A DNA stretch of 63,763 nt, counting the filler, from Craspedostauros australis (Eukaryota): NCBI GenBank assembly GCA_030167865.1. It is 10 parts of 10 records of this genome, joined end to end, with 100 filler letters (N's around TTAATTAATTAA, not from the genome) between each part and the next. Parts side by side here need not be neighbours in the genome. Positions count along the whole stretch, not along the records: positions 20,633 to 39,889 come from JALAGF010004741.1; 9 more parts are not named here. The stretch is one strand, 5' to 3'. The notes under the pieces were generated by a model that was not told where the DNA came from, made no database searches, and was given only the letters and a program-made list of their open reading frames with translations. The position numbers were made by a program, and so were the translations under genes. The stretch's first letter is position 1. Each line of letters begins with the position of its first letter. Below, in pieces: positions 1 through 63,763 of the stretch.

Positions 1-1001
1 GGCAGCGACTAAACTGGACACCTCGCAACAGCTACTGCTGCCCAAACCAAGAAGGATAACACATGCATACAAAGAAAAATTAGAGTTAAACCACCATATT
101 TTGTGCTTGTCGACGGCAGATTTGTTGTGCGCACTTGGGATTCCTGTGCAAATCGCGAGAAGCGACCAACCTTGAGCCTCGGGTTCCCTCCGACTCGTAG
201 AGTAGTTTGGCCTGTTTTCCGGCACACCCATTCTAATCAATTAATATTTCGTACGATCAGGTCGTAGTTGAGCGCAAGTATGGAGCAAGCGCAGGTACGA
301 GATTGGACTCTGCACTCTTTGCGCAGGCTGCGATCCCAAAGCGACGCAGATGGTTCGGAACTGCCTCAATTCCGCCTAGTCGACCCGGCTAAAATTGTAT
401 TCCGGCGAATCGGAGCAGTCCGCTGTTGGCGAAAAGTTTTTGGCGAAACAGAAACTGCGCCAACACAACCATGTTTTGTCTGTCGTCGTTTGAATTGGTG
501 CTTTGGCACTGATTGTCGTGTTGCGTTGTGTTGGATTCTGTTTGTTTCCATCCCCCGAAAGCCGCAATGACACAATCAACACAATCAATACAATCAATAC
601 AATCAACGATATCACCTCCTGACAAGTGCGGTGGCGAGGGAGCGAGGTTGTACATGGAGCGCACTCATTGTCTGCCTGATCGCACTCGTAGCCAATATCA
701 TATAGAGTGCGTGCCTTGACGTACCATCAGAAGGTGCAGATACAAGCCAAGTACGGTCGTGACTTGGGCGGATCGAGGGTGCAGCACTCCGCACAAGACC
801 ACCGATCGCCATTCACAGCTGCCACACGCGCAACCACAACAACAAGAGCAAGTAAACACAAGAGGAAGATACTCAACGATATCCGACGATAACCAACAGC
901 TCCTTCGAATACGTGAGAGTTCCATTGCTAGGAGAGCACTCTACTCTACTCTATTCACATTCACATCCATATTCACAGCAATCTGGGCGATCGCAAGCAC
1001 C

Positions 1002-4000
1002 ATGCCGTCACCGTTGCAGGGCGCAATGCAGACCATCCCGCAGCTCGTGGGGCCTGTCTACGATGTCGCAGCTGCATACCTGCGGCACGTGGTGCAACGC
1101 ATGGACATTCCAGCGTGGGATGTGTACTCCACGGCCTTCCAGACCTGCGCCCATGACTTGGTGCAATCCAGCCAATCGACGGCGACCTTCCTGTACTTGA
1201 CATTCCGACCCGTCGCCATTTTATGCTGGATCATCCTGGAGATACTGGGGCGTGTTGGTCAGGTGCTATTCCAGCATCTGCTGGCTCAGGGTTGGCGCAG
1301 CGCGCAGAACGGCGCCATGCAGGCCAAGGCCGGCATCGTTTGGTTCTACATGTTCCAGCGGTCGCTGAGCCGAACGGAGGCTTTGGGCGAGATCGCCATT
1401 TGCTGCGCGTTGGTGGTTGGCTACTATCTGCGGAAATGGCTCAAACGCCAAACCTACGTCGAGAGGGCCAGCAGATGGTGCTCTCGCAAGAAGCGGTACA
1501 TGGTCCAGGTACGTCCGCATGATCGTGCGCATGTGTGCGTGCGTGCGTGCGTGCATTTGTATGTCTGCGTGCGATGTGCTCTCCTGGACTGCATTGGTAT
1601 GGCATGGTATTATATTCCAGACAGTGTGTGGATGCAATATGCAACGTAGATTGGGCTCCAATTATCCATGAAGAGATGGAAGTGGAAGGGAGGAGAGAGA
1701 TCAGCACAAGCCAAACAACATGAAGTCTCTGGACTCCACTCCCGAGTCGTGGATGGATCATCCCCACCACCACCATCGGCATTTTCCGTTACTTTGTGTT
1801 CCAAGTCCGTGTTTTGTGTGGAATGGTTTTTGACCGTTTTTCCACGGTCGCTGTCCTCTTTGTTGGCTTGACACTCCTCGCTCATTTTCTCACACACATC
1901 ACATCATTCGCCCTCAACCACCCTCCCACACACATCCATCGCACAAACGCAAACACAAATACAAACAAAATCCCACTGCGACCCGTCCCCGAACGAACAT
2001 TCAACTGCACATGCGCACCTATCCGTATCATATGCGCATGATAGCAATACACCAGGACAGTCAACCGAATTGCCAAATTCTCGCTCCTTCTGGCCATGCT
2101 GACGCCTCATGCGGCCTTCTGGGGCGCTGCGGCGCTCTGCAAGATCATGCTCCCGCGAGTGCTTCGATGGCTGGCCATGGATACGTACGCCACCGTCCTT
2201 ATCAGCGTTGCCTTCCCCATGATTAGCACGATTGGTTGGATTCACGCACAGCGCAATCCAGGATTGGAGACTGATGAAGCGAAGAAGAATGCAAAGAGTG
2301 CTAGCAATGTGAATGGCGTTGCTGCCAGCAACCAGGTAGCAGCTGTGGACAAACGCAACGCCAAGGAATCCTCGCCCAGGAAAGCACCGTCTCGCATTGC
2401 GACACGGTCATCTGCTCGCATCGCCGAGGCAAAATCGAAGCGAGCTGCATCTGCATCATCCTCATTGTCGTCATCCTCGTCGTCCGAACGCAAATCGAAG
2501 GACCTGCCAGCGTACATGAAGACCACCAAGGCGCAGCAGAGCCGAGAGGAGACGACGAGATCGAGAACGAGTGCACGCAAGAAGCTGGATGTCTTCCCTC
2601 GCACCTCGCCGTCCAAAAAGCGACGCGGGGATAGCTCCAAAGACAGCAGCAACCAAGCAGTGGCATCAGCACAATCTCAACCGCCCATCATCCCAATGGA
2701 CTCCGGTTCCTACTGGCTGCGATATTGGATCGTTTATGCGTCCTTCCAGCTTCTGGGAAGATCAATCATGCTGGTTCCCATCTTCGGAAGAATGGTCACG
2801 CGCCACACCATGCTGGTGACGTTGACGTCGGAATTCCGGCTGTTCTTCTTCATCTGGATCTTCACCATGGAACGCACTCTGCGCCAAAATTTCGATACCA
2901 GCGATGGATTCGTGGCTCAGGCATTGCCGCTCCAGCTGCTCCTGCAGAGAATCCAGCCCATCGTCACCTCATTCCATGAACAAGTATCGCAGGCAGTCTC
3001 GGTCGAAACATGGGAATCCATGGCTGTCAGTCGCGCGAAACAAGTGCTGGGTGCTCTGGTGCTCATCCGTTTCATCTCGGAAGACCGTAAGGCCTGGCTG
3101 ATCCATCTCATCGAAGAGGGGCGCGTGCTCGTCATTCCGTCCATCACGCTGATGATGCCCGGCTTCGTAACCCAATTCGGCGTCATGTACGTTCAATTTC
3201 TCCTCCCAGCGGCAAAATCCATCAATAACTACGAGAATGACAGCACGGATGGTAAGCAGCTGCACCTGGAGTATTGGACTCTCAACATCATCGTCGCCGG
3301 CTTTTTGCAATGGTTCTCGTCATTGCTTTGGTGGATTCCATTTTCCACACACGCCATCTTCATTCTGTGGTGCTACCTCACGCTGCCGAAGACCATCACG
3401 CAGCTGTACGACATCTTTGAATTGGAGCTGGTCGCATTTGGACTGATTGCGAAGCCGGGTCACGAGAGCATGGATATCAACGATACTCGCACCATGCGAT
3501 TGGTCAAGGTCGTGGCTGCCCGGCTCCCAAGCGCGGACGCATCTGACAACAGCAAGGACGATCAAGAGGGCCCTGCTGTAGGCGATCATGACAGCCGTGG
3601 TGGTGGCAGCGTATCTGACAATGACAGCGTCTACAATGATGGCGATGACAAGAGCAACGAGCCCACAGCTCAGGCCAAGCCACTCATCGATGATGGGACA
3701 CAAGAACAGAAGCAGGCGTCAGGGCAGGCACAGAGTCAACCACAATCGGCGACTGCAACAGACCCAACTGCGCCAACCACCACCATCACCATCAACAAGG
3801 AAAACAATGGCGCCGCAAACGCAGAAGTTGACGAGAGCCCGGGCGTGTGCAAGAAGCAGGGCGCATGGCAGAACGCCAACCCCACGCAGAAGCGCGCACA
3901 GGCAGCGGAGAATGGTCCGGAGCATGAATCATCGTCATCATCCTCTGGGACTGCGACTGCAAAGAGAGGAATGGGAGTACTGGGGGATGTCTCCTGCAAT

Positions 4001-4003
4001 TGA
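1002..4003 (+). CDS. Multi-pass membrane protein with TB2/DP1/HVA22 (REEP)-like segments; 2 exons (1002-1508, 2045-4003)
   Basis: ORFs 759-1649 and 2096-4003 join through a phase-0 intron 1509-2044 (CAG|GTACGT ... ATAG|CAA), giving RKKRYMVQ|QYTRTVNRIAKF. It has two HVA22-like motifs (YWLRYWIVYA...FFFIWIF; LEYWTLNIIV...WWIPF...LWCYLTLP) and low-complexity linkers. The ATG at 1002 is inferred. Confidence 0.75.
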
Positions 4004-4380
4004 ATCGGCGTTCACAATCGACGCCGCGCGTGACGAGCTGCACAAGGAGACAAGCACGCAGGTATCTCACGGCATCGATGAATGAATGAATGAATGGATG
4101 GATTTGGAATCCTTCCACCCACTCCGATGCTCGTCGATGCAATCCCATTCACACTTATGAGTACGTAGGAAACTGATTCAAGTCGAACGGAGCAGTATAG
4201 GGCATTGGAATTTTAACGCGCTTGCAAGATCAGCAACGTGAACACCCTGTCATTTTAGAAGCACGTCGCAGCTGCAGCTATCCCATTCAATACGACGACA
4301 GCAACAACCATGTGCTCTTTGGTGTAAGTGCGATTGTGTTATGCCATCATGACGAAGTACATGCATCTGTCATCACTACC

Positions 4381-5568
4381 TCACGACTTGTACGCAACGA
4401 TGTAGGCAATCCAAGACCCATCGTTCGGAGCGCTTTTCGCAGGAACGAACTCGCCAAAGTTGCCATCGAAGGCGTCCCCTTCCTCCTCCTCCAACTCCCA
4501 GTACACCTGCACCTTGTGGAAGTGCGCCCCTAGCAGAACGTCTCTCAGCTCCGGCAAGGACCACAGCCTCCATTCGTATGAGAATGCCTTGTGATGACCC
4601 GTGCCATCGGGGAAGCTGAAGTGGATGTGGCACCTGGCAACGTTGGTGATGGCATCGAACGAAGCTTGTTCCCACCAATACGTGAATCCCACGTCCTTGT
4701 GCTTCGTGGATTCCAGACAGACGGTCTGCGCATCGGGACCACCATGGAGATCCAGCACCATGCATCCCTCCTCGTGCAAGGCATCGCGGCAGGTTTTGAA
4801 GTACTCGCGCAGCTGCCGTCGATCTTGAAAGAGCATCCATGAGAAGTTCTGCGCTGCAATGACATTAAACCGAATGGCGTCGTCATCCGCGTTTGATGTT
4901 GTGGTTGATTTCGACCACGGTACAGGATGCGACGATGGCACCCCATCCAACACGTCCCCCTCAATCAACATCAGACGCGATTGCTGCTCGTGCGTCAGCC
5001 GCGACACGTGATTTTCCTTGCCATACTCCAACGTATCGTGATCCAAATGAATACCGCATGCCTTGTTGTCGGGATGCAGCTTGATCCATTCGCATGCCAT
5101 GACGGCCGTACCACAGAAGTCTTCGCGGATCGTGCGTGGTGAGCGTCGGTACCGATCACCGAAGGCGACTTCCAGGAACTCTGCATCGGCTTGCGGAGAT
5201 TGGACACTGTATTCGTACAGCTGGTGGATGTTCCAGTCCTGAGCTTCTGTGCGAGGGTGGCTGGCCTTCTTCTTCGCTCTCTTTGTCTTCTTTCTACGCA
5301 TCATTGCCTTCTTCGGTGCTTGTGCTGTCCTGCACGGTTGCTCCGTGGATGCACTTGGTGCCGTTGGATCGGTCGCTTTCGAACATGATTGGATATTTGT
5401 GGCAACCCCAAGCACATCGCTTGATCCTGACCCAGCTTCGTGCTTTCCCTCATCTGTTTGGCCTGATCTCAAGTCCTCACCCGAATCAGCGCCGCCATCG
5501 CCGGTCTTGTTGTGACTGTCGACAGCCTCCGCCACTGGTTCCATCGTCTGAACTGAACTGAGTCGCAT
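4381..5568 (-). CDS. Class I SAM-dependent methyltransferase (REDFCGT-type)
   Basis: Intronless ORF with LYEYSVQSP...IREDFCGTA motif I, IEGDVL, AQNFS, GCMVLDLHGG, YWWEQ and WRLWSLPELRDVL. Start at 5568 or 5544. Confidence 0.85.
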   Translation of the reverse strand: MRLSSVQTMEPVAEAVDSHNKTGDGGADSGEDLRSGQTDEGKHEAGSGSSDVLGVATNIQSCSKATDPTAPSASTEQPCRTAQAPKKAMMRRKKTKRAKKKASHPRTEAQDWNIHQLYEYSVQSPQADAEFLEVAFGDRYRRSPRTIREDFCGTAVMACEWIKLHPDNKACGIHLDHDTLEYGKENHVSRLTHEQQSRLMLIEGDVLDGVPSSHPVPWSKSTTTSNADDDAIRFNVIAAQNFSWMLFQDRRQLREYFKTCRDALHEEGCMVLDLHGGPDAQTVCLESTKHKDVGFTYWWEQASFDAITNVARCHIHFSFPDGTGHHKAFSYEWRLWSLPELRDVLLGAHFHKVQVYWELEEEEGDAFDGNFGEFVPAKSAPNDGSWIAYIVAYKS

Positions 5569-6095
5569 CGCTGGAACGCTCGACGGCGAAGCTTTGCACT
5601 CAATTGTGATCACGCATAACCGCACTAGTCTGAATGTATGGTCGCATGGCAACCATGCCTCTTCCGTAGCTCGAAGCGTCTCGGGACATGATCACAATTG
5701 TTAGTTGTGTGCTTGTCAAGAGATGGTGAAGTGCGAGTTGCGCGAGAAGGAGTCGGACACAAAGTCGAGATGGCGAATCCTGTTTCGCTTTCTGTTGATC
5801 GAATTGGTCGTTATAGTCGAATGGATCAATTGTGATTTGCGTCGACCGTTGTGTCAAAGGATGACAAATTTTGCGGATTTCTTTGGCTAACACAATGGTC
5901 GTTTCTGATGCGTGGTTCTGGGCGCATGGGTTCGCTTACTTTCCTCACAAAACAATGCGCTTGACGAGAATCAAGTGAAGAGGTCGCAGAACGGACCGTC
6001 TCGGATGATGGAAGGCTCTGCCATTCGGTGTGCATCGTCTCCGCGCAACGATCAATCGCAGGCATCGTGCAACCATCATCGGCATCTTCATCACC

Positions 6096-7535
6096 ATGAC
6101 GGACTGGAGAATCCAAAGAAACGCCATCAACACTGCCGTCAAAAGAAAATGGAGACGCGTTCAGGGATCTCCTTTCATCGCCGCTCTCCGCCTCCGACAC
6201 GTGTACGTCGGCTTCATCATCGTCGCTGTTTGTGCCACCGTCGGACTGAACCTGCTGGCGCTGCGACGAGGAGGCTTCACCACCGAAGATGACGCCAAGT
6301 TCCTCCGTCCAATGACAGAAGAGTCGGCGCGTTGTCCTCCCTCCTACGAATGGAACGGCAACATCACAGAGTTCCCGCAGTTCATGCTGCGATGGCCAAC
6401 GGATAAATTCGAGGCCGGCGAATGCGATATCTGGAATCGCACCATCAAGCATGTGTACAATGTCACGCACCATCCCAGAACGTACGATAGAAGAAAAGTG
6501 TTCGACGTCGAGTTCGGGAATCTGACGGAAGCATGGGACAACAATGGCACGATGACGATCCACAGCAACGCATCGTCCGCAAAAGAAAATGCGACCCGGA
6601 AACTCGAGATAGCAGCTTGCTCATTGTCGAACTATCAGTTCATCGAGCATTTTCCTCACCAGATGCAGCATATCTTTCCATGCTGGTCATTTTGGCGCCA
6701 CTTCCCCGACGCGCAACATCTCCTCCTGCTGCGTCCGAGGTTTCACAGGCACTTTCTGTACGCCTCTGATTTCAGCAAGGGCATGACCAAGGTCCTGGAG
6801 GCGAACAATATCGAGTTGCGTCCCGCGAATGTGCTCAAGTTCCAGTATGCCCACGACTCCGACGCCAGCAGATTGCTCATCGTCTGCGGGCGCCGCAAAG
6901 ATGGATTCCAGATGGTCGCGGACGGCGATATGGAAGCCCTGAGGCGCACCACGCTGTCCGTGCATGGGCTGGATCGATATGCCGATCAGTTTTGTGGAGC
7001 CCCGGCACATGCGCAGTACGAAGGCAGACCACCGCGCATCGCCATCGCCAATCGCAAGAAAACGCGGCAGCTGCTAGGAGCGCATGACGTTGCCGCCCAT
7101 CTTCAGGAGCAACTGGCGTTGCCGTACAGACCGCCGGTCTTCTTCTTTGAGAATATGCCGTTCGAGAAGCAGGTGGAGGCATACAACAACGTCGACATCC
7201 TTCTGTCACCGCACGGCGCCGCTCTCACCGGCATTCCCTTCATGTCGCCCTGCAGCGCGGTCATCGAAGTCTTTCCTTTTGGATACGGTCGCGATAAGTA
7301 CTATGGACGGTTGTCGGCGCTCGCTGGGGTCAATCATTCCTACATCTATCTCGGCGAGCACATGAAGGAAGAAACGGAACAAATGGATACGAGAGAAGGC
7401 CATCAAGCCACGCGAGATCCCTCGCTGTGCGCTCCGGGACATCGGATGGCGGAGGCTGTCAGGATACAAGTTGATCGATGGAAGCAATGTTGCGGATGCA
7501 ATGAGGAGGTGGCGAATCCCCTTGGCATCAAGTGA
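6096..7535 (+). CDS. Glycosyltransferase family 61 (DUF563-like), type II membrane protein
   Basis: N-terminal TM anchor (VYVGFIIVAVCATVGLNLLAL), HFPH motif, and RIAIANRKKTRQL...FFENMPFEKQV...DILLSPHGAALT...VIEVFP, typical of GT61. Confidence 0.85.
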   Translation: MTDWRIQRNAINTAVKRKWRRVQGSPFIAALRLRHVYVGFIIVAVCATVGLNLLALRRGGFTTEDDAKFLRPMTEESARCPPSYEWNGNITEFPQFMLRWPTDKFEAGECDIWNRTIKHVYNVTHHPRTYDRRKVFDVEFGNLTEAWDNNGTMTIHSNASSAKENATRKLEIAACSLSNYQFIEHFPHQMQHIFPCWSFWRHFPDAQHLLLLRPRFHRHFLYASDFSKGMTKVLEANNIELRPANVLKFQYAHDSDASRLLIVCGRRKDGFQMVADGDMEALRRTTLSVHGLDRYADQFCGAPAHAQYEGRPPRIAIANRKKTRQLLGAHDVAAHLQEQLALPYRPPVFFFENMPFEKQVEAYNNVDILLSPHGAALTGIPFMSPCSAVIEVFPFGYGRDKYYGRLSALAGVNHSYIYLGEHMKEETEQMDTREGHQATRDPSLCAPGHRMAEAVRIQVDRWKQCCGCNEEVANPLGIK

Positions 7536-7829
7536 TGTTGAAGCCCGGTGTCAAAGATGTTGGAGCGAGAGGCAGCCGGCAGGCAACACCAAATGAGCAC
7601 TCTGCCGAAGATGGAGAAAAGTCAAGAAGATACCGCCCACCGCACAAAGTCTCTACCATGGAGTCGGAATAGAGCGGAGTAGCTGAGGAAGATTGATTCT
7701 GCAACGGCTTCGCTAGACGTTTTGTACTACGAGGATGCCATTGCGTTGCGGTGTATTGCTCTCCTCGATAATTGCAAAATGAGTGTGTGACTCCTCCATG
7801 GGTTTAACTTCTCCGTGATTTTCACCCCT

Positions 7830-10800
7830 TTACCCAAACAGCTTCTGCGTCTTGGCCTCCAGCACTTCCACCTTCTTCAGCGCTCCCCATTCCCTGTACA
7901 GCCTCGATGACTCTCCGTATCGATACTTCGCATCATCGCGACGACCACAATCCATCAAACAATCAGCAAGTCTTTCATTCGCCAGTGCCTCATCATGGAT
8001 GTACCCGCGCCGCGATGTGGTTTTGATACTATCTGCGTACAGCGCGATCGCGGAGCTGTGCTTGCCACGCAGGAAGTGCTCTTCGGCTTTCAGAATCGCG
8101 AGATAGTGGGGACAGTTGGGGTGTCCCTGCTTGTCCCATACCTTTAGCTGCTTCGCGCACTGTCGAGCTGTCTTGAGGAATTTTCGGCTCTTCGACGTCT
8201 TGAAGTGCGAGGCAGCGAAGCAGGTCAACGCTGCACGAAAAATCATCGTGGGCATGGTGGGCAAACCCAGCGTCGCCTTAGCCATCGCGAGGACGGATGC
8301 AGCCCAGAGGTTGGCACCCATTTCGTATTCACCGAAGAAGTAGCAGAGTTCTGCTTTGGTCAGGTCGATCACGTTCTTCGAAATGGCGTCCAAAGGACCA
8401 TTGTCATCTCCATTGTCCTTGCGCTCATCGAAGGCGTCCCCGATGAGAAGGATAGAATGTTTGGATGCGCCGCGGAGATTCAGAAACTTCTGCCAGGCTA
8501 TAGAGAGGAAGAAATGCGGCTGGGTCTGATTGAAATCCAGCAGCACCTTGGTGTACGTCGCGCAATCAGCGTCGAGTTGGGGTAGCGGAGTTCCGTCAAA
8601 AAAGGAGAAGGTGATGTAATTGGAGATGCTCCAAGACGCAGTTTCCAAATCACCACATGCCATGCCTATGCGATATGCCTCTATGAACGGCTCTTTGATT
8701 TCTTCCAATGGTTGATTCCAATACTGAATCATGGAGTAGAACATGTAGACAATCGCGGGTTCGGTGGCGGGGTGATCTAGCCTGGCTAGCATTTCGAGGG
8801 AGGCTCGTCCCAGATTCTCACGTGCCTTGATGTCGCCCATGGCAGAACCCGTGATGATGCCCAGAAAGATGAAGGCAATCGGAGAATGCGCGGAGATACC
8901 ACGCTTGAACGTTCGTTGGAAAGTCTTGACTGTGATGATGGGCACGAGGTCTGGGTCGGAGAGGTAGCAAAACGTGACAAGCTTACCCAACGTCCTCATC
9001 ACTGCTTCCTCCTTCTCATTTTCATTCAGTGGGAGCTTTGCAATGGATTCCGATGTCAACGAACGAGCAGCACGCTTCACCTTGAGGAGTCCGGAGATGA
9101 TCGCGAACTTTCGTTTCATCCCTGGCTTTGGAATGTTGCACCCCAGCTGTGACAGGACGCTCAAGCAAAGCTGCACTGCGACAGATTTCTCACCATCCTT
9201 CATGTGGTCGGCTCTCGCGATGTCTACCAGTGTGTGGTAGGCATCGATCTTCTCCAAGATGTCACATTTGGATTCAACGATGATGTTGCAGTATCTGCGG
9301 GATCTATCGAGATTTCCCGTGACGAAGGCGCACTCTGCTGCGGAAGAATAGACTTGTAACGTCTCTTCTTGCATCACGTCCCAGTGATTGGGTGGGAGAA
9401 GGTCGATAGCACAACGGAAGTATCCGAGGGCCAACCGGAATGCCGAACAACCAACGGCCTTGGTGCCGGCGTCGAAGTTGAGCATCATCACTCGCTTGCG
9501 ACGATCGCTCTTGTTAGAGTCCGGGATCAGGTCTGGTCTTGTGTTGACAAGGTTCGTGACCATGAAGATACGTTCGTCGAGCTCATCTTGAGAAAGACCG
9601 AAGAGGAGGATCTCTCCCACGCGATACTTGAGCTCTGAGAGCTGCTCCTGCTCCACCAGGTCCAGCGCTGCCTCCTGGACCTTGTCGTGGCTGAAGTTGA
9701 AGATGGTGGGCTGTCTCGTCTTTGCTTTCCGCTTTGGGTGGGTACTGGATTGCGTCTTATTCGATGCGTTGGTTGTATCGATGTCTATCGCGTAGTTGTC
9801 GGCGACCTTGACACTGGCAGATCGTTCCAGCAAGCCTTCACGTTCGCAGGTGCGGAGCATCTTGCGGATCCCGCTGTTGGAGACGAAGCGACTGATACCG
9901 AACAGCTTGCGGACGAAAGCCGAATGGGCTGAGTGGATGGAGAGGCCACGCATCACCACACAGATGGTTGAATAGGAGAAGGATGCGCCCAGACATGCCG
10001 CGATGGGCAAGATCTGTCTGGCATCCTGCACCTGATGCAGTTTGTTCTTCATGAGCTCGATGACGTTGCTGGTGAGTGGTGACTTGACCTGCATCTCATC
10101 ATCATTCCAGACCCATTCCCATGTGAGTGTTGATACTGTCGATGGTGTTGGTGATGCGATTGGTGCTGGCACGGGGGATGGTGGCGGCGTCGACCCTGTC
10201 GTCGTGGCCGGCTCGGGCAGCAGCATCGATGGATTGTACTGGAGCAGCCGGTCGTCGACCAACGAATGGAGGAACCGTTGCACGAAGAAGGGATTCCCGC
10301 CCGTCTTGTTGTACACGATGTCTGCAAAGTGTGTCACGGCCTCATAGCGTTCATCGTTCGTTCCATCATCTCGGTTGCTGTGGTCAGCAGTGTTGCTGTA
10401 TGGGATGTCATCCTGGGGTTTGAGGAGACAGCACAGCAGCTCCTTGACGTGATCCAGCTCCAGATCTTGGATGGGAAGCTTGATGATGCGGAGCGATCGC
10501 TCGCGTTTGGATTCATCTAGCGCCAACAACGTGGTCTTGAGGATGCGATTCTCTTCCAGTAGATTGGATCGGTAACATCCGATGACCATCAGCGACGAGT
10601 TGTTGGTGTCGAGCATCCACGCTTGTAGGATGTCCAGCGATGCCTTGTCGGCCCATTGGATGTCATCGATGACGAAGATGAGGGGACAGAAGTTGCAGAT
10701 GATCTGGATCAACCTCCGCAGAGCGAACTTGAGCCGATCACCGTGGGCACGGTACCCGATTTGATCATTCCACGGTCTCGCTAGACTGTGTCTNNNNNNN

Positions 10801-11912
10801 NNNNNNNNNNNNNNNNNNNNNNNNNNNNNNNNNNNNNNNNNNNNNNNNCCGAGAACGAGTGCATGCTGAATGCCATAGACGACCTGAGGGAGATCTGGGA
10901 TGACAGCGGACAGCACCCTGATCTCTCCCTTGGTGAGGCCCTTGGTCAAGAGCTTCTGGAGGGCAGAAAGCCGTCGAGGATCGTCGAGAGCGGATGGTGT
11001 GTGTTGGTCAGCTGCTAGGGAGTGCGTTGAGGAAGTGCCGTGATGGCTGGTTGAAGAAAGGTTGCTGCGTGCCCGCTCGCTTTCCAATGATGTGGAAAGG
11101 GTCTTGTCACCCATGTTGAGGGACGACATGATGACTTTGGCGTGGATGTCTTCTTCGTCGCGAGGCAAGCATAGGATCTGGTTGCATAGATCCATCAATG
11201 CAGAGTTGATCCCAGCGTACGGTTGCTCCGCATTCATCTTGGAGATCTCGCACTTGCCAGACACGAAGAAGCCGTGGAAGGGGCGGTGCACGTTGCTGCT
11301 GCTGTTGGTGGCAGTGTTGGCGGCAGTAGTGGCATTGAGAATGTTGGCATTGTGCGTTGCCGCAAATTTCTTGACTTGCATGGCAAGTGCAGTCTTTCCA
11401 CTTCCCGAATGTCCCGAGATGAGAACGAGCGTTCTCTGGGATGATCGTACTGTTTGCAACATCATCTCATCGTCGACGTTGGATGATGGCTCCGTTGACG
11501 AGTCTGTTGCTGCTGATGTTGCTGCGTTCACTGGTTCATGGGAGCCGCTGTGATGTGGAGCCTTGTTACTCGACTCACTATCGCTGTTAGAGGGTCGCCT
11601 TTCACGTTGCAGGCAGGTGATGTTGAATGCGTGTCGCAGCATGCGGATCTCCTTGCTCCTGCCAATGAGACCGACTGTCTCGAAGGGCAATTCCTGGTCA
11701 TTCCGCTGAAGCGGGTTCTGTGAGCCAAATGGAGTGATGGCAGACGAAGCATCGTCGATCACGCTGACATCTTCCTGCGTAGACTGCCGCTTCAGCTGTG
11801 GCTTTGATGGGATGGCATCGTCACCGTTGGCTATGCCATTGGCCACATCCTGTTGGATGGAGATACCGACGTTGTTGGTATCGGTGCGGCGTGAGATGGC
11901 TCCGGGCGTCAT
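7830..11912 (-). CDS. STAND-class P-loop NTPase (AAA_16-like) + winged helix + TPR-like superhelix; paralog 1, apparently intact
   Basis: LIGRSKEI, Walker A GHSGSGKT, Walker B FVIDDIQWAD, sensor GCYRSN, TGGNPFF, FNFSHDKVQEAA, and C-terminal HDEALANERLA...YREWGA..KV..L. A 55-N gap at 10794-10848 lies within the ORF. First ATG at 11912. Confidence 0.9.
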   Translation of the reverse strand: MTPGAISRRTDTNNVGISIQQDVANGIANGDDAIPSKPQLKRQSTQEDVSVIDDASSAITPFGSQNPLQRNDQELPFETVGLIGRSKEIRMLRHAFNITCLQRERRPSNSDSESSNKAPHHSGSHEPVNAATSAATDSSTEPSSNVDDEMMLQTVRSSQRTLVLISGHSGSGKTALAMQVKKFAATHNANILNATTAANTATNSSSNVHRPFHGFFVSGKCEISKMNAEQPYAGINSALMDLCNQILCLPRDEEDIHAKVIMSSLNMGDKTLSTSLESERARSNLSSTSHHGTSSTHSLAADQHTPSALDDPRRLSALQKLLTKGLTKGEIRVLSAVIPDLPQVVYGIQHALVLXXXXXXXXXXXXXXXXXXXRHSLARPWNDQIGYRAHGDRLKFALRRLIQIICNFCPLIFVIDDIQWADKASLDILQAWMLDTNNSSLMVIGCYRSNLLEENRILKTTLLALDESKRERSLRIIKLPIQDLELDHVKELLCCLLKPQDDIPYSNTADHSNRDDGTNDERYEAVTHFADIVYNKTGGNPFFVQRFLHSLVDDRLLQYNPSMLLPEPATTTGSTPPPSPVPAPIASPTPSTVSTLTWEWVWNDDEMQVKSPLTSNVIELMKNKLHQVQDARQILPIAACLGASFSYSTICVVMRGLSIHSAHSAFVRKLFGISRFVSNSGIRKMLRTCEREGLLERSASVKVADNYAIDIDTTNASNKTQSSTHPKRKAKTRQPTIFNFSHDKVQEAALDLVEQEQLSELKYRVGEILLFGLSQDELDERIFMVTNLVNTRPDLIPDSNKSDRRKRVMMLNFDAGTKAVGCSAFRLALGYFRCAIDLLPPNHWDVMQEETLQVYSSAAECAFVTGNLDRSRRYCNIIVESKCDILEKIDAYHTLVDIARADHMKDGEKSVAVQLCLSVLSQLGCNIPKPGMKRKFAIISGLLKVKRAARSLTSESIAKLPLNENEKEEAVMRTLGKLVTFCYLSDPDLVPIITVKTFQRTFKRGISAHSPIAFIFLGIITGSAMGDIKARENLGRASLEMLARLDHPATEPAIVYMFYSMIQYWNQPLEEIKEPFIEAYRIGMACGDLETASWSISNYITFSFFDGTPLPQLDADCATYTKVLLDFNQTQPHFFLSIAWQKFLNLRGASKHSILLIGDAFDERKDNGDDNGPLDAISKNVIDLTKAELCYFFGEYEMGANLWAASVLAMAKATLGLPTMPTMIFRAALTCFAASHFKTSKSRKFLKTARQCAKQLKVWDKQGHPNCPHYLAILKAEEHFLRGKHSSAIALYADSIKTTSRRGYIHDEALANERLADCLMDCGRRDDAKYRYGESSRLYREWGALKKVEVLEAKTQKLFG

Positions 11913-13300
11913 TGTCGGACTGCTCGATAACGTGATGTGTGCTGCGAAACGTGAAATGCGATTGATGGGACGAAGTGCGATGCAGACAGTTCGTGCAGCA
12001 GAGTATGAGTAATGAGAGAGGATGAGACCGTGTGTATGTTTATGCTCACACCCTGAATGTTTCGCCACACCTCTTCTCGGCGACTCACGCGTTGCAGAAA
12101 TACAGACGCAAACTGTTGGGGAACTTGGTTGTTTGTGGTGAGCTTTTCGACTTGCGCTCTCCTTGTGGTGTCGAACGCATTTTCACTGTTGTCGGAATTG
12201 TGAGATCAAGAATAGCAAGGACGCTCCACGACATCCCGACTAAAGTAACCGGGCCTTTTTGTTTACAACGACAGTAAATTACGCTTTGTGTTGGTCGGGC
12301 GGCATAATCACGTCCACCGATTCATTGCTTCGTGAACCATGGTGAGCCACTTGTGACATTCGGACATACTCGAGTCGACACCGGTCGTTGTCTTTCGCGA
12401 TGGCTCCTCCGTTTGACGTATCGCAGTTGCTTGTATCAATTGGGACCAAAACCGAATAAAACAGCGAACAGGCGCTTACTTGGGCCGTCGGAGAAGCACG
12501 GACTCAGAATGGCGAAACATGACCATGTTCTGCGACTTCAACGCCGCCCACGCAGCGGATACTCTTTTCAAGCGATTCCGGTGTCCCTGGGTGGCGAAGC
12601 TCTGTGGTGACGGGCAGGCCATCTCATCCCACCAACCACAGCGCCGTGTCCACGAGCTCTGGATCGTTATGGCGACATGTGAACACATGACACGTCTCGT
12701 CCAGAGGAGTTGCGACAATCAACGACCTTAGACACTCGGCAGCAAGTCGGGGTTCCCTTTAACCAATCACATGTCAGCAATTTTGTATCACGACATTAGT
12801 AAAAGGCCATGCGGAGTTGTTGTGTTTGGCATCAATTTCTCCCTTTAGAAAACCTTGAGTTGCAACAGAGGAACTCCCGACATTCCTGACAAAGCGCTCG
12901 ACAAAGCGCCAGACAAAGCGCTCTAAAGTCCCGACAATGACACATGATATCATGAGTTTATCAATTTAGTCGTGATGACCCGTGAAACATCAATAGTCAA
13001 ATACACAGCCTTTGATATAATGGATGAGGCCTGTTGGGTCGTACTCGACATTTTGCCGCGCGACCCAGCATAGCGAGGTACATTTGTCGTACTATTAGTA
13101 GTACGAGTTATGGCTGCATACTCGTAGATGGGGCGTTGGCCACTCGCCGCGGAGCGAGCTGCAACAGGGACCGCAATCGTTCATCGACCTTGTGATTTCT
13201 CCCCTTCCTCCACGCGGCGGCGGCAACAAGTGTCAAGGTTGTCGCTGAAGAGATCGCACGCTGCAAACACAGCGTGGGCTAGTCCAGAGATAACCTGGCT

Positions 13301-16300
13301 TTACAACGCATCGAAGTTCACCTCCGCCATGATCTTGTGTGCAGTAGTTACACACATGCGAGTGGCTGCAGTGTGCTTCATCATGCTTCGTTTCCGCCGT
13401 CGGCCGGTGCCCATTCCTCTACGCGTATCACCACCGACGCTGTCCTCAATCATGCCTCTATCAAGCAAGATTGGATATTTCTCCAGCAAGTGCTCCACCT
13501 TTGCCTTTGCTCCCCACTCGTTGTACAGCGAGATGGCATTTCCCAGATACTGTCGTGGCCAGTAGGACTCTATATCGTCTTCGCCCGTGCTGTTTGCTTT
13601 CCCCATCTCAATCTTTGCGCTGTGGTTGCTATCACCGGGTTTTGACTCGCGCGCAGCGTTGATCGGCGGTTGATTATTCAGAAAATATTCGGCGGCAAGC
13701 TCATTTGCCAGCGCTGTCTCATGGATATGACCAGAGCGAGCAGAGAACGAGATAGCCTTGTCGTAAGCTGCCTTTACAGCCTCTTCTGATTCCTTTCCAG
13801 AAGCCGCCATGGCATCTGCTTGCATGATCATGTACCGATGGAGAGAAGTTCCACCCTTGGTTTCGATGAATCCTCTCATGATTCGTATGTGTTGATTCGA
13901 GCGGCGGTAGTACTTCCGTCGTTTTCGGCTGTTGGGGGCGATTCGCTGAGCCAACCTCGACATGGTGAGTCCGGAATGGAATGCCTTGAGAGATAGGACC
14001 ATCATTGAATGCTCTGCCTTGCAAAGATGCTCAAGTGGACCGATGCACTTCTTTGCCACCTGTAGTTCGCCAAAGTATGTTGCCAACTGCATGCAACCCC
14101 AAAACTTGTACATCCACTTGATCCATTCTGAAGGATCAGTATCTTTCACCGATATCGAGTCAACCAGACTCTTCCAGTTTTCTTGCGTCAATGATACTGT
14201 GAGATCGTTCTTGCCGCACAAGATCATCGACATATCGTGGGCAGGCACACAGATATCTTCTAAGATCTTGAGGCCGTAGTGTTGTGCTTGCCCAAGCAAT
14301 GATTTCATCACTCGACACAGTGGGATGAGAGGTAAACCAGCCGCAGATGCGAGGATCAAACTAATTGCCCAGCATCGGTATGCTGACTCCGGGTCGCCTG
14401 TTTCCATTGCATCTTGCTGGCCTCGACGTAGATCGGCCAAGCACACGTGAACAGGCTGGGACCACGAGTCAACGAAGGTTTCCATCGCCAAAATGTAACG
14501 ACCAAAGAGGTATTTGGACTCAGTTACATCGATAATACGCCTCGACAAGGCAGCCAGCCGTTTGCCCAGACGTATCTTCTTGAAGACATTCATGAAGATG
14601 ATTCCAGCACAACAGAAGGCGTAGGCACCTTCTGCGCATAGACCATGTTTCAGTGTGAGCCGAACTTGTCGGAACAGAATGAAAATCAATGTCCCAATCT
14701 GGTTCGAGCAGTGAGCAGAGAAACCAGCATGCTCCAATATCTCCATTGTCAGCTTCATCTTGGGGTTCATCGTGACGGAGAGGTTCATGACCTCGTCGTC
14801 GGTGTGCTTGGAGAAGTAGGCGTTGATCTTCTGAAAATCCCTGAGAGCGAGGAATAAGTGATTCCTCACAGGGACCGTCTCCAGCAACTTGAGTGATTGG
14901 AGCTGGAGATCCAACGACTATTTGAATCGTTCCAAGCGATTCAATGCCTTGGCTAATGACAAGTTCATCAAGATCTTGTCCTCCATGGCCTGATCCGATC
15001 TCGTCACGATGGTCTGACACAGCATCAGTCCCTTATCGTAGTTGCCGAGGGTCAGCTCGGTCTCAGATAGGCTATGATACACATCCCTGCATAGATTGTG
15101 CTGCGTCTTCCATGGATCAGCAATCTTGATTTCAAGATTCGTCAAGGCTCGGTTCAGATACTTCACTGCTGGAACGAGTGCAGTGACACTAATCGCGAGC
15201 TGTCCTGCCTTGAGGTTGAGATGGACGAGATCGATGGCTGGGATGATATGATCAGAGACCGTGAGCGACGACACGTTCTCGAGGTGGTCCGCAGCCATGA
15301 ACCACATCCAGTCTTCACCCAGCATGGGATCAGATGCGATCTCCATGAGATGCTTGCCAATCCGATACTTCATTCGGTCCAGCTCGTCGCCTGGAGGGGT
15401 CAACGAGAAGGCTGCCTGTTGAATTCGGTCGTGGGCGAAGCGGAATGTCGCGCCCGAGTCGACAAGGCGCTGTGTCCGATCTGTGTCCGCCTCGATTCTC
15501 TCTAGCAGCTCCTCTTTCACTGCCATGCTCAATGCTTCACCGACACTCATCTCCGCCACTGCCAGGGTATTCCTTGTGCCAGCATCAGCTGCTTGATGTA
15601 CCTGACGCCCCTCCATTTCCCAATCCACCAGCGTCTCCAATAGAGACTGACGGAACGTCGATCGTAGAAACGACGCCATCTGCAAACACTTTTGCATATC
15701 CTCTGGCAGTGAATACAGCTTCGATATGATCAGGTCAACCACATTCGCCGATAGGTCCATTTCGTCAGCTGCCCGCTTTTCATCCCATTCCCACTGCATC
15801 GTATGGATGCTGCAAGTGAGAACCTTGCGACGGCGCAATCTCTCCAACGCTTGAATGGTGTAGAGCACGTTGCCTTGCGTTTTGTCATGAAGCAGCTTCG
15901 CTAGAGGTGCGGTTGTGATGGTATCCAACCGAAGTGACGATGCAAGAAGCTCCGCAGTTTGAGTGACAGTGAGATCGTTGAGAGGGATGTCATGGACGGT
16001 CTTTCCATTGGTTTGCCATTGCGAGACGGCGGTGGTGAGGTGATGTTGAGGGTCGTTGTGCACCTCGTTGGATCGATATGATCCAATCATGAGAAGGTTG
16101 CGGATGGATGGATCGAGGAGAATCTCTGTGATGAGCTTGAGCGATTGCCCATCGACCCATTGGAGATCTGTCCATGTGCATACAGTTGTGTGAATGTGAA
16201 AAATCAAAGATTGGGGGCGTGGTACAAGGGTGGTTCAGTGAAATGGTTCAGTGAAATGATAGTGTGCAGTGTGGTATGGCGTGGTAGTGCACGCATGCAA

Positions 16301-17598
16301 CGAAAGGTATGGGCGGTGGAAGCAAGTATCCGAGTCTGCAACACTATGCGCTGCCGTTGGTTTCACTCACCGTCCAGATAGAGCACGAGCGGGCGATCAT
16401 TCGTACAGATGGCTTTGAGGATCACCTTGAAACCATGTACGAGTTGAGGCCATTCCTTTTCTCTCGATCTCACACCTACGCGTTGGTCCGCATCGAGGAG
16501 CGATACTGTCGTCATCGATTTTGCGCCAACTGACTGCTCTTCGATTGACGATGTGGTGTGACCAATTGGTTTCGTGGTGGCGTTGTGGTTGTTGCGGTTC
16601 ATCATCCGGAATGGCTTGGAATGCGGCTGTGCCCATTCTTGTTCTTCGCTCGCACCGTTTCCGCTTGCAGCGATCTGGAGGTTGCTCTGGTAGTTGCTGC
16701 CGAACATATTGGAGAGGCCAGGAATGAGTTTGCACATGCGGTCACACTGGGTATCGTCCATCTTGTTTCGAATGGTATCCCGAATGCGGTTGCTCTCCGC
16801 AACATCATCGTCCTCGCCAGTCTCCCCGAGATGCTCGAAGAAACTAGACAGAGCATCGACGATGGCCGACAGGTTGCCCGCATTGTTGAACTGGTCGTAC
16901 TTTCCCTTGCCAACGTGGCATGGGTGCATATCCGATTGTCGTTTCTTTTTGTCGACTTTCATTTGTGCAACGGTATCGCTTCCATCTGACGCTGGTGGCA
17001 CAGTGCCCAAAGGAGATGTTTCGACACCCAAGCCCCCCAGGAAGCGATTCACCAACGCTGACTTCCCTGTCCCGGAGTATCCATGGATGAGCACAACCTG
17101 CGCCTCCGTGTTGCCCTTTTTCGCGCCGCTTGTGATGTCGTCACTGCTGCCGGCTGATGTCTTGGATGATTTGCGGCATATGCATGCATAGATCGAGTTC
17201 AGCCGTTCCAGCTCGTCTTCGCGTCCAACAAAGCGATCGAACCGTAGCCGATCCCACCGTCCGCTGCTTGTGCTGTGACCATGGTTATCGTCGGTGTCAT
17301 CGGGCTTATCGTCGTGATCCACGTCGTTGTGTTCATCATCCGGATCTGAGTGGCTGTGCGTATCATGGTCACCATCATCATGGTCATCATCATCATCATC
17401 ATCAATACTGTAGATGTTGTAGACATTCGATCCACGCGTTGAGCTGGCTGTTTCCTCCACCGTGTTGGTGGCAGCATCTGAAGCGGCGGCAGCATTTGTG
17501 TTCGTCTCACTCCCACTATGTCCTTGCGACAGCGAAACATGATGGCCACGGTTGACTGGTGGGATACGGAGGTCCTTTGAGGAGCGGCGAGTCGACAT
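13301..17598 (-). pseudogene. STAND NTPase-TPR paralog 2; exons 17598-16371 and 16167-13301; one in-frame TAG at 14918-14920
   Basis: FVGREDEL and Walker A GYSGTGKS. Walker B LYLDD-LQWVD is reconstituted by a phase-1 intron 16370-16168 (G|GTGAGT ... CAG|AT). Also FRFAHDRIQQAA and LYNEWGAKAKV. ORFs 14918-16207 and 13301-14914 share one frame, separated only by TAG (RLERFK*SLDLQ). Confidence 0.8.
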
Positions 17599-18995
17599 GA
17601 TGCCTTGGTGCTTTCCAGTTGTGATCAGGTCGCAGCGACGATCGTGGCTTCAGCAACCAGCAGAGTAGTCGTACGGATTGCGCTGGATTGTCATGTGGCA
17701 GGCATGTGATGGACAGTCATCGACGAAGTCTGTCACAAGTCTGGACTGCATCACTTTTGTTGGAAGACCTTCGCGGATTCTGTCCCAATGATGACCAACG
17801 ACACTCGTCAAAAAGACGCATTGGTCATCTTGAGGTCTTTCGAATGGACTGGTTAAATGCAACTATGGCATTTGATAAAATTGTGGCGAAGGCATCCCAC
17901 TGATCCAAGTTGAAGAATGTCTCTCATTTCTCAGCGTTTTCGCAACACTGTTGTAATACACAAGTTATACCTATTCTGCCGCAGATTTTGAATACGGACA
18001 TGTCGAAGGACAAACTACACGACGGTCATCCAGAATTAGACTACTCTACTGAAGACAGTAGAACAGGAAGATCATGTATTCGCACATAACACATGAGCAG
18101 TAGTCCAGTAACCGCGCATGGAACTCTACCACAGAAGGCTCTGAGAAGTAGCAACAGAGGCACACAGAGAAGAATACAGCGAATGTCCGTACGAGTGAGG
18201 CTACGATTGGTGCAGCTGTTGGGCTGAGGGGCCTTGTCCAGTCAAGAATTCTGGCACCAACCTTCTCTCCATTCGACCCAGCGCCTGAAACCCAGCATCG
18301 CGTCCAGTTCAGGCTTTGGAGCAGACGTTTCGTTTTGTAAATGATGATGCCACTCCGATCTGCACACAGCTGTCTCGCTAGCCGGCATGAGTGGTACCTG
18401 TACTACCTTCTGCAGTCTGCATTTTACTTCGTCTACAGCCTAAGGCACGATTTTGCCCACCTTCTTCCTTCAGTTCTCGACGGGGTGTGTCATGGAACTA
18501 AACGCTTCAGTTCTCAGAAGTCGTGGTTCCAGCATATTGGCTCTCTGCAATCGGAAGGTTCGAGACATCAAGGTGCCCTGCCATCGATGCGCTGATGGAT
18601 CACATGGTAAGAAAGTGGACCTCCTACTGCGCCACACATCAGAACAGAGTGCCTTGTCGGATGGTATGCCAATCCATCACCAGAGGCCATGGATCAAGAG
18701 CACACCTGTTGGAGGACTGAGAACTGACGCGGTTCAGATTCATCTGTACTATACATCCCAAGGTTCCTCTGCCGGAGTCTCAACGCGGAACATGTAATAG
18801 ACGATATCTTCACGAATGGTACCAAACGCATGTCCTTGCATGAAGCAAACCGAGAAGGGTGCAGATGTCTGCCCCTTGCATTCGTACTGTTTCTCATCAT
18901 GTATTTGGCTGAAGTTGCTGGTTTCGTGTTCCTCTCGTCTTTGTTGGCGCCAGTAAAAAGTGAGTTGTCTGTGCTGGTGCGCGTAGCGAAGAAAT

Positions 18996-19095
18996 NNNNN
19001 NNNNNNNNNNNNNNNNNNNNNNNNNNNNNNNNNNNNNNNTTAATTAATTAANNNNNNNNNNNNNNNNNNNNNNNNNNNNNNNNNNNNNNNNNNNN
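18996..19095. other. Artificial contig linker N44-TTAATTAATTAA-N44 (first of nine; 12-mers at 19040, 20577, 39934, 43673, 45988, 49185, 52042, 59072, 60889)
   Basis: Identical 12-mer with stops in all six frames, each time flanked by N runs for a total of 100 bp. Confidence 0.97.
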
Positions 19096-20046
19096 GAAGG
19101 AGGCGATGCGAGCACGAAGTGCCATTGCCGCGCTCTCACCATTGACACCATTGGTGTAAGTCTCAATGAGACTCTGATAGACAGCTCGACCGTCCTTGCT
19201 TGCTTGGTGCTTGCGAAGGAGCTGGTCACCACGCGAAGTCTTGACATGGAGGCTCAGAACAGAGTAGAGGTACCTGTTCTGCATGTTGTAGAACAACATG
19301 TCCGATGGACCCGGNTCCCACGAAGGATCGATGTGATACTCAAGTCCATGAGTATACGCGATCGCTTCGAATTGGCGCCGGAACGAAAGGAAACGCTTGT
19401 CATCCTTCAGTGTGGGGAATGCGAGGGCCTCACGCTTGACACCACGGCTGAACTCCTTTGTGAATGACTCTGGGAGAGCGCTCGACGGAGAGAATGTAAC
19501 ACTTGGCACAGGAGCACCAGCGATTGGAGTTTCCGCTGTTGCAACGCGCGCCGAAGGGTCGGTCACCGGAGTAGCAAATCTGCTCCGATCAGGAGGGGAT
19601 ACAGATTCGATATCCTCATCATCATCCACAGTACGGCGTGTGCGGGTACTGGGAGGAATGATGCTGACACCTCCTCGGGGATGGTAGCTGGCCGGGGTCC
19701 GGGGACCCGCGGTCCCGATGACGGATGGGTGCGAGATGTCGTACATGTCGACACTCATCCATTCATCGGGAGTCAATCGAGGTTGGAGATTGATCCAGCG
19801 TACCAATGCGAGGATCTTGTTGACAACAAGCACATTCATGGGACGGAATGTGTTGTCGTCGTCGTCGGTCACCTCGATTGCCANGAGGGCAGGCTTATCG
19901 AGATGAATNAGNTCCATNGCGTTGGCGATGCCGGCCTCGTTGAGAGCGCGACGTTGCCAAGAATGGGCCTGAATGCCAATGACAGACAAGACGTGGTTGA
20001 GTATGGTGTACTCGTTGGTGTCGGTGACGTTGGTGTTGGTAGCCAT
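19096..20046 (-). mobile_element. Ty1/copia LTR retrotransposon (diatom CoDi-like) gag, 3' truncated by contig end; 5' leader/possible LTR at about 20050-20532
   Basis: FSRGVKREALAFPTLKDDKRF...RQFEAIA...IDPSW.P...QNRYLYSVL...T.RG..LLRKH...DGRAVYQSL resembles diatom copia gag. Scattered single N bases suggest a collapsed multicopy sequence. Confidence 0.75.
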
Positions 20047-22413
20047 GATGGAAGCGTTCGGAGATGGGTGATGGGTGATGGTTGATGTGATGTGATGTGA
20101 TGTAGATTGTTTGTTTTGTGTTTGTTTTGTTGTAGTTGGCGGAGTGTTTGTTTGTTTTGTTATTTCTGGTTTCTCGCGTAGATCGCCGTGGGCGATGTTG
20201 TTGTACGATTCAAGAAATAGANNNNNNNNNNNNNNNNNNNNNNNNNNNNNNNNNNNNNNNNNNNNNNNNNNNNNNNNNNNNNNNNNNNNNNNNNNNNNNN
20301 NNNNNNNNNNNNTACACACTTGGACTGTGATGTCTGGAGTGTGGTGAGCGCGCGAGGGCCGAAGCCGAGTGGAGCTGAACGGTGGAGTCCGAACAGAAGA
20401 GTGTGTCTGCACAGAGGACTGGGCAGAGAGTGTCACGTCGTCACGTGAGGTAGCTGAGGATGCTTGAAGCAGAGGAAGTGGATATTCACTCGATCAACAC
20501 AGGTGTGGAGCGAGTGCGACTGTTAATCTGATNNNNNNNNNNNNNNNNNNNNNNNNNNNNNNNNNNNNNNNNNNNNTTAATTAATTAANNNNNNNNNNNN
20601 NNNNNNNNNNNNNNNNNNNNNNNNNNNNNNNNGCTTGCGCAAGGCCACCACAACATTGCTCCAACACTCTTTCCAACACCAACAATCATACACTTTTCAA
20701 AGGATCTCTGCCCATTAAATGTAGAGGAAAGATCCCAACCTGGATGCCAACGCCGGAACTTGTACAAGGATGGATGATCTTCATGGATGAATAGATGGGT
20801 GGGTGGGTCCTGTGCTGCGGCCAATATGGCATGCCCACCACCAAAGCAGATGCCCCATGAGTGAAGTTACCAAAGCTGCAATCTTGAATTCAACCCATAT
20901 TGCAGGCCACAGTGGTGACTGTGACCGACAGCAGCGTGTTTACGCCATTGTAATCAGCATTGTCATTTTTGTTATTGGTTTGCTGTGATGTGCGCATGTG
21001 TTGCATATGGCCGGTGTGCCAAGTATTGTGTACATTTGTAGCGTGAGCTCATCCTGCTAGCGAGCACAGACCTGTGGGTACTTGTACTCGACGACAGCAT
21101 CGATGCCATTGTCGATCTTGATGCCGATGTTGTTGTTGTTGTTTTCTGGTGTCACACAGAGACCCAGAATCTCACTCACAACTGTGTTCACAAAGTCACA
21201 GCCGACGACATGATACCAAAACGGATACTACTGACAGAAGTATCTCAACAGCCAACTGCTGTGTCGCCGTTCACATCAAAGGAACACTTCTGTCCTTGTT
21301 TTGTTGGGATTTTGTAGAAAACAATTTTGTCAATTTTGCTTATGTCTTGGTACTATTTGGGTGGCACTAGTAGTAAGCGACAACAATACTGAGCACACGA
21401 TAGTACCATAGCAACGATATCATGAATGTATCGATCGGAATCGTCGTTCTGTTACGACAATGAAGTTTGTCACGTCGAGATACTCAAACGGAGATACTGC
21501 ACGTAAATAATTACATTTCATTTGCTCAATACGTGATTTCTGAGAAAGTGTCAAAGTTCCACAATTCCTCGTGCGAAACCGACCACGCCATCCCACCGCC
21601 TCTGTCAGCGTTCACAACGAGAATCGATCCGACACGGAACAGATCGTCTGCGTCACACGGTTCCAAATGAGAACCCCAAGCGCAACAAAGCTCGGGAAAA
21701 TTGACTCAATCTCCCCTCAATTCACCCTTCAATGGGATGGCTTGCTCGTCGAAGTGATAAAGTCTAAGCCTTTTGATTGGCTGGAGTCGCCGGCCATGCC
21801 AAAAAATAGCCACTCGAACCCCTCTATTGTGTTTCAAGCGTGCATTGATATGTTTGGGTTGCCTCTGATGTGACTGCACCCAGGCTGCCCTTCGGCAGCA
21901 CTCAGGCGACCCAATCAGAAACAGGTGTCCAAACTAACACGCACATGAGTCACTTGGTGGAGCTATTTAGTTGCCTTTGATGTGACTGGCTATGTATCTT
22001 GGAGATTCCAAGAAGAAGAACGTTGTTTGCTTGGACGTGTCTTCGCCTTTGTTTTATCACACTATGCGATGTGAAGAGCGGAGGACGCTTCTTTTTCTCG
22101 ACACGAAATCGTGATAGACACATATGACTGACTAAACAGGACACAAGCCCAAGCTCCGAATGCGGGAACAACAATCTCGAAGCGCTTTGCCAATCCCAGC
22201 TGACAAAGGCCCCACGCCACCTCCTCCCACCAACTGGCTTCGAAATGACTTTCTTTGTGCGCGAGCTGCGCAGAGGTGGCCGGTACAACATAGAAGTTAC
22301 ATGGCCACGCCAATGGCTCGCGTGGTCTGAATCATGCCACGCCGCGGAGAGTAGTCAAGGAATCCATGCATTACCGCCACCACCACCAGCATTGATATCG
22401 CAGGAAACCAACC

Positions 22414-25400
22414 ATGTCGCAGACCGATGCGATCTCCAATGGCACGTCCTTCGTGTCGCGACGATCGCAGGATGGTGAGAGAAGGACGTCGAACGAGATA
22501 CCCGCCAAATCTCATGGCCCACTCGGCCCACGCAAACCACATCAAAGACAGTATCGCGGACAGGATTAGAAGCAACGCGTGCGCGATGGTTCCAACGCTC
22601 CAGAGCATGACTTTCAGCGCCTTCAATTCAACAAGGCGTTCTTCGGTCGCTGTGATGAGGTCGAACGCCTGCAATTGCTGTATGCCCGGACCTGCCAGAA
22701 GCGGCGCAAGCTGAATGAAAAGCGGGCAAGCACCCGGATCGTCCTCATCGAGGGTCTGTTGGGAACTGGCAAGACAGCGCTGGTGCAGAGCTTCCTCAAG
22801 ACCCTGCCGACATTGAGTGTCGCTGCGAGCATCGAGCAAGGGTGAGGAGAGCGCGATGCATGCGTCCGTCGCCTCCGACTCTCTTCAATCAACGAGAAAG
22901 GCCACGTTGTTTCTGAAACCCTGCCATTTGTGCTTTGGGAAGTTTGGCCAACCAAACTACACGAGTGGCAGAGATCGAAGTACTTCCACAATGGTTCCGA
23001 CAGTTCCGCAAGCCTCTCCTTCAATGGGTCCCGCCAGTGCCACAGCTTCTACAGGGAGCAGGGGAAAATGCTGACATATTGACAGCGGCTGGGAAAATGC
23101 ACTCATTTAGCGCAATTTTATGCCGCACATTTCCCAGGACTAAAAAACGAGTCCCATTGCATTTGTCAGGTATGATGCGTAGCGCTTTGTAAGAACTTCA
23201 CATGTACCATGTCGACTACTCCATGTGTTGTACAATGATACCATCAGCTTTGTGTGTCGCTATTTCCGAGACACGTCCAAGTCGTGTTGTCTTCGTTGTT
23301 CCAACAATGACGTCGACAACCAACTTGTCTGGGCAGCCGCCGGCCGAGTCGCTTGTGTTTCACTCATATTTGCGAAGAGCGTTTTTGGATTGTTCTCACC
23401 TAGTCGCTCCGCCCATGTACGTTTCTTCGCAAATCGGATTGCTGTTGTTGTCTGACGTGAACTTTGTCTCATTACCGCTTCTAGCGGAATGCAACAGAAC
23501 GTATTGATGACTTGTTGCTTCGATTGTTCGCCACTTCCACATGGGTCTTCGCGGAGGCTTCTTCGTTTGTGTTGGCATCCTTCTCATCTGATCTGACCTT
23601 TCAGCAATGATCACTTCAATGCAGGTCCTCGTCACGGTTGTTACCTCCCTCCTGTATTTGGATCCTGTCTGCATCGCAGCACCAGCAACTGCTACAAATG
23701 CTGCTACAACTATTGAGATGGTAGCNATAACTCGTGTGATTTGAAGTCGTCACTATTGTATTATATCTACTGTTGCTGTTGCCAATGTCGTGGCTGCTTC
23801 GTGATGGTGGTTTGAAGTCCCGCTGTCGCTGCAATTGCTGTGATCGTCACAGATGCCGTGGTTGATTTGGGTTGGCAATCCTTTGGCTTCTGTTGCTGAT
23901 GCCACGCTTTTCCGTGGACGACCGCATCCTCCGTGCTCTGCATACCACTACGATCACTCCTCCTTGCGCGTTTCGCTCCCGCGCTGTGGATCATGTACTA
24001 ATTGGCAATGACGATGCGGTGGCTATTTGGCACATGTGAATGGTTGCTGAGGGTTCCTTCACACTCATGACCAAACAATGCTATTAAGCCCATCACAGGG
24101 CATGTAATCGTAACATTCATGTTGTTGCGCGATGCGCAGATTGCACTTGGTGGTGATGGATGACTGCGAGCAGAGTAAGTCGGTGTGTTCAAGTGCATCA
24201 TGCGTAGAACAGAGCAGTCATGGTTCGACGATGGCGGAACAGCCTATTTGCACTCATGACTGATGCTACTGGTTGCCTGATCTGCACACTGCATGAAACA
24301 ACACAACGGTACTCGCAAAGGAGATGATGCAAAGAAATGTCGATAGAATGCGACCACCAGCACAAGCATGAGTGGCAAGCAAGACCTGTGGTTGTTTTCC
24401 ACGTATTCACAAAGGTGGAGAGATACAGAGTATGTTGGAGTAGAGCAGAGTGGAGTTGTGCAGCGCCCGTGTTTTGATACAAGCGAGAACGTGAAGAGCG
24501 CCAGCACAAGTTTCAGTGTGCCGCGTATCGTTTTCGGGTTGCCATCACCACATCGCCGCACACGAAAATTGCGCTGCGTACTCGAGTTGGCGTGCGGGGG
24601 AGCGTCACAGAAGAGGCGACGCGGAGAAATGTGCTGTTTGATTGTCGCTGGGACAGAACACTTGCAAGTTCTCCATGTCACACAGAGTCCCCAACACTGT
24701 CCGAGTATTTGGTGAAGCGCAAACATGCTATTCTCCGGTACCACACAGAGAAAGTTGTTCATTTCGTCCCCAGAAGACCATCGTCACAGACGTGGCGGAA
24801 AAAGAATAATGCTGTGTGCATAGTACTTATCCTGGAAAGATGAGGACAGCATGCTTGTTGCAATTGCGGAGTTGTTCTTCTCAACGTCATGGCTGCACTG
24901 CTTCCCCACGACAGAATAATCGCATGCGCTATGCGGAGAAAAAGAAGTGGTGCGACATCCGATGTTCGTGTTCGTTTCGGAAGAGCATGACAGATCTGCA
25001 TCGTGGCATACCAAGGATTTTCGCAGGGAAGCATGCATTTGTTCCGACCACAAGCATAAATATGCTTTGCAAACTAATTGGTCATGATGCAGCAACAAAA
25101 CGATTGTTGATGTGCTTCAAAAGTGCGCGACAGACCTGCGTTGGTGCCCAAGATGCTGCCCGCACGTCGCCTTGTGACCTGATTGCTTGCGTCATTGCGC
25201 ATGCGCAGTAAATGCACGACGTGTGTACATGTGCATGTGCAGGGCAAGCACATGCGCACGGAAAGTACATGTGCAGTGCATGCGCAGAAATCCCCAACAC
25301 GTCTCCTGATGTTTGCATCTGCGGTGGATTTCCCCAACTCCATGCATCTTCGCTTCATCCGCACAATTCCCAGCGATGGCCATTCATCGGCGCATCCGCA

Positions 25401-28400
25401 CAATTCCCACGACATCACTGCGACACTATTCAGTCATGACTATGACATAAACAATGTTCTAGATCTAGACAAGACTGCATAGACTAACATCATTGATCAC
25501 TGAAAAGAATCATAAAACGAAGAAAAGGATGATTCTACTCAATTTAATCGCTATCAAATGGCCAAGAACACTAGTAATTTATTTGATCCTCTGTTGTTTG
25601 TTGCTTATTAGCACTAAAAGTTAAAGTGGAAGTGACACCGTGATGGCAAGAGGTGGGATCGGATTCATGTCGTATCGGACTTACACAAGACATGAAAGGA
25701 CATATTTTTGCATCAAAACGCGAGACGACACGAATGTGCAGATCATCGGGAAGATGTTGGCAAATGTGCGGATGCGGGGAAAATGTGCAGATCGTTGGGA
25801 AGATGCTGGCAGATGTCCGGATGAGCAGTACGAATGTTGGCGAATGCGACGTTGTGCACGAAATGTGCAGATCGCAGGGAAGATGTCGACACATGCGCGG
25901 ATGCGCGGAGAATGTGCATGATGTGCAGTGCATGCGCGAGGAATGATGTGTGGAGGATGTTGTTGTAACGAACATGCACTGGCACCATCCGCATGCAAAT
26001 AGCCTGCACTGCGCAGCGCGTTCGATGACAACCACACATGCGGAGAGGCGCATGACGTCGAACACGTGCATGCGAATGCGTGAAGTGTTGCTGACAACTG
26101 ATTTGTGCAGAGCAAGAGTCGATTCACGACGTGCAGAGACGCACCACTCTTTTCGCAGGACGCGTCGACGTCTTCGTCGAATGTGCACATCCTGTGCCTG
26201 TGCTGCAAAACGGTCATGAAGTGCTGGTTCGCATCTCTTTTTGCTCCCCCATGACACAATCACTGATGGGCTATTGTGCAACGGCGTTCCGACGGAAATT
26301 CTTTTCTCCACCGAAACAGAGAATACAATCAACTCAATCGCGCACCATCCACACATCCACGCCTTGACGAAGGAGGATCCGCCTCCGGCGCACATGCCCG
26401 CGCTCCCCATGCAGTCATCGCAGACACAGTCGCAACAATGCAGAAGTGCAACACCCTCCTCTTTTGTGATGCCGTGCTGGCGATGATTTAACTTCTGTGA
26501 ATGCCGCCTGCAGCGACTCCCCATTGTCCAAGGCCGACATCGCTGTGTTTCTCGCGAAAAGAGGTAGAATTGTTCAGGCACATCTTCCATCGGAGGGGAA
26601 GAAAGAGATCACAATGATGTTGATGTGGTTGGACTTGTTGTGTGTGGCCGATTTCTTCCCCAATTCCTCATGCGCGTGTCAGCTCCAATGCAGCCGTCGC
26701 CACCACCCACGTCATACCATCAGAATGCGTTGAAGGACGACTGACGTAGAAACTCCTCGTATCTGGCCATTGGTGCCTTTGTCGCTGATCGCCAGTATCG
26801 TACGTGTACGAGTATCGCGCCAGCACACACTGCCACGCAGAGCAAAACAGGGGAGAGCCAACACCGACAGTGGCATGAGCCTATTGCGTGTGGAGTTCTG
26901 TACATGCCGCGTCCGCATCCTGTGCTCCGCAGCGATACATGAGCAATCACGTCCTTGCAACCATACCAGTACAACACGATGCGAGATGAGCAGTGCTATT
27001 CGAATGACAATCATCTTGCTACTGCAACACACAAGTGCAGAAGTGTCTGTACAATACACCACACCAATAGCAACTGGTTTGTGGCCTGAATAGGGTGCGA
27101 ACAGAGCAGAGTGGAGCGGAGTATTGGAGGAGTAGAGGAGTAGCCATCAGTGCAACAATGCACAAATGTGCCAACAACAACGGTTCACTTCCATTTTGTG
27201 ACGACAGCGGCAGCATGTTTGTGTGGTTCTGCTCTCGGGGCACATTGTGTGTTGTGTTCTTTGGCGCACACAGAGATGGACAAACTCGTATCACGGAGAA
27301 CACATGCTTTGTCGCCTCTCCGAAATCGAAGAACACTGCCCGCGACCAATGAGCTTGTGTTCGAGGAGGCACAGTTGAAGTTCGCCAAACACTGTCGTCG
27401 CCGCAAAATGTACCGCAATCGGACGCGGCGAATGACACAGAAACGAGACAACAAGCGCGTGTTTTTGGGTCCGCGCCAGAATGCCGCGCGAGACCAACGC
27501 GCAACAGAAATGGCCCAAAACCACCACCAAACCATGCACGACGAAAGCCATGGCAACGCAGTGGGGTCGGCATCAGTGGTGTAATGCTTCAAAACATGCA
27601 TCACAATGCATTCGTTGACAGGAGAATGATCAGCAACCACGAGCAGTTGATTCCTCTATTTGTGTTGGCGATTTGCGCTCGATCGAACAGAGACACCGAA
27701 TGCATGAGTGTGTGTTTCGTGCCCGTCGGATGACAGCGCAAGCGAGTCCAACGCCGAGAAACGCTCGGCGCTGTGTGAAGGGAATGAACGACGCAGAAAC
27801 CAGCAAAGAACCAAATCACCACAACAGGCGCCACCAAAACCAAGGAGCACAAACGCCGACAAAAGGAAGGAGGACGACAAACGCGAGCTCTGCTTGTTCT
27901 AAATCAGCTGTGTGGAACTCGCACAGAAATACTATCGATACTACTTGCGTTGAACTGCATTGTCGCAATTGTGTTGGTCATATCAGTCCAAAGTTGGGGA
28001 AGCAATACGTGAACAAATGCAGAAAATACGCGTTTTTTCTGAGCGCCAATTTCCCCTGCTCCCAGATGAAGACGGAGGTACGAATGCTGCATCATCCTCG
28101 TCATCAGCATTTACAGCCATCATTGGCGCGTTGTCGGACTTCTTCGCTCGTCTATCGAATTCTCAAGATGTCCAGACGAAGAAGAGCATGGCGACCAATC
28201 TCGCACGCAAAATGGGCGGCGAAGGCAGGTCTCTGCTGCAGCTGGTCCCCAATCTTGCCAGCTTCCTGGATCGCTACAGAATTTGCGATGAATGCTCAAA
28301 ATCGAACGATGATTCCTCCCATGGCGACCGTTCTCTGCATCACAGCAAGCCCATCCTATCAACGACTAGCAGCGAGCAATCCACTACGACATCTCATTTC

Positions 28401-31400
28401 CGCGACGACGGGGCATCCAGCGCTTGGCACCAGCTATCGTATACCTTCCAAAATCTGATCCGATTGCTATGTGCAGACGAATGGCCAGTCATATTCGTGT
28501 TGGATGGTACGTGCGTGTGTGTGTGTGCGTTTGCGTGTTACATTCTCTCACCAGCCTGAAGCAGCACTTTGATTCCTTCACCCTTCACCTCACCCTTCGT
28601 TTGCATAACTTTTCATCCGGTTCCGTGCCATTCACCTTCGGCGCACCTCTGCACAATAGACATCCAATGGGCCGATCAGGCATCTATCGATTTGATACCA
28701 TCGCTGCTGGTGGATTCATCCATCAAGCAGCTGTTCTTCATCGCTATGTACCGTTCGAACGAGCTGGCCTCCAACCAAACTGTCCGTGATCGAATACACC
28801 AGCTGCAGAACAGCAACGGAAACCGATACGAAACGATTACGCTTGGCGATTTCAACCAAGAGCACGTCACGCAATACTTACGAAGATTGCTACGGCATGA
28901 TGATGATCCTGGGGGTGGTGCTGCCCGCGAAAACCATTCCAATCCCAATGGCGACAGCGACGAAATACAGGATGTGTCCCAAAATGATAAGATCTGCGAC
29001 AGCTCAGTCAACGATTTCACTGATTCTGCTGCACGTCCGCAAAACAATGACAGCAGTACGAGTATGGTTGAGACAGACACTCCTCAGACCAACCGCACGC
29101 AGACCATGCCAACGAGAAAATCATCCATTCTTCCATCACAGCATCAGCTTTCAGCATCATGCTCCATCCATGAAATTGCAACAGTCTTATTTGAAAAGAC
29201 GAACGGCAATTTGTTCTACCTCCGCCATTCACTGGTGCAGCTCCAAAACAAGGGATTCATCCAGTTCGACATGAACAAATGGAGGTGGGTCATCCATTGC
29301 AATGACGTGAGGGAGATCCAGCAGTCACTGGAAGTGGCAGATAACGTTGTAGATTTGGTGACATCGAACCTGCGGTCCCTCCCGAACGTGAGACTCAAGT
29401 ACGTCCTGTTTCTTGCATCCTGCCTGCGGCGGACATCATTTCACTATCGTACCATGTTCCACGTCCTGCAGTGCGAAATTGGAACCCTCCATGATGGTTG
29501 AGAAACCGCACGAAGCCTGTTTCGCGCAGATGCGCAGGATCACGACGGGAACCAAAGCAGTGGACCCAACGCCTTGGCGCATCTGCTTCTCAATTTACTG
29601 AATGAAGCCGTGCACTGCGGGCTGTTGGAGAGCAACGATGATCTTGCGGAGAAGAGCGCTGAGACCGTCGCTGCTTCGCGTGAAGATACCACTTCCGGAG
29701 AGCAGGAACAGACGACGGATCCATCCTTGCGGCACAGCGAGAATGGCTCGACCTCGATTTCTACCTCGGAAATCATCCTCGACCTCGACAGCCGATTCAG
29801 CGTGACATATTCCTTCACGCACGATCGCATCCAATCGGCTGCGAACATGATGATCCCAGAAAATGAAACGCTGCACAACGTCAACGCGAGGGTCGGGAAG
29901 CATTTGCTCAAATTGGCGGCAGATGCAAATCACGGTGAAGATTGGATGTGGTTCACCGCAGTGGATTTGCTGGAGGAATGCTCATCGCAATCAATGCCGT
30001 CTGGAACGTCGCCGGCAACAGCAGCAGGGGCGGCGGTGGCGGCGGCGGTGGAGCCTGCGGATCACAAGGACCTGCCGATTTCGCACCTGGAGCTGCTGGG
30101 GCTAAACTTGAGGGTTGGCGAGACGGCGGTGGAGCTGTCAGCATTTGTTCCCGCGCGGAAGTATCTGCTTCGCGCAAGGGATCTGCTGTTTGCATGTCAT
30201 CCGCCCAATCCATGGCAGAGCCAGTACGCGATGACATTGCGCATCCATGACGAATTGGCAAACGTGGAGATGTTCCTTGGGAATATGGAGGAAGGCAAGG
30301 TGCTGTGTGAGCTGAGCATGCGCAATGCCACCAGCGCGCTGGACAAGTTGCCTTCGTACAGGATATTGGCCATCGCATTCGCCCGTCACGAACGGCATGA
30401 GGAGGCTTTGAAGACCTCTCTGGAATGCTTGTGGATGCTGAAGACATTCCCGCGACGGAGACTCCTGCTTCACATCGCCCGCGACCTGCTTCTGGCGAGA
30501 AAATTCTTCAAGAAGTTCCAAAAGCCGGAGCAACTCCTTGATCTTCCCAACATGGTAGATGAGAAATATCTCCACACCATGACGACGCTGCGGCAGCTGA
30601 GCGAGCCTGCTTTCCATTCCAAACGCATGGGCATCCTGCTGCTCTCCATCCTCCGTCAGATCCGGCTGACAGCAACGCACGGGTTATGTTCGGAGACCCC
30701 GCACGTCTTTGCAGCATACGCAGTGATTTTGAATGGCCCCTTGGGAGATCCGGACGGAGCCAAAAGGATGGTGCAGTTCGCGAAATACGCTCTGCCTCAG
30801 ACGGACTCAAAGATGATCGAAGGACAGACCGAGGTCACCTGCGTGATGTTCGTCGACGGTTGGCGGCTGCCTGTCAAGGAGCTGGTGAAGATGCTCCACC
30901 ACGCTCATGATGCCTCCATGGTGGTCGGTGATCTGCAGACCGGTTACAGGGCATGGGCATTGGCGATCACTACCGCGTACTTATTCGGCGTTCCGCTGGT
31001 GCAATCGCACGATGGCGCCAAGTCGCTCCACAAGCAGCTGGTGTACTACAAGGTCAGCTCCGTCCTGGTTTGCTTTGAGCCCGTGCACGAAGCCATGTTG
31101 CATTTGGCTGGAATTCGCCAAGGGCCGTTGACAACGGATGAAATGCGCCGCATTCCGTCCGCGAAGGCGATCGAGACGTCCGAGATCTTGCGTTGGAGTT
31201 GGTACTGCTGGAGCCGGATGCAGCTCGCTGTGTATTTCGACGTGATGGACATGGCCAAGGCGTTGATCAAGCCATTCAAATCGTTCGGCGAAATCGATTC
31301 GTCGTACGTGGCGGCGACGATCCGGATCTACTTCACGGGATTGGCGCTTTGCCGGCTGGCCCGGTCCACTGGCAAGCGCAAGTATCTGCGGCAAGCTCGG

Positions 31401-31877
31401 AAGGAAATGGCCGAGACGAAGAGCATCGTGCAAGTGAAGGGGCAGAACAGCCTGCATCGATATCTCCTCATGAAGGCAGAAGTAGCAGCTGTGTCAGAAC
31501 CCAACAAGACCTTGAAGGTGAAGGACGCATTTGATACTGCCATCGCAACCGCATCAAAGGCCGGCTTTGTCCATGATGCGGCACTTGCAAATGAAACCGC
31601 TGGGCGCTACTTTCTGCACCTGCAAAAGAATGGATCCGATAATGCCAGCGACGATTTTTGGATCAAGAACTACCTCTCGGATGCCGTCACGAAATACGGC
31701 CAATGGGGAGCCAAAGCCAAGGTCGAGCAACTCCAGGCCACGTACGGCGATCTCTTGCGCAAGGATGCATCAGACGGGGAGACATTCCAGTCCGGTGCCT
31801 TGCACACCACTGCCGTGGAGCCAGCAACACTGTCCAAAACGCACGAGATATTCAACAAGCTTGATCTTGACTCCTGA
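22414..31877 (+). pseudogene. STAND NTPase-TPR paralog 3, disrupted by TAG 22567-22569, a frameshift (or weak 55-nt intron) near 22840, a 5-kb transposon at 23055-28062, and TGA 29499-29501; intron 28507-28659
   Basis: ATG 22414 (ACCATGT), FFGRCDEVERL, Walker A GLLGTGKT, and KPCHLCFGKFGQ (cf. HPCHVGKGKYDQ in paralog 2). After the insertion come AFTAIIGALSDFF, Walker B FVLDD-IQWAD across a phase-1 intron, YSFTHDRIQSAA and YGQWGAKAKV. Confidence 0.85.
23055..28062. mobile_element. Non-autonomous PIF/Harbinger-type DNA transposon, 5008 bp
   Basis: 13-bp perfect TIRs GGAGCAGGGGAAA (23055-23067) / TTTCCCCTGCTCC (28050-28062) and 3-bp TSD CAG (23052-23054, 28063-28065). Removing it restores the host frame (ATAST-DEDGGTN). 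No transposase ORF recognised inside. Confidence 0.85.
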
Positions 31878-32989
31878 GCCAACATGCTGTGGCTGGATAG
31901 GTATCAGGAGCGGTGGCGACATGGAAAGGAGGAAAGCACAGATCCTCCCGAGCGTGGGCGTTGAGGATACTGCATGCACTAGCGTGCAGATGTAGAGGAT
32001 CACACTCTCTGAGTACTAGTATTTGTACACCAAAGTTGTAGACGACCGACAATGATTCGATTGAACTCTTCTGTCCGCAAAAAGACGTCCGCAGTTGGTT
32101 GTTGTACGTTTGGAATCATGATGGGCATGAGCACGAGTATGCCTCTCAAAGTGCAGCCCAAATTCAAATCGCATCCAAAATGTGAGGCAGCGCGAGCTCC
32201 AAGTTCTCCTGTGCCACAGTGGAGCCGAAGAACACCTGCCAGCCACACTTCCCACAACAGTGGCTTCTCACAGTGATGGTGGCGGTTTTCGCGGGTCTGA
32301 AAACGGTTATCTCACCCATTTCAAATTCATCTCAAAATTCAATCGGCAACTTCGCCACGGAAACGAAACATCAAACGAGGGTGGAGATTTGGACTATGCA
32401 TCCACTTGAGTATGACACATGCATACGCAGATACAGATGCAGATGCAGATGCAAATGTAATTCGATGTGAAATTCCACGATTCTCGCAGTGAGTTGGATG
32501 GATGATCTCATGTGGTGCCATCCCATTTTCCGACACAGAGCGTGTGGCCGCACGAAGCGACAAAGTTGATCACCTTGCGTTTACCACACAAATGCTGATT
32601 CGTCCACGATCCATCGCGACGCTGTCAGCATGAACGAAGTGTCGAGTCAACACGCAACACGAAATCGCATAATCTGCGAGTGCACTCATCGTTTCCACCC
32701 TTGACATCTCACAAACGATTGTGAGGATTGGCCTTTGTTGCAATTGAGCGGCTCGTGCATCGTGGCGACCACCGAAAAGAAGAAGGATTGACGACAACTC
32801 ACAACAACAACGTGCTTCACCGTGGAAGTACCGCAAACAACAGAACACCATACTCGTACCGCGTACACACACATCTGCCGTAGCCAGAGCCACGAGGTCA
32901 AACGGCCATTGCTATCGCTATCACCCAGCGACCATCTTTGCTCATTCGTCAGCGCCCATCAAACATCGGCGAGAAGATCCATAATAACC

Positions 32990-33894
32990 ATGCCGCGACG
33001 AACGATCAAAAGCCTGTTCCGTCGTCGACGAGAAGCAAGGGAGAAGAACCAGAAAGACCAGCCGCAACATCAACAGAGGCCACTGCACTGGAGAGCATCA
33101 CGGCGTTCCTCCATGGACGAAAGCGAGGACGGCTCGACGGCATTATTGCTAGCATCCGTATTCCCAGCTTCGCTCGACCTGAACGGTGTTGCACAGAACA
33201 TGGATGGTGTCAAAGCAAAGCAATCCGAGGACTTTGTGCAGCGGTCCGCAAACCGTTGTTGCGACAAGATCAATAGATACGTGAAGCGTCAGGGCTGCAG
33301 TCAGGTGCGTACAACTATGTGAGCGAGTGTGTATGTGGAGCGTCATCTGCGTGTTATCCTCGATCCCATTCCTCGTACACCGTGGTTGGTTTGATTCAAC
33401 ATCCATCGTCCTCAACGAACATCTTCGTCTCCGTCCATTCCTTTGATTTCGTGGATTGACGCCATACCCTGCACGGTGCTGACGGACGACACTGACCCCC
33501 ACCGTAGGTCCTGACCAACAGCAACTTCGCAACCGACGATAGCGACAGGAGTTCGAAGCAGGTCGTCATCCCGCGCGTCTCCAAGAAGGACTGCAATGAA
33601 TGCGCCATTTGTTGGGAGGAGTACAAGAAGGGCGACACGGTACTGTGGTCGGCACAGACCACCAGCTGCAAGCATGTCTTTCACCAGGACTGCATGACCA
33701 AGTTCGTCACGAACCACGAACGCCGCCGTCGTCGGCTGTATTCCCTGTCGACGTCGTTGACTTCTGCCGATCATGAGGCATACGCCCAGGGAGAAGATGA
33801 TGGTTACGAACACGTGAAAATTGAAATCCCGTGCCCGCAGTGCCGTTGTCCGTTCATGAGCTTCAGCTACGATGAGAACATTCGCGAGCTTTGA
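32990..33894 (+). CDS. RING-H2 zinc finger protein (putative E3 ubiquitin ligase); exons 32990-33304 and 33508-33894
   Basis: Phase-0 intron CAG|GTGCGT ... ACTGAC branch ... TAG|GTC. Exon 2 encodes CAICWEEYKKGDTVLWS...CKHVFHQDC...CPQCR. Confidence 0.85.
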
Positions 33895-34320
33895 ACGTCG
33901 GGCTTCACCGATGTCACGAGCAGACGGATGGAGAAGCGGGCGGGCAGGCGGGCACCGTGGTAGAATTGCCACGACGGTTGCCGGCGAGAGCGGTCGTAGC
34001 TTGTCGAATACCACGCATCGTGTAGGCAGTTTCGGTGGAGAGCTTTGGGGAGGAAGGAACTTGTAACGTACTCGCAATAACCAGGTAGGAGCGATGATTT
34101 CACAATTTACCTACAATCACAACTTCCGACTGCGCTGTTACAGCATCGTGTTCTTTCACGACGACTGTCTGCGGTGTTCTGGCTTCCGTGATTTCACACG
34201 CTGCAACTTTGGATTTACTGTCGGTTTCTATCTTTGTGTTGCTGCTGCTGCTTCTTTGCTGGCTGTGGCTTCTGCGGCGCGAATGCTGAGTGGATTCCTT
34301 TCCTTTCCTCTCCTTTGTCT

Positions 34321-35457
34321 CTATGATCGTTTGGACTTTGCGTCGGAACCAGCTTCGCTGCTGTTGCGTTCTTCGAGCTTGGCCATAATCATCTTCCAAA
34401 GGATGGAGAATAGGATCGATGACAGAGCATTCCCAATGAGCTTCGTTCCCAACCCTCGGAAGATGAACATCGGTCCCGATTCCTCCAGCAGCATCGAGAA
34501 TGCCTGAAAGTACGTGATCGATTCCTCCGAAGTCTGCTGGAAAGTCTTGACCACGCGCAAACCGTTGGAGGTGAAGTCGGAAACCATACCCGAGACGAGA
34601 CCGATGAACGCGCGCCGCAAGAGCTTCTGCCGCGCCGTCGTGGCCTTCGGCAGCGTCGCATCGAGCTTGTTGTGCGTCGCGAACCATGGATAATGCCCCA
34701 CGAGGTTGGCGCTCCAATTCCCGAACGCGCCGCTGTACAGGCTCAGGACTCCGTACGTGTGCACCTTGTTCATGATCTTCGCCCATCCTTCTTTGCCCGA
34801 TACCTGCAGGCTCGTTTTGAGCGTATCGAGCGGCGTGATGACGATTCTCCACATCGCGGCCATCATCGAGGCGCAGAAGGTGGCGACTTCCACGGATCCC
34901 AGGTGCGGGTATGCCGCAAATATGGCCCGGACGCCTTCATTCGCGGCCGTGTCGCCGAATCTGGACAGCGGTCCCGACAGCAGGGCGAAGGACGCGCCCT
35001 GATAGAAGCGCGCGATGCCGCCCTGAGCGTAGAGTTCTTTGAATGCCTCGGAGATGGAAACGCTGTGCTTGTACTGGTAGTTGAGGACCGTCCGGAGCCA
35101 CATGAGCAGCATGACCTGCAGGATCATGGCGATGAAGCCTGCGGTGCCACCCCGGAAGGCAGATCGAGCTGCCTGGGAGAGGATCTGTCCCATCTTTGGT
35201 GGGCTGGAGGCCGCATCCTTCTGTGTGCTAGAATTGGGGCCCGCTTCTCCTCCTCCTCTTGGGACTGCGGTGACTGCCATCGTGAAAACCTTTGATCCTG
35301 TCACGCGTTCTGCGACGATACTTGCTGCTGCGGCTGCTGCTATTTGGGTTCCTGTTGCTATTGCCGTTGTCGCTGCCGTTGCTGCTGTTGCTTGGAAGAG
35401 ATGAAGTTCGGATGCTTGTATTTGTGCCAAGGCAATTGAGGATGGTGCACTGATCAT
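34321..35457 (-). CDS. Mitochondrial carrier (SLC25) family protein
   Basis: Three carrier repeats: MWLRTVLNYQY...GGIARFYQG, TPLDTLKTSLQ...GVLSLYSG and NGLRVVKTFQQ...FIFRGLGTKL. Start at 35457 or 35280. Confidence 0.9.
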   Translation of the reverse strand: MISAPSSIALAQIQASELHLFQATAATAATTAIATGTQIAAAAAASIVAERVTGSKVFTMAVTAVPRGGGEAGPNSSTQKDAASSPPKMGQILSQAARSAFRGGTAGFIAMILQVMLLMWLRTVLNYQYKHSVSISEAFKELYAQGGIARFYQGASFALLSGPLSRFGDTAANEGVRAIFAAYPHLGSVEVATFCASMMAAMWRIVITPLDTLKTSLQVSGKEGWAKIMNKVHTYGVLSLYSGAFGNWSANLVGHYPWFATHNKLDATLPKATTARQKLLRRAFIGLVSGMVSDFTSNGLRVVKTFQQTSEESITYFQAFSMLLEESGPMFIFRGLGTKLIGNALSSILFSILWKMIMAKLEERNSSEAGSDAKSKRS

Positions 35458-36100
35458 AGTCTTCGCCTTGCACTCCCTTCCACTTCGTTGTTGGCTGCTG
35501 CCGCTGCCGCTGTTTCTATTGCTGGTTGTTTTGCAGATGCCGTGGATGTTGTTTCCATACAAATGGTCGCGCAGGTTGGTGCAATTCCAATTGTGCTCTC
35601 TGGGGCACGAACTATGACTGATCTGCTGTGGTGTTTGTTGTGTGGTTTGTCAGAAGCTGCTTTGTTGTGGTGATGGGCTGGTTTCCTGTTGCGTTTTCGC
35701 CTTGGTGACGTTGTTGTTCCCCGCATGACCTCAACGAACGTCATCGAAGCCGAAATGTGGAACTCCATATCGACTAGATTGACTCCAATGCACATTGTTG
35801 ACACCGCGAGCGAACACGGACGAATACAGTGATGTTCAAAGTTTGGCCGCCTGAACAGTACCCCAACGGTACCATTCCAAAGGAACACTAAACAACGAAA
35901 TAACAACAACAACAACAACCGAACCAAGGAAAAGGATCGACCATGGCGACGGCGACGGTGCCAGCCCAAACATGCGCTGCTCGAAGGCACACCCAATCGC
36001 AATCGCAAAGGCATTCACATTTGCAAACACCAGGGCATCAATTCCGTACGAATACGGAACCACACGCACTCTGCATTACTCGATCGTACAATAGTTTAGC

Positions 36101-36616
36101 ATGGGATTCCATCTGTCATCGTTTCTTGTCGGTTCCATCTTTTCTGGAGGGGTGGGACTGCTCGTCCATGAGCAACTGTCCCACAGAGCACGGCTCTCCA
36201 ACAAGTGGCCGCTTCGTGGTAAGCGTTGTCACTGACGATGCCTGCGCTGTCTGATTTCGTGTGGGATCCTCTGCAAGGGCCACCTTGTCATCCACACGAT
36301 CGCCATCGTCATCATCGTGCTCGTGTCTTGGTTCGTTCGCTCACTAACCTTCTGCTTCCTATTCAACCATACCGATGATCAATGAATACTGCCAACACTC
36401 TTGTGCCGAACAACACTGGCGCGCATTCGCCACTTTTCCACAGAATGGGCCGAGGCTGAATTCCGAAAACAGGTGTCGACCTTGCGATCCACAATCCAAC
36501 AGGATGCGGACGCTTCCCCGAAGCCAACAACGAAGCTGGCCGGACCCAGCGACATCGATTTGACAAAGCAATGGAATCAGGGCATCGAGAAGATTCAGGA
36601 TCTGTTCCGAAGTTGA
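36101..36616 (+). CDS. Small (96 aa) single-TM protein resembling MICOS subunit Mic12/MIC13 (QIL1); exons 36101-36218 and 36444-36616
   Basis: Phase-1 intron G|GTAAGC ... TTTTCCACAG|AA yields MGFHLSSFLVGSIFSGGVGLLVHEQLSHRARLSNKWPLREWAEAEFRKQ...LTKQWNQGIEKIQDLFRS*, with an N-terminal Gly-rich TM segment and a C-terminal WN motif. Confidence 0.65.
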
Positions 36617-37315
36617 TTGTGCGGTAATGGAAGGAGTGCCGTGATGATGATGATGATGGCAATGCTTGTGCGAATCGCGGAACAAGATGATGCATCAGCA
36701 AGGATGGAGCGTACAGCCACGCATGCGCAGCAAGCAACCACCCAGTTGGCGGAGAGTTCACGGGAATATCGCAGCATCACGCAAGCGATGCAACGAAGTC
36801 AGGAGGGCTGAAGGTGTCTGCGAAAATCATGTCGGAATGAAAGGTGCATAGCAATGCAACCAACCAAAAGAAGGACAACGTAGCTCGACGAAGGGATTTT
36901 GCATGAATACAAGACTTGGATGATAATTCATGAGATGGAGGTTGTGCCAGACCCTATTGCGTGAAGCAACTCAGAGACATCAGTCGGATCTGCCTGTTTC
37001 CATCCTGATCCTTCTACGATTAGATACTGTATTCGAATTGAGTAGTCCATGGTAGTGCCTCCCATTTGTGCTTGCCTCTCTATCAATCTTAGAAACGGCG
37101 GTTTCAGTTTTCGTGTACTATCGGCTCGATCCTGAGCACTGTTACCTGCACACAAGACAGAGCGGTGAAGTGTCCACTCATCGATCATCAACCACTATAC
37201 AGCGTACGTACTACTCGTGGAGAGCGAGGAATGTGGAGTATCAGTTATTGGTAAGACTGAGGAATGCAAAACTATAAAAAAGTAGAGCAGAGTCAATGCA
37301 GAATAGAGGCATCGA

Positions 37316-38608
37316 TTACTCAAATTCACCAACGGGCACTGTCGCCTCGCTGCCCAACGGCGGCCCCGTCGACCAGGCCGCCATCTGCTTCTCGAGCAGC
37401 TGCTTGCGCACGCTCTCCGCATGATCCTGCGGCACATGTCGCATGGTCTCCTTCCATTCCGCCACGACGTCACGGCGTTCCTCGATGATCTGCTCGGCGA
37501 GACCCAGCGGATCGGCCAGGCCTGCCTTCTTGCTATCGCAGTACATGACGCTGGGCGATTCGCGCAGCAAGGCGTCCATGAAATCATCGGCCATGCCGTA
37601 TTGCAAGTCGCCGTCGAAGTAATCGGCGACGCGCGACGTGTAGAACTTGGAGAGCCAGTTGTAGGAGACCTCCTTGTCTTCACCGGCGGCTCGGAATTTG
37701 CGCAGCAGCCTGTGGATGCTGGCCTGGGTGCAGAGGTTGTAGAGGAGGTCGAAGTTTCCCTTGCGGAATGGGGAAGACGCTCCCGCCGCGTTGAAGGCCG
37801 ACTGCTCCATGATGTTGACGGCGGTGCGTTCGAAGGCGAGCACGGAGGGCTTCTGGGCCATCTCCATGTCGGATTTGGTGCGATCTTCCTTGGATATGGC
37901 AAAGTAGGATGCGAGGATTTGGTCGTTGGCGGCCACGAGGAAATCCAAGTCCTGACACATCTCCTGCGCGATCTGCTCGCGCACGCTGAGGATGCGGGAT
38001 GTGAGGGACACGGGGTCGATGTCGATTTCGAATTCGACGTACCGGTCTTCGAGGTAAGGATTGTGCTTGGACCAGCCCTTGTGTCCCTTGCCGGAACGCT
38101 TGGCGGAGACGACGACGACATCCTTGGGACGGTCCATCATGGCGAGAAGCGGTGCCTCCCACGTTCCACCGAATCGTTGCAGGTAGCCGGCGCCCGTTCC
38201 GTGGTATTGCAGCTGGTTCTTGGTGTCGAGGAAATCCTCCATCCACTTGACGCTGTGGGGATCCCGCACCGACGTCAGCAGGTACATGAAGGACTGGATG
38301 GATCGTTGCGTGAGGAAGTTGCGGATATCCGTGCGCGCGTCGTTGTGCTGTTGCGCCGCCTCCTCGTCGCTATGGCCGACCATGGCGATGCGCGACGATC
38401 GGGCAAACGGGGTCGCTGCATTTGGATGCAATGCGGCCAACCTGGTTGGAGATGAGACGCTGATGCCGATAGAAAAGGCATCGGCGACAGTGGAAGGCGT
38501 TGACGATGACATCTTTGTGGTTGTGGAACTTGATTCGAAGGAGGCCAGCATTGCTGTCGCCAGCAGTAGCGACCGGCGGACGCGCCCAATGAATGGAGGT
38601 GATGGCAT
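37316..38608 (-). CDS. Predicted plastid-targeted protein with two RbcX-like repeats
   Basis: 430-aa intronless ORF with strong coding bias. It has a signal-peptide-like LLLATAMLA, a DAF motif and a Ser/Arg-rich transit-like region. Repeat 1: NFLTQRSIQ...KWMEDF...RILSVREQIAQE..DLDFL. Repeat 2: NLCTQASIHRLL...NWLSKF...DDFMDALLRE...LAEQIIEER. The CDS is well supported; the RbcX assignment is moderate. Confidence 0.75.
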   Translation of the reverse strand: MPSPPFIGRVRRSLLLATAMLASFESSSTTTKMSSSTPSTVADAFSIGISVSSPTRLAALHPNAATPFARSSRIAMVGHSDEEAAQQHNDARTDIRNFLTQRSIQSFMYLLTSVRDPHSVKWMEDFLDTKNQLQYHGTGAGYLQRFGGTWEAPLLAMMDRPKDVVVVSAKRSGKGHKGWSKHNPYLEDRYVEFEIDIDPVSLTSRILSVREQIAQEMCQDLDFLVAANDQILASYFAISKEDRTKSDMEMAQKPSVLAFERTAVNIMEQSAFNAAGASSPFRKGNFDLLYNLCTQASIHRLLRKFRAAGEDKEVSYNWLSKFYTSRVADYFDGDLQYGMADDFMDALLRESPSVMYCDSKKAGLADPLGLAEQIIEERRDVVAEWKETMRHVPQDHAESVRKQLLEKQMAAWSTGPPLGSEATVPVGEFE

Positions 38609-39545
38609 TGTGGCTGAGATCCGCCGTTGCTTTGTGATGGATGTTCTTGGAATTGAATTGAATTGACTGGGGTTGTGAATGTTGTGGATGTGTCAGGTTC
38701 GACCTCTGCTCGCCTTTGCAATGCTTTTGGCAGGGACAGAAACGTGCCAGTCCTCGTACTGCCCGATGTGTCTCGGAACGCCCTCGATTCTTGAATGGAG
38801 GCTTGGGATGACAATGGTGATGGCACCGATGCTGTGCTTTGACCGTTCTTTCTTTGGCTGTGGCAGTGCCTTTTGCTGCCTTTGCGGTTGGCTTTCGGGT
38901 GCTCACGCCGATGAAGTTGGGATGATGTGGGTCGTGATGCTGATGTTGATGCTGATGCCGATTGTGTCAGTCTGCGGAGAACAGCAGCTTGTCGGAGTTG
39001 TTTGCTCGATGGACTCTATCTTGATTTGTGTGCACGCGTCTCCGCTCTCATTCATGAAGACAGCAGCGATCCGTTGACACAGTGTCCAGAAGCCAAGGTG
39101 AGCGAGCCGAAAGGAAATATCAACGAAGAGATCAAAGGGGGAAACAAGTTTTACAAATACAACCTCTGACAAAGCTTGTTCCTGCTGCGCCAATCGATCA
39201 GTCCACCGATTGGCTGGTCCGATGATTGCCCATTGCTGCACGTTTGCTTCAATTCCTCGTTCGCCTGTCCGGATTGGTCGGTGTTTGGGAACAAAGCCGG
39301 AAGGGATGACGCCGCTCATGCCAATGTTCTGGTTCGGGTTGGCTTCGATGCCAGCAACGGAAGATAGCACCATCCCAGCACTCTTCAGGGGCTTCCGGTA
39401 AAACGGACTATCGGACTAACGAACAGCATCACTATTTGGTTAACGGACGATATTAGTCGTGAATGCGAAATTCTTAGTCATGATTGGAATGTCGTACTTG
39501 GCGTTTATGGTTTATGCAATCCGTGATTGAATTGTCTCTAGCCTA

Positions 39546-39708
39546 CAGCGAAAAAAAAATGCCCTAAAATAAGGCACCTTTTGAAAAGATGCCCTATTTA
39601 GGGCACGTTTTGAAAAGGTGCCCTATTTAAGGCACGTTTTGAAAAGGTGCCCTATTTAAGGCACGTTTTGAAAAGGTGCCCTATTTTAGGGCACGTTTTG
39701 TTTCACAA
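39546..39708. repeat. Array of five 29-30 bp palindromic units (AAAAGGTGCCCTATTTAAGGCACGTTTTG), MITE/foldback-like, flanked by TA
   Basis: Units directly visible at about 39555-39700. Each unit is an imperfect hairpin, the whole element is an imperfect inverted repeat, and TA occurs at 39544-45 and 39709-10. Confidence 0.8.
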
Positions 39709-39989
39709 TAGCCCAGCCACGATGGGCACATTCCACAAAGCCATCAACGGGGAACGATGTGGACGTCACTGAATGACGAATCAGAACACTAATACTTATC
39801 GTCAACTTGGCGTGACATGCCTTTGATAATCCTCTGTCGTCGCGTTGTTGCGCGGGATTTGCTCTTGCTCTTTCTGTCGTCCAATCGGCNNNNNNNNNNN
39901 NNNNNNNNNNNNNNNNNNNNNNNNNNNNNNNNNTTAATTAATTAANNNNNNNNNNNNNNNNNNNNNNNNNNNNNNNNNNNNNNNNNNNN

Positions 39990-40700
39990 CGTGCTGAGAT
40001 CATCTGTGTCGATGCTGACATGAGAGAGGACGACGCGTAGGAGCGTTGGTCCATCCATGAGTCCGTTGATCTCATATGTGCTGCGCTGCGGCAGGATACG
40101 GTTGACGAGGTTGGGGCTCAGCGAGTTGAGGATGGCGACACCTATGAGGTGCGCGGCTTGCTTCTCGACGCTGTCATTGATGTGACGCAATGTGGCACTG
40201 GTGCGCACATGGTCGATGGTGGTGAGTGGATAGTTGTCNAGGATGTTGTACATGCCTGTTGTTGTGGCGACTTGGAAGATGTCAATGCATTGCATCATCA
40301 TCGCGCGAGTGCGAATGTTGGCAAGGAAGACGTTGATGTTCTCTGGAGCACCTTCGAACTTGTCGTCGCTGAGCTTCTCTTGTGCTGTCTTGATGAGAGC
40401 AGCGCCTGTCTTTGTTGTTGGGTCGATGAGAGATCCATATGGTGTTACAGCAAACTGTGCTGGTTGCTGGTTGGCTGGCGGATTCGGATTAGCTTGGACA
40501 ACTGGCTGTGCAGCTGCTGCTGCTTGGACTTGTGCTGCCACTTGCTGCTGGATGATTTGGACAAGCTGTGCCATGTTCAGAGCGATGGGCTGTCCTCCTG
40601 CTTGTGGTGGTTGCTGTGCTGCCTGTGGTTGTGCAGCTGCTTGTCCTGCAGGTGCGGTTGCGGCTGTGGCGTCGTTGGGTTGGTTGCCTTGATCCGCCAT
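39990..40700 (-). mobile_element. Second Ty1/copia gag N-terminal fragment (different diatom copia lineage), truncated by contig end
   Basis: Q/A/P-rich N-terminus, then FAVTPYGSLIDPTTKTGAALIKTAQEKL..DKFEGAPENINVFLANIRTRA...DNY and MDGPTLLRVVL. Confidence 0.65.
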
Positions 40701-41394
40701 GGTCGCTCTTCGAGTTTCGTTGTTGTTGTCGGTTTTGGTGCGTGCGACCAAACCAGACGATCAGAGCGCGTGTTTCACGTTGCGCAGAGGAAGCGTGTGC
40801 AGGTTTTTCACGTGACCGGAGGTGTTGGGGGGGTGAAACCTGTCTGTTCTGAAAATTATGACTGTGCGGAGCGGTCATTTGCTCAACATGGATCCTACGC
40901 GTGGTTTGTGCGGTATCGTCTGTCCATCGACACTCATTGTTCGGATTCGGCCAGATTCGGGAATTGGCACTAAATCTGCACAAACGAATCCTCAGTCAAG
41001 CAGGGTCACGATCAGATCGTTGACTACCGTGACCGCAAGGACCAGACGGATCAACACACGAAGGAATCCTCGGGCCAAGCGTGCATGATTTGTGTGCTAA
41101 CATGTGCCCAGTGCAGAAGGTAACCTCCTGCCCTGAAAACGTGTTATTGACAGCAGTCACACCAGCTGCCTCGATGACAACATCATCATCATCATCATCA
41201 AAACAACAACATCACCAAGAACATCACCAACAACAATTACAGCACTAACACGCACGGCACAACTCATCACAAGGCCCAACTTCATCACACAACTCACAAC
41301 GAAAAATCATCAGTCACTGTTGCTGCATGATCACAGCGCACAGTACTGAATGCTTCTTCGATTGTTCGAGCTCTTCTTTCTTCCCTTTGCCACC

Positions 41395-42240
41395 ATGGAC
41401 GACCTGGCTGTTGTGCTTGACTGCTCTCTCTTCCTGGTCGTTGGTGGGGGTGTTTCCGAGGAGTCCACCACTCCACAGAAGTCCACCACCTTGGTCTCCT
41501 TTGCTCTCCTAACAGCGCTATGTGGTAAGAGATACAAGCTGTATTGCGTCCCTCTGGAGACAGAGGTGTGTGATCAGCCATGTTTCACAACGATTGGCAA
41601 AGGAGAGACATTCTGTGTGGCTCAGGGCCGCTCCATCATGCACCAAGGGTCCAGGTGGGAACCTGATCCTGGTGCATTGTTCATTGCAAAAACTCCCACA
41701 ACGGCGTACTGCATTCCTTCTGTGCCTATTTCTTGCCTGCATGCTGATTTTGTCATGAGCACAATGGCCACATCTCAGTTGCTTGAGGGTTGGATGCGCT
41801 TCTTTGTTGCTGCCAATGGCATACCACCTGAAGTCCCCATCACACAAGATCTGCTGGAGGCAGAGTACGAGAAGATTATGGATGCACACCTCCATCCCAC
41901 TCCTTGCAAGAACAAATCTCTGGACAATATCAGCATGGCTGGGAGGGACAACAACTATCAAAAGCAAGTGAAGGACTCCAACATCCCTGAAACAGAGGGC
42001 AAGCTCAAGGCAGTTGTGGAAGTAGTGTGCAGCATTGATGCTGCTGTGGAGCAGAACAGTCAGTCTCTCAACTGGACTCTGCAACTGTTGTTTGAAGAAC
42101 AGAAGAACAACTCTGACGCACACAAAACTGCTCCCTGATGCATCAACGAAATGGAGGCTGCTCTCGGAAAGCGTGAGCGTGGCCAATTCGAGGAATTTGA
42201 CTCTTTCACGCTATGGGGGACGCTTGTCGAGATGTACATG
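41395..42240 (+). mobile_element. Decayed CpG-depleted ORF, possibly gag-like ORF1 of a tyrosine-recombinase (DIRS/Ngaro-type) retroelement
   Basis: Cys/His motif CFTTIGKGETFCVAQGRSIMH and a coiled-coil-like region. The frame continues past TGA 42136-38 into EAALGKR...FTLWGTL. CG is visibly scarce relative to host genes. Confidence 0.35.
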
Positions 42241-45200
42241 CATGTATGTTCAAGATTTACATGTATATGTGCATCGTTCCCCCATTATTCTCTTATATGT
42301 GTTGACGGTAAAACTACACTCGTTTCAATAGTATGATGTGATTTGTCAGAATCACAGTGGAAATAAAACACATAAAAATAAGCAGAATTTCTGGAGGTAA
42401 TTTGCAATCAACGATTTCTGAGAGAATCAGGAATATCGTCCGTCCATCCATCAATGGAAACGTATGGTATCGAGCAAAGCTCGAGGTACCTCCCAACTAA
42501 ACCCCAGATGACGACATCATCTGAGAGACCATCGCATCATTGGCAGAATGTGACATCTGGAGAGCAGAAGGATGCTTACTGACATCAACAGGATGTCATC
42601 ACGTCACCATGTTGACATCTGTCTCCATGTCAGAAGCAGAAGGTGAAGAATTGATGGCCAAAGGACATCGAGATCATGGATACATGAAGAGGAGTTCAAG
42701 TGGTAAGTACTTGTGGAGTAGGAACCAGCGATGAACTCATGGAGTGTCGAATGTGGAGTATGCATCAAACACGGAGTATGGTGTAATGCAAATACATGAT
42801 ATGGAGAGAGAGAGAGAGAGAGAATACGATAGCAGCGAGAGAGCATCTCGCGCACTGACTCATAGCCGGAGACCCAATCTACGAAACAGACAGCCGCGCT
42901 GAGAGCATCGGGCAAGAGAATGGACACTGAGAGGATCGGAGTGCCAACGTAATGAAATAGCAAACAGAACGACTATCAACAACACCATCTTCCACGATCG
43001 TAGGTATCCATTCACGGAACTTGCCAACATTCGTCACCATCATCACTATCACCACATACAACAACAACAGCCGCAATTGTGGCGGAAGCAACAGATACGA
43101 AGCAAACAGAGCAGCAGAAGAGCGAAGAAGAGGAAGAGATGGAAGCAAAGGATCGAGACCACAGAATGTGGTGTGAGGCCAACACCACAAGAAGACATGC
43201 CTAGAACAAAGAGATGGTCCTGGAAGAAGTGAGGGATGAGATTCGGACGGGGATGAGATGGAGACTGATGGCGAAAATGGATGAACACAATATGGACTAA
43301 TTAGGGAGATATCGCATGTAAAATGAAGCCACCCCTGGAACCTGTCGTGGTGACAACCAGTGGGGAGCTCTCCCCAAATGTTCGCGTTCGCGTTGGATCT
43401 TGGAGGGACTGAAATAATCAAATTAGTCATACAATGACGTCATCAATACTGCCCTAGACGGCTGTCTAGATAGACTATTGGTGACACAAGACCTAGACTT
43501 GTGCACAATAGATACTAGTCAACAATAAGTCACCCAAGCAATCACGTTGTTAGTCTCACCTACGAGTCGTGTTAACAATCCATCCAGTCGGATCAGTCAA
43601 GATTCGAACTGAAGTCGGATTAGTCAAGNNNNNNNNNNNNNNNNNNNNNNNNNNNNNNNNNNNNNNNNNNNNTTAATTAATTAANNNNNNNNNNNNNNNN
43701 NNNNNNNNNNNNNNNNNNNNNNNNNNNNTGATTGGCGTGCCGACTGAAGGGTTCGCAACCCTGTTCAAGCATCAGTTCGCGTTGTCATTCGTTTCTGTTT
43801 CCGCTTAAAGGAATCCAATCGAAGACGTTTTCGACGGTTATTGCGACCCTTTTCATATAACGTAGAAGGAGAACACATCGAGTTCGCCAAAGATATAAGC
43901 GGGGAGCCGGCGACGTTGGCTTCGATGGTGTACCGCCGTTTCTCCCCACATCGTTTCTGAATGGAACAGCCGTTGACAAAACAAAATCGAATGGACTGGT
44001 TCTGCGGACTGGGGAGAGAGCGTCAGACACTTTCACAGAGCGAGGAAGTTGTGTGGGTTTTGTCCACGGCGCGTGGAACGACGAATGCATGTACATGCCG
44101 GTACTCGTATCAACGTGCACAACAGGCACACCTACGAAGGAGGTAGCGATGACCACGAAATGTGCCTACGATCCACTCAAAGGTACCAACCGACAGAGCA
44201 CCACCAAATGTCATGATGACACAGAGCGAAATCGAATGGGATCAATGTCCAGGCCTCCTTCTCACTCCGTTTCCCTTCATCGTTTTCTGAACCTCGTCAT
44301 GTTCGGAACTGTTTCTGTTCATTTCTGCAAGGGAAGCGCGGTAAAGTCTATTTTTGCGTCGATTTTCGCTTTGTTCACGCTTGGGGTGTGTTGCGCGGTT
44401 TTTGGGTCTGTCGAGTCATGCACTCATGGGACTACTAGAGCACGCCTTTCCCGTGTCGACATGACGTCGCGCTGATTTGCGTTCGTGGTTGCGATGCCGC
44501 ACACTGTTCGCACATGCCAATGATGTCCCCTTTTCTCGTTCCACCCTGTTGTGTCTGTGCCAACACATCCCCATCACAGACCCACGACACAACACGACGC
44601 AGCATCGACGCAGTCACACATTTGCTTTCCCTCTTTGGAAAGAAGTGGCTGATTTGCAATCATCATTCGTGTTCTCCCGTCCCCTTGCTCAGACAACTTT
44701 CTTACTTGTCCAAGCGGTTCGTTTTCGCACCGTCGTTGATTACCACAGAGCGCTCCTCCAACCACAAGCTGTCCGTTGTCTTACTAGCCTACTGACCTTC
44801 GTGTCATCAACCGTCGCGATCTGCACCGGGAGCAGCGCCATTCCTCCACGTTCCTGTATTAATGCGCACTACGTTACTGCGTGATCACTATCGTGCTCGT
44901 GTCCGTTGTCGAAGGTGGTGAGCCCGCCCCCGTCCAACGTTTGTTTGGCTGTGCGGCTCAGGTGCTCGTTGGTGATTCTCTGGGTTGTTCGCATGACAAA
45001 GTGGGACTCTCTTCGGCAAGCGTTGGTGTCTGGCGGTCTTCCTTCTTCGGGGTGTTGTCACGACGGCACGAAATTCGCTTTGCGTTCCTCGCGATGCTTG
45101 TCCAGTGCGTCCGAGATGCAAACTCAGAATATAGTATTTGCAACGTCAAACAACGGAACATGGCGCTTTACCGAGTACCCCATCAGTGCAATTGTTTGCT

Positions 45201-46043
45201 TGCTCTATTCAAACGAGGACACCAACCACGCGTTAACTCAACAGACACAGCAAGCTATCGACGGTCATCACGTTTCGTGGTTTTGACAGTGTAGCTATTT
45301 GTTGCTAGTACAAGGGATGGGCTAGTTATCATGTGTTCTGTGCATCTGTTTGGGCAGCCTACCCGTCGCATGTCTCTTGCATCACAGGAACAACATCAAA
45401 CGAGGGCAAGCCATCACAGAGATCAATTCGAGTCAGTGTTGCGACTGTGTTGAATGCGCTTCAGGTGTGTGCATGACGAGTGCTTGATTCGACTGTTGTC
45501 AGTTGGAGGCAGCGGCGGAGGATGCCATCCGCACAGTAAGCTGGCGCAAAGACACAAAGCGCCCCACAGTGCCCAGCATCAGCGCATCCAAATTCGTGAC
45601 GCACTCACTTCGGTTTGAGTCACTGGCGAAAGACGGAGAAATCGCCCCAAAGACCACACCACAACGAGCTGGCTGCCACGATTATCCCCCGTGGTTGGAA
45701 CTGCAACACGAACATCGCAACGCACACGAGATGAGCAGAATTTGTCCTGGTTCAGTGATGGGCACGCCCGCTGTGTTCACCGTGACAAAATTGCAAATGA
45801 TTGGTTGCGCGGCAAAGTGCGAGAGAACAGATGCGACTGTGTGTCTTGCAATTGGGTGTCGGACAGCACATGCGACACGACCTTCACTCTCCAATGTTCA
45901 TGTGATTCACTGTGATGTTTATTGCTGATGTCATCACGCGCGTNNNNNNNNNNNNNNNNNNNNNNNNNNNNNNNNNNNNNNNNNNNNTTAATTAATTAAN
46001 NNNNNNNNNNNNNNNNNNNNNNNNNNNNNNNNNNNNNNNNNNN

Positions 46044-47456
46044 GATCATGATCCAGACTTCAAGACTTTCTGGAAACAACTCCATCGAAAATTGTGGGTT
46101 CCGAAGACTGCATTCAATATACAGAGTCATTCAAGACAGCAGATCGACTGCTACAGTGTCACACCCAAGCGGATGGAATACTGGGACATGGCCATCGAAG
46201 CAGGATTCACCGTCGCTGACTTGGAATCGATGCAGTGGTGGCACAAGCACGTTGCTTTATCATCTCGTGTTCTACTGAGCAAATCGCTTTTTCAGAGAAG
46301 CGGATGGATGGGTATTGGATCCCTGTATCTGAAATTCGGCAGCAATGACCAATTCGGAGAAGAAGACAAGCAAGCCATTCGCTTTGTACTTCGATTGGCT
46401 GCCAAACGCCCAGCCAAATCTATATTCGGCGAAGGCATCTGCTTGCCTCCATGCTTCGTGAAGATAAAACAGCTCCATGATATCCCTCTTGTGACACATC
46501 GTGTGCATTTTGATTCATGTGATCTTGTTGATTGTGACAAGCTCATGTTCAACATCTCCCAAAACTCCAAATACGTTTCGTTTTGTTTCTGCAAGCTCAC
46601 CAATGGGGGCGCTGATTTGTGCAGATGGCTGTCTCCAAACAATTGCAGTGTCACCGAAGTATTCTTTTGGGACACCCGTATCACTTGCGATAGCTTGGCA
46701 AAGCTATTCCAGTCAAACAAGCGCATCAACAAGCTCAACATCAATTGGTCTCGGCTCTCCGACACTCAACAAATCCACTCACAACAAGAAATCGACCAGA
46801 TCATCAAACTCCTTTCAGATGCATCACACCTGAACAAGCTCGAGGTTTCCTGTACTTGGGACATGTCATCGCAACAAGAGGGGATGACAAGGTTCGACAC
46901 TTTGATCTCGCTCCTGGGAAACAAGAGCTTGTCATCTCTCAGATATCGTCATTTTGATGTTCCCAGCATGTTTGAGGTTGCGCCCGAGATCTTCTCGGCA
47001 CAAATGAAAGCACTTCAGCAAGCCTTGGAGCAGACTCCCCAACTCACCCATCTCCACATTTGTCCACGTCCGCCTGGCGAACATGTCCATTCGTACAATG
47101 CGCTTGTTGAATGCAACTTGCGGCAAAATCATTGCAACAAGGTGAGAGCAGTGCTGTGTTCCCTTCCGACATGGTCGCGGCCACTGGCCCTGTTTGGAGA
47201 GATGCTGATGAGAACAAGCAAACGTCGTGGTCCAATGTTTGAAGAGGGTCTAATGGGTACAATGGATCCTACGAGCGAGACTTTCAACATTCTGCTGCAG
47301 GGCAGTGAGACGTTGAAACAGGCGTGGGATGACAAGAGAGAGGATCGGCTCGTCCGAGTTGATGATGCTTCTGCTTGCGGTGTGGAAAAGAAAGGCACAT
47401 CGATGATTGATGCGATCCTGCATTGCCTTGAAGTACTCTGGTCGTCGAGTAATTAG
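46044..47456 (+). CDS. RNI-like/degenerate leucine-rich-repeat protein, 5' partial
   Basis: Frame is open from the contig start (46044) to the stop at 47456. Repeats VTEVFFW, INKLNINW, LNKLEVS, LSSLRYRH and LTHLHI, followed by an 'NLRQN' C-terminal segment typical of expanded diatom LRR-like families. Confidence 0.7.
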   Translation, partial: DHDPDFKTFWKQLHRKLWVPKTAFNIQSHSRQQIDCYSVTPKRMEYWDMAIEAGFTVADLESMQWWHKHVALSSRVLLSKSLFQRSGWMGIGSLYLKFGSNDQFGEEDKQAIRFVLRLAAKRPAKSIFGEGICLPPCFVKIKQLHDIPLVTHRVHFDSCDLVDCDKLMFNISQNSKYVSFCFCKLTNGGADLCRWLSPNNCSVTEVFFWDTRITCDSLAKLFQSNKRINKLNINWSRLSDTQQIHSQQEIDQIIKLLSDASHLNKLEVSCTWDMSSQQEGMTRFDTLISLLGNKSLSSLRYRHFDVPSMFEVAPEIFSAQMKALQQALEQTPQLTHLHICPRPPGEHVHSYNALVECNLRQNHCNKVRAVLCSLPTWSRPLALFGEMLMRTSKRRGPMFEEGLMGTMDPTSETFNILLQGSETLKQAWDDKREDRLVRVDDASACGVEKKGTSMIDAILHCLEVLWSSSN

Positions 47457-47582
47457 AACAGCACATGAAGACAGTATTGATACTCTGGTGAATGTGAGTG
47501 TGTTGTTGCACGAGTGAGATGGAAAAGGGAGGTGGTTGGTTGGTTGGTTGATTGATTGATTGATTGATCATCGCCTTGGTCT

Positions 47583-47900
47583 GTCACACAAAGGGATTGT
47601 GGAAGTAGATCCACAACTCGAAGAAACGATTGGCATTGTCGATGAGTCGATCGATGATGGGCCTGATGGTGTGCTTGGGGATCTTGTCATCATCGATCTA
47701 CTGTCGCATCTGCTGCTGGATGCGCTCAGCCTTGGATGATGCCTTCCAAGCGACGTTGTTGTCGCTGTTGTCGCTGTTGTCGTTGGTGTCGTTGGTGTTG
47801 GTATTGCTGTTGTTCTCGAAAGCTTGCGCCAGGAGAGCCCAGCGCTGCCACCGCCGATCACGGCAATCTTCCGTATTGGTTGGTGGTTCCCACTCTCACT
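47583..47900 (-). pseudogene. Fragment with a Rossmann dinucleotide-binding motif (FAD-oxidoreductase relic)
   Basis: IRKIAVIGGGSAGL is followed by a frameshift into LAQAFEN..., an internal stop and no complete domain. Confidence 0.35.
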
Positions 47901-48374
47901 CTCATTGTTTCTTCTCCTGCTGATTCGCTTCTGCGTTGGAGTGAGGATGACGGGGACGACGGGGATGACCGTGAGTTCGTTGCCACCGCCATGCACGCAA
48001 TGTTGATGGCATCAATCGTCCTCTTTTGATGCATCGACGATGCCATTGGTGCCATTGGTGCCATTGCTGTGATTCTTCTGGTTGCGGCTGTCTCTGTGGT
48101 TGGGCGATCAATGAGTGAGGAACCAAGTCAACCAGCCGGCATTGTTCGAAGTCTCTCGCTAGATCATCGTTGAGCGTTGTGGTTGTGGTTGTGGCGATCT
48201 GCATCAGTATTCGCAGCGGCGATTTCTGTTGCGCCACCACCATCACTGTCGTCATCGTCGCCGCCACCGCCAAACAACGAATGGCTTGCTATTTGTCGTT
48301 CGCGACGATTGGGTGAGGCGAGATGAGTCCTGGATACGTTTGTTGTGGATTGAAACACGAGTGGTGTCATGCTC

Positions 48375-48455
48375 ATCATCGCTGTCATCGCTGTCATCGC
48401 TGTCATCGCTGTCATCGCTGTCATCGCTGTCATCGCTGTCATCGTCGTCATCGTC
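48375..48455. repeat. 9-bp microsatellite (TCATCGCTG)n
   Basis: About 7 perfect tandem copies with degenerate flanks. Confidence 0.9.
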
Positions 48456-49240
48456 ATCGCCACAGAACATGAGAAACGCCTCTGATTTCCACTGAAGAAG
48501 TCATCGTGGTGGATTCTTCACATCGTGGATCAGCCCATCGGAGTCGTTCGATAACATCCAACTCTCGAAGAAGCGTATCGATCGGAGCATAATAATAGTA
48601 TCGTGATTGACTCCCCCAAGACCATTACAGAGGGATGTGCCTACTCAGATAACACGACCTATGGTATCACATGAAGAGGCGAAACTGTACAGCGTGGCAA
48701 AGTTGGGCATCATCGAAGGTCGTATCGTGTGAGCGAGCTAGGCAGCTTCGGATCGTGGATGTGGCTGTCCACGGTCGTACCATACCATACCACACCATAC
48801 CACACCGAACCACCATACACCGTGGTGGAACCGCGCAAGTCCATGCAGGCGTGTTGACTGACGACACGTTGCTTCGTGATCAATGCACAGGATCATGGAA
48901 TGGAGGACAGCAAACTTGAGCAGATGAGCTCACAATCGCCATCCAAGCGCAACTGATTTGGGACCACAGAAAAGGTGATTTCTTTGGCGATTGATTCGTT
49001 CAAAGGCGAGGCCCACCAAAATTCAGTGGTTTGTTCTGTTGTGGATCTTGTTGAGCTGGCAACTTGGTTGGAATTTGGCGGATGCCGACCAACAACCACA
49101 AATTACCACGAGCGAGAAAACCATTTCCTTGCACATCCAANNNNNNNNNNNNNNNNNNNNNNNNNNNNNNNNNNNNNNNNNNNNTTAATTAATTAANNNN
49201 NNNNNNNNNNNNNNNNNNNNNNNNNNNNNNNNNNNNNNNN

Positions 49241-51997
49241 CCAACTACAGGAGGATGGCACAAGTCCCATGAAATGGCTGACTTGTGGGGGAGGAGGGGG
49301 AAGTCAACACCATCAACTGTGATATTCACACATCCACGTGCTCACACACATATACATTCACCACACCACACCACACAAGATAACACAGGATATCACATGT
49401 GACTATTACACTGCACACCATGACACATTATATCACACAAGAATATGGGATACAACACACTCAACAGTGTCAACATGACAGTGCATGGATACAGATCAGT
49501 AGCTGTGATCACCAGTCTTCGATTGAGTTGAAATGTCACTTTCTGAAATAACACGGTTGTTACGCTAAGGTTACAGGTTACTGTAAACCCTAACCCTAAT
49601 GATAGCCCTAATATGGTCCGCAGGTGCAACCAATCAAACCCTAATGTACGAGGATTTAACACGGTGACGTACGACGGCCAGACCGAAGTTTGGGTCGATT
49701 GACGGNCGACGTACAGACGTTTGTATGGGCACTCAATACACACGGTCGACGTACGGACGTTTTTGTATGGAAAATGTCGATGATCCGCAACTCCTCGAAA
49801 GTACGGACGAATGTTCATCATCCGCAACTCCCAAACAACACGAGATAGTACGAGCCACGCGATACACCGTGTTAAAGATGTACACAACGCTACACCACGA
49901 TGAGCACTTGTTCGCGTACATCTATGTGTAGAGACACACGCAGCCCGTCCATACACACACATCAACCCCTCTACCATCTTCAACGGACCTCTACAACGTG
50001 AGATATCGATGATCAAAGTACTCAACATCAACCAGTACTCGCAATACACAGTGTCATGTACATGTAAGCACACACACATGTTTACAATGCCCATACGCAC
50101 GTGTGACATTGAGAACCACACTCTGAATCGACTTGGTGATGGAGATAGTGATGCATGAGTACAACACAAACAACATGTGATAACACGTGCAACCACGTTA
50201 CTGTAAGATGAACATGGTCAATGGCAGATGAACATCGTCAATGGCAAATGAACTATCTGTTAACATCAAATGAACTATTGTTAACACATTCCAACTACAG
50301 GAGGATGGCACAAGTCCCATGAAATGGCTGACTTGTGGGGGAGGAGGGGGAANNNNNNNNNNNNNNNNNNNNNGGAGGATGGCACAAGTCCCATGAAATG
50401 GCTGACTTGTGGGGGAGGAGGGGGAAGTCAACACCATCAACTGTGATACTCACACATCCATGTGCTCACACACACGCACACACACACATTGCCACATGGT
50501 ACAACCAGCCACAACACATGACAACACATGAGACCAAGATGCAACAGTCAACACACAATGAACTCTCTGTCAACACCATTCCAACTACTGGAGGATGGCA
50601 CAAGTCCCATGAAATGGCTGACTTGTGGGGGAGGAGGGGGAAGTCAACANNNNNNNNNNNNNNNNNNNNNNNNNNNNNNNNNNNNNNNNNNNNNNNNNNN
50701 NNNNNNNNNNNNNNNNNNNNNNNNNNNNNNNNNNNNNNNNNNNNNNNNNNNNNNNNNNNNAATGGCTGACTTGTGGGGGAGGAGGGGGAAGTCAACACCA
50801 TCAACTGTGATACTCACACATCCACATGCTCACACACACACACACACATGCACACACCGTACAACCAGTCACAACACACGACAACACGTGAGACCGTGAT
50901 GCAACAGTCAACACCAAATGAACTATTGTTCACACATTCCAACTACAGGAGGATGGCACAAGTCCCATGAAATGGCTGACTTGTGGGGGAGGAGGGGGAA
51001 CAACACCATCAACTGTGATACTCACACATCCACGTGCTCACACACACACACACACACACTGCCACACAGTACAACCAGCCACAACACACAACAACATGTG
51101 AGACCGTGATGCAACAGTCAACACACAATGAACTATCTGTCAACACCAAGTGAACTATCTGTCAACACCATTCCAACTACTGGAGGATGGCACAAGTCCC
51201 ATGAAATGGCTGACTTGTGGGGGAGGAGGGGGAACAACACCATCAACTGTGATACTCACACATCCATGTGCTCACTCACACACACACACTGCCACACGGT
51301 ACAACCAGCCACAACACACAACAACACATGAGACCGTGATGCAACAGTCAACACACAATGAACTATCTGTCAACATCAAATGAACTATCTGTCAACACCA
51401 TTCCAACTACTGGAGGATGGCACAAGTCCCATGAAATGGCTGACTTGTGGGGGAGGAGGGGGAAGTCAACACCATCAACTGTGATACTCACACATCCACA
51501 TGCTCACACACACACACACTGCCACACCGTACAACCAGCCACGACACACAACAACATGTGAGACCGTGATGCAACAGTCAACACCAAATGAACTATTGTT
51601 AACACATTCCAACTACTGGAGGATGGCACAAGTCCCATGAAATGGCTGACTTGTGGGGGAGGAGGGGGAANNNNNNNNNNNNNNNNNNNNNNNNNNNNNN
51701 NNNNNNNNNNNNNNNNNNNNNNNNNNNNNNNNNNNNNNNNNNNNNNNNNNNNNNNNNNNNNNNNNNNNNNNNNNNNNNNNNNNNNNNNNNNNNNNNNNNN
51801 NNNNNNNNNNNNNNNNNNNNGTACAACCAGCCACAACACACAACAACATGTGAGACCGTGATGCAACAGTCAACACACAATGAACTATCTGTCAACATCA
51901 AATGAACTATTGGTAACACATTCCAACTACAGGAGGATGGCACAAGTCCCATGAAATGGCTGACTTGTGGGGGAGGAGGGGGAACAACACCATTCCA
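49241..51997. repeat. Satellite-like tandem repeat, unit about 206-234 bp, with an invariant hairpin + G-tract core; interrupted by about 0.85 kb of unique sequence
   Basis: Core GGAGGATGGCACAAGTCCCATGAAATGGCTGACTTGTGGGGGAGGAGGGGGAA recurs near 49250, 50300, 50374, 50590, 50761 (partial), 50948, 51182, 51412, 51618 and 51932. Internal N gaps indicate a collapsed array. Confidence 0.92.
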
Positions 51998-53373
51998 NNN
52001 NNNNNNNNNNNNNNNNNNNNNNNNNNNNNNNNNNNNNNNNNTTAATTAATTAANNNNNNNNNNNNNNNNNNNNNNNNNNNNNNNNNNNNNNNNNNNNTCT
52101 GAAATGATATCTATTGTACAGATTGAGCCAAAGAATGCTCAGCGCGGAGACTTCAAAGATGGAGGGTCGAATTTCTCGAAACAAGAGGCCAGATCCTACC
52201 AGACCCCTGTAGAATCCTACTTGTAGCCAAATGTAGCCAATGAAAACCCGGTCCGTCCTTCGTCCGAAGGCAAAACCACACCAAGGGGGTCAACAAACAC
52301 AAAAAGATCGATGAGATGGTAGTAACAACATTATAATGTTAACACTTGCCTGGATAGCCCTGGCTCTTAAGTTTACGTAGATGTGAAGAGATGTTGGATT
52401 GAGTGTCTATAAAACGAAGGCGGAGTTTGGGAAAAACTGATCCAAAATCTGTAGCCAACTGTAGCCAATAATCGCCAATAATCGCCAATTTTTGGGGTCC
52501 GTTTGTTTGAGGCACTAGAACAAGTGGACCAAGAGTGGCTTTGGAGACGGATTTTGCTCCCACATCAAGAATTGATACTTGAAGTGGTTCTTTTCTCGTT
52601 GAAGTTGCATTCTTGGAGTTCACGTACATCAATCCAAAGACACAACATGACGGCCCCAAGGCCACAAAAACGAGCTGGACCAAAGTATGTCAAAACGCGA
52701 AATCGCCACTACCGTTCGAGTAGAAGCACGAGCACCCAGCGAGAAGCTCGCTTGACAGCTTTGTCATCCTGTGGGTGATCGGCGCCATCGCGGCCAACGC
52801 CAGCTGCCCCGATCACAACGACTCCGCGTGCACGAGCATCTGGTCGCCTCCGCCGCCGTTGTTCTTGGTGCTGTTGCTGCTCTTGCCGCAACGACATCCA
52901 CCACTCCTGGCGACAATGGTGCGTGACTTCGCATTCTGCACATTTCTGTATGTGATCGAAAAGACCAACAGTCTTCGCGACAGACCAGCCTTGATCTCCT
53001 GTCAGAACTCATCCGCAGTCGACCCTGTTCTGTTCTGTTCCGTTCTCGAAGAAACCCCGCCACCGCGCTCTTCACACATAGCCGTACCGTGATCCGCCTC
53101 CACAGATCGTCAGCGGTCGTAGGTTTCAGTACTGGAACTCAATAGCAGCAGCAGTCTTGGTGAGACAGATCGTTGTGCTCCTCAGGCCAAGGGTGAGTTC
53201 TCGCTGTTCGGGCATCGTGACAGCATTGCCACCATCAAGAGGCCAAACATCCAAAAATTCGACCAAGAGCAATCAACAAAGCAACCGACAAGCACACCAA
53301 GCGATCAATCAACGAACGAAGCTACCGGGAATCCAACACTCCCATTATTCGCACAGAATACGAAGAAGCAAGC

Positions 53374-55132
53374 ATGAACATCTCGACGGCTCCTCGATGG
53401 AGCGACGATGACGAACGACGTGAACTTGAGGGTTTGTCAGACATTGAGCGCCAGCGCGTCCAAAATGACTTGTTCGGTCGCATATCCTCGTCGATGACCA
53501 AGCTTGGCTGTGGCAATAGAAGTAACAACAACAACAACACCAACAATAACAACACCAACGATAGCAACAGCGACGGTGGTCACAGCGACGATGGGGCCAA
53601 CAGACGCTTCATCGGGTCTTCTGAAGCAAAGCCTTACGGCGACGCCCAGAAGATGGTCGAATTAGTTGCGCAGCTGGAATCAGCTCCATACAGCCAAAAG
53701 GAGCCGTATGAGATTGCACGGGATCAGGCACCGGATGTGGTAAGAGCCGAGGCCAAACTTGACCTCTTCCTTAGACGAGAGGATGGTCATGTGGGATCAG
53801 CTTGCGAGAGAGTTTGCTCTTACTGGTCCACTCGCAAAGACCTATTCCAGGAGAGATGCAACCGCCCCTTGCTCGTCGAACGCCCGGCTTCTTGCAGCAG
53901 TCAATTTGATGCAGAGCATGGTGCCTTGCAGCCCGAAGACCTGACCCTGCTGAGATCAGGTCTATGCCAAATCCTTCCCAACGATCAGCATGGCCGGCCT
54001 GTCGTCTTCTTCCGCCGCACGGCATTTTGGCAAGACCACTCCAAGTGCAAGTCACTCATGAGATGCTGGTTCTTCATCTTGTCCCGCGCGTTGAAGAAGC
54101 AGCAGCACAGTGACAGCGGCATCGTCGTGATCTGCAACTTCAAGGTAAGCATCAGATGGGCAAGCGACCCAACCTCATGAAATACTCTACGTGGGCATGT
54201 CTCATGTAAGATCTGTGGCGGAGGGCCGTATGGGCACTCGGTATCGTGCACTGGCATGACTCTTTCTCCACCACCACATCTATCGCTTGCAGAGATGGAG
54301 ATCTGCTCGTCCAGTCCACTGCGAGTTTGGCATCATGGCTACCAGTATGTCAGGTGGCCACTTCGTTTGTCACATGTCAGGCAATGGAACTGTGCATCCT
54401 TGTTCTGTCTCCAAGGGATCGATCTAACACACTTTGCCCTGCAATTGTATCCATCTGCATCTGCACTCATATGCATACATATCTCACATGTACATGCGCA
54501 TTTCCTTTCGATCTGATCAATACCCATGCTCGTATCCCCACACTCCTGCATCCACGTTCCTACATTCACGCTTCCATCCTGTTCAGTACTTTGAGTCGAG
54601 TGATTTCGATCGAAGGGCGTTCAAGGCATTCTTCAACATGCTCATGAACACCATCCCAGTCAGAGTTTCGGCTCTGCACTTCTGCTATGTTTCACGCCGT
54701 TCAGCATTCGAGTTAGTGCTGCCGGTCATCAAGCAGCTGATGTGCCCACACCTGCGACGCCGCCTACTCGAGCATGTTGGCGACAACGCTGCGATTTGTT
54801 CTGAACTGACTGGGCAGTGTGGCATCATTCATCTCCACCAGTCTCTTGGCGGTGAGATCCCGGACACTTGCGTATTCAGCGAGAACCCAGCATGGGCAAG
54901 ACAAGAAGCCCCTGGCTCGGCAGTTGATGTCCAGAAGTCACCGAGGAAACAGCATCTTCGGGCTGCGCTTCTTGACCGACCGAATTTCAAGCGCCACTCA
55001 GCCATCGACAATGGCCTTTGCGAGATCTCTCCGAAGCTGGTGGGGCTGCTCCAGACCAATGGATCCATCTCAAGGAGAGCCACGTCCTTCTCGGCATCAG
55101 GGCCGTCTTGGCAGATCGAGAACTTTAAATGA
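53374..55132 (+). CDS. CRAL-TRIO (Sec14-like) domain protein; exons 53374-54144 and 54587-55132
   Basis: LFLRRE...ACERVCSYWSTRKDLF and LPNDQHGRPVVFF. GIVVICNFK|YFESSDFDR spans a phase-0 intron (AAG|GTAAGC ... TTCAG|TAC). Also IPVRVSALHFC, LRRRLLEHVG and LHQSLGG. Confidence 0.85.
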
Positions 55133-58100
55133 CGCGCACGGCAACGAAGTGCATTTGGAGAGCCTGCTGAGAGCAGGATTCACATGAAACATGTGTGGTC
55201 GAGGATGAGATTGAGAGGATGGAGCAGTATGAAGACTCTCATATCAATCATTACTGACACCCCGATGGCATTGCGTGGTGCAACTACATGGTGCAACTGC
55301 GGCCAGAGCGTTGTGGGTATTCAGCCAGCACCACTGGTCACGTTGCCGCGACGGGCGAGTAAAAGCCTCAACCTCCAACAACGCTTTGGGTGGCAAGCGA
55401 AGTCAGGAAACAAAGAATGCAACCGTGCCGTGCATTACGCAAGAGGGATAATCGATTGGGCATCGCGAGAGGCTCCCTGGGGCCGAGATACACCATTGCC
55501 TGATGATACGAGAGTACATTCCACCCTTGATCGTCTCAAGGAGTGTGTTGGCACCAGAAAACCGGATCCGCCATGTTCTGCATCTCAGCCTGATTCAAGC
55601 TCGTTCTGTGTACGATACGTGAGTTTGCACAGAGCAGGCACGCTCACTTGAAGTGTGCGCTTCCGCGATACGTACGTACTTTACGAGCACACATGTCGAG
55701 ACCACTGACAAGGGGAAGAACCAAGTCAATTTTTGTCTACTTAGAATTCATATTACACAATCGTATAATAAGTAATATTATATTATATGATACTATATTG
55801 TATTGCATTGTATTATATGTGAGATTCTTTGTGATATGTGGCGTGAGGCTCGATGGATGGAACATTAGCCATTAACTGGAAGGAAGTTGCCGATTGCTGC
55901 CATCGTTGGAGCTTCTCGCAGAGGTCCAGATGATGGAGCAAACGGAGACGCGTCTGCTTGGCCCCGGATGCGCGACGCTGCTCCTCTGCCGAGACCCGCA
56001 TTTCGCTTGGCGCTCAGCCTCACGAAGTTCAACATCGAACAACTCTCACCCGTGCTCATACCTGCGTGCCGATTGGCTGCCAACGGCTGGGGATAACAGT
56101 GCACAAAGGTTCCATTTCCATTTCCCATTTCTTGGGCCTGTTGCGCCACAAACCTCAACGAACTGAACTGACAGAGAGTTCGCCGAAGCCCCGGGCGTCG
56201 TCCATGCCCTCCTGGGAGGGACAAAGGGAGATCGAGTTGAAAACGACGATCAACCATCCCGAAACCGAAGCTTCGTGGATACGATGCCAATCGAGATCAG
56301 GTGACGCGATTCGTCGATGGAGTTGCCTCGCCGTTCCAGTCCTCAGTCTATTGTTGGAGAGCAGGTCCCCGGACACAACGCCGTCAGCGTTCCTTCGCCT
56401 TCTAACCCACACACTGGTCGACGGACGGGCAGATGGGATCCTTCTCATATCATGATCTGCTGTGCCTGTCTGCATGAATCCACACGGAGTCCTCCGTATT
56501 TTGCCAGTCGTACAAGTACCATGGAGACTCGCCGCAATTAGCGCGTCTTGTATAATGTGTGGTATAAGTGCATGGATTAGAGTACGTAGAGTACTCCAGA
56601 TGACCATTTCCATTGGTGATCGTGTGTGCGAGCATCACACTTTTGCAGAATGTGCCAGCGTCCTCGTGTGGGCGTCCCCTCTCGAGAACCTGTTCATCAC
56701 CACCAGAGATCAGACATTCACGCATGTTGCGGGAATCAGGAAGGAACCGTGTTGGCTAAAACACGAATAGATCACAAACCACCCAAACCTCATGGTCGTG
56801 GACGAAAGAGAAAAAAATCAGTCGACACCTTTCTGGCGCGAACCTGCATGCGCAGTTGTCCGTGTTGGTGAAAGGATGACAGGCGCGTGACGTCATGCTG
56901 TCGTTGATCGTATTCATTCAGTGGAGGTGGTTGTAAGGGTCATAATTTCATAATCTGGGCCTCTCGACCAATCATATCGCTCCATTTAGGGCACAAGATA
57001 CCTTTTGGCTCCTCGTCGAATTGGGGGTCAACGTCCACATAACGTCAATCGAAATAATTATGAACTCGTTGTCCGCGAATATGAACGCTCCTCGGAGACC
57101 GTTCATAATTTCATAATCTCTCTGACGAGTCGTGGTAGTCCAAAATTCGTTCTCAACGGCTGCATCGGAGCAAAACTTTGTGATCACACCAGATTGATCC
57201 GATGTGCTCTACTGCAAATTGATTATTCGTGCACACCCATTGCATCGCAACTCTCTGTTGCAGTTCAACTCCTTCTTTACATGCACCTAGTGTAACTCTG
57301 TATTTATCATCTGATGAACTCCAGCAGATCATATCTTCCCCCACCATCATGACTTCCACCCTCCAGTATCATCGCCGGCACCAGGCTGCCTTGATTCCGT
57401 CATCTTTGTCATTCTCAAGCATCTTGCTGCACAGCAGCGCCTTCTCATGTGTGCTTGTGGCACACTGCATCCTTGACACCATGCCAACAAGTGAGCGAAG
57501 GGGTCCGTACCTCAGCTCAAGCATCTTCCATCATCAAGCATTATCTTTCAGGTCTTTGATTTGAGAGTATAGTGACTCCATGGAGTTCTACAACTTCATC
57601 AGGCTTACCAGGCCATCGTTCGATCGATTGGCATAACTGCTATAGCCCGGCATTGAAGCGTTGCCCGTCGATCTGTGAGACACGACACCACCATGACCAT
57701 CATATATTTGCTGTTGTAAGTTTGACTACATCAATATCACTGCCATTACAATGAAGTATCTGACTTCCAAGTCAGAATTGAAGAACCATTTCTGGTAGGA
57801 TCTGCCTTCGTTGGAAGGTTGGAAGAGATCTTGGAGGACGTAGGGAGCAATGGACATGGTGAAGGCTGAAGTTGAGGCAACGGAAGATCACTCTTGCAAA
57901 ACAGGGACTGTGGATGACAATTGTAACCTGACATACGAAGCGATGGCTCTTGAGAAGAAAGCAAAGGAAGATGTGGAATGCATCAATGATACCCAGAAGC
58001 AAAGAAGGTGCGAGTGGGAAGCTACAATGGCCATTTGTATCATCAAAGCATTGACAATGAGACGATTGGTGAGCAAATGATTGCACTGAATGCTGCGATG

Positions 58101-58739
58101 GTTGGGATAGGTAAGTTGAGTGTTCAATGAATGAAGGAGTGGACACCAGCAGCACAGCCGATGGAGAAAGGAAGACAGAGGGAAGCAGGAAAGCGACGAC
58201 GCTTGGAGAGTAGTATGGAGATGAACTGCGGATGGCACGGAGCGACACATATGTACATACAAACACATTCATCTGGTTTATGGCAGTTGAAAACTGCACT
58301 TAGGCAAGACACATGTATTTGTGGGTTGTGTGAAGCAGCAAGAGATATGCGACACTGAAGCTGTGAATGTGTCAACATACGACCCCATTCAGCGAGGTCG
58401 AGCATAATCCTGTCAATGTTGAATTGGACAACATGACATTTTAGCAAGCTATGTAGCATGTTGTCCACTAGGGTTAGATATATATAGATAGCTCTTACAA
58501 CCCTAATACATGGCTTGTCCTCACTGTGGACAAGAATGATGCTGTCGTTGTTGGTTGATTTCAGACTGCGATGGTATCCAACAGAGTGGGTAGTGATGTT
58601 GTGACAGCTTCAGTGTCTTGTTGATTCCTCATGTTGTGGACAATTGGGCTCTGTTGTGCGTTTCCTCCCTTGTACATGTTGTGCCAAGTAGCACAGGGTT
58701 GTTTTTGGCATCCCTACACGTTCACGTCTACATTCACGG

Positions 58740-59027
58740 CAACAGCAGCAGCAGCTTCGCCAGATCGACTGGCGTACATACAAGACGGCGCGACAATCCA
58801 AGATGAACCGTGGGTCCACGCGTTTCATCTCCAAGTGGGCCTCGGGCTTTGTGGGCGTCAACCACAAACTTCATCAGGCAGGCCAGCTGCAGTCGCCGAA
58901 ATGCAAGTTCTGTGCCAGCAACGAGACCACTCAACACGTTCTTCGTTGCCCGGAGCATCAGGAAGCATGGGATGGGGCCACTTCTGGCCTAATCGATCGC
59001 ATGGTTCAGATCGGGACCGCCCCAAGG
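58740..59027 (+). mobile_element. Fragment of a non-LTR retrotransposon C-terminal region (zf-RVT-like CCHC finger)
   Basis: QIDWRTYKTAR...RFISKWASG...SPKCKFCASNETTQHVLRCP, running into the contig end. Confidence 0.65.
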
Positions 59028-59127
59028 NNNNNNNNNNNNNNNNNNNNNNNNNNNNNNNNNNNNNNNNNNNNTTAATTAATTAANNNNNNNNNNNNNNNNN
59101 NNNNNNNNNNNNNNNNNNNNNNNNNNN

Positions 59128-60844
59128 GCTGTGATGGCCAAGAGGCAGGATCGTGTTCATGTCCTATCGGACATAACACAGACATAAATAAGACATAAAT
59201 ACGCATCAGAACATGAGATGACCCGGATGTGCAGAGAATGTGCAGTTTGCAGGGAAGATGTCGACGCATGCGTGCATGCGCGAGGAATGTGCAGTTTGCA
59301 GGGAAGATGTCGACAAATGTGCGGATGCGGGGAAAATGTGCAGATCGTTGGGAAGATGCTGACAGATGTCCGGATGAGCGTACGAATGTTGACAAATGCG
59401 ACGTTGTGCACGAAATGTGCAGATCGCAGGGAAGATGTCGACACATGCGCGGATGCGCGGAGAATGTGCATGATGTGCAGTGCATGCGCGAGGAATGATG
59501 TGTGAAGGATGTTGTCGTGATGGGCGTGCACCGCACGCGCAGTCCTCGTTGCGCATGCGGAGGATGTGCTGTGCAGAGCGCGCATTGGCATCATCCAGAC
59601 GCAATTGGAATTTGTCGGTGAGGCACGCGCATGCTGAGAGGCACATGACATCAAAACTCGCATGCGAGTACGCATAGCCGGACAAACAATTGCATGCGAT
59701 GGCGTTTCCCTTGGGGAAATTGTGCAGACTAAGAGTTGATTCACGATGTGCGCCTGTTCTGCAACAGGTCAGGGAGTGCCGGTTCGCATCTCTTATTGCT
59801 CCCCCATGACGCCATCACTGACAGGTAAATGCGCAACGGCGTTTCGATGGAAGTGCTGTTCTGCACCAAAACAGAGAATACGATCAGTTCAATCGCGCAC
59901 CATCAACACATCCGCGCCTTGACGAAGGGAGATCCGTCTTCACTGCACTTGCCCGCACTTTCCATCCAGTCATTGCAAATGCAGTAGCAAAAATACAGAA
60001 GTGCAACACCCTCTTGTGCCGTGGTGACCTGTTGATGCTGATCCGGCTTCTGCCAATGGTGCATGTGGTGACTCCCCATTGTCCAAACCTGCCGTTGCTG
60101 TTTTTCTCACGAAAAGAGGGAGAACTGTTCAGGTTGCCGCAATGATCGTGTGCATGACATCATTGTGATATTTTTGTATGGATGCCGGGCGCAACTTCGA
60201 TCGGAGGAGAAAGAAAGAGATCGCGATGATGTTGATGTGGTTGGACTTGCTCGATTTCTCCAACTCCTCGTGCGCGTGTCAGCTCCAATCCAGTCGCCGC
60301 CGCCCACGTCATACCATCCGCATGCATCCATGTACAACTAACACAGAACCTCCTTGTATCTGGTCATTGGCATCTTGATCACTGTTTGCCAGTATCGACC
60401 GCGCGCAAGGATTGCAGAAGTACGCGCTGTCTCGCAGAACAAAACAGAGGAGAGCCAACGCCCGCAGTCACACCGCGTTGTGCTCTGCCGTGGTACGCGA
60501 ACGATCATGCCCTTGCGACCATACCAGTGCCATACGAGCCAAGATGAGCAGTGCTATTCGAATGACAATCATCTTGCTATTGCAACACACAAGTGCAAAA
60601 GTGTCTCAATGAAACACTACATCAATGACAACTGGTTTGTGAACTGAATAGAGTGCGAGCAGAGCAAGGTGGAGTAGAGTATTGTAGGAGTAGAGCAGTA
60701 GCTATCAGTGCAACAATGCACGAATGTGCCAACAACAACGGTCCACTTCCATTTTGTGATGACAGCAGCAGCATGTTTGTGTGGTTCTTCTCGCATGGCA
60801 CGTTGTGTGTTGTGTTCTTTGGCGCACACTGAGATGGACAAAGT
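59128..60844 (+). mobile_element. Second, diverged copy of the internal region of the 5-kb TIR element (matches about 25640-27284)
   Basis: Collinear shared blocks, e.g. AATGCGACGTTGTGCACGAAATGTGCAGATCGCAGGGAAGATGTCGACACATGCGCGGATGCGCGGAGAATGTGCATG and GATGAGCAGTGCTATTCGAATGACAATCATCTTGCTA. Confidence 0.9.
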
Positions 60845-61416
60845 NNNNNNNNNNNNNNNNNNNNNNNNNNNNNNNNNNNNNNNNNNNNTTAATTAATTAA
60901 NNNNNNNNNNNNNNNNNNNNNNNNNNNNNNNNNNNNNNNNNNNNGAGCATGTTGCTTCTCAACTGCCAATGTTACCGTCTATCAGTGCATTTGGTTCCGG
61001 TGTGATGAAATGGTGTGCGGTGTATAGTAGAGAGTTATCGCATGTAACTTTAAGCCGTCCCCTGAAACTGTCGATGTGACGCGATTTGGGACGCCTCCCC
61101 CAAAGGTTCGCTGTGACATTGAATCTTGGAAGGACTGAAGTAAATCAAAGTAATCATACGATGACATCATCAAAGTTGTCTAGCCTTATCCATGTTTTCG
61201 AGTAGCCTGCTTTGGCGCGAGATTCTCACAAGAGGAAGTTCGTTTCTCTCCACTTGTCGTTTCCGTTCACAACGAACAAAAAAATGTTCAACTCTTCCAC
61301 TTGCATGTTCGTGCTTGTTCGTATCTTTGCCTCCTCTTCCGTTTCAGTGGCTCTGCCATGTTGGTCATATGCACCACTTGCCTCGCATGTGTTCTCACAA
61401 TGGACTTCTCCGAAAG

Positions 61417-62631
61417 ATGTCTCAACGCGTGTGGAATTGCTTGCCCGAGCGCGAGGCCTGTGCAGAGGCAAGGGCCAGATTCGTGCATGCCGCTACATGG
61501 CTAGCTCAGCTTCCAATAGACAATCTTGACGATGACGACATGGAGGATCTCCTTCTGCACTTCCGCGATGTGCTTGCCCTTGGTGTGCACACGCTGCGAC
61601 TGTAGCATCAATACCTTCTTCCACTGGATCCTCCCCGGATTCATAGCAATCGCGGCGTCACAATTCGTCAGCTGTCAGAGAGGGATGCTCTGAAACACTT
61701 CCGGTTTCGGAAGGACCACCTGCGTCGAATCCTCGTCGCGCTTTGGCCCAAATTCAACGCTGTGTCTAGTGAGGCCGATCCCAGATCTATACAGGTCAAG
61801 AATCGTTTGGCTGTGTCCTTCGAGGTCGGTGTTCTGATCATGCTGTATCAATTGGCTCATCGAGATCGATTGATTGACATGGAGGATCGCTTCGATATGG
61901 ATGTCAACAGGCTTTCTTGTATCTGTTCCACCTTCTTTCTTTACTTCTATGAAATCGCGGCTCCATACCTGAGTGACATTGGGCTGTTCTACCCTCGCTT
62001 TCAGCAGTACGCTGACAATGTCTGCAAGCTCACAAAACAATTGGTCAACAATGTCATCGGCTTCGTCGACGGGACGTTCTCTGCGACATGCCGACCAACC
62101 TACAACCAAGAATTGGCATATTCTGGCCACAAACATCTGCACGGAGTAAAGTTCCAAGGGATTGTTGGTGCAGACGGATTGATTCTTCATTACTATGGGC
62201 CCATCCTGGGCGCCCGCCATGACATGCACATGTTGCGTGAGAGTGAAGTCGAGGATCGCTTGCGCCAATTGATGCCTTTGCCTGGTCACGATCCGCTGTA
62301 TCGTTTGTATGGCGATCCGGCGTACCAAACGACAGCATACATTCTTGGTGCATTTCGCAACACCACTCGGGGTTCTTCTGAAGCTCTGTGCAACAAGGAC
62401 ATGTCTAGTGCACGAATCTGTGTTGAGTGGGAGTTCATGGAGATCGGCAGGAACTTCCCATTGCTGGGGGTGAAGAATCAGCTCAAGATGTATTGGAATC
62501 CGCTCACCCACATGCAGTACATTGCGGCATTTTTCACCAACCTTCGTTGCACACTCTATGGCAATGAGCAATCATCACGATACACATCTGAAAAGCTGTC
62601 CATGGAGGAGTATATCAGCTTGATTCCATGA
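61417..62631 (+). mobile_element. PIF/Harbinger DDE transposase (DDE_Tnp_4), with in-frame TAG at 61603-61605
   Basis: HFRFRKDHL (N-terminal HTH region), GFVDGTF, YSGHKHLHGVKFQ, GARHD, LYGDPAY and RICVEWEF. ORFs 61192-61605 and 61762-62631 share one frame. The start at 61417 is inferred. Confidence 0.88.
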
Positions 62632-62729
62632 TCCAATTGGCTGTCGTTCATTTCAATAATGTGCACTTTCGATAGTGCCATACATAATCAACTGTTACTA
62701 TTTCCTAGTTACATCACGTTCGTGGCGCA

Positions 62730-63763
62730 TGTGATGGCGTTGCAAATGATGGCGTTGCAAATGATATCGTCACAAATGATAGTGTCACAAATGATGGCAT
62801 CGCAAATGATGGCGTCGCTGATGATGGCGTTGCTGATGATGGCGTTGCTGATGATGGCGTTGCTGACAATAACGTCGCAAATGATGGAGTCGCTGTGGCG
62901 TCGCTGATGATACTGTCACTGATGATGGCATTGCAAATGATGGTGTCGCAAATGATAGCGTCACTGATGATGGCGTTGCAAATGATGGCGTCGCAAATGA
63001 TATCGTCGCTGATGATATTGTCACTGATGATGGCGTCGCAAATGATATCGTCGCTGATGATGGCGTCGCTGATAAAAACGTCGCAAATGATGGCGTTGCT
63101 GATGATGGCGTCGCTGATGATGGCATTGCAAATAATATTGTCGCTGATGATGGCGTTGCTGATGATGGTGTGTTGATAATAACGTCGCTAATGATGTTGT
63201 TGCTGATGATATCGTCGCTGATGATGGCGTCGCTGATGATGGCGTTGCAAATGATGGCGTCGCAAATGATGGAGTCGCTGATGATGGAGTCGCTGACGAT
63301 GGCGTTGCTGATGATGCCGTTGCAAATGATGGCGTTGCTGATGATGGCGTCACAAATGATATCGTCACTGATGATAGCGTCGCAAATTATGGCGTCGCTG
63401 ATGATGGCGTCGCTGATAATAACGTCGCAAATGATGGAATCGCTGATGACGGCGTCGCAAATGATGGCGTCGCAAATGATATTGTCACTGATGATGGCGT
63501 TGCTGATGATGGCGTTGCAAATGATGGCGTTGCTGATGATGGCGTCGCTGATGATGGCGTTGCTGATAATAACGTCGCAAATGATGGCGTTGTTGATGAT
63601 GGCGTCGCAAATGATGGCGTCGCAAATGATGGCATCGCTGATGATGGTGTCACAAACGATATCGTCGATGATGATAGTGTCGCAAATTATGGCGTTGCTG
63701 ATGATGGCGTCGCTGATGATAGCGTCACTGATGATGGCGTCACTGATGATGGCGTTGCTGATG
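62730..63763. repeat. 15-bp minisatellite ATGATGGCGTCG(CTG/CAA), >1 kb, continuing past the window end
   Basis: Several dozen tandem units visible, with variants mostly at CG positions. Confidence 0.95.

Follow-up and report, generated by a model that had tools for sequence, protein, structure and literature searches.

A predicted plastid protein of two tandem RbcX-like domains in the diatom Craspedostauros australis, a candidate Rubisco-binding factor

RbcX and the red-type Rubiscos

RbcX helps RbcL8 to assemble and gives way to RbcS. It accompanies form IB Rubisco, and in cyanobacteria its gene usually lies between rbcL and rbcS. The protein folds as a four-helix bundle with a C-terminal helix, in which the aromatic residues at positions 17 and 20 shape a cleft that accommodates the phenylalanines of the RbcL sequence EIKFEF(E/D), and polar residues at the corners, Gln29 and an Arg where helix 4 begins, contact the adjacent RbcL. 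Diatoms and red algae, for their part, have form ID Rubiscos with attractive kinetics. We took cyanobacterial RbcX-I and eukaryotic RbcX-II as comparison set (e.g., PDB 2PEM, 3RG6, 4GR2, and 5BS1); all nine cyanobacterial RbcX proteins were aromatic at positions 17 and 20, which are replaced in the Y17A/Y20L mutant (PDB 2pej). The accessible text on CrRbcX-IIa describes the conserved corner Arg as essential, R118A being inactive, and a terminal tail that binds in the protein's own cleft (PMC4549274); we infer that R69 of Nostoc RbcX is this same essential residue. An RbcX-like protein of Ulva, UM003_0241, is reported in the available part of a preprint to carry a Rubisco-binding motif and to be located in the pyrenoid matrix (bioRxiv 10.64898/2026.07.16.738900).

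Red-type Rubisco, which diatom and pelagophyte lineages carry, stands apart in the portion of a 2022 review at hand (PMC9833100): no homologues of RbcX, Raf1, Raf2 or BSD2 are found where this enzyme occurs, and form ID Rubisco has so far resisted heterologous assembly, for which unknown chaperones are blamed. An earlier note on this DNA had likewise called the diatom assembly factors poorly defined and heterologous assembly hard, in agreement with the review. The same portion argues that the βE-βF hairpin of RbcS serves red-type Rubisco as an inbuilt substitute for RbcX, which weakens the need for an RbcX-type factor. Alphaproteobacterial loci with the EIKFEF pattern, considered as red-type RbcL tails, belonged instead to green-type form IA and had genes for CbbQ-like AAA+ or shell proteins downstream of them; they were set aside as uninformative on red-type tails.

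Gene, leader and two RbcX-like units

The gene examined here occupies positions 37316..38608, on the minus strand, of the window, i.e., the whole stretch of 63,763 nucleotides that was analysed. ORF list and translation give a single exon of 430 codons closed by a TAA stop (37316-37318; protein P0001), an uninterrupted frame that requires no intron, and tblastn found no second copy within the window. The earlier note had placed an ORF exactly here, and its observation holds as a whole, with all nine of the motifs it had read in place (residues 97, 121, 154, 205, and 220 in the first unit; 291, 317, 343, and 370 in the second). An antisense ORF of 344 aa (37421..38455, plus strand) had no family match and was taken as a shadow of the real gene. 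The neighbours are unrelated, a mitochondrial carrier and a weak TPR match; with a nuclear gene, such neighbours and host lineages of red type, the co-occurrence with form IB Rubisco that characterises RbcX was not found.

The protein opens with a segment resembling a signal peptide (residues 1-24, 38537..38608, minus strand, as are all features below; pLDDT <50), with the h-region LLLATAMLA and the junction LAS|F, followed by a Ser/Thr-rich region of transit-peptide type (residues 25-84, 38357..38536; pLDDT 39-54) that is unaligned and variable across the family. The leader reads RRSLLLATAMLAS|F and is of the ASAFAP type: the top nine-residue hydropathy window (2.42, residues 14-22) is adjoined by the small-residue/Phe junction ASF, and the first 25 residues past the junction hold 13 Ser/Thr, two acidic and one basic residue. 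An h-region with a small-residue/aromatic junction recurred in 32 of the 42 relatives that have both an intact N-terminus and an identifiable core, a count given by our own crude heuristic, scored without a negative control. These features support the prediction of a plastid-targeted protein with a bipartite-type leader, as had been proposed.

Past the leader, unit 1 (residues 88-248, 37865..38347) comprises helices 95-113, 117-127, and 152-158 and a long helix 199-248, and is joined to unit 2 (residues 278-414, 37367..37777; helices 282-324, 339-349, 367-390, and 392-414) by a linker (residues 249-277, 37778..37864) whose length and sequence vary in the family and which holds a short model helix (263-273). 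A flexible C-terminal tail (residues 415-430, 37319..37366), where pLDDT drops to 76 and then 52, ends in Phe-Glu. Compared directly by BLASTP, the two units were no more alike than chance (best E 0.54, 8/36 identical), so that profiles were needed. On a family of 83 sequences, hhalign aligned the profile of unit 1 with that of unit 2 at 97.8% probability and E 1.3e-12 over 119 columns with 15% identity, vs. a best E of 0.0037 and a probability of at most 8.9% among 21 controls (one reversed, 10 column-shuffled and 10 block-shuffled). The linker region (residues 236-280) had no similarity to unit 1 by hhalign (E 0.15). At profile level the two units are thus clearly homologous to each other, in the register first proposed for them.

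The insertion previously read in unit 1 is real as well. It is a β-hairpin with a conserved Gly/basic loop (residues 163-197, 38018..38122; strands 163-170 and 190-197), to which hhalign aligned no RbcX residues, and its loop is near-invariant at K170, R171, G173, G175, H176, G178, W179, S180, K181, N183, and P184. A shorter hairpin occupies the equivalent place in unit 2 (residues 353-365, strands 353-356 and 362-365), and each diatom unit therefore differs from RbcX by an extra β-hairpin between helices 3 and 4.

The relation to RbcX (PF02341) is faint in single sequences and plainer in profiles. The window protein matched the Pfam RbcX model at E 0.003 over residues 201-226, its 18.2 bits lying below the gathering cut-off of 27, and a search of PDB sequences, with the single sequence or with a 30-sequence profile, returned no match at E ≤ 10. 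Among 30 relatives, 21 matched the RbcX model at E ≤ 1, all below threshold (best 7.4e-4), and these weak matches fell on unit 1 or unit 2 depending on the member (e.g., profile positions 15-88 in P0342 and 68-103 in P0203). One relative, P0406, exceeded the cut-off (29.5 vs. 27 bits) and two more, P0387 and P0410, came just short of it (26.4 and 25.0 bits), the second unit of P0387 covering profile positions 12-93 at E 8.8e-6; the same three carry precomputed PF02341.21 labels. Against a profile that we built from nine genuine, Pfam-verified cyanobacterial RbcX proteins, hhalign matched unit 1 at 89.2% probability and E 2.2e-6 (RbcX positions 7-108; best of 31 controls 5.5e-4) and unit 2 at 83.4% and E 8.5e-6 (positions 3-112; best of 31 controls 7.2e-3). 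Both units hence follow the RbcX pattern over the full domain, as the earlier note had read them, and by profile comparison both are homologous to RbcX. In Atlas, which ranks language-model neighbours, the first three named neighbours of unit 1 were all RbcX clusters (0.83-0.88); since these scores lie below 0.9, they were treated as leads only.

Structure prediction pointed the same way. For the full-length chain AF2 returned a pLDDT of 83.8, most of the core exceeding 90, and a pTM of 0.78, and it modelled the entire core as a single body with confidence; a pTM of this size over 430 residues, about 85 of them disordered, suggests a fixed mutual arrangement of the two units. A Foldseek search with the whole chain gave no match at E ≤ 0.001 and placed RbcX 31st and 44th by E-value, but only RbcX entries reached a TMt above 0.5 (4gr2_B, 0.61; 2py8_A, 0.57). 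Because of this low ranking unit 2 was folded alone (pLDDT 91.4), and 25 of the 27 PDB matches listed were then RbcX (probability 0.95-1.00, TMt 0.58-0.70), with E-values of 0.01-0.25 and none at or below 0.001. Unit 2 is accordingly modelled with the RbcX fold. The fold comparison of the two halves, which had been suggested as a check, came out positive by Foldseek for unit 2 and by way of hhalign and the whole-chain search for unit 1, whose fold assignment draws on these since unit 2 was the one folded separately. Taken together, profile, Pfam and fold comparisons support a protein of two tandem RbcX-like domains.

The residues with which RbcX recognises RbcL are largely replaced. In the 83 family sequences, position 20 is Gln in both units (77/83 in unit 1, 72/83 in unit 2), position 17 is Phe (48), Leu (29) or Tyr (2) in unit 1 and Leu in 79 of the sequences in unit 2, and the aromatic cleft of RbcX was consequently not found in either unit. 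Leu stands in place of Gln29 in 74/83 in unit 1, and unit 2 varies at that position. The corner Arg persists in unit 1, where R205 (82/83) opens a helix-4 signature R205-x4-R210-E211 (R210 in 82/83, E211 in 72/83), while the equivalent position of unit 2 is variable; R378 of unit 2 is kept in 81/83. Like RbcX, then, the protein shows the same helical fold in unit 2, profile similarity over the full domain in both units, the helix-4 Arg/Arg-Glu signature in unit 1, a plastid location (here predicted) and two RbcX-type modules per functional particle. Unlike RbcX, described in the accessible literature as a homodimer of ~15 kDa subunits, it has its modules fused in one chain and diverged, and its family has the cleft Tyr replaced and the corner Gln lost, has a conserved C-terminal F-E/Q and lives with a red-type rather than a form IB Rubisco. 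The earlier idea of an RbcX for red-type Rubisco stands as far as the tandem RbcX-like domains go, and the loss of the cleft tyrosines and Gln29, together with a corner Arg confined to unit 1, speaks against its simple form.

Family distribution and SYLDxLS motifs

At E ≤ 1e-3 the window protein matched 248 homologues, the best of them at 77% identity, in a family of 717 clusters. A precomputed Pfam domain was absent in all 120 relatives among the matches listed, and our literature search found no paper describing a tandem RbcX-fold family, which supports its standing as uncharacterised. The relatives with a legible organism name were all from diatoms or from the pelagophyte Aureoumbra, one further tag, Psemu1, being an unexpanded JGI code. 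By sequence the family is conserved across diatoms and at least one pelagophyte, a lower bound on its taxonomic range drawn from these named relatives, and has at least two diatom paralogue subfamilies (A and B). The hairpin loop of unit 1 marks subfamily A and is absent from subfamily B and from most distant members. The tail, 12-286 residues long, ends with an aromatic residue followed by E, Q or D in 256 of the 315 family proteins whose C-terminal region is complete (FE in 124, FQ in 124).

Some members of the family carry a second kind of motif. We counted 41 occurrences of SYLDxLS, spread over 28 of 364 family proteins, vs. 1.2 expected; the other 336 are without it. In subfamily A it sits in N-terminal extensions; in the subfamily B member P0287 it sits in an internal loop, where four repeats match positions 8-101 of the 105 in the Pfam model of DPC2 (PF25195) with E 1.5e-15, the 57.9 bits remaining below the cut-off of 70. 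Further matches to DPC2 were weak (4 of 40 scanned members, E 0.002-0.03). The available part of a study on the Thalassiosira pseudonana pyrenoid describes DPC2 as a Rubisco-interacting protein of the pyrenoid matrix and a hub of it, in a proteome of 36 Rubisco co-immunoprecipitation candidates and 46 network nodes, and reports that pennate and centric pyrenoids differ in their linkers (bioRxiv 10.1101/2023.10.26.564148); RbcX and chaperones had no occurrence in its text. The repeats of these relatives match the DPC2 model, whereas the window protein has no SYLDxLS motif, strict or loose, and no DPC2 match at E ≤ 10. We regard the repeats as an indirect link that may connect the family to Rubisco.

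The diatom family resembles the Ulva protein, as far as the latter's preprint is accessible, in combining an RbcX-type domain with a short linear motif that would tie it to Rubisco or the pyrenoid (SYLDxLS in some of the diatom relatives, the conserved terminal motif in the family at large). It differs in being tandem and in belonging to a red plastid lineage, while UM003_0241 has a single RbcX domain, a green-type motif and a form IB host; the motifs themselves are different, and the role of those in diatoms is putative.

Candidate function and alternatives

The best explanation of these data, to which we give a probability of about one half, is a nuclear-encoded, plastid-imported two-domain RbcX-type chain acting as a Rubisco large-subunit binding factor, a Rubisco role being a candidate function that we infer for the family. 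The mature protein, from about residue 85 to 430, would be a single chain of two diverged RbcX-type helical domains, and the covalent tandem would replace the RbcX homodimer by an obligatory asymmetric pseudo-dimer. In the stroma or pyrenoid, this pseudo-dimer may bind the large subunit of form ID Rubisco as an assembly chaperone or recruitment adaptor, with R205 of unit 1, the sole surviving corner arginine, contacting the neighbouring RbcL. The remodelled cleft of both units (Thr-Gln for Thr-Tyr) would take a peptide other than EIKFEF, or bind in another mode, and the terminal Phe-Glu/Gln, carried on a flexible C-terminus, may occupy the cleft of its own protein and give way to a client. Where other members have DPC2-type SYLDxLS repeats, these could tether the module to the pyrenoid matrix.

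A true RbcX descendant could instead have changed its client, binding a partner other than RbcL, such as the terminal peptide of a plastid protein or a pyrenoid component, with no role in Rubisco assembly. This is somewhat doubtful. The cleft and corner residues that recognise RbcL have been swapped for equally invariant ones (Q101, Q105, L110, Q295, and H299), which indicates a conserved but different binding surface, and the GHGGWSKNNPYL hairpin loop and terminal F-E/Q are conserved additions that RbcX lacks; furthermore, red-type Rubisco is argued, in the part of the review cited above, not to need RbcX (PMC9833100). The R-x4-R-E helix-4 signature of unit 1 is, however, almost invariant, some members have acquired motifs of DPC2, itself a Rubisco interactor, and all the characterised RbcX-fold proteins that we found in the literature, as far as accessible, act on Rubisco. 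Were the client other than Rubisco, the family would still be an example of re-use of the RbcX fold.

The large-subunit binding factor preferred here can be extended to a more specific, and as a whole unlikely, proposal, that the family is the missing lineage-specific RbcL chaperone or adaptor of secondary-red-plastid algae, with an asymmetric clamp, a gating tail and SYLDxLS-based delivery. The arginine corner of unit 1 and the remodelled cleft would clamp dimers of form ID RbcL, and the terminal Phe-Glu/Gln would act as a pseudo-substrate gating the cleft. In diatoms SYLDxLS would correspond to the Rubisco-binding motif of green algae; shared with DPC2, it would have been recruited repeatedly to bring the chaperone to the pyrenoid. 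If so, co-expression of the protein would enable heterologous assembly of diatom Rubisco.

Nearer to the Ulva RbcX-like protein than to cyanobacterial RbcX would be an adaptor that binds the assembled holoenzyme and organises or regulates the pyrenoid matrix. The SYLDxLS/DPC2-type repeats at varied positions in different members, the place of DPC2 as matrix hub and the pyrenoid-matrix location of the Ulva protein, the last two as given in the accessible parts of their sources, are consistent with it. The lack of the motif in the window protein and in most members (336 of 364) argues against it, as does the difference in linkers reported between pennate and centric diatoms in the available text, and we consider it improbable. 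That an unrelated helical repeat protein merely resembles RbcX by convergence is very improbable: the window protein falls below the Pfam cut-off, its Foldseek E-values are 0.01 or worse, helical bundles yield many weak matches and the Atlas scores stay under 0.9, but four independent routes (the Pfam HMM, controlled hhalign, Foldseek of unit 2 and language-model neighbours) agree in register.

A conserved family of RbcX ancestry, predicted to be plastid-targeted, in diatoms and a pelagophyte runs counter to the wording of the statement, in the excerpt of the review available, that organisms with red-type Rubisco are without RbcX homologues (PMC9833100), and a specific gene is now at hand as a candidate red-lineage Rubisco helper. 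Structurally, too, the putative fused and asymmetric version of a chaperone that is normally a homodimer is interesting, and the SYLDxLS/DPC2 link offers a testable candidate for the addressing of proteins to the centric-diatom pyrenoid. Stand-alone RbcX forms seemed to be present among the relatives, in proteins of 197-237 aa of which three are labelled RbcX. Past NNPYL-E/Q or past helix 4 their sequences turn to junk, and as truncated predictions these proteins were rejected as evidence of stand-alone RbcX in these algae; the genuine family members examined are tandem.

A tandem of RbcX-fold domains

The frame at 37316..38608 (minus strand) encodes a real and conserved protein, predicted to be targeted to the plastid, in which two RbcX-fold domains stand in tandem. 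Its architecture is a new variation on a known chaperone fold, and its lineage is one from which that fold was reported to be absent (2022 review, PMC9833100). All the sequence motifs quoted in an earlier note as evidence for two internally similar units were found in the protein, and the similarity itself held for family profiles but not in pairwise comparison. BLASTP of residues 86-250 against 281-430 gave at best E 0.54, hence a single sequence is insufficient to prove the repeat, whereas hhalign of unit 1 (88-240) against unit 2 (275-412) in an alignment of 83 family sequences returned a probability of 97.8% (E 1.3e-12, 119 aligned columns) in the register already proposed. The best of 21 controls (one reversed, 10 column-shuffled and 10 block-shuffled) reached E 0.0037 and 8.9%. 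Judged by these profiles the duplication is real and, at 15% identity between the units, ancient.

To obtain RbcX references, cyanobacterial rbcL-rbcX-rbcS operons were located by searching for the EIKFEF motif of RbcL in degenerate form, and the nine ORFs following rbcL, all of them Pfam RbcX (PF02341) at E 5.1e-52 or better, were aligned. The proposed RbcX likeness of both units was borne out against this set: unit 1 aligned with RbcX positions 7-108 (89.2%, E 2.2e-6, 97 columns; best of 31 controls E 5.5e-4) and unit 2 with positions 3-112 (83.4%, E 8.5e-6, 105 columns; best of 31 controls E 7.2e-3). The Pfam model by itself matched residues 201-226 of the protein at E 0.003 (18.2 bits, cut-off 27 bits), the NCBIfam RbcX model gave E 0.012, and 21 of 30 relatives matched Pfam RbcX at E≤1 (best E 7.4e-4), with weak matches falling in either unit, as in the relatives P0342 (profile 15-88), P0049 (12-48) and P0203 (68-103). 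A search with P0234, which is related to our protein at E 8.4e-36, retrieved P0387, P0406 and P0410, all three carrying precomputed RbcX labels; P0406 scored 29.5 bits, above the 27-bit threshold, and the second unit of P0387 matched profile positions 12-93 with 26.4 bits. Among named clusters of the ESM Atlas, the nearest were RbcX, at scores of 0.83-0.88, which below 0.9 count as leads only; PDB sequence searches, with the single sequence and with a profile of 30 sequences, gave no match at E≤10.

For the full chain, AF2 gave a model (pLDDT 83.8; most 10-residue blocks over residues 81-410 above 90) with a pTM of 0.78 despite about 85 disordered residues, from which we infer that the two units are confidently placed against each other. 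With the whole chain, Foldseek returned nothing from the PDB at E≤0.001, and TMt exceeded 0.32 in two rows only, AtRbcX1 (4gr2_B; probability 0.90, TMt 0.61) and RbcX (2py8_A; 0.91, 0.57). When unit 2 was modeled by itself (residues 271-415, pLDDT 91.4), 25 of the 27 rows listed could be assigned to RbcX (probability 0.95-1.00, TMt 0.58-0.70, rmsd 3.5-6.5 Å, E 0.0099-0.25): 20 are titled RbcX, three are chains in RbcL-RbcX complexes with a length of 105-111 residues, and two are titled ORF134, which we take to be Synechocystis RbcX.

In the model, unit 1 consists of helices 95-113, 117-127 and 152-158 and a 50-residue helix (199-248), and unit 2 of helices 282-324, 339-349, 367-390 and 392-414. 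In each unit a beta-hairpin separates helix 3 from the long helix (163-170 / 190-197 in unit 1, 353-356 / 362-365 in unit 2), and neither hairpin has aligned RbcX residues. The insertion postulated for unit 1 corresponds to the first of them (residues 163-197; 38018-38122, minus strand). Its loop is rich in nearly invariant glycine and basic positions (K170, R171, G173, G175, H176, G178, W179, S180, K181, N183, P184). We conclude that units 1 and 2 are diverged RbcX-type domains, a structural claim far better supported than any functional one. Among the full-text matches listed, none dealt with an RbcX-type protein of a red-plastid lineage, most subscription journals lying outside the search, and the listed work on RbcX-like proteins, domains, folds or homologs concerned cyanobacteria, the green lineage or alpha-carboxysomes. 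Automatic Pfam RbcX labels are already attached to a few fragments and members of the family.

Ligand site, short motifs and the probable client

PMC4549274 describes RbcX as an arc-shaped dimer that takes up the RbcL motif EIKFEF(E/D) in a hydrophobic cleft at its center and touches the neighboring RbcL with a conserved Gln and Arg at its corner, the R118A variant of CrRbcX-IIa being inactive; PDB titles of RbcX entries name the mutants Y17A/Y20L and Q29A. These positions were mapped through the hhalign register onto the 83 sequences, and the figures that follow count sequences with the given residue. RbcX Y17 corresponds in unit 1 to Phe (48) or Leu (29) and in unit 2 to Leu (79), T19 to Thr (57) or Asn (17) and to Thr (77), Y20 to Gln in both (77 and 72), and Q29 to Leu in unit 1 (74) and a variable position in unit 2. 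The Arg at the start of helix 4 is Arg in unit 1 (82) and variable in unit 2, the Arg after it is kept in both (82 and 81), and the Glu that follows is kept in unit 1 (72) and variable in unit 2. The helix-4 signature is therefore retained in unit 1, and the lining of the site for the RbcL tail differs from that of RbcX, yet is equally conserved. On this pattern of substitution, ligand or binding mode has likely changed relative to RbcX.

Of the 315 family proteins whose C-terminal region is complete, 256 close with an aromatic residue followed by E, Q or D (FE 124, FQ 124), after a tail of 12-286 residues that is flexible in the AF2 model; in our protein it is the Phe-Glu of residues 429-430 (37319-37324, minus strand). 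This conserved ending behaves like a terminal docking motif and, since the N-terminal tail of CrRbcX-IIa is self-bound (PMC4549274), one might speculate that it docks in the protein's own cleft.

A second motif, G/S-Y-L-D-x-L/V-S (SYLDxLS), is carried by 28 of 364 proteins and occurs 41 times, where shuffling predicts 1.2 (200 shuffles, maximum 4), mainly in acidic N-terminal extensions of members of 465-520 residues in subfamily A, to which our protein belongs; the latter contains none. Carriers include P0061, P0063, P0077, P0085, P0088, P0096, P0098, P0123, P0133, P0258 and P0287. The last, from subfamily B, has four copies (residues 121-245) within a loop insertion of about 190 residues, and this insertion covers positions 8-101 of the 105 in the Pfam model DPC2 (PF25195, Diatom pyrenoid component 2), with E 1.5e-15 and 57.9 bits (cut-off 70); four of 40 other long members gave weak DPC2 matches (E 0.002-0.03). 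DPC2 is presented, in a preprint (bioRxiv 10.1101/2023.10.26.564148), as a T. pseudonana pyrenoid-matrix protein, a Rubisco interactor and a hub of the interaction network. SYLDxLS is a possible sticker motif of the diatom pyrenoid or Rubisco, and its link to DPC2 indirectly supports a Rubisco/pyrenoid context for the family.

The main rival is an RbcX-fold protein with a changed client, a reading which the altered but conserved lining favors and against which the helix-4 signature and the DPC2 link speak. Most likely the protein would bind the large subunit of Rubisco, either as a chaperone of assembly or as an adaptor in the pyrenoid, and for the assembly chaperone we would put the probability at about 0.5.

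A diatom family with at least two subfamilies

The exhaustive search retrieved 717 clusters (50% identity) at E≤1e-3, of which 171 at E≤1e-30. Organism names on the listed relatives are those of diatoms throughout (a Staurosira-type MMETSP entry, Cylindrotheca, Nitzschia, Pseudo-nitzschia, Fistulifera; the tag CCRYP is presumably Cyclotella-type), which identifies the window as nuclear DNA of a diatom. At least two diatom subfamilies exist, A with the loop insertion and B without it, the latter with 309 matches at E≤1e-3 (Mayamaea, Amphora, Seminavis, Epithemia, Cylindrotheca and Pseudo-nitzschia among the names). They are paralogues, because both are represented in Cylindrotheca fusiformis (P0007 in A, P0348 in B). 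A third, remoter branch holds a protein that carries the name of the pelagophyte Aureoumbra, plus Thalassiosira and Attheya entries. Subfamily A and the branch with the pelagophyte have the Gly/basic loop (KR-G-G-H-G-W-S-K-N-P-Y-L), which subfamily B and many distant members lack.

Both units were retained in all 22 members inspected across the branches. Single-domain proteins were considered and rejected, the short relatives being truncated predictions: P0413-P0418, P0406 and P0410 (197-237 residues) are family-like up to NNPYL-E/Q or helix 4 and continue from a Val with unrelated sequence, which suggests an intron at that break in those species; our gene has none at this point. The full-length member P0070 (Pseudo-nitzschia multistriata) is named "Selenoprotein O" in UniRef, which looks like a mis-annotation, as its alignment to the family gives the name no support.

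The gene, its leader and its surroundings

The gene is a single open frame of 430 codons and can be taken as real because it has 248 relatives at E≤1e-3 (top identity 77%). The expected bipartite-like leader is present: a basic stretch is followed by the hydrophobic run LLLATAMLA, an Ala-Ser|Phe junction (of the ASAFAP type) and a stretch of 25 residues of which 13 are Ser/Thr. This is how bipartite plastid presequences of diatoms are built; in the AF2 model, disorder extends over residues 1-78. A similar h-region and small-residue/aromatic junction occurred in 32 of the 42 relatives with a Met start and a recognizable core, as scored by a crude script of our own heuristic run without a negative control, the other 41 rows of the 83-sequence alignment, with no Met start or no core pattern, being unscored.

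A long ORF at 37195..38121 (minus strand) overlaps the gene in a different frame, and an antisense ORF of 344 residues (37421..38455, plus strand), with no family match, probably results from the GC-rich codon usage of the gene. No second copy was found by tblastn within the window. A mitochondrial-carrier gene (34324-35457; Pfam Mito_carr, E 6.5e-22, three repeats) lies on the same strand, about 1.9 kb downstream of the 3' end, and a weak TPR match lies at 29847-31874 (plus strand); these neighbors are unrelated to the protein. An ORF of 252 residues with a Gln/Ala/Pro-rich N-terminus (39942-40700, minus strand) runs into an N-run, and its readable part has no Pfam match. The window has 23 N-runs, nine of them pairs of 44-base runs with 12 bases between (e.g., 18996-19039 and 19052-19095, 39890-39933 and 39946-39989, 43629-43672 and 43685-43728), which look more like masking than assembly gaps.
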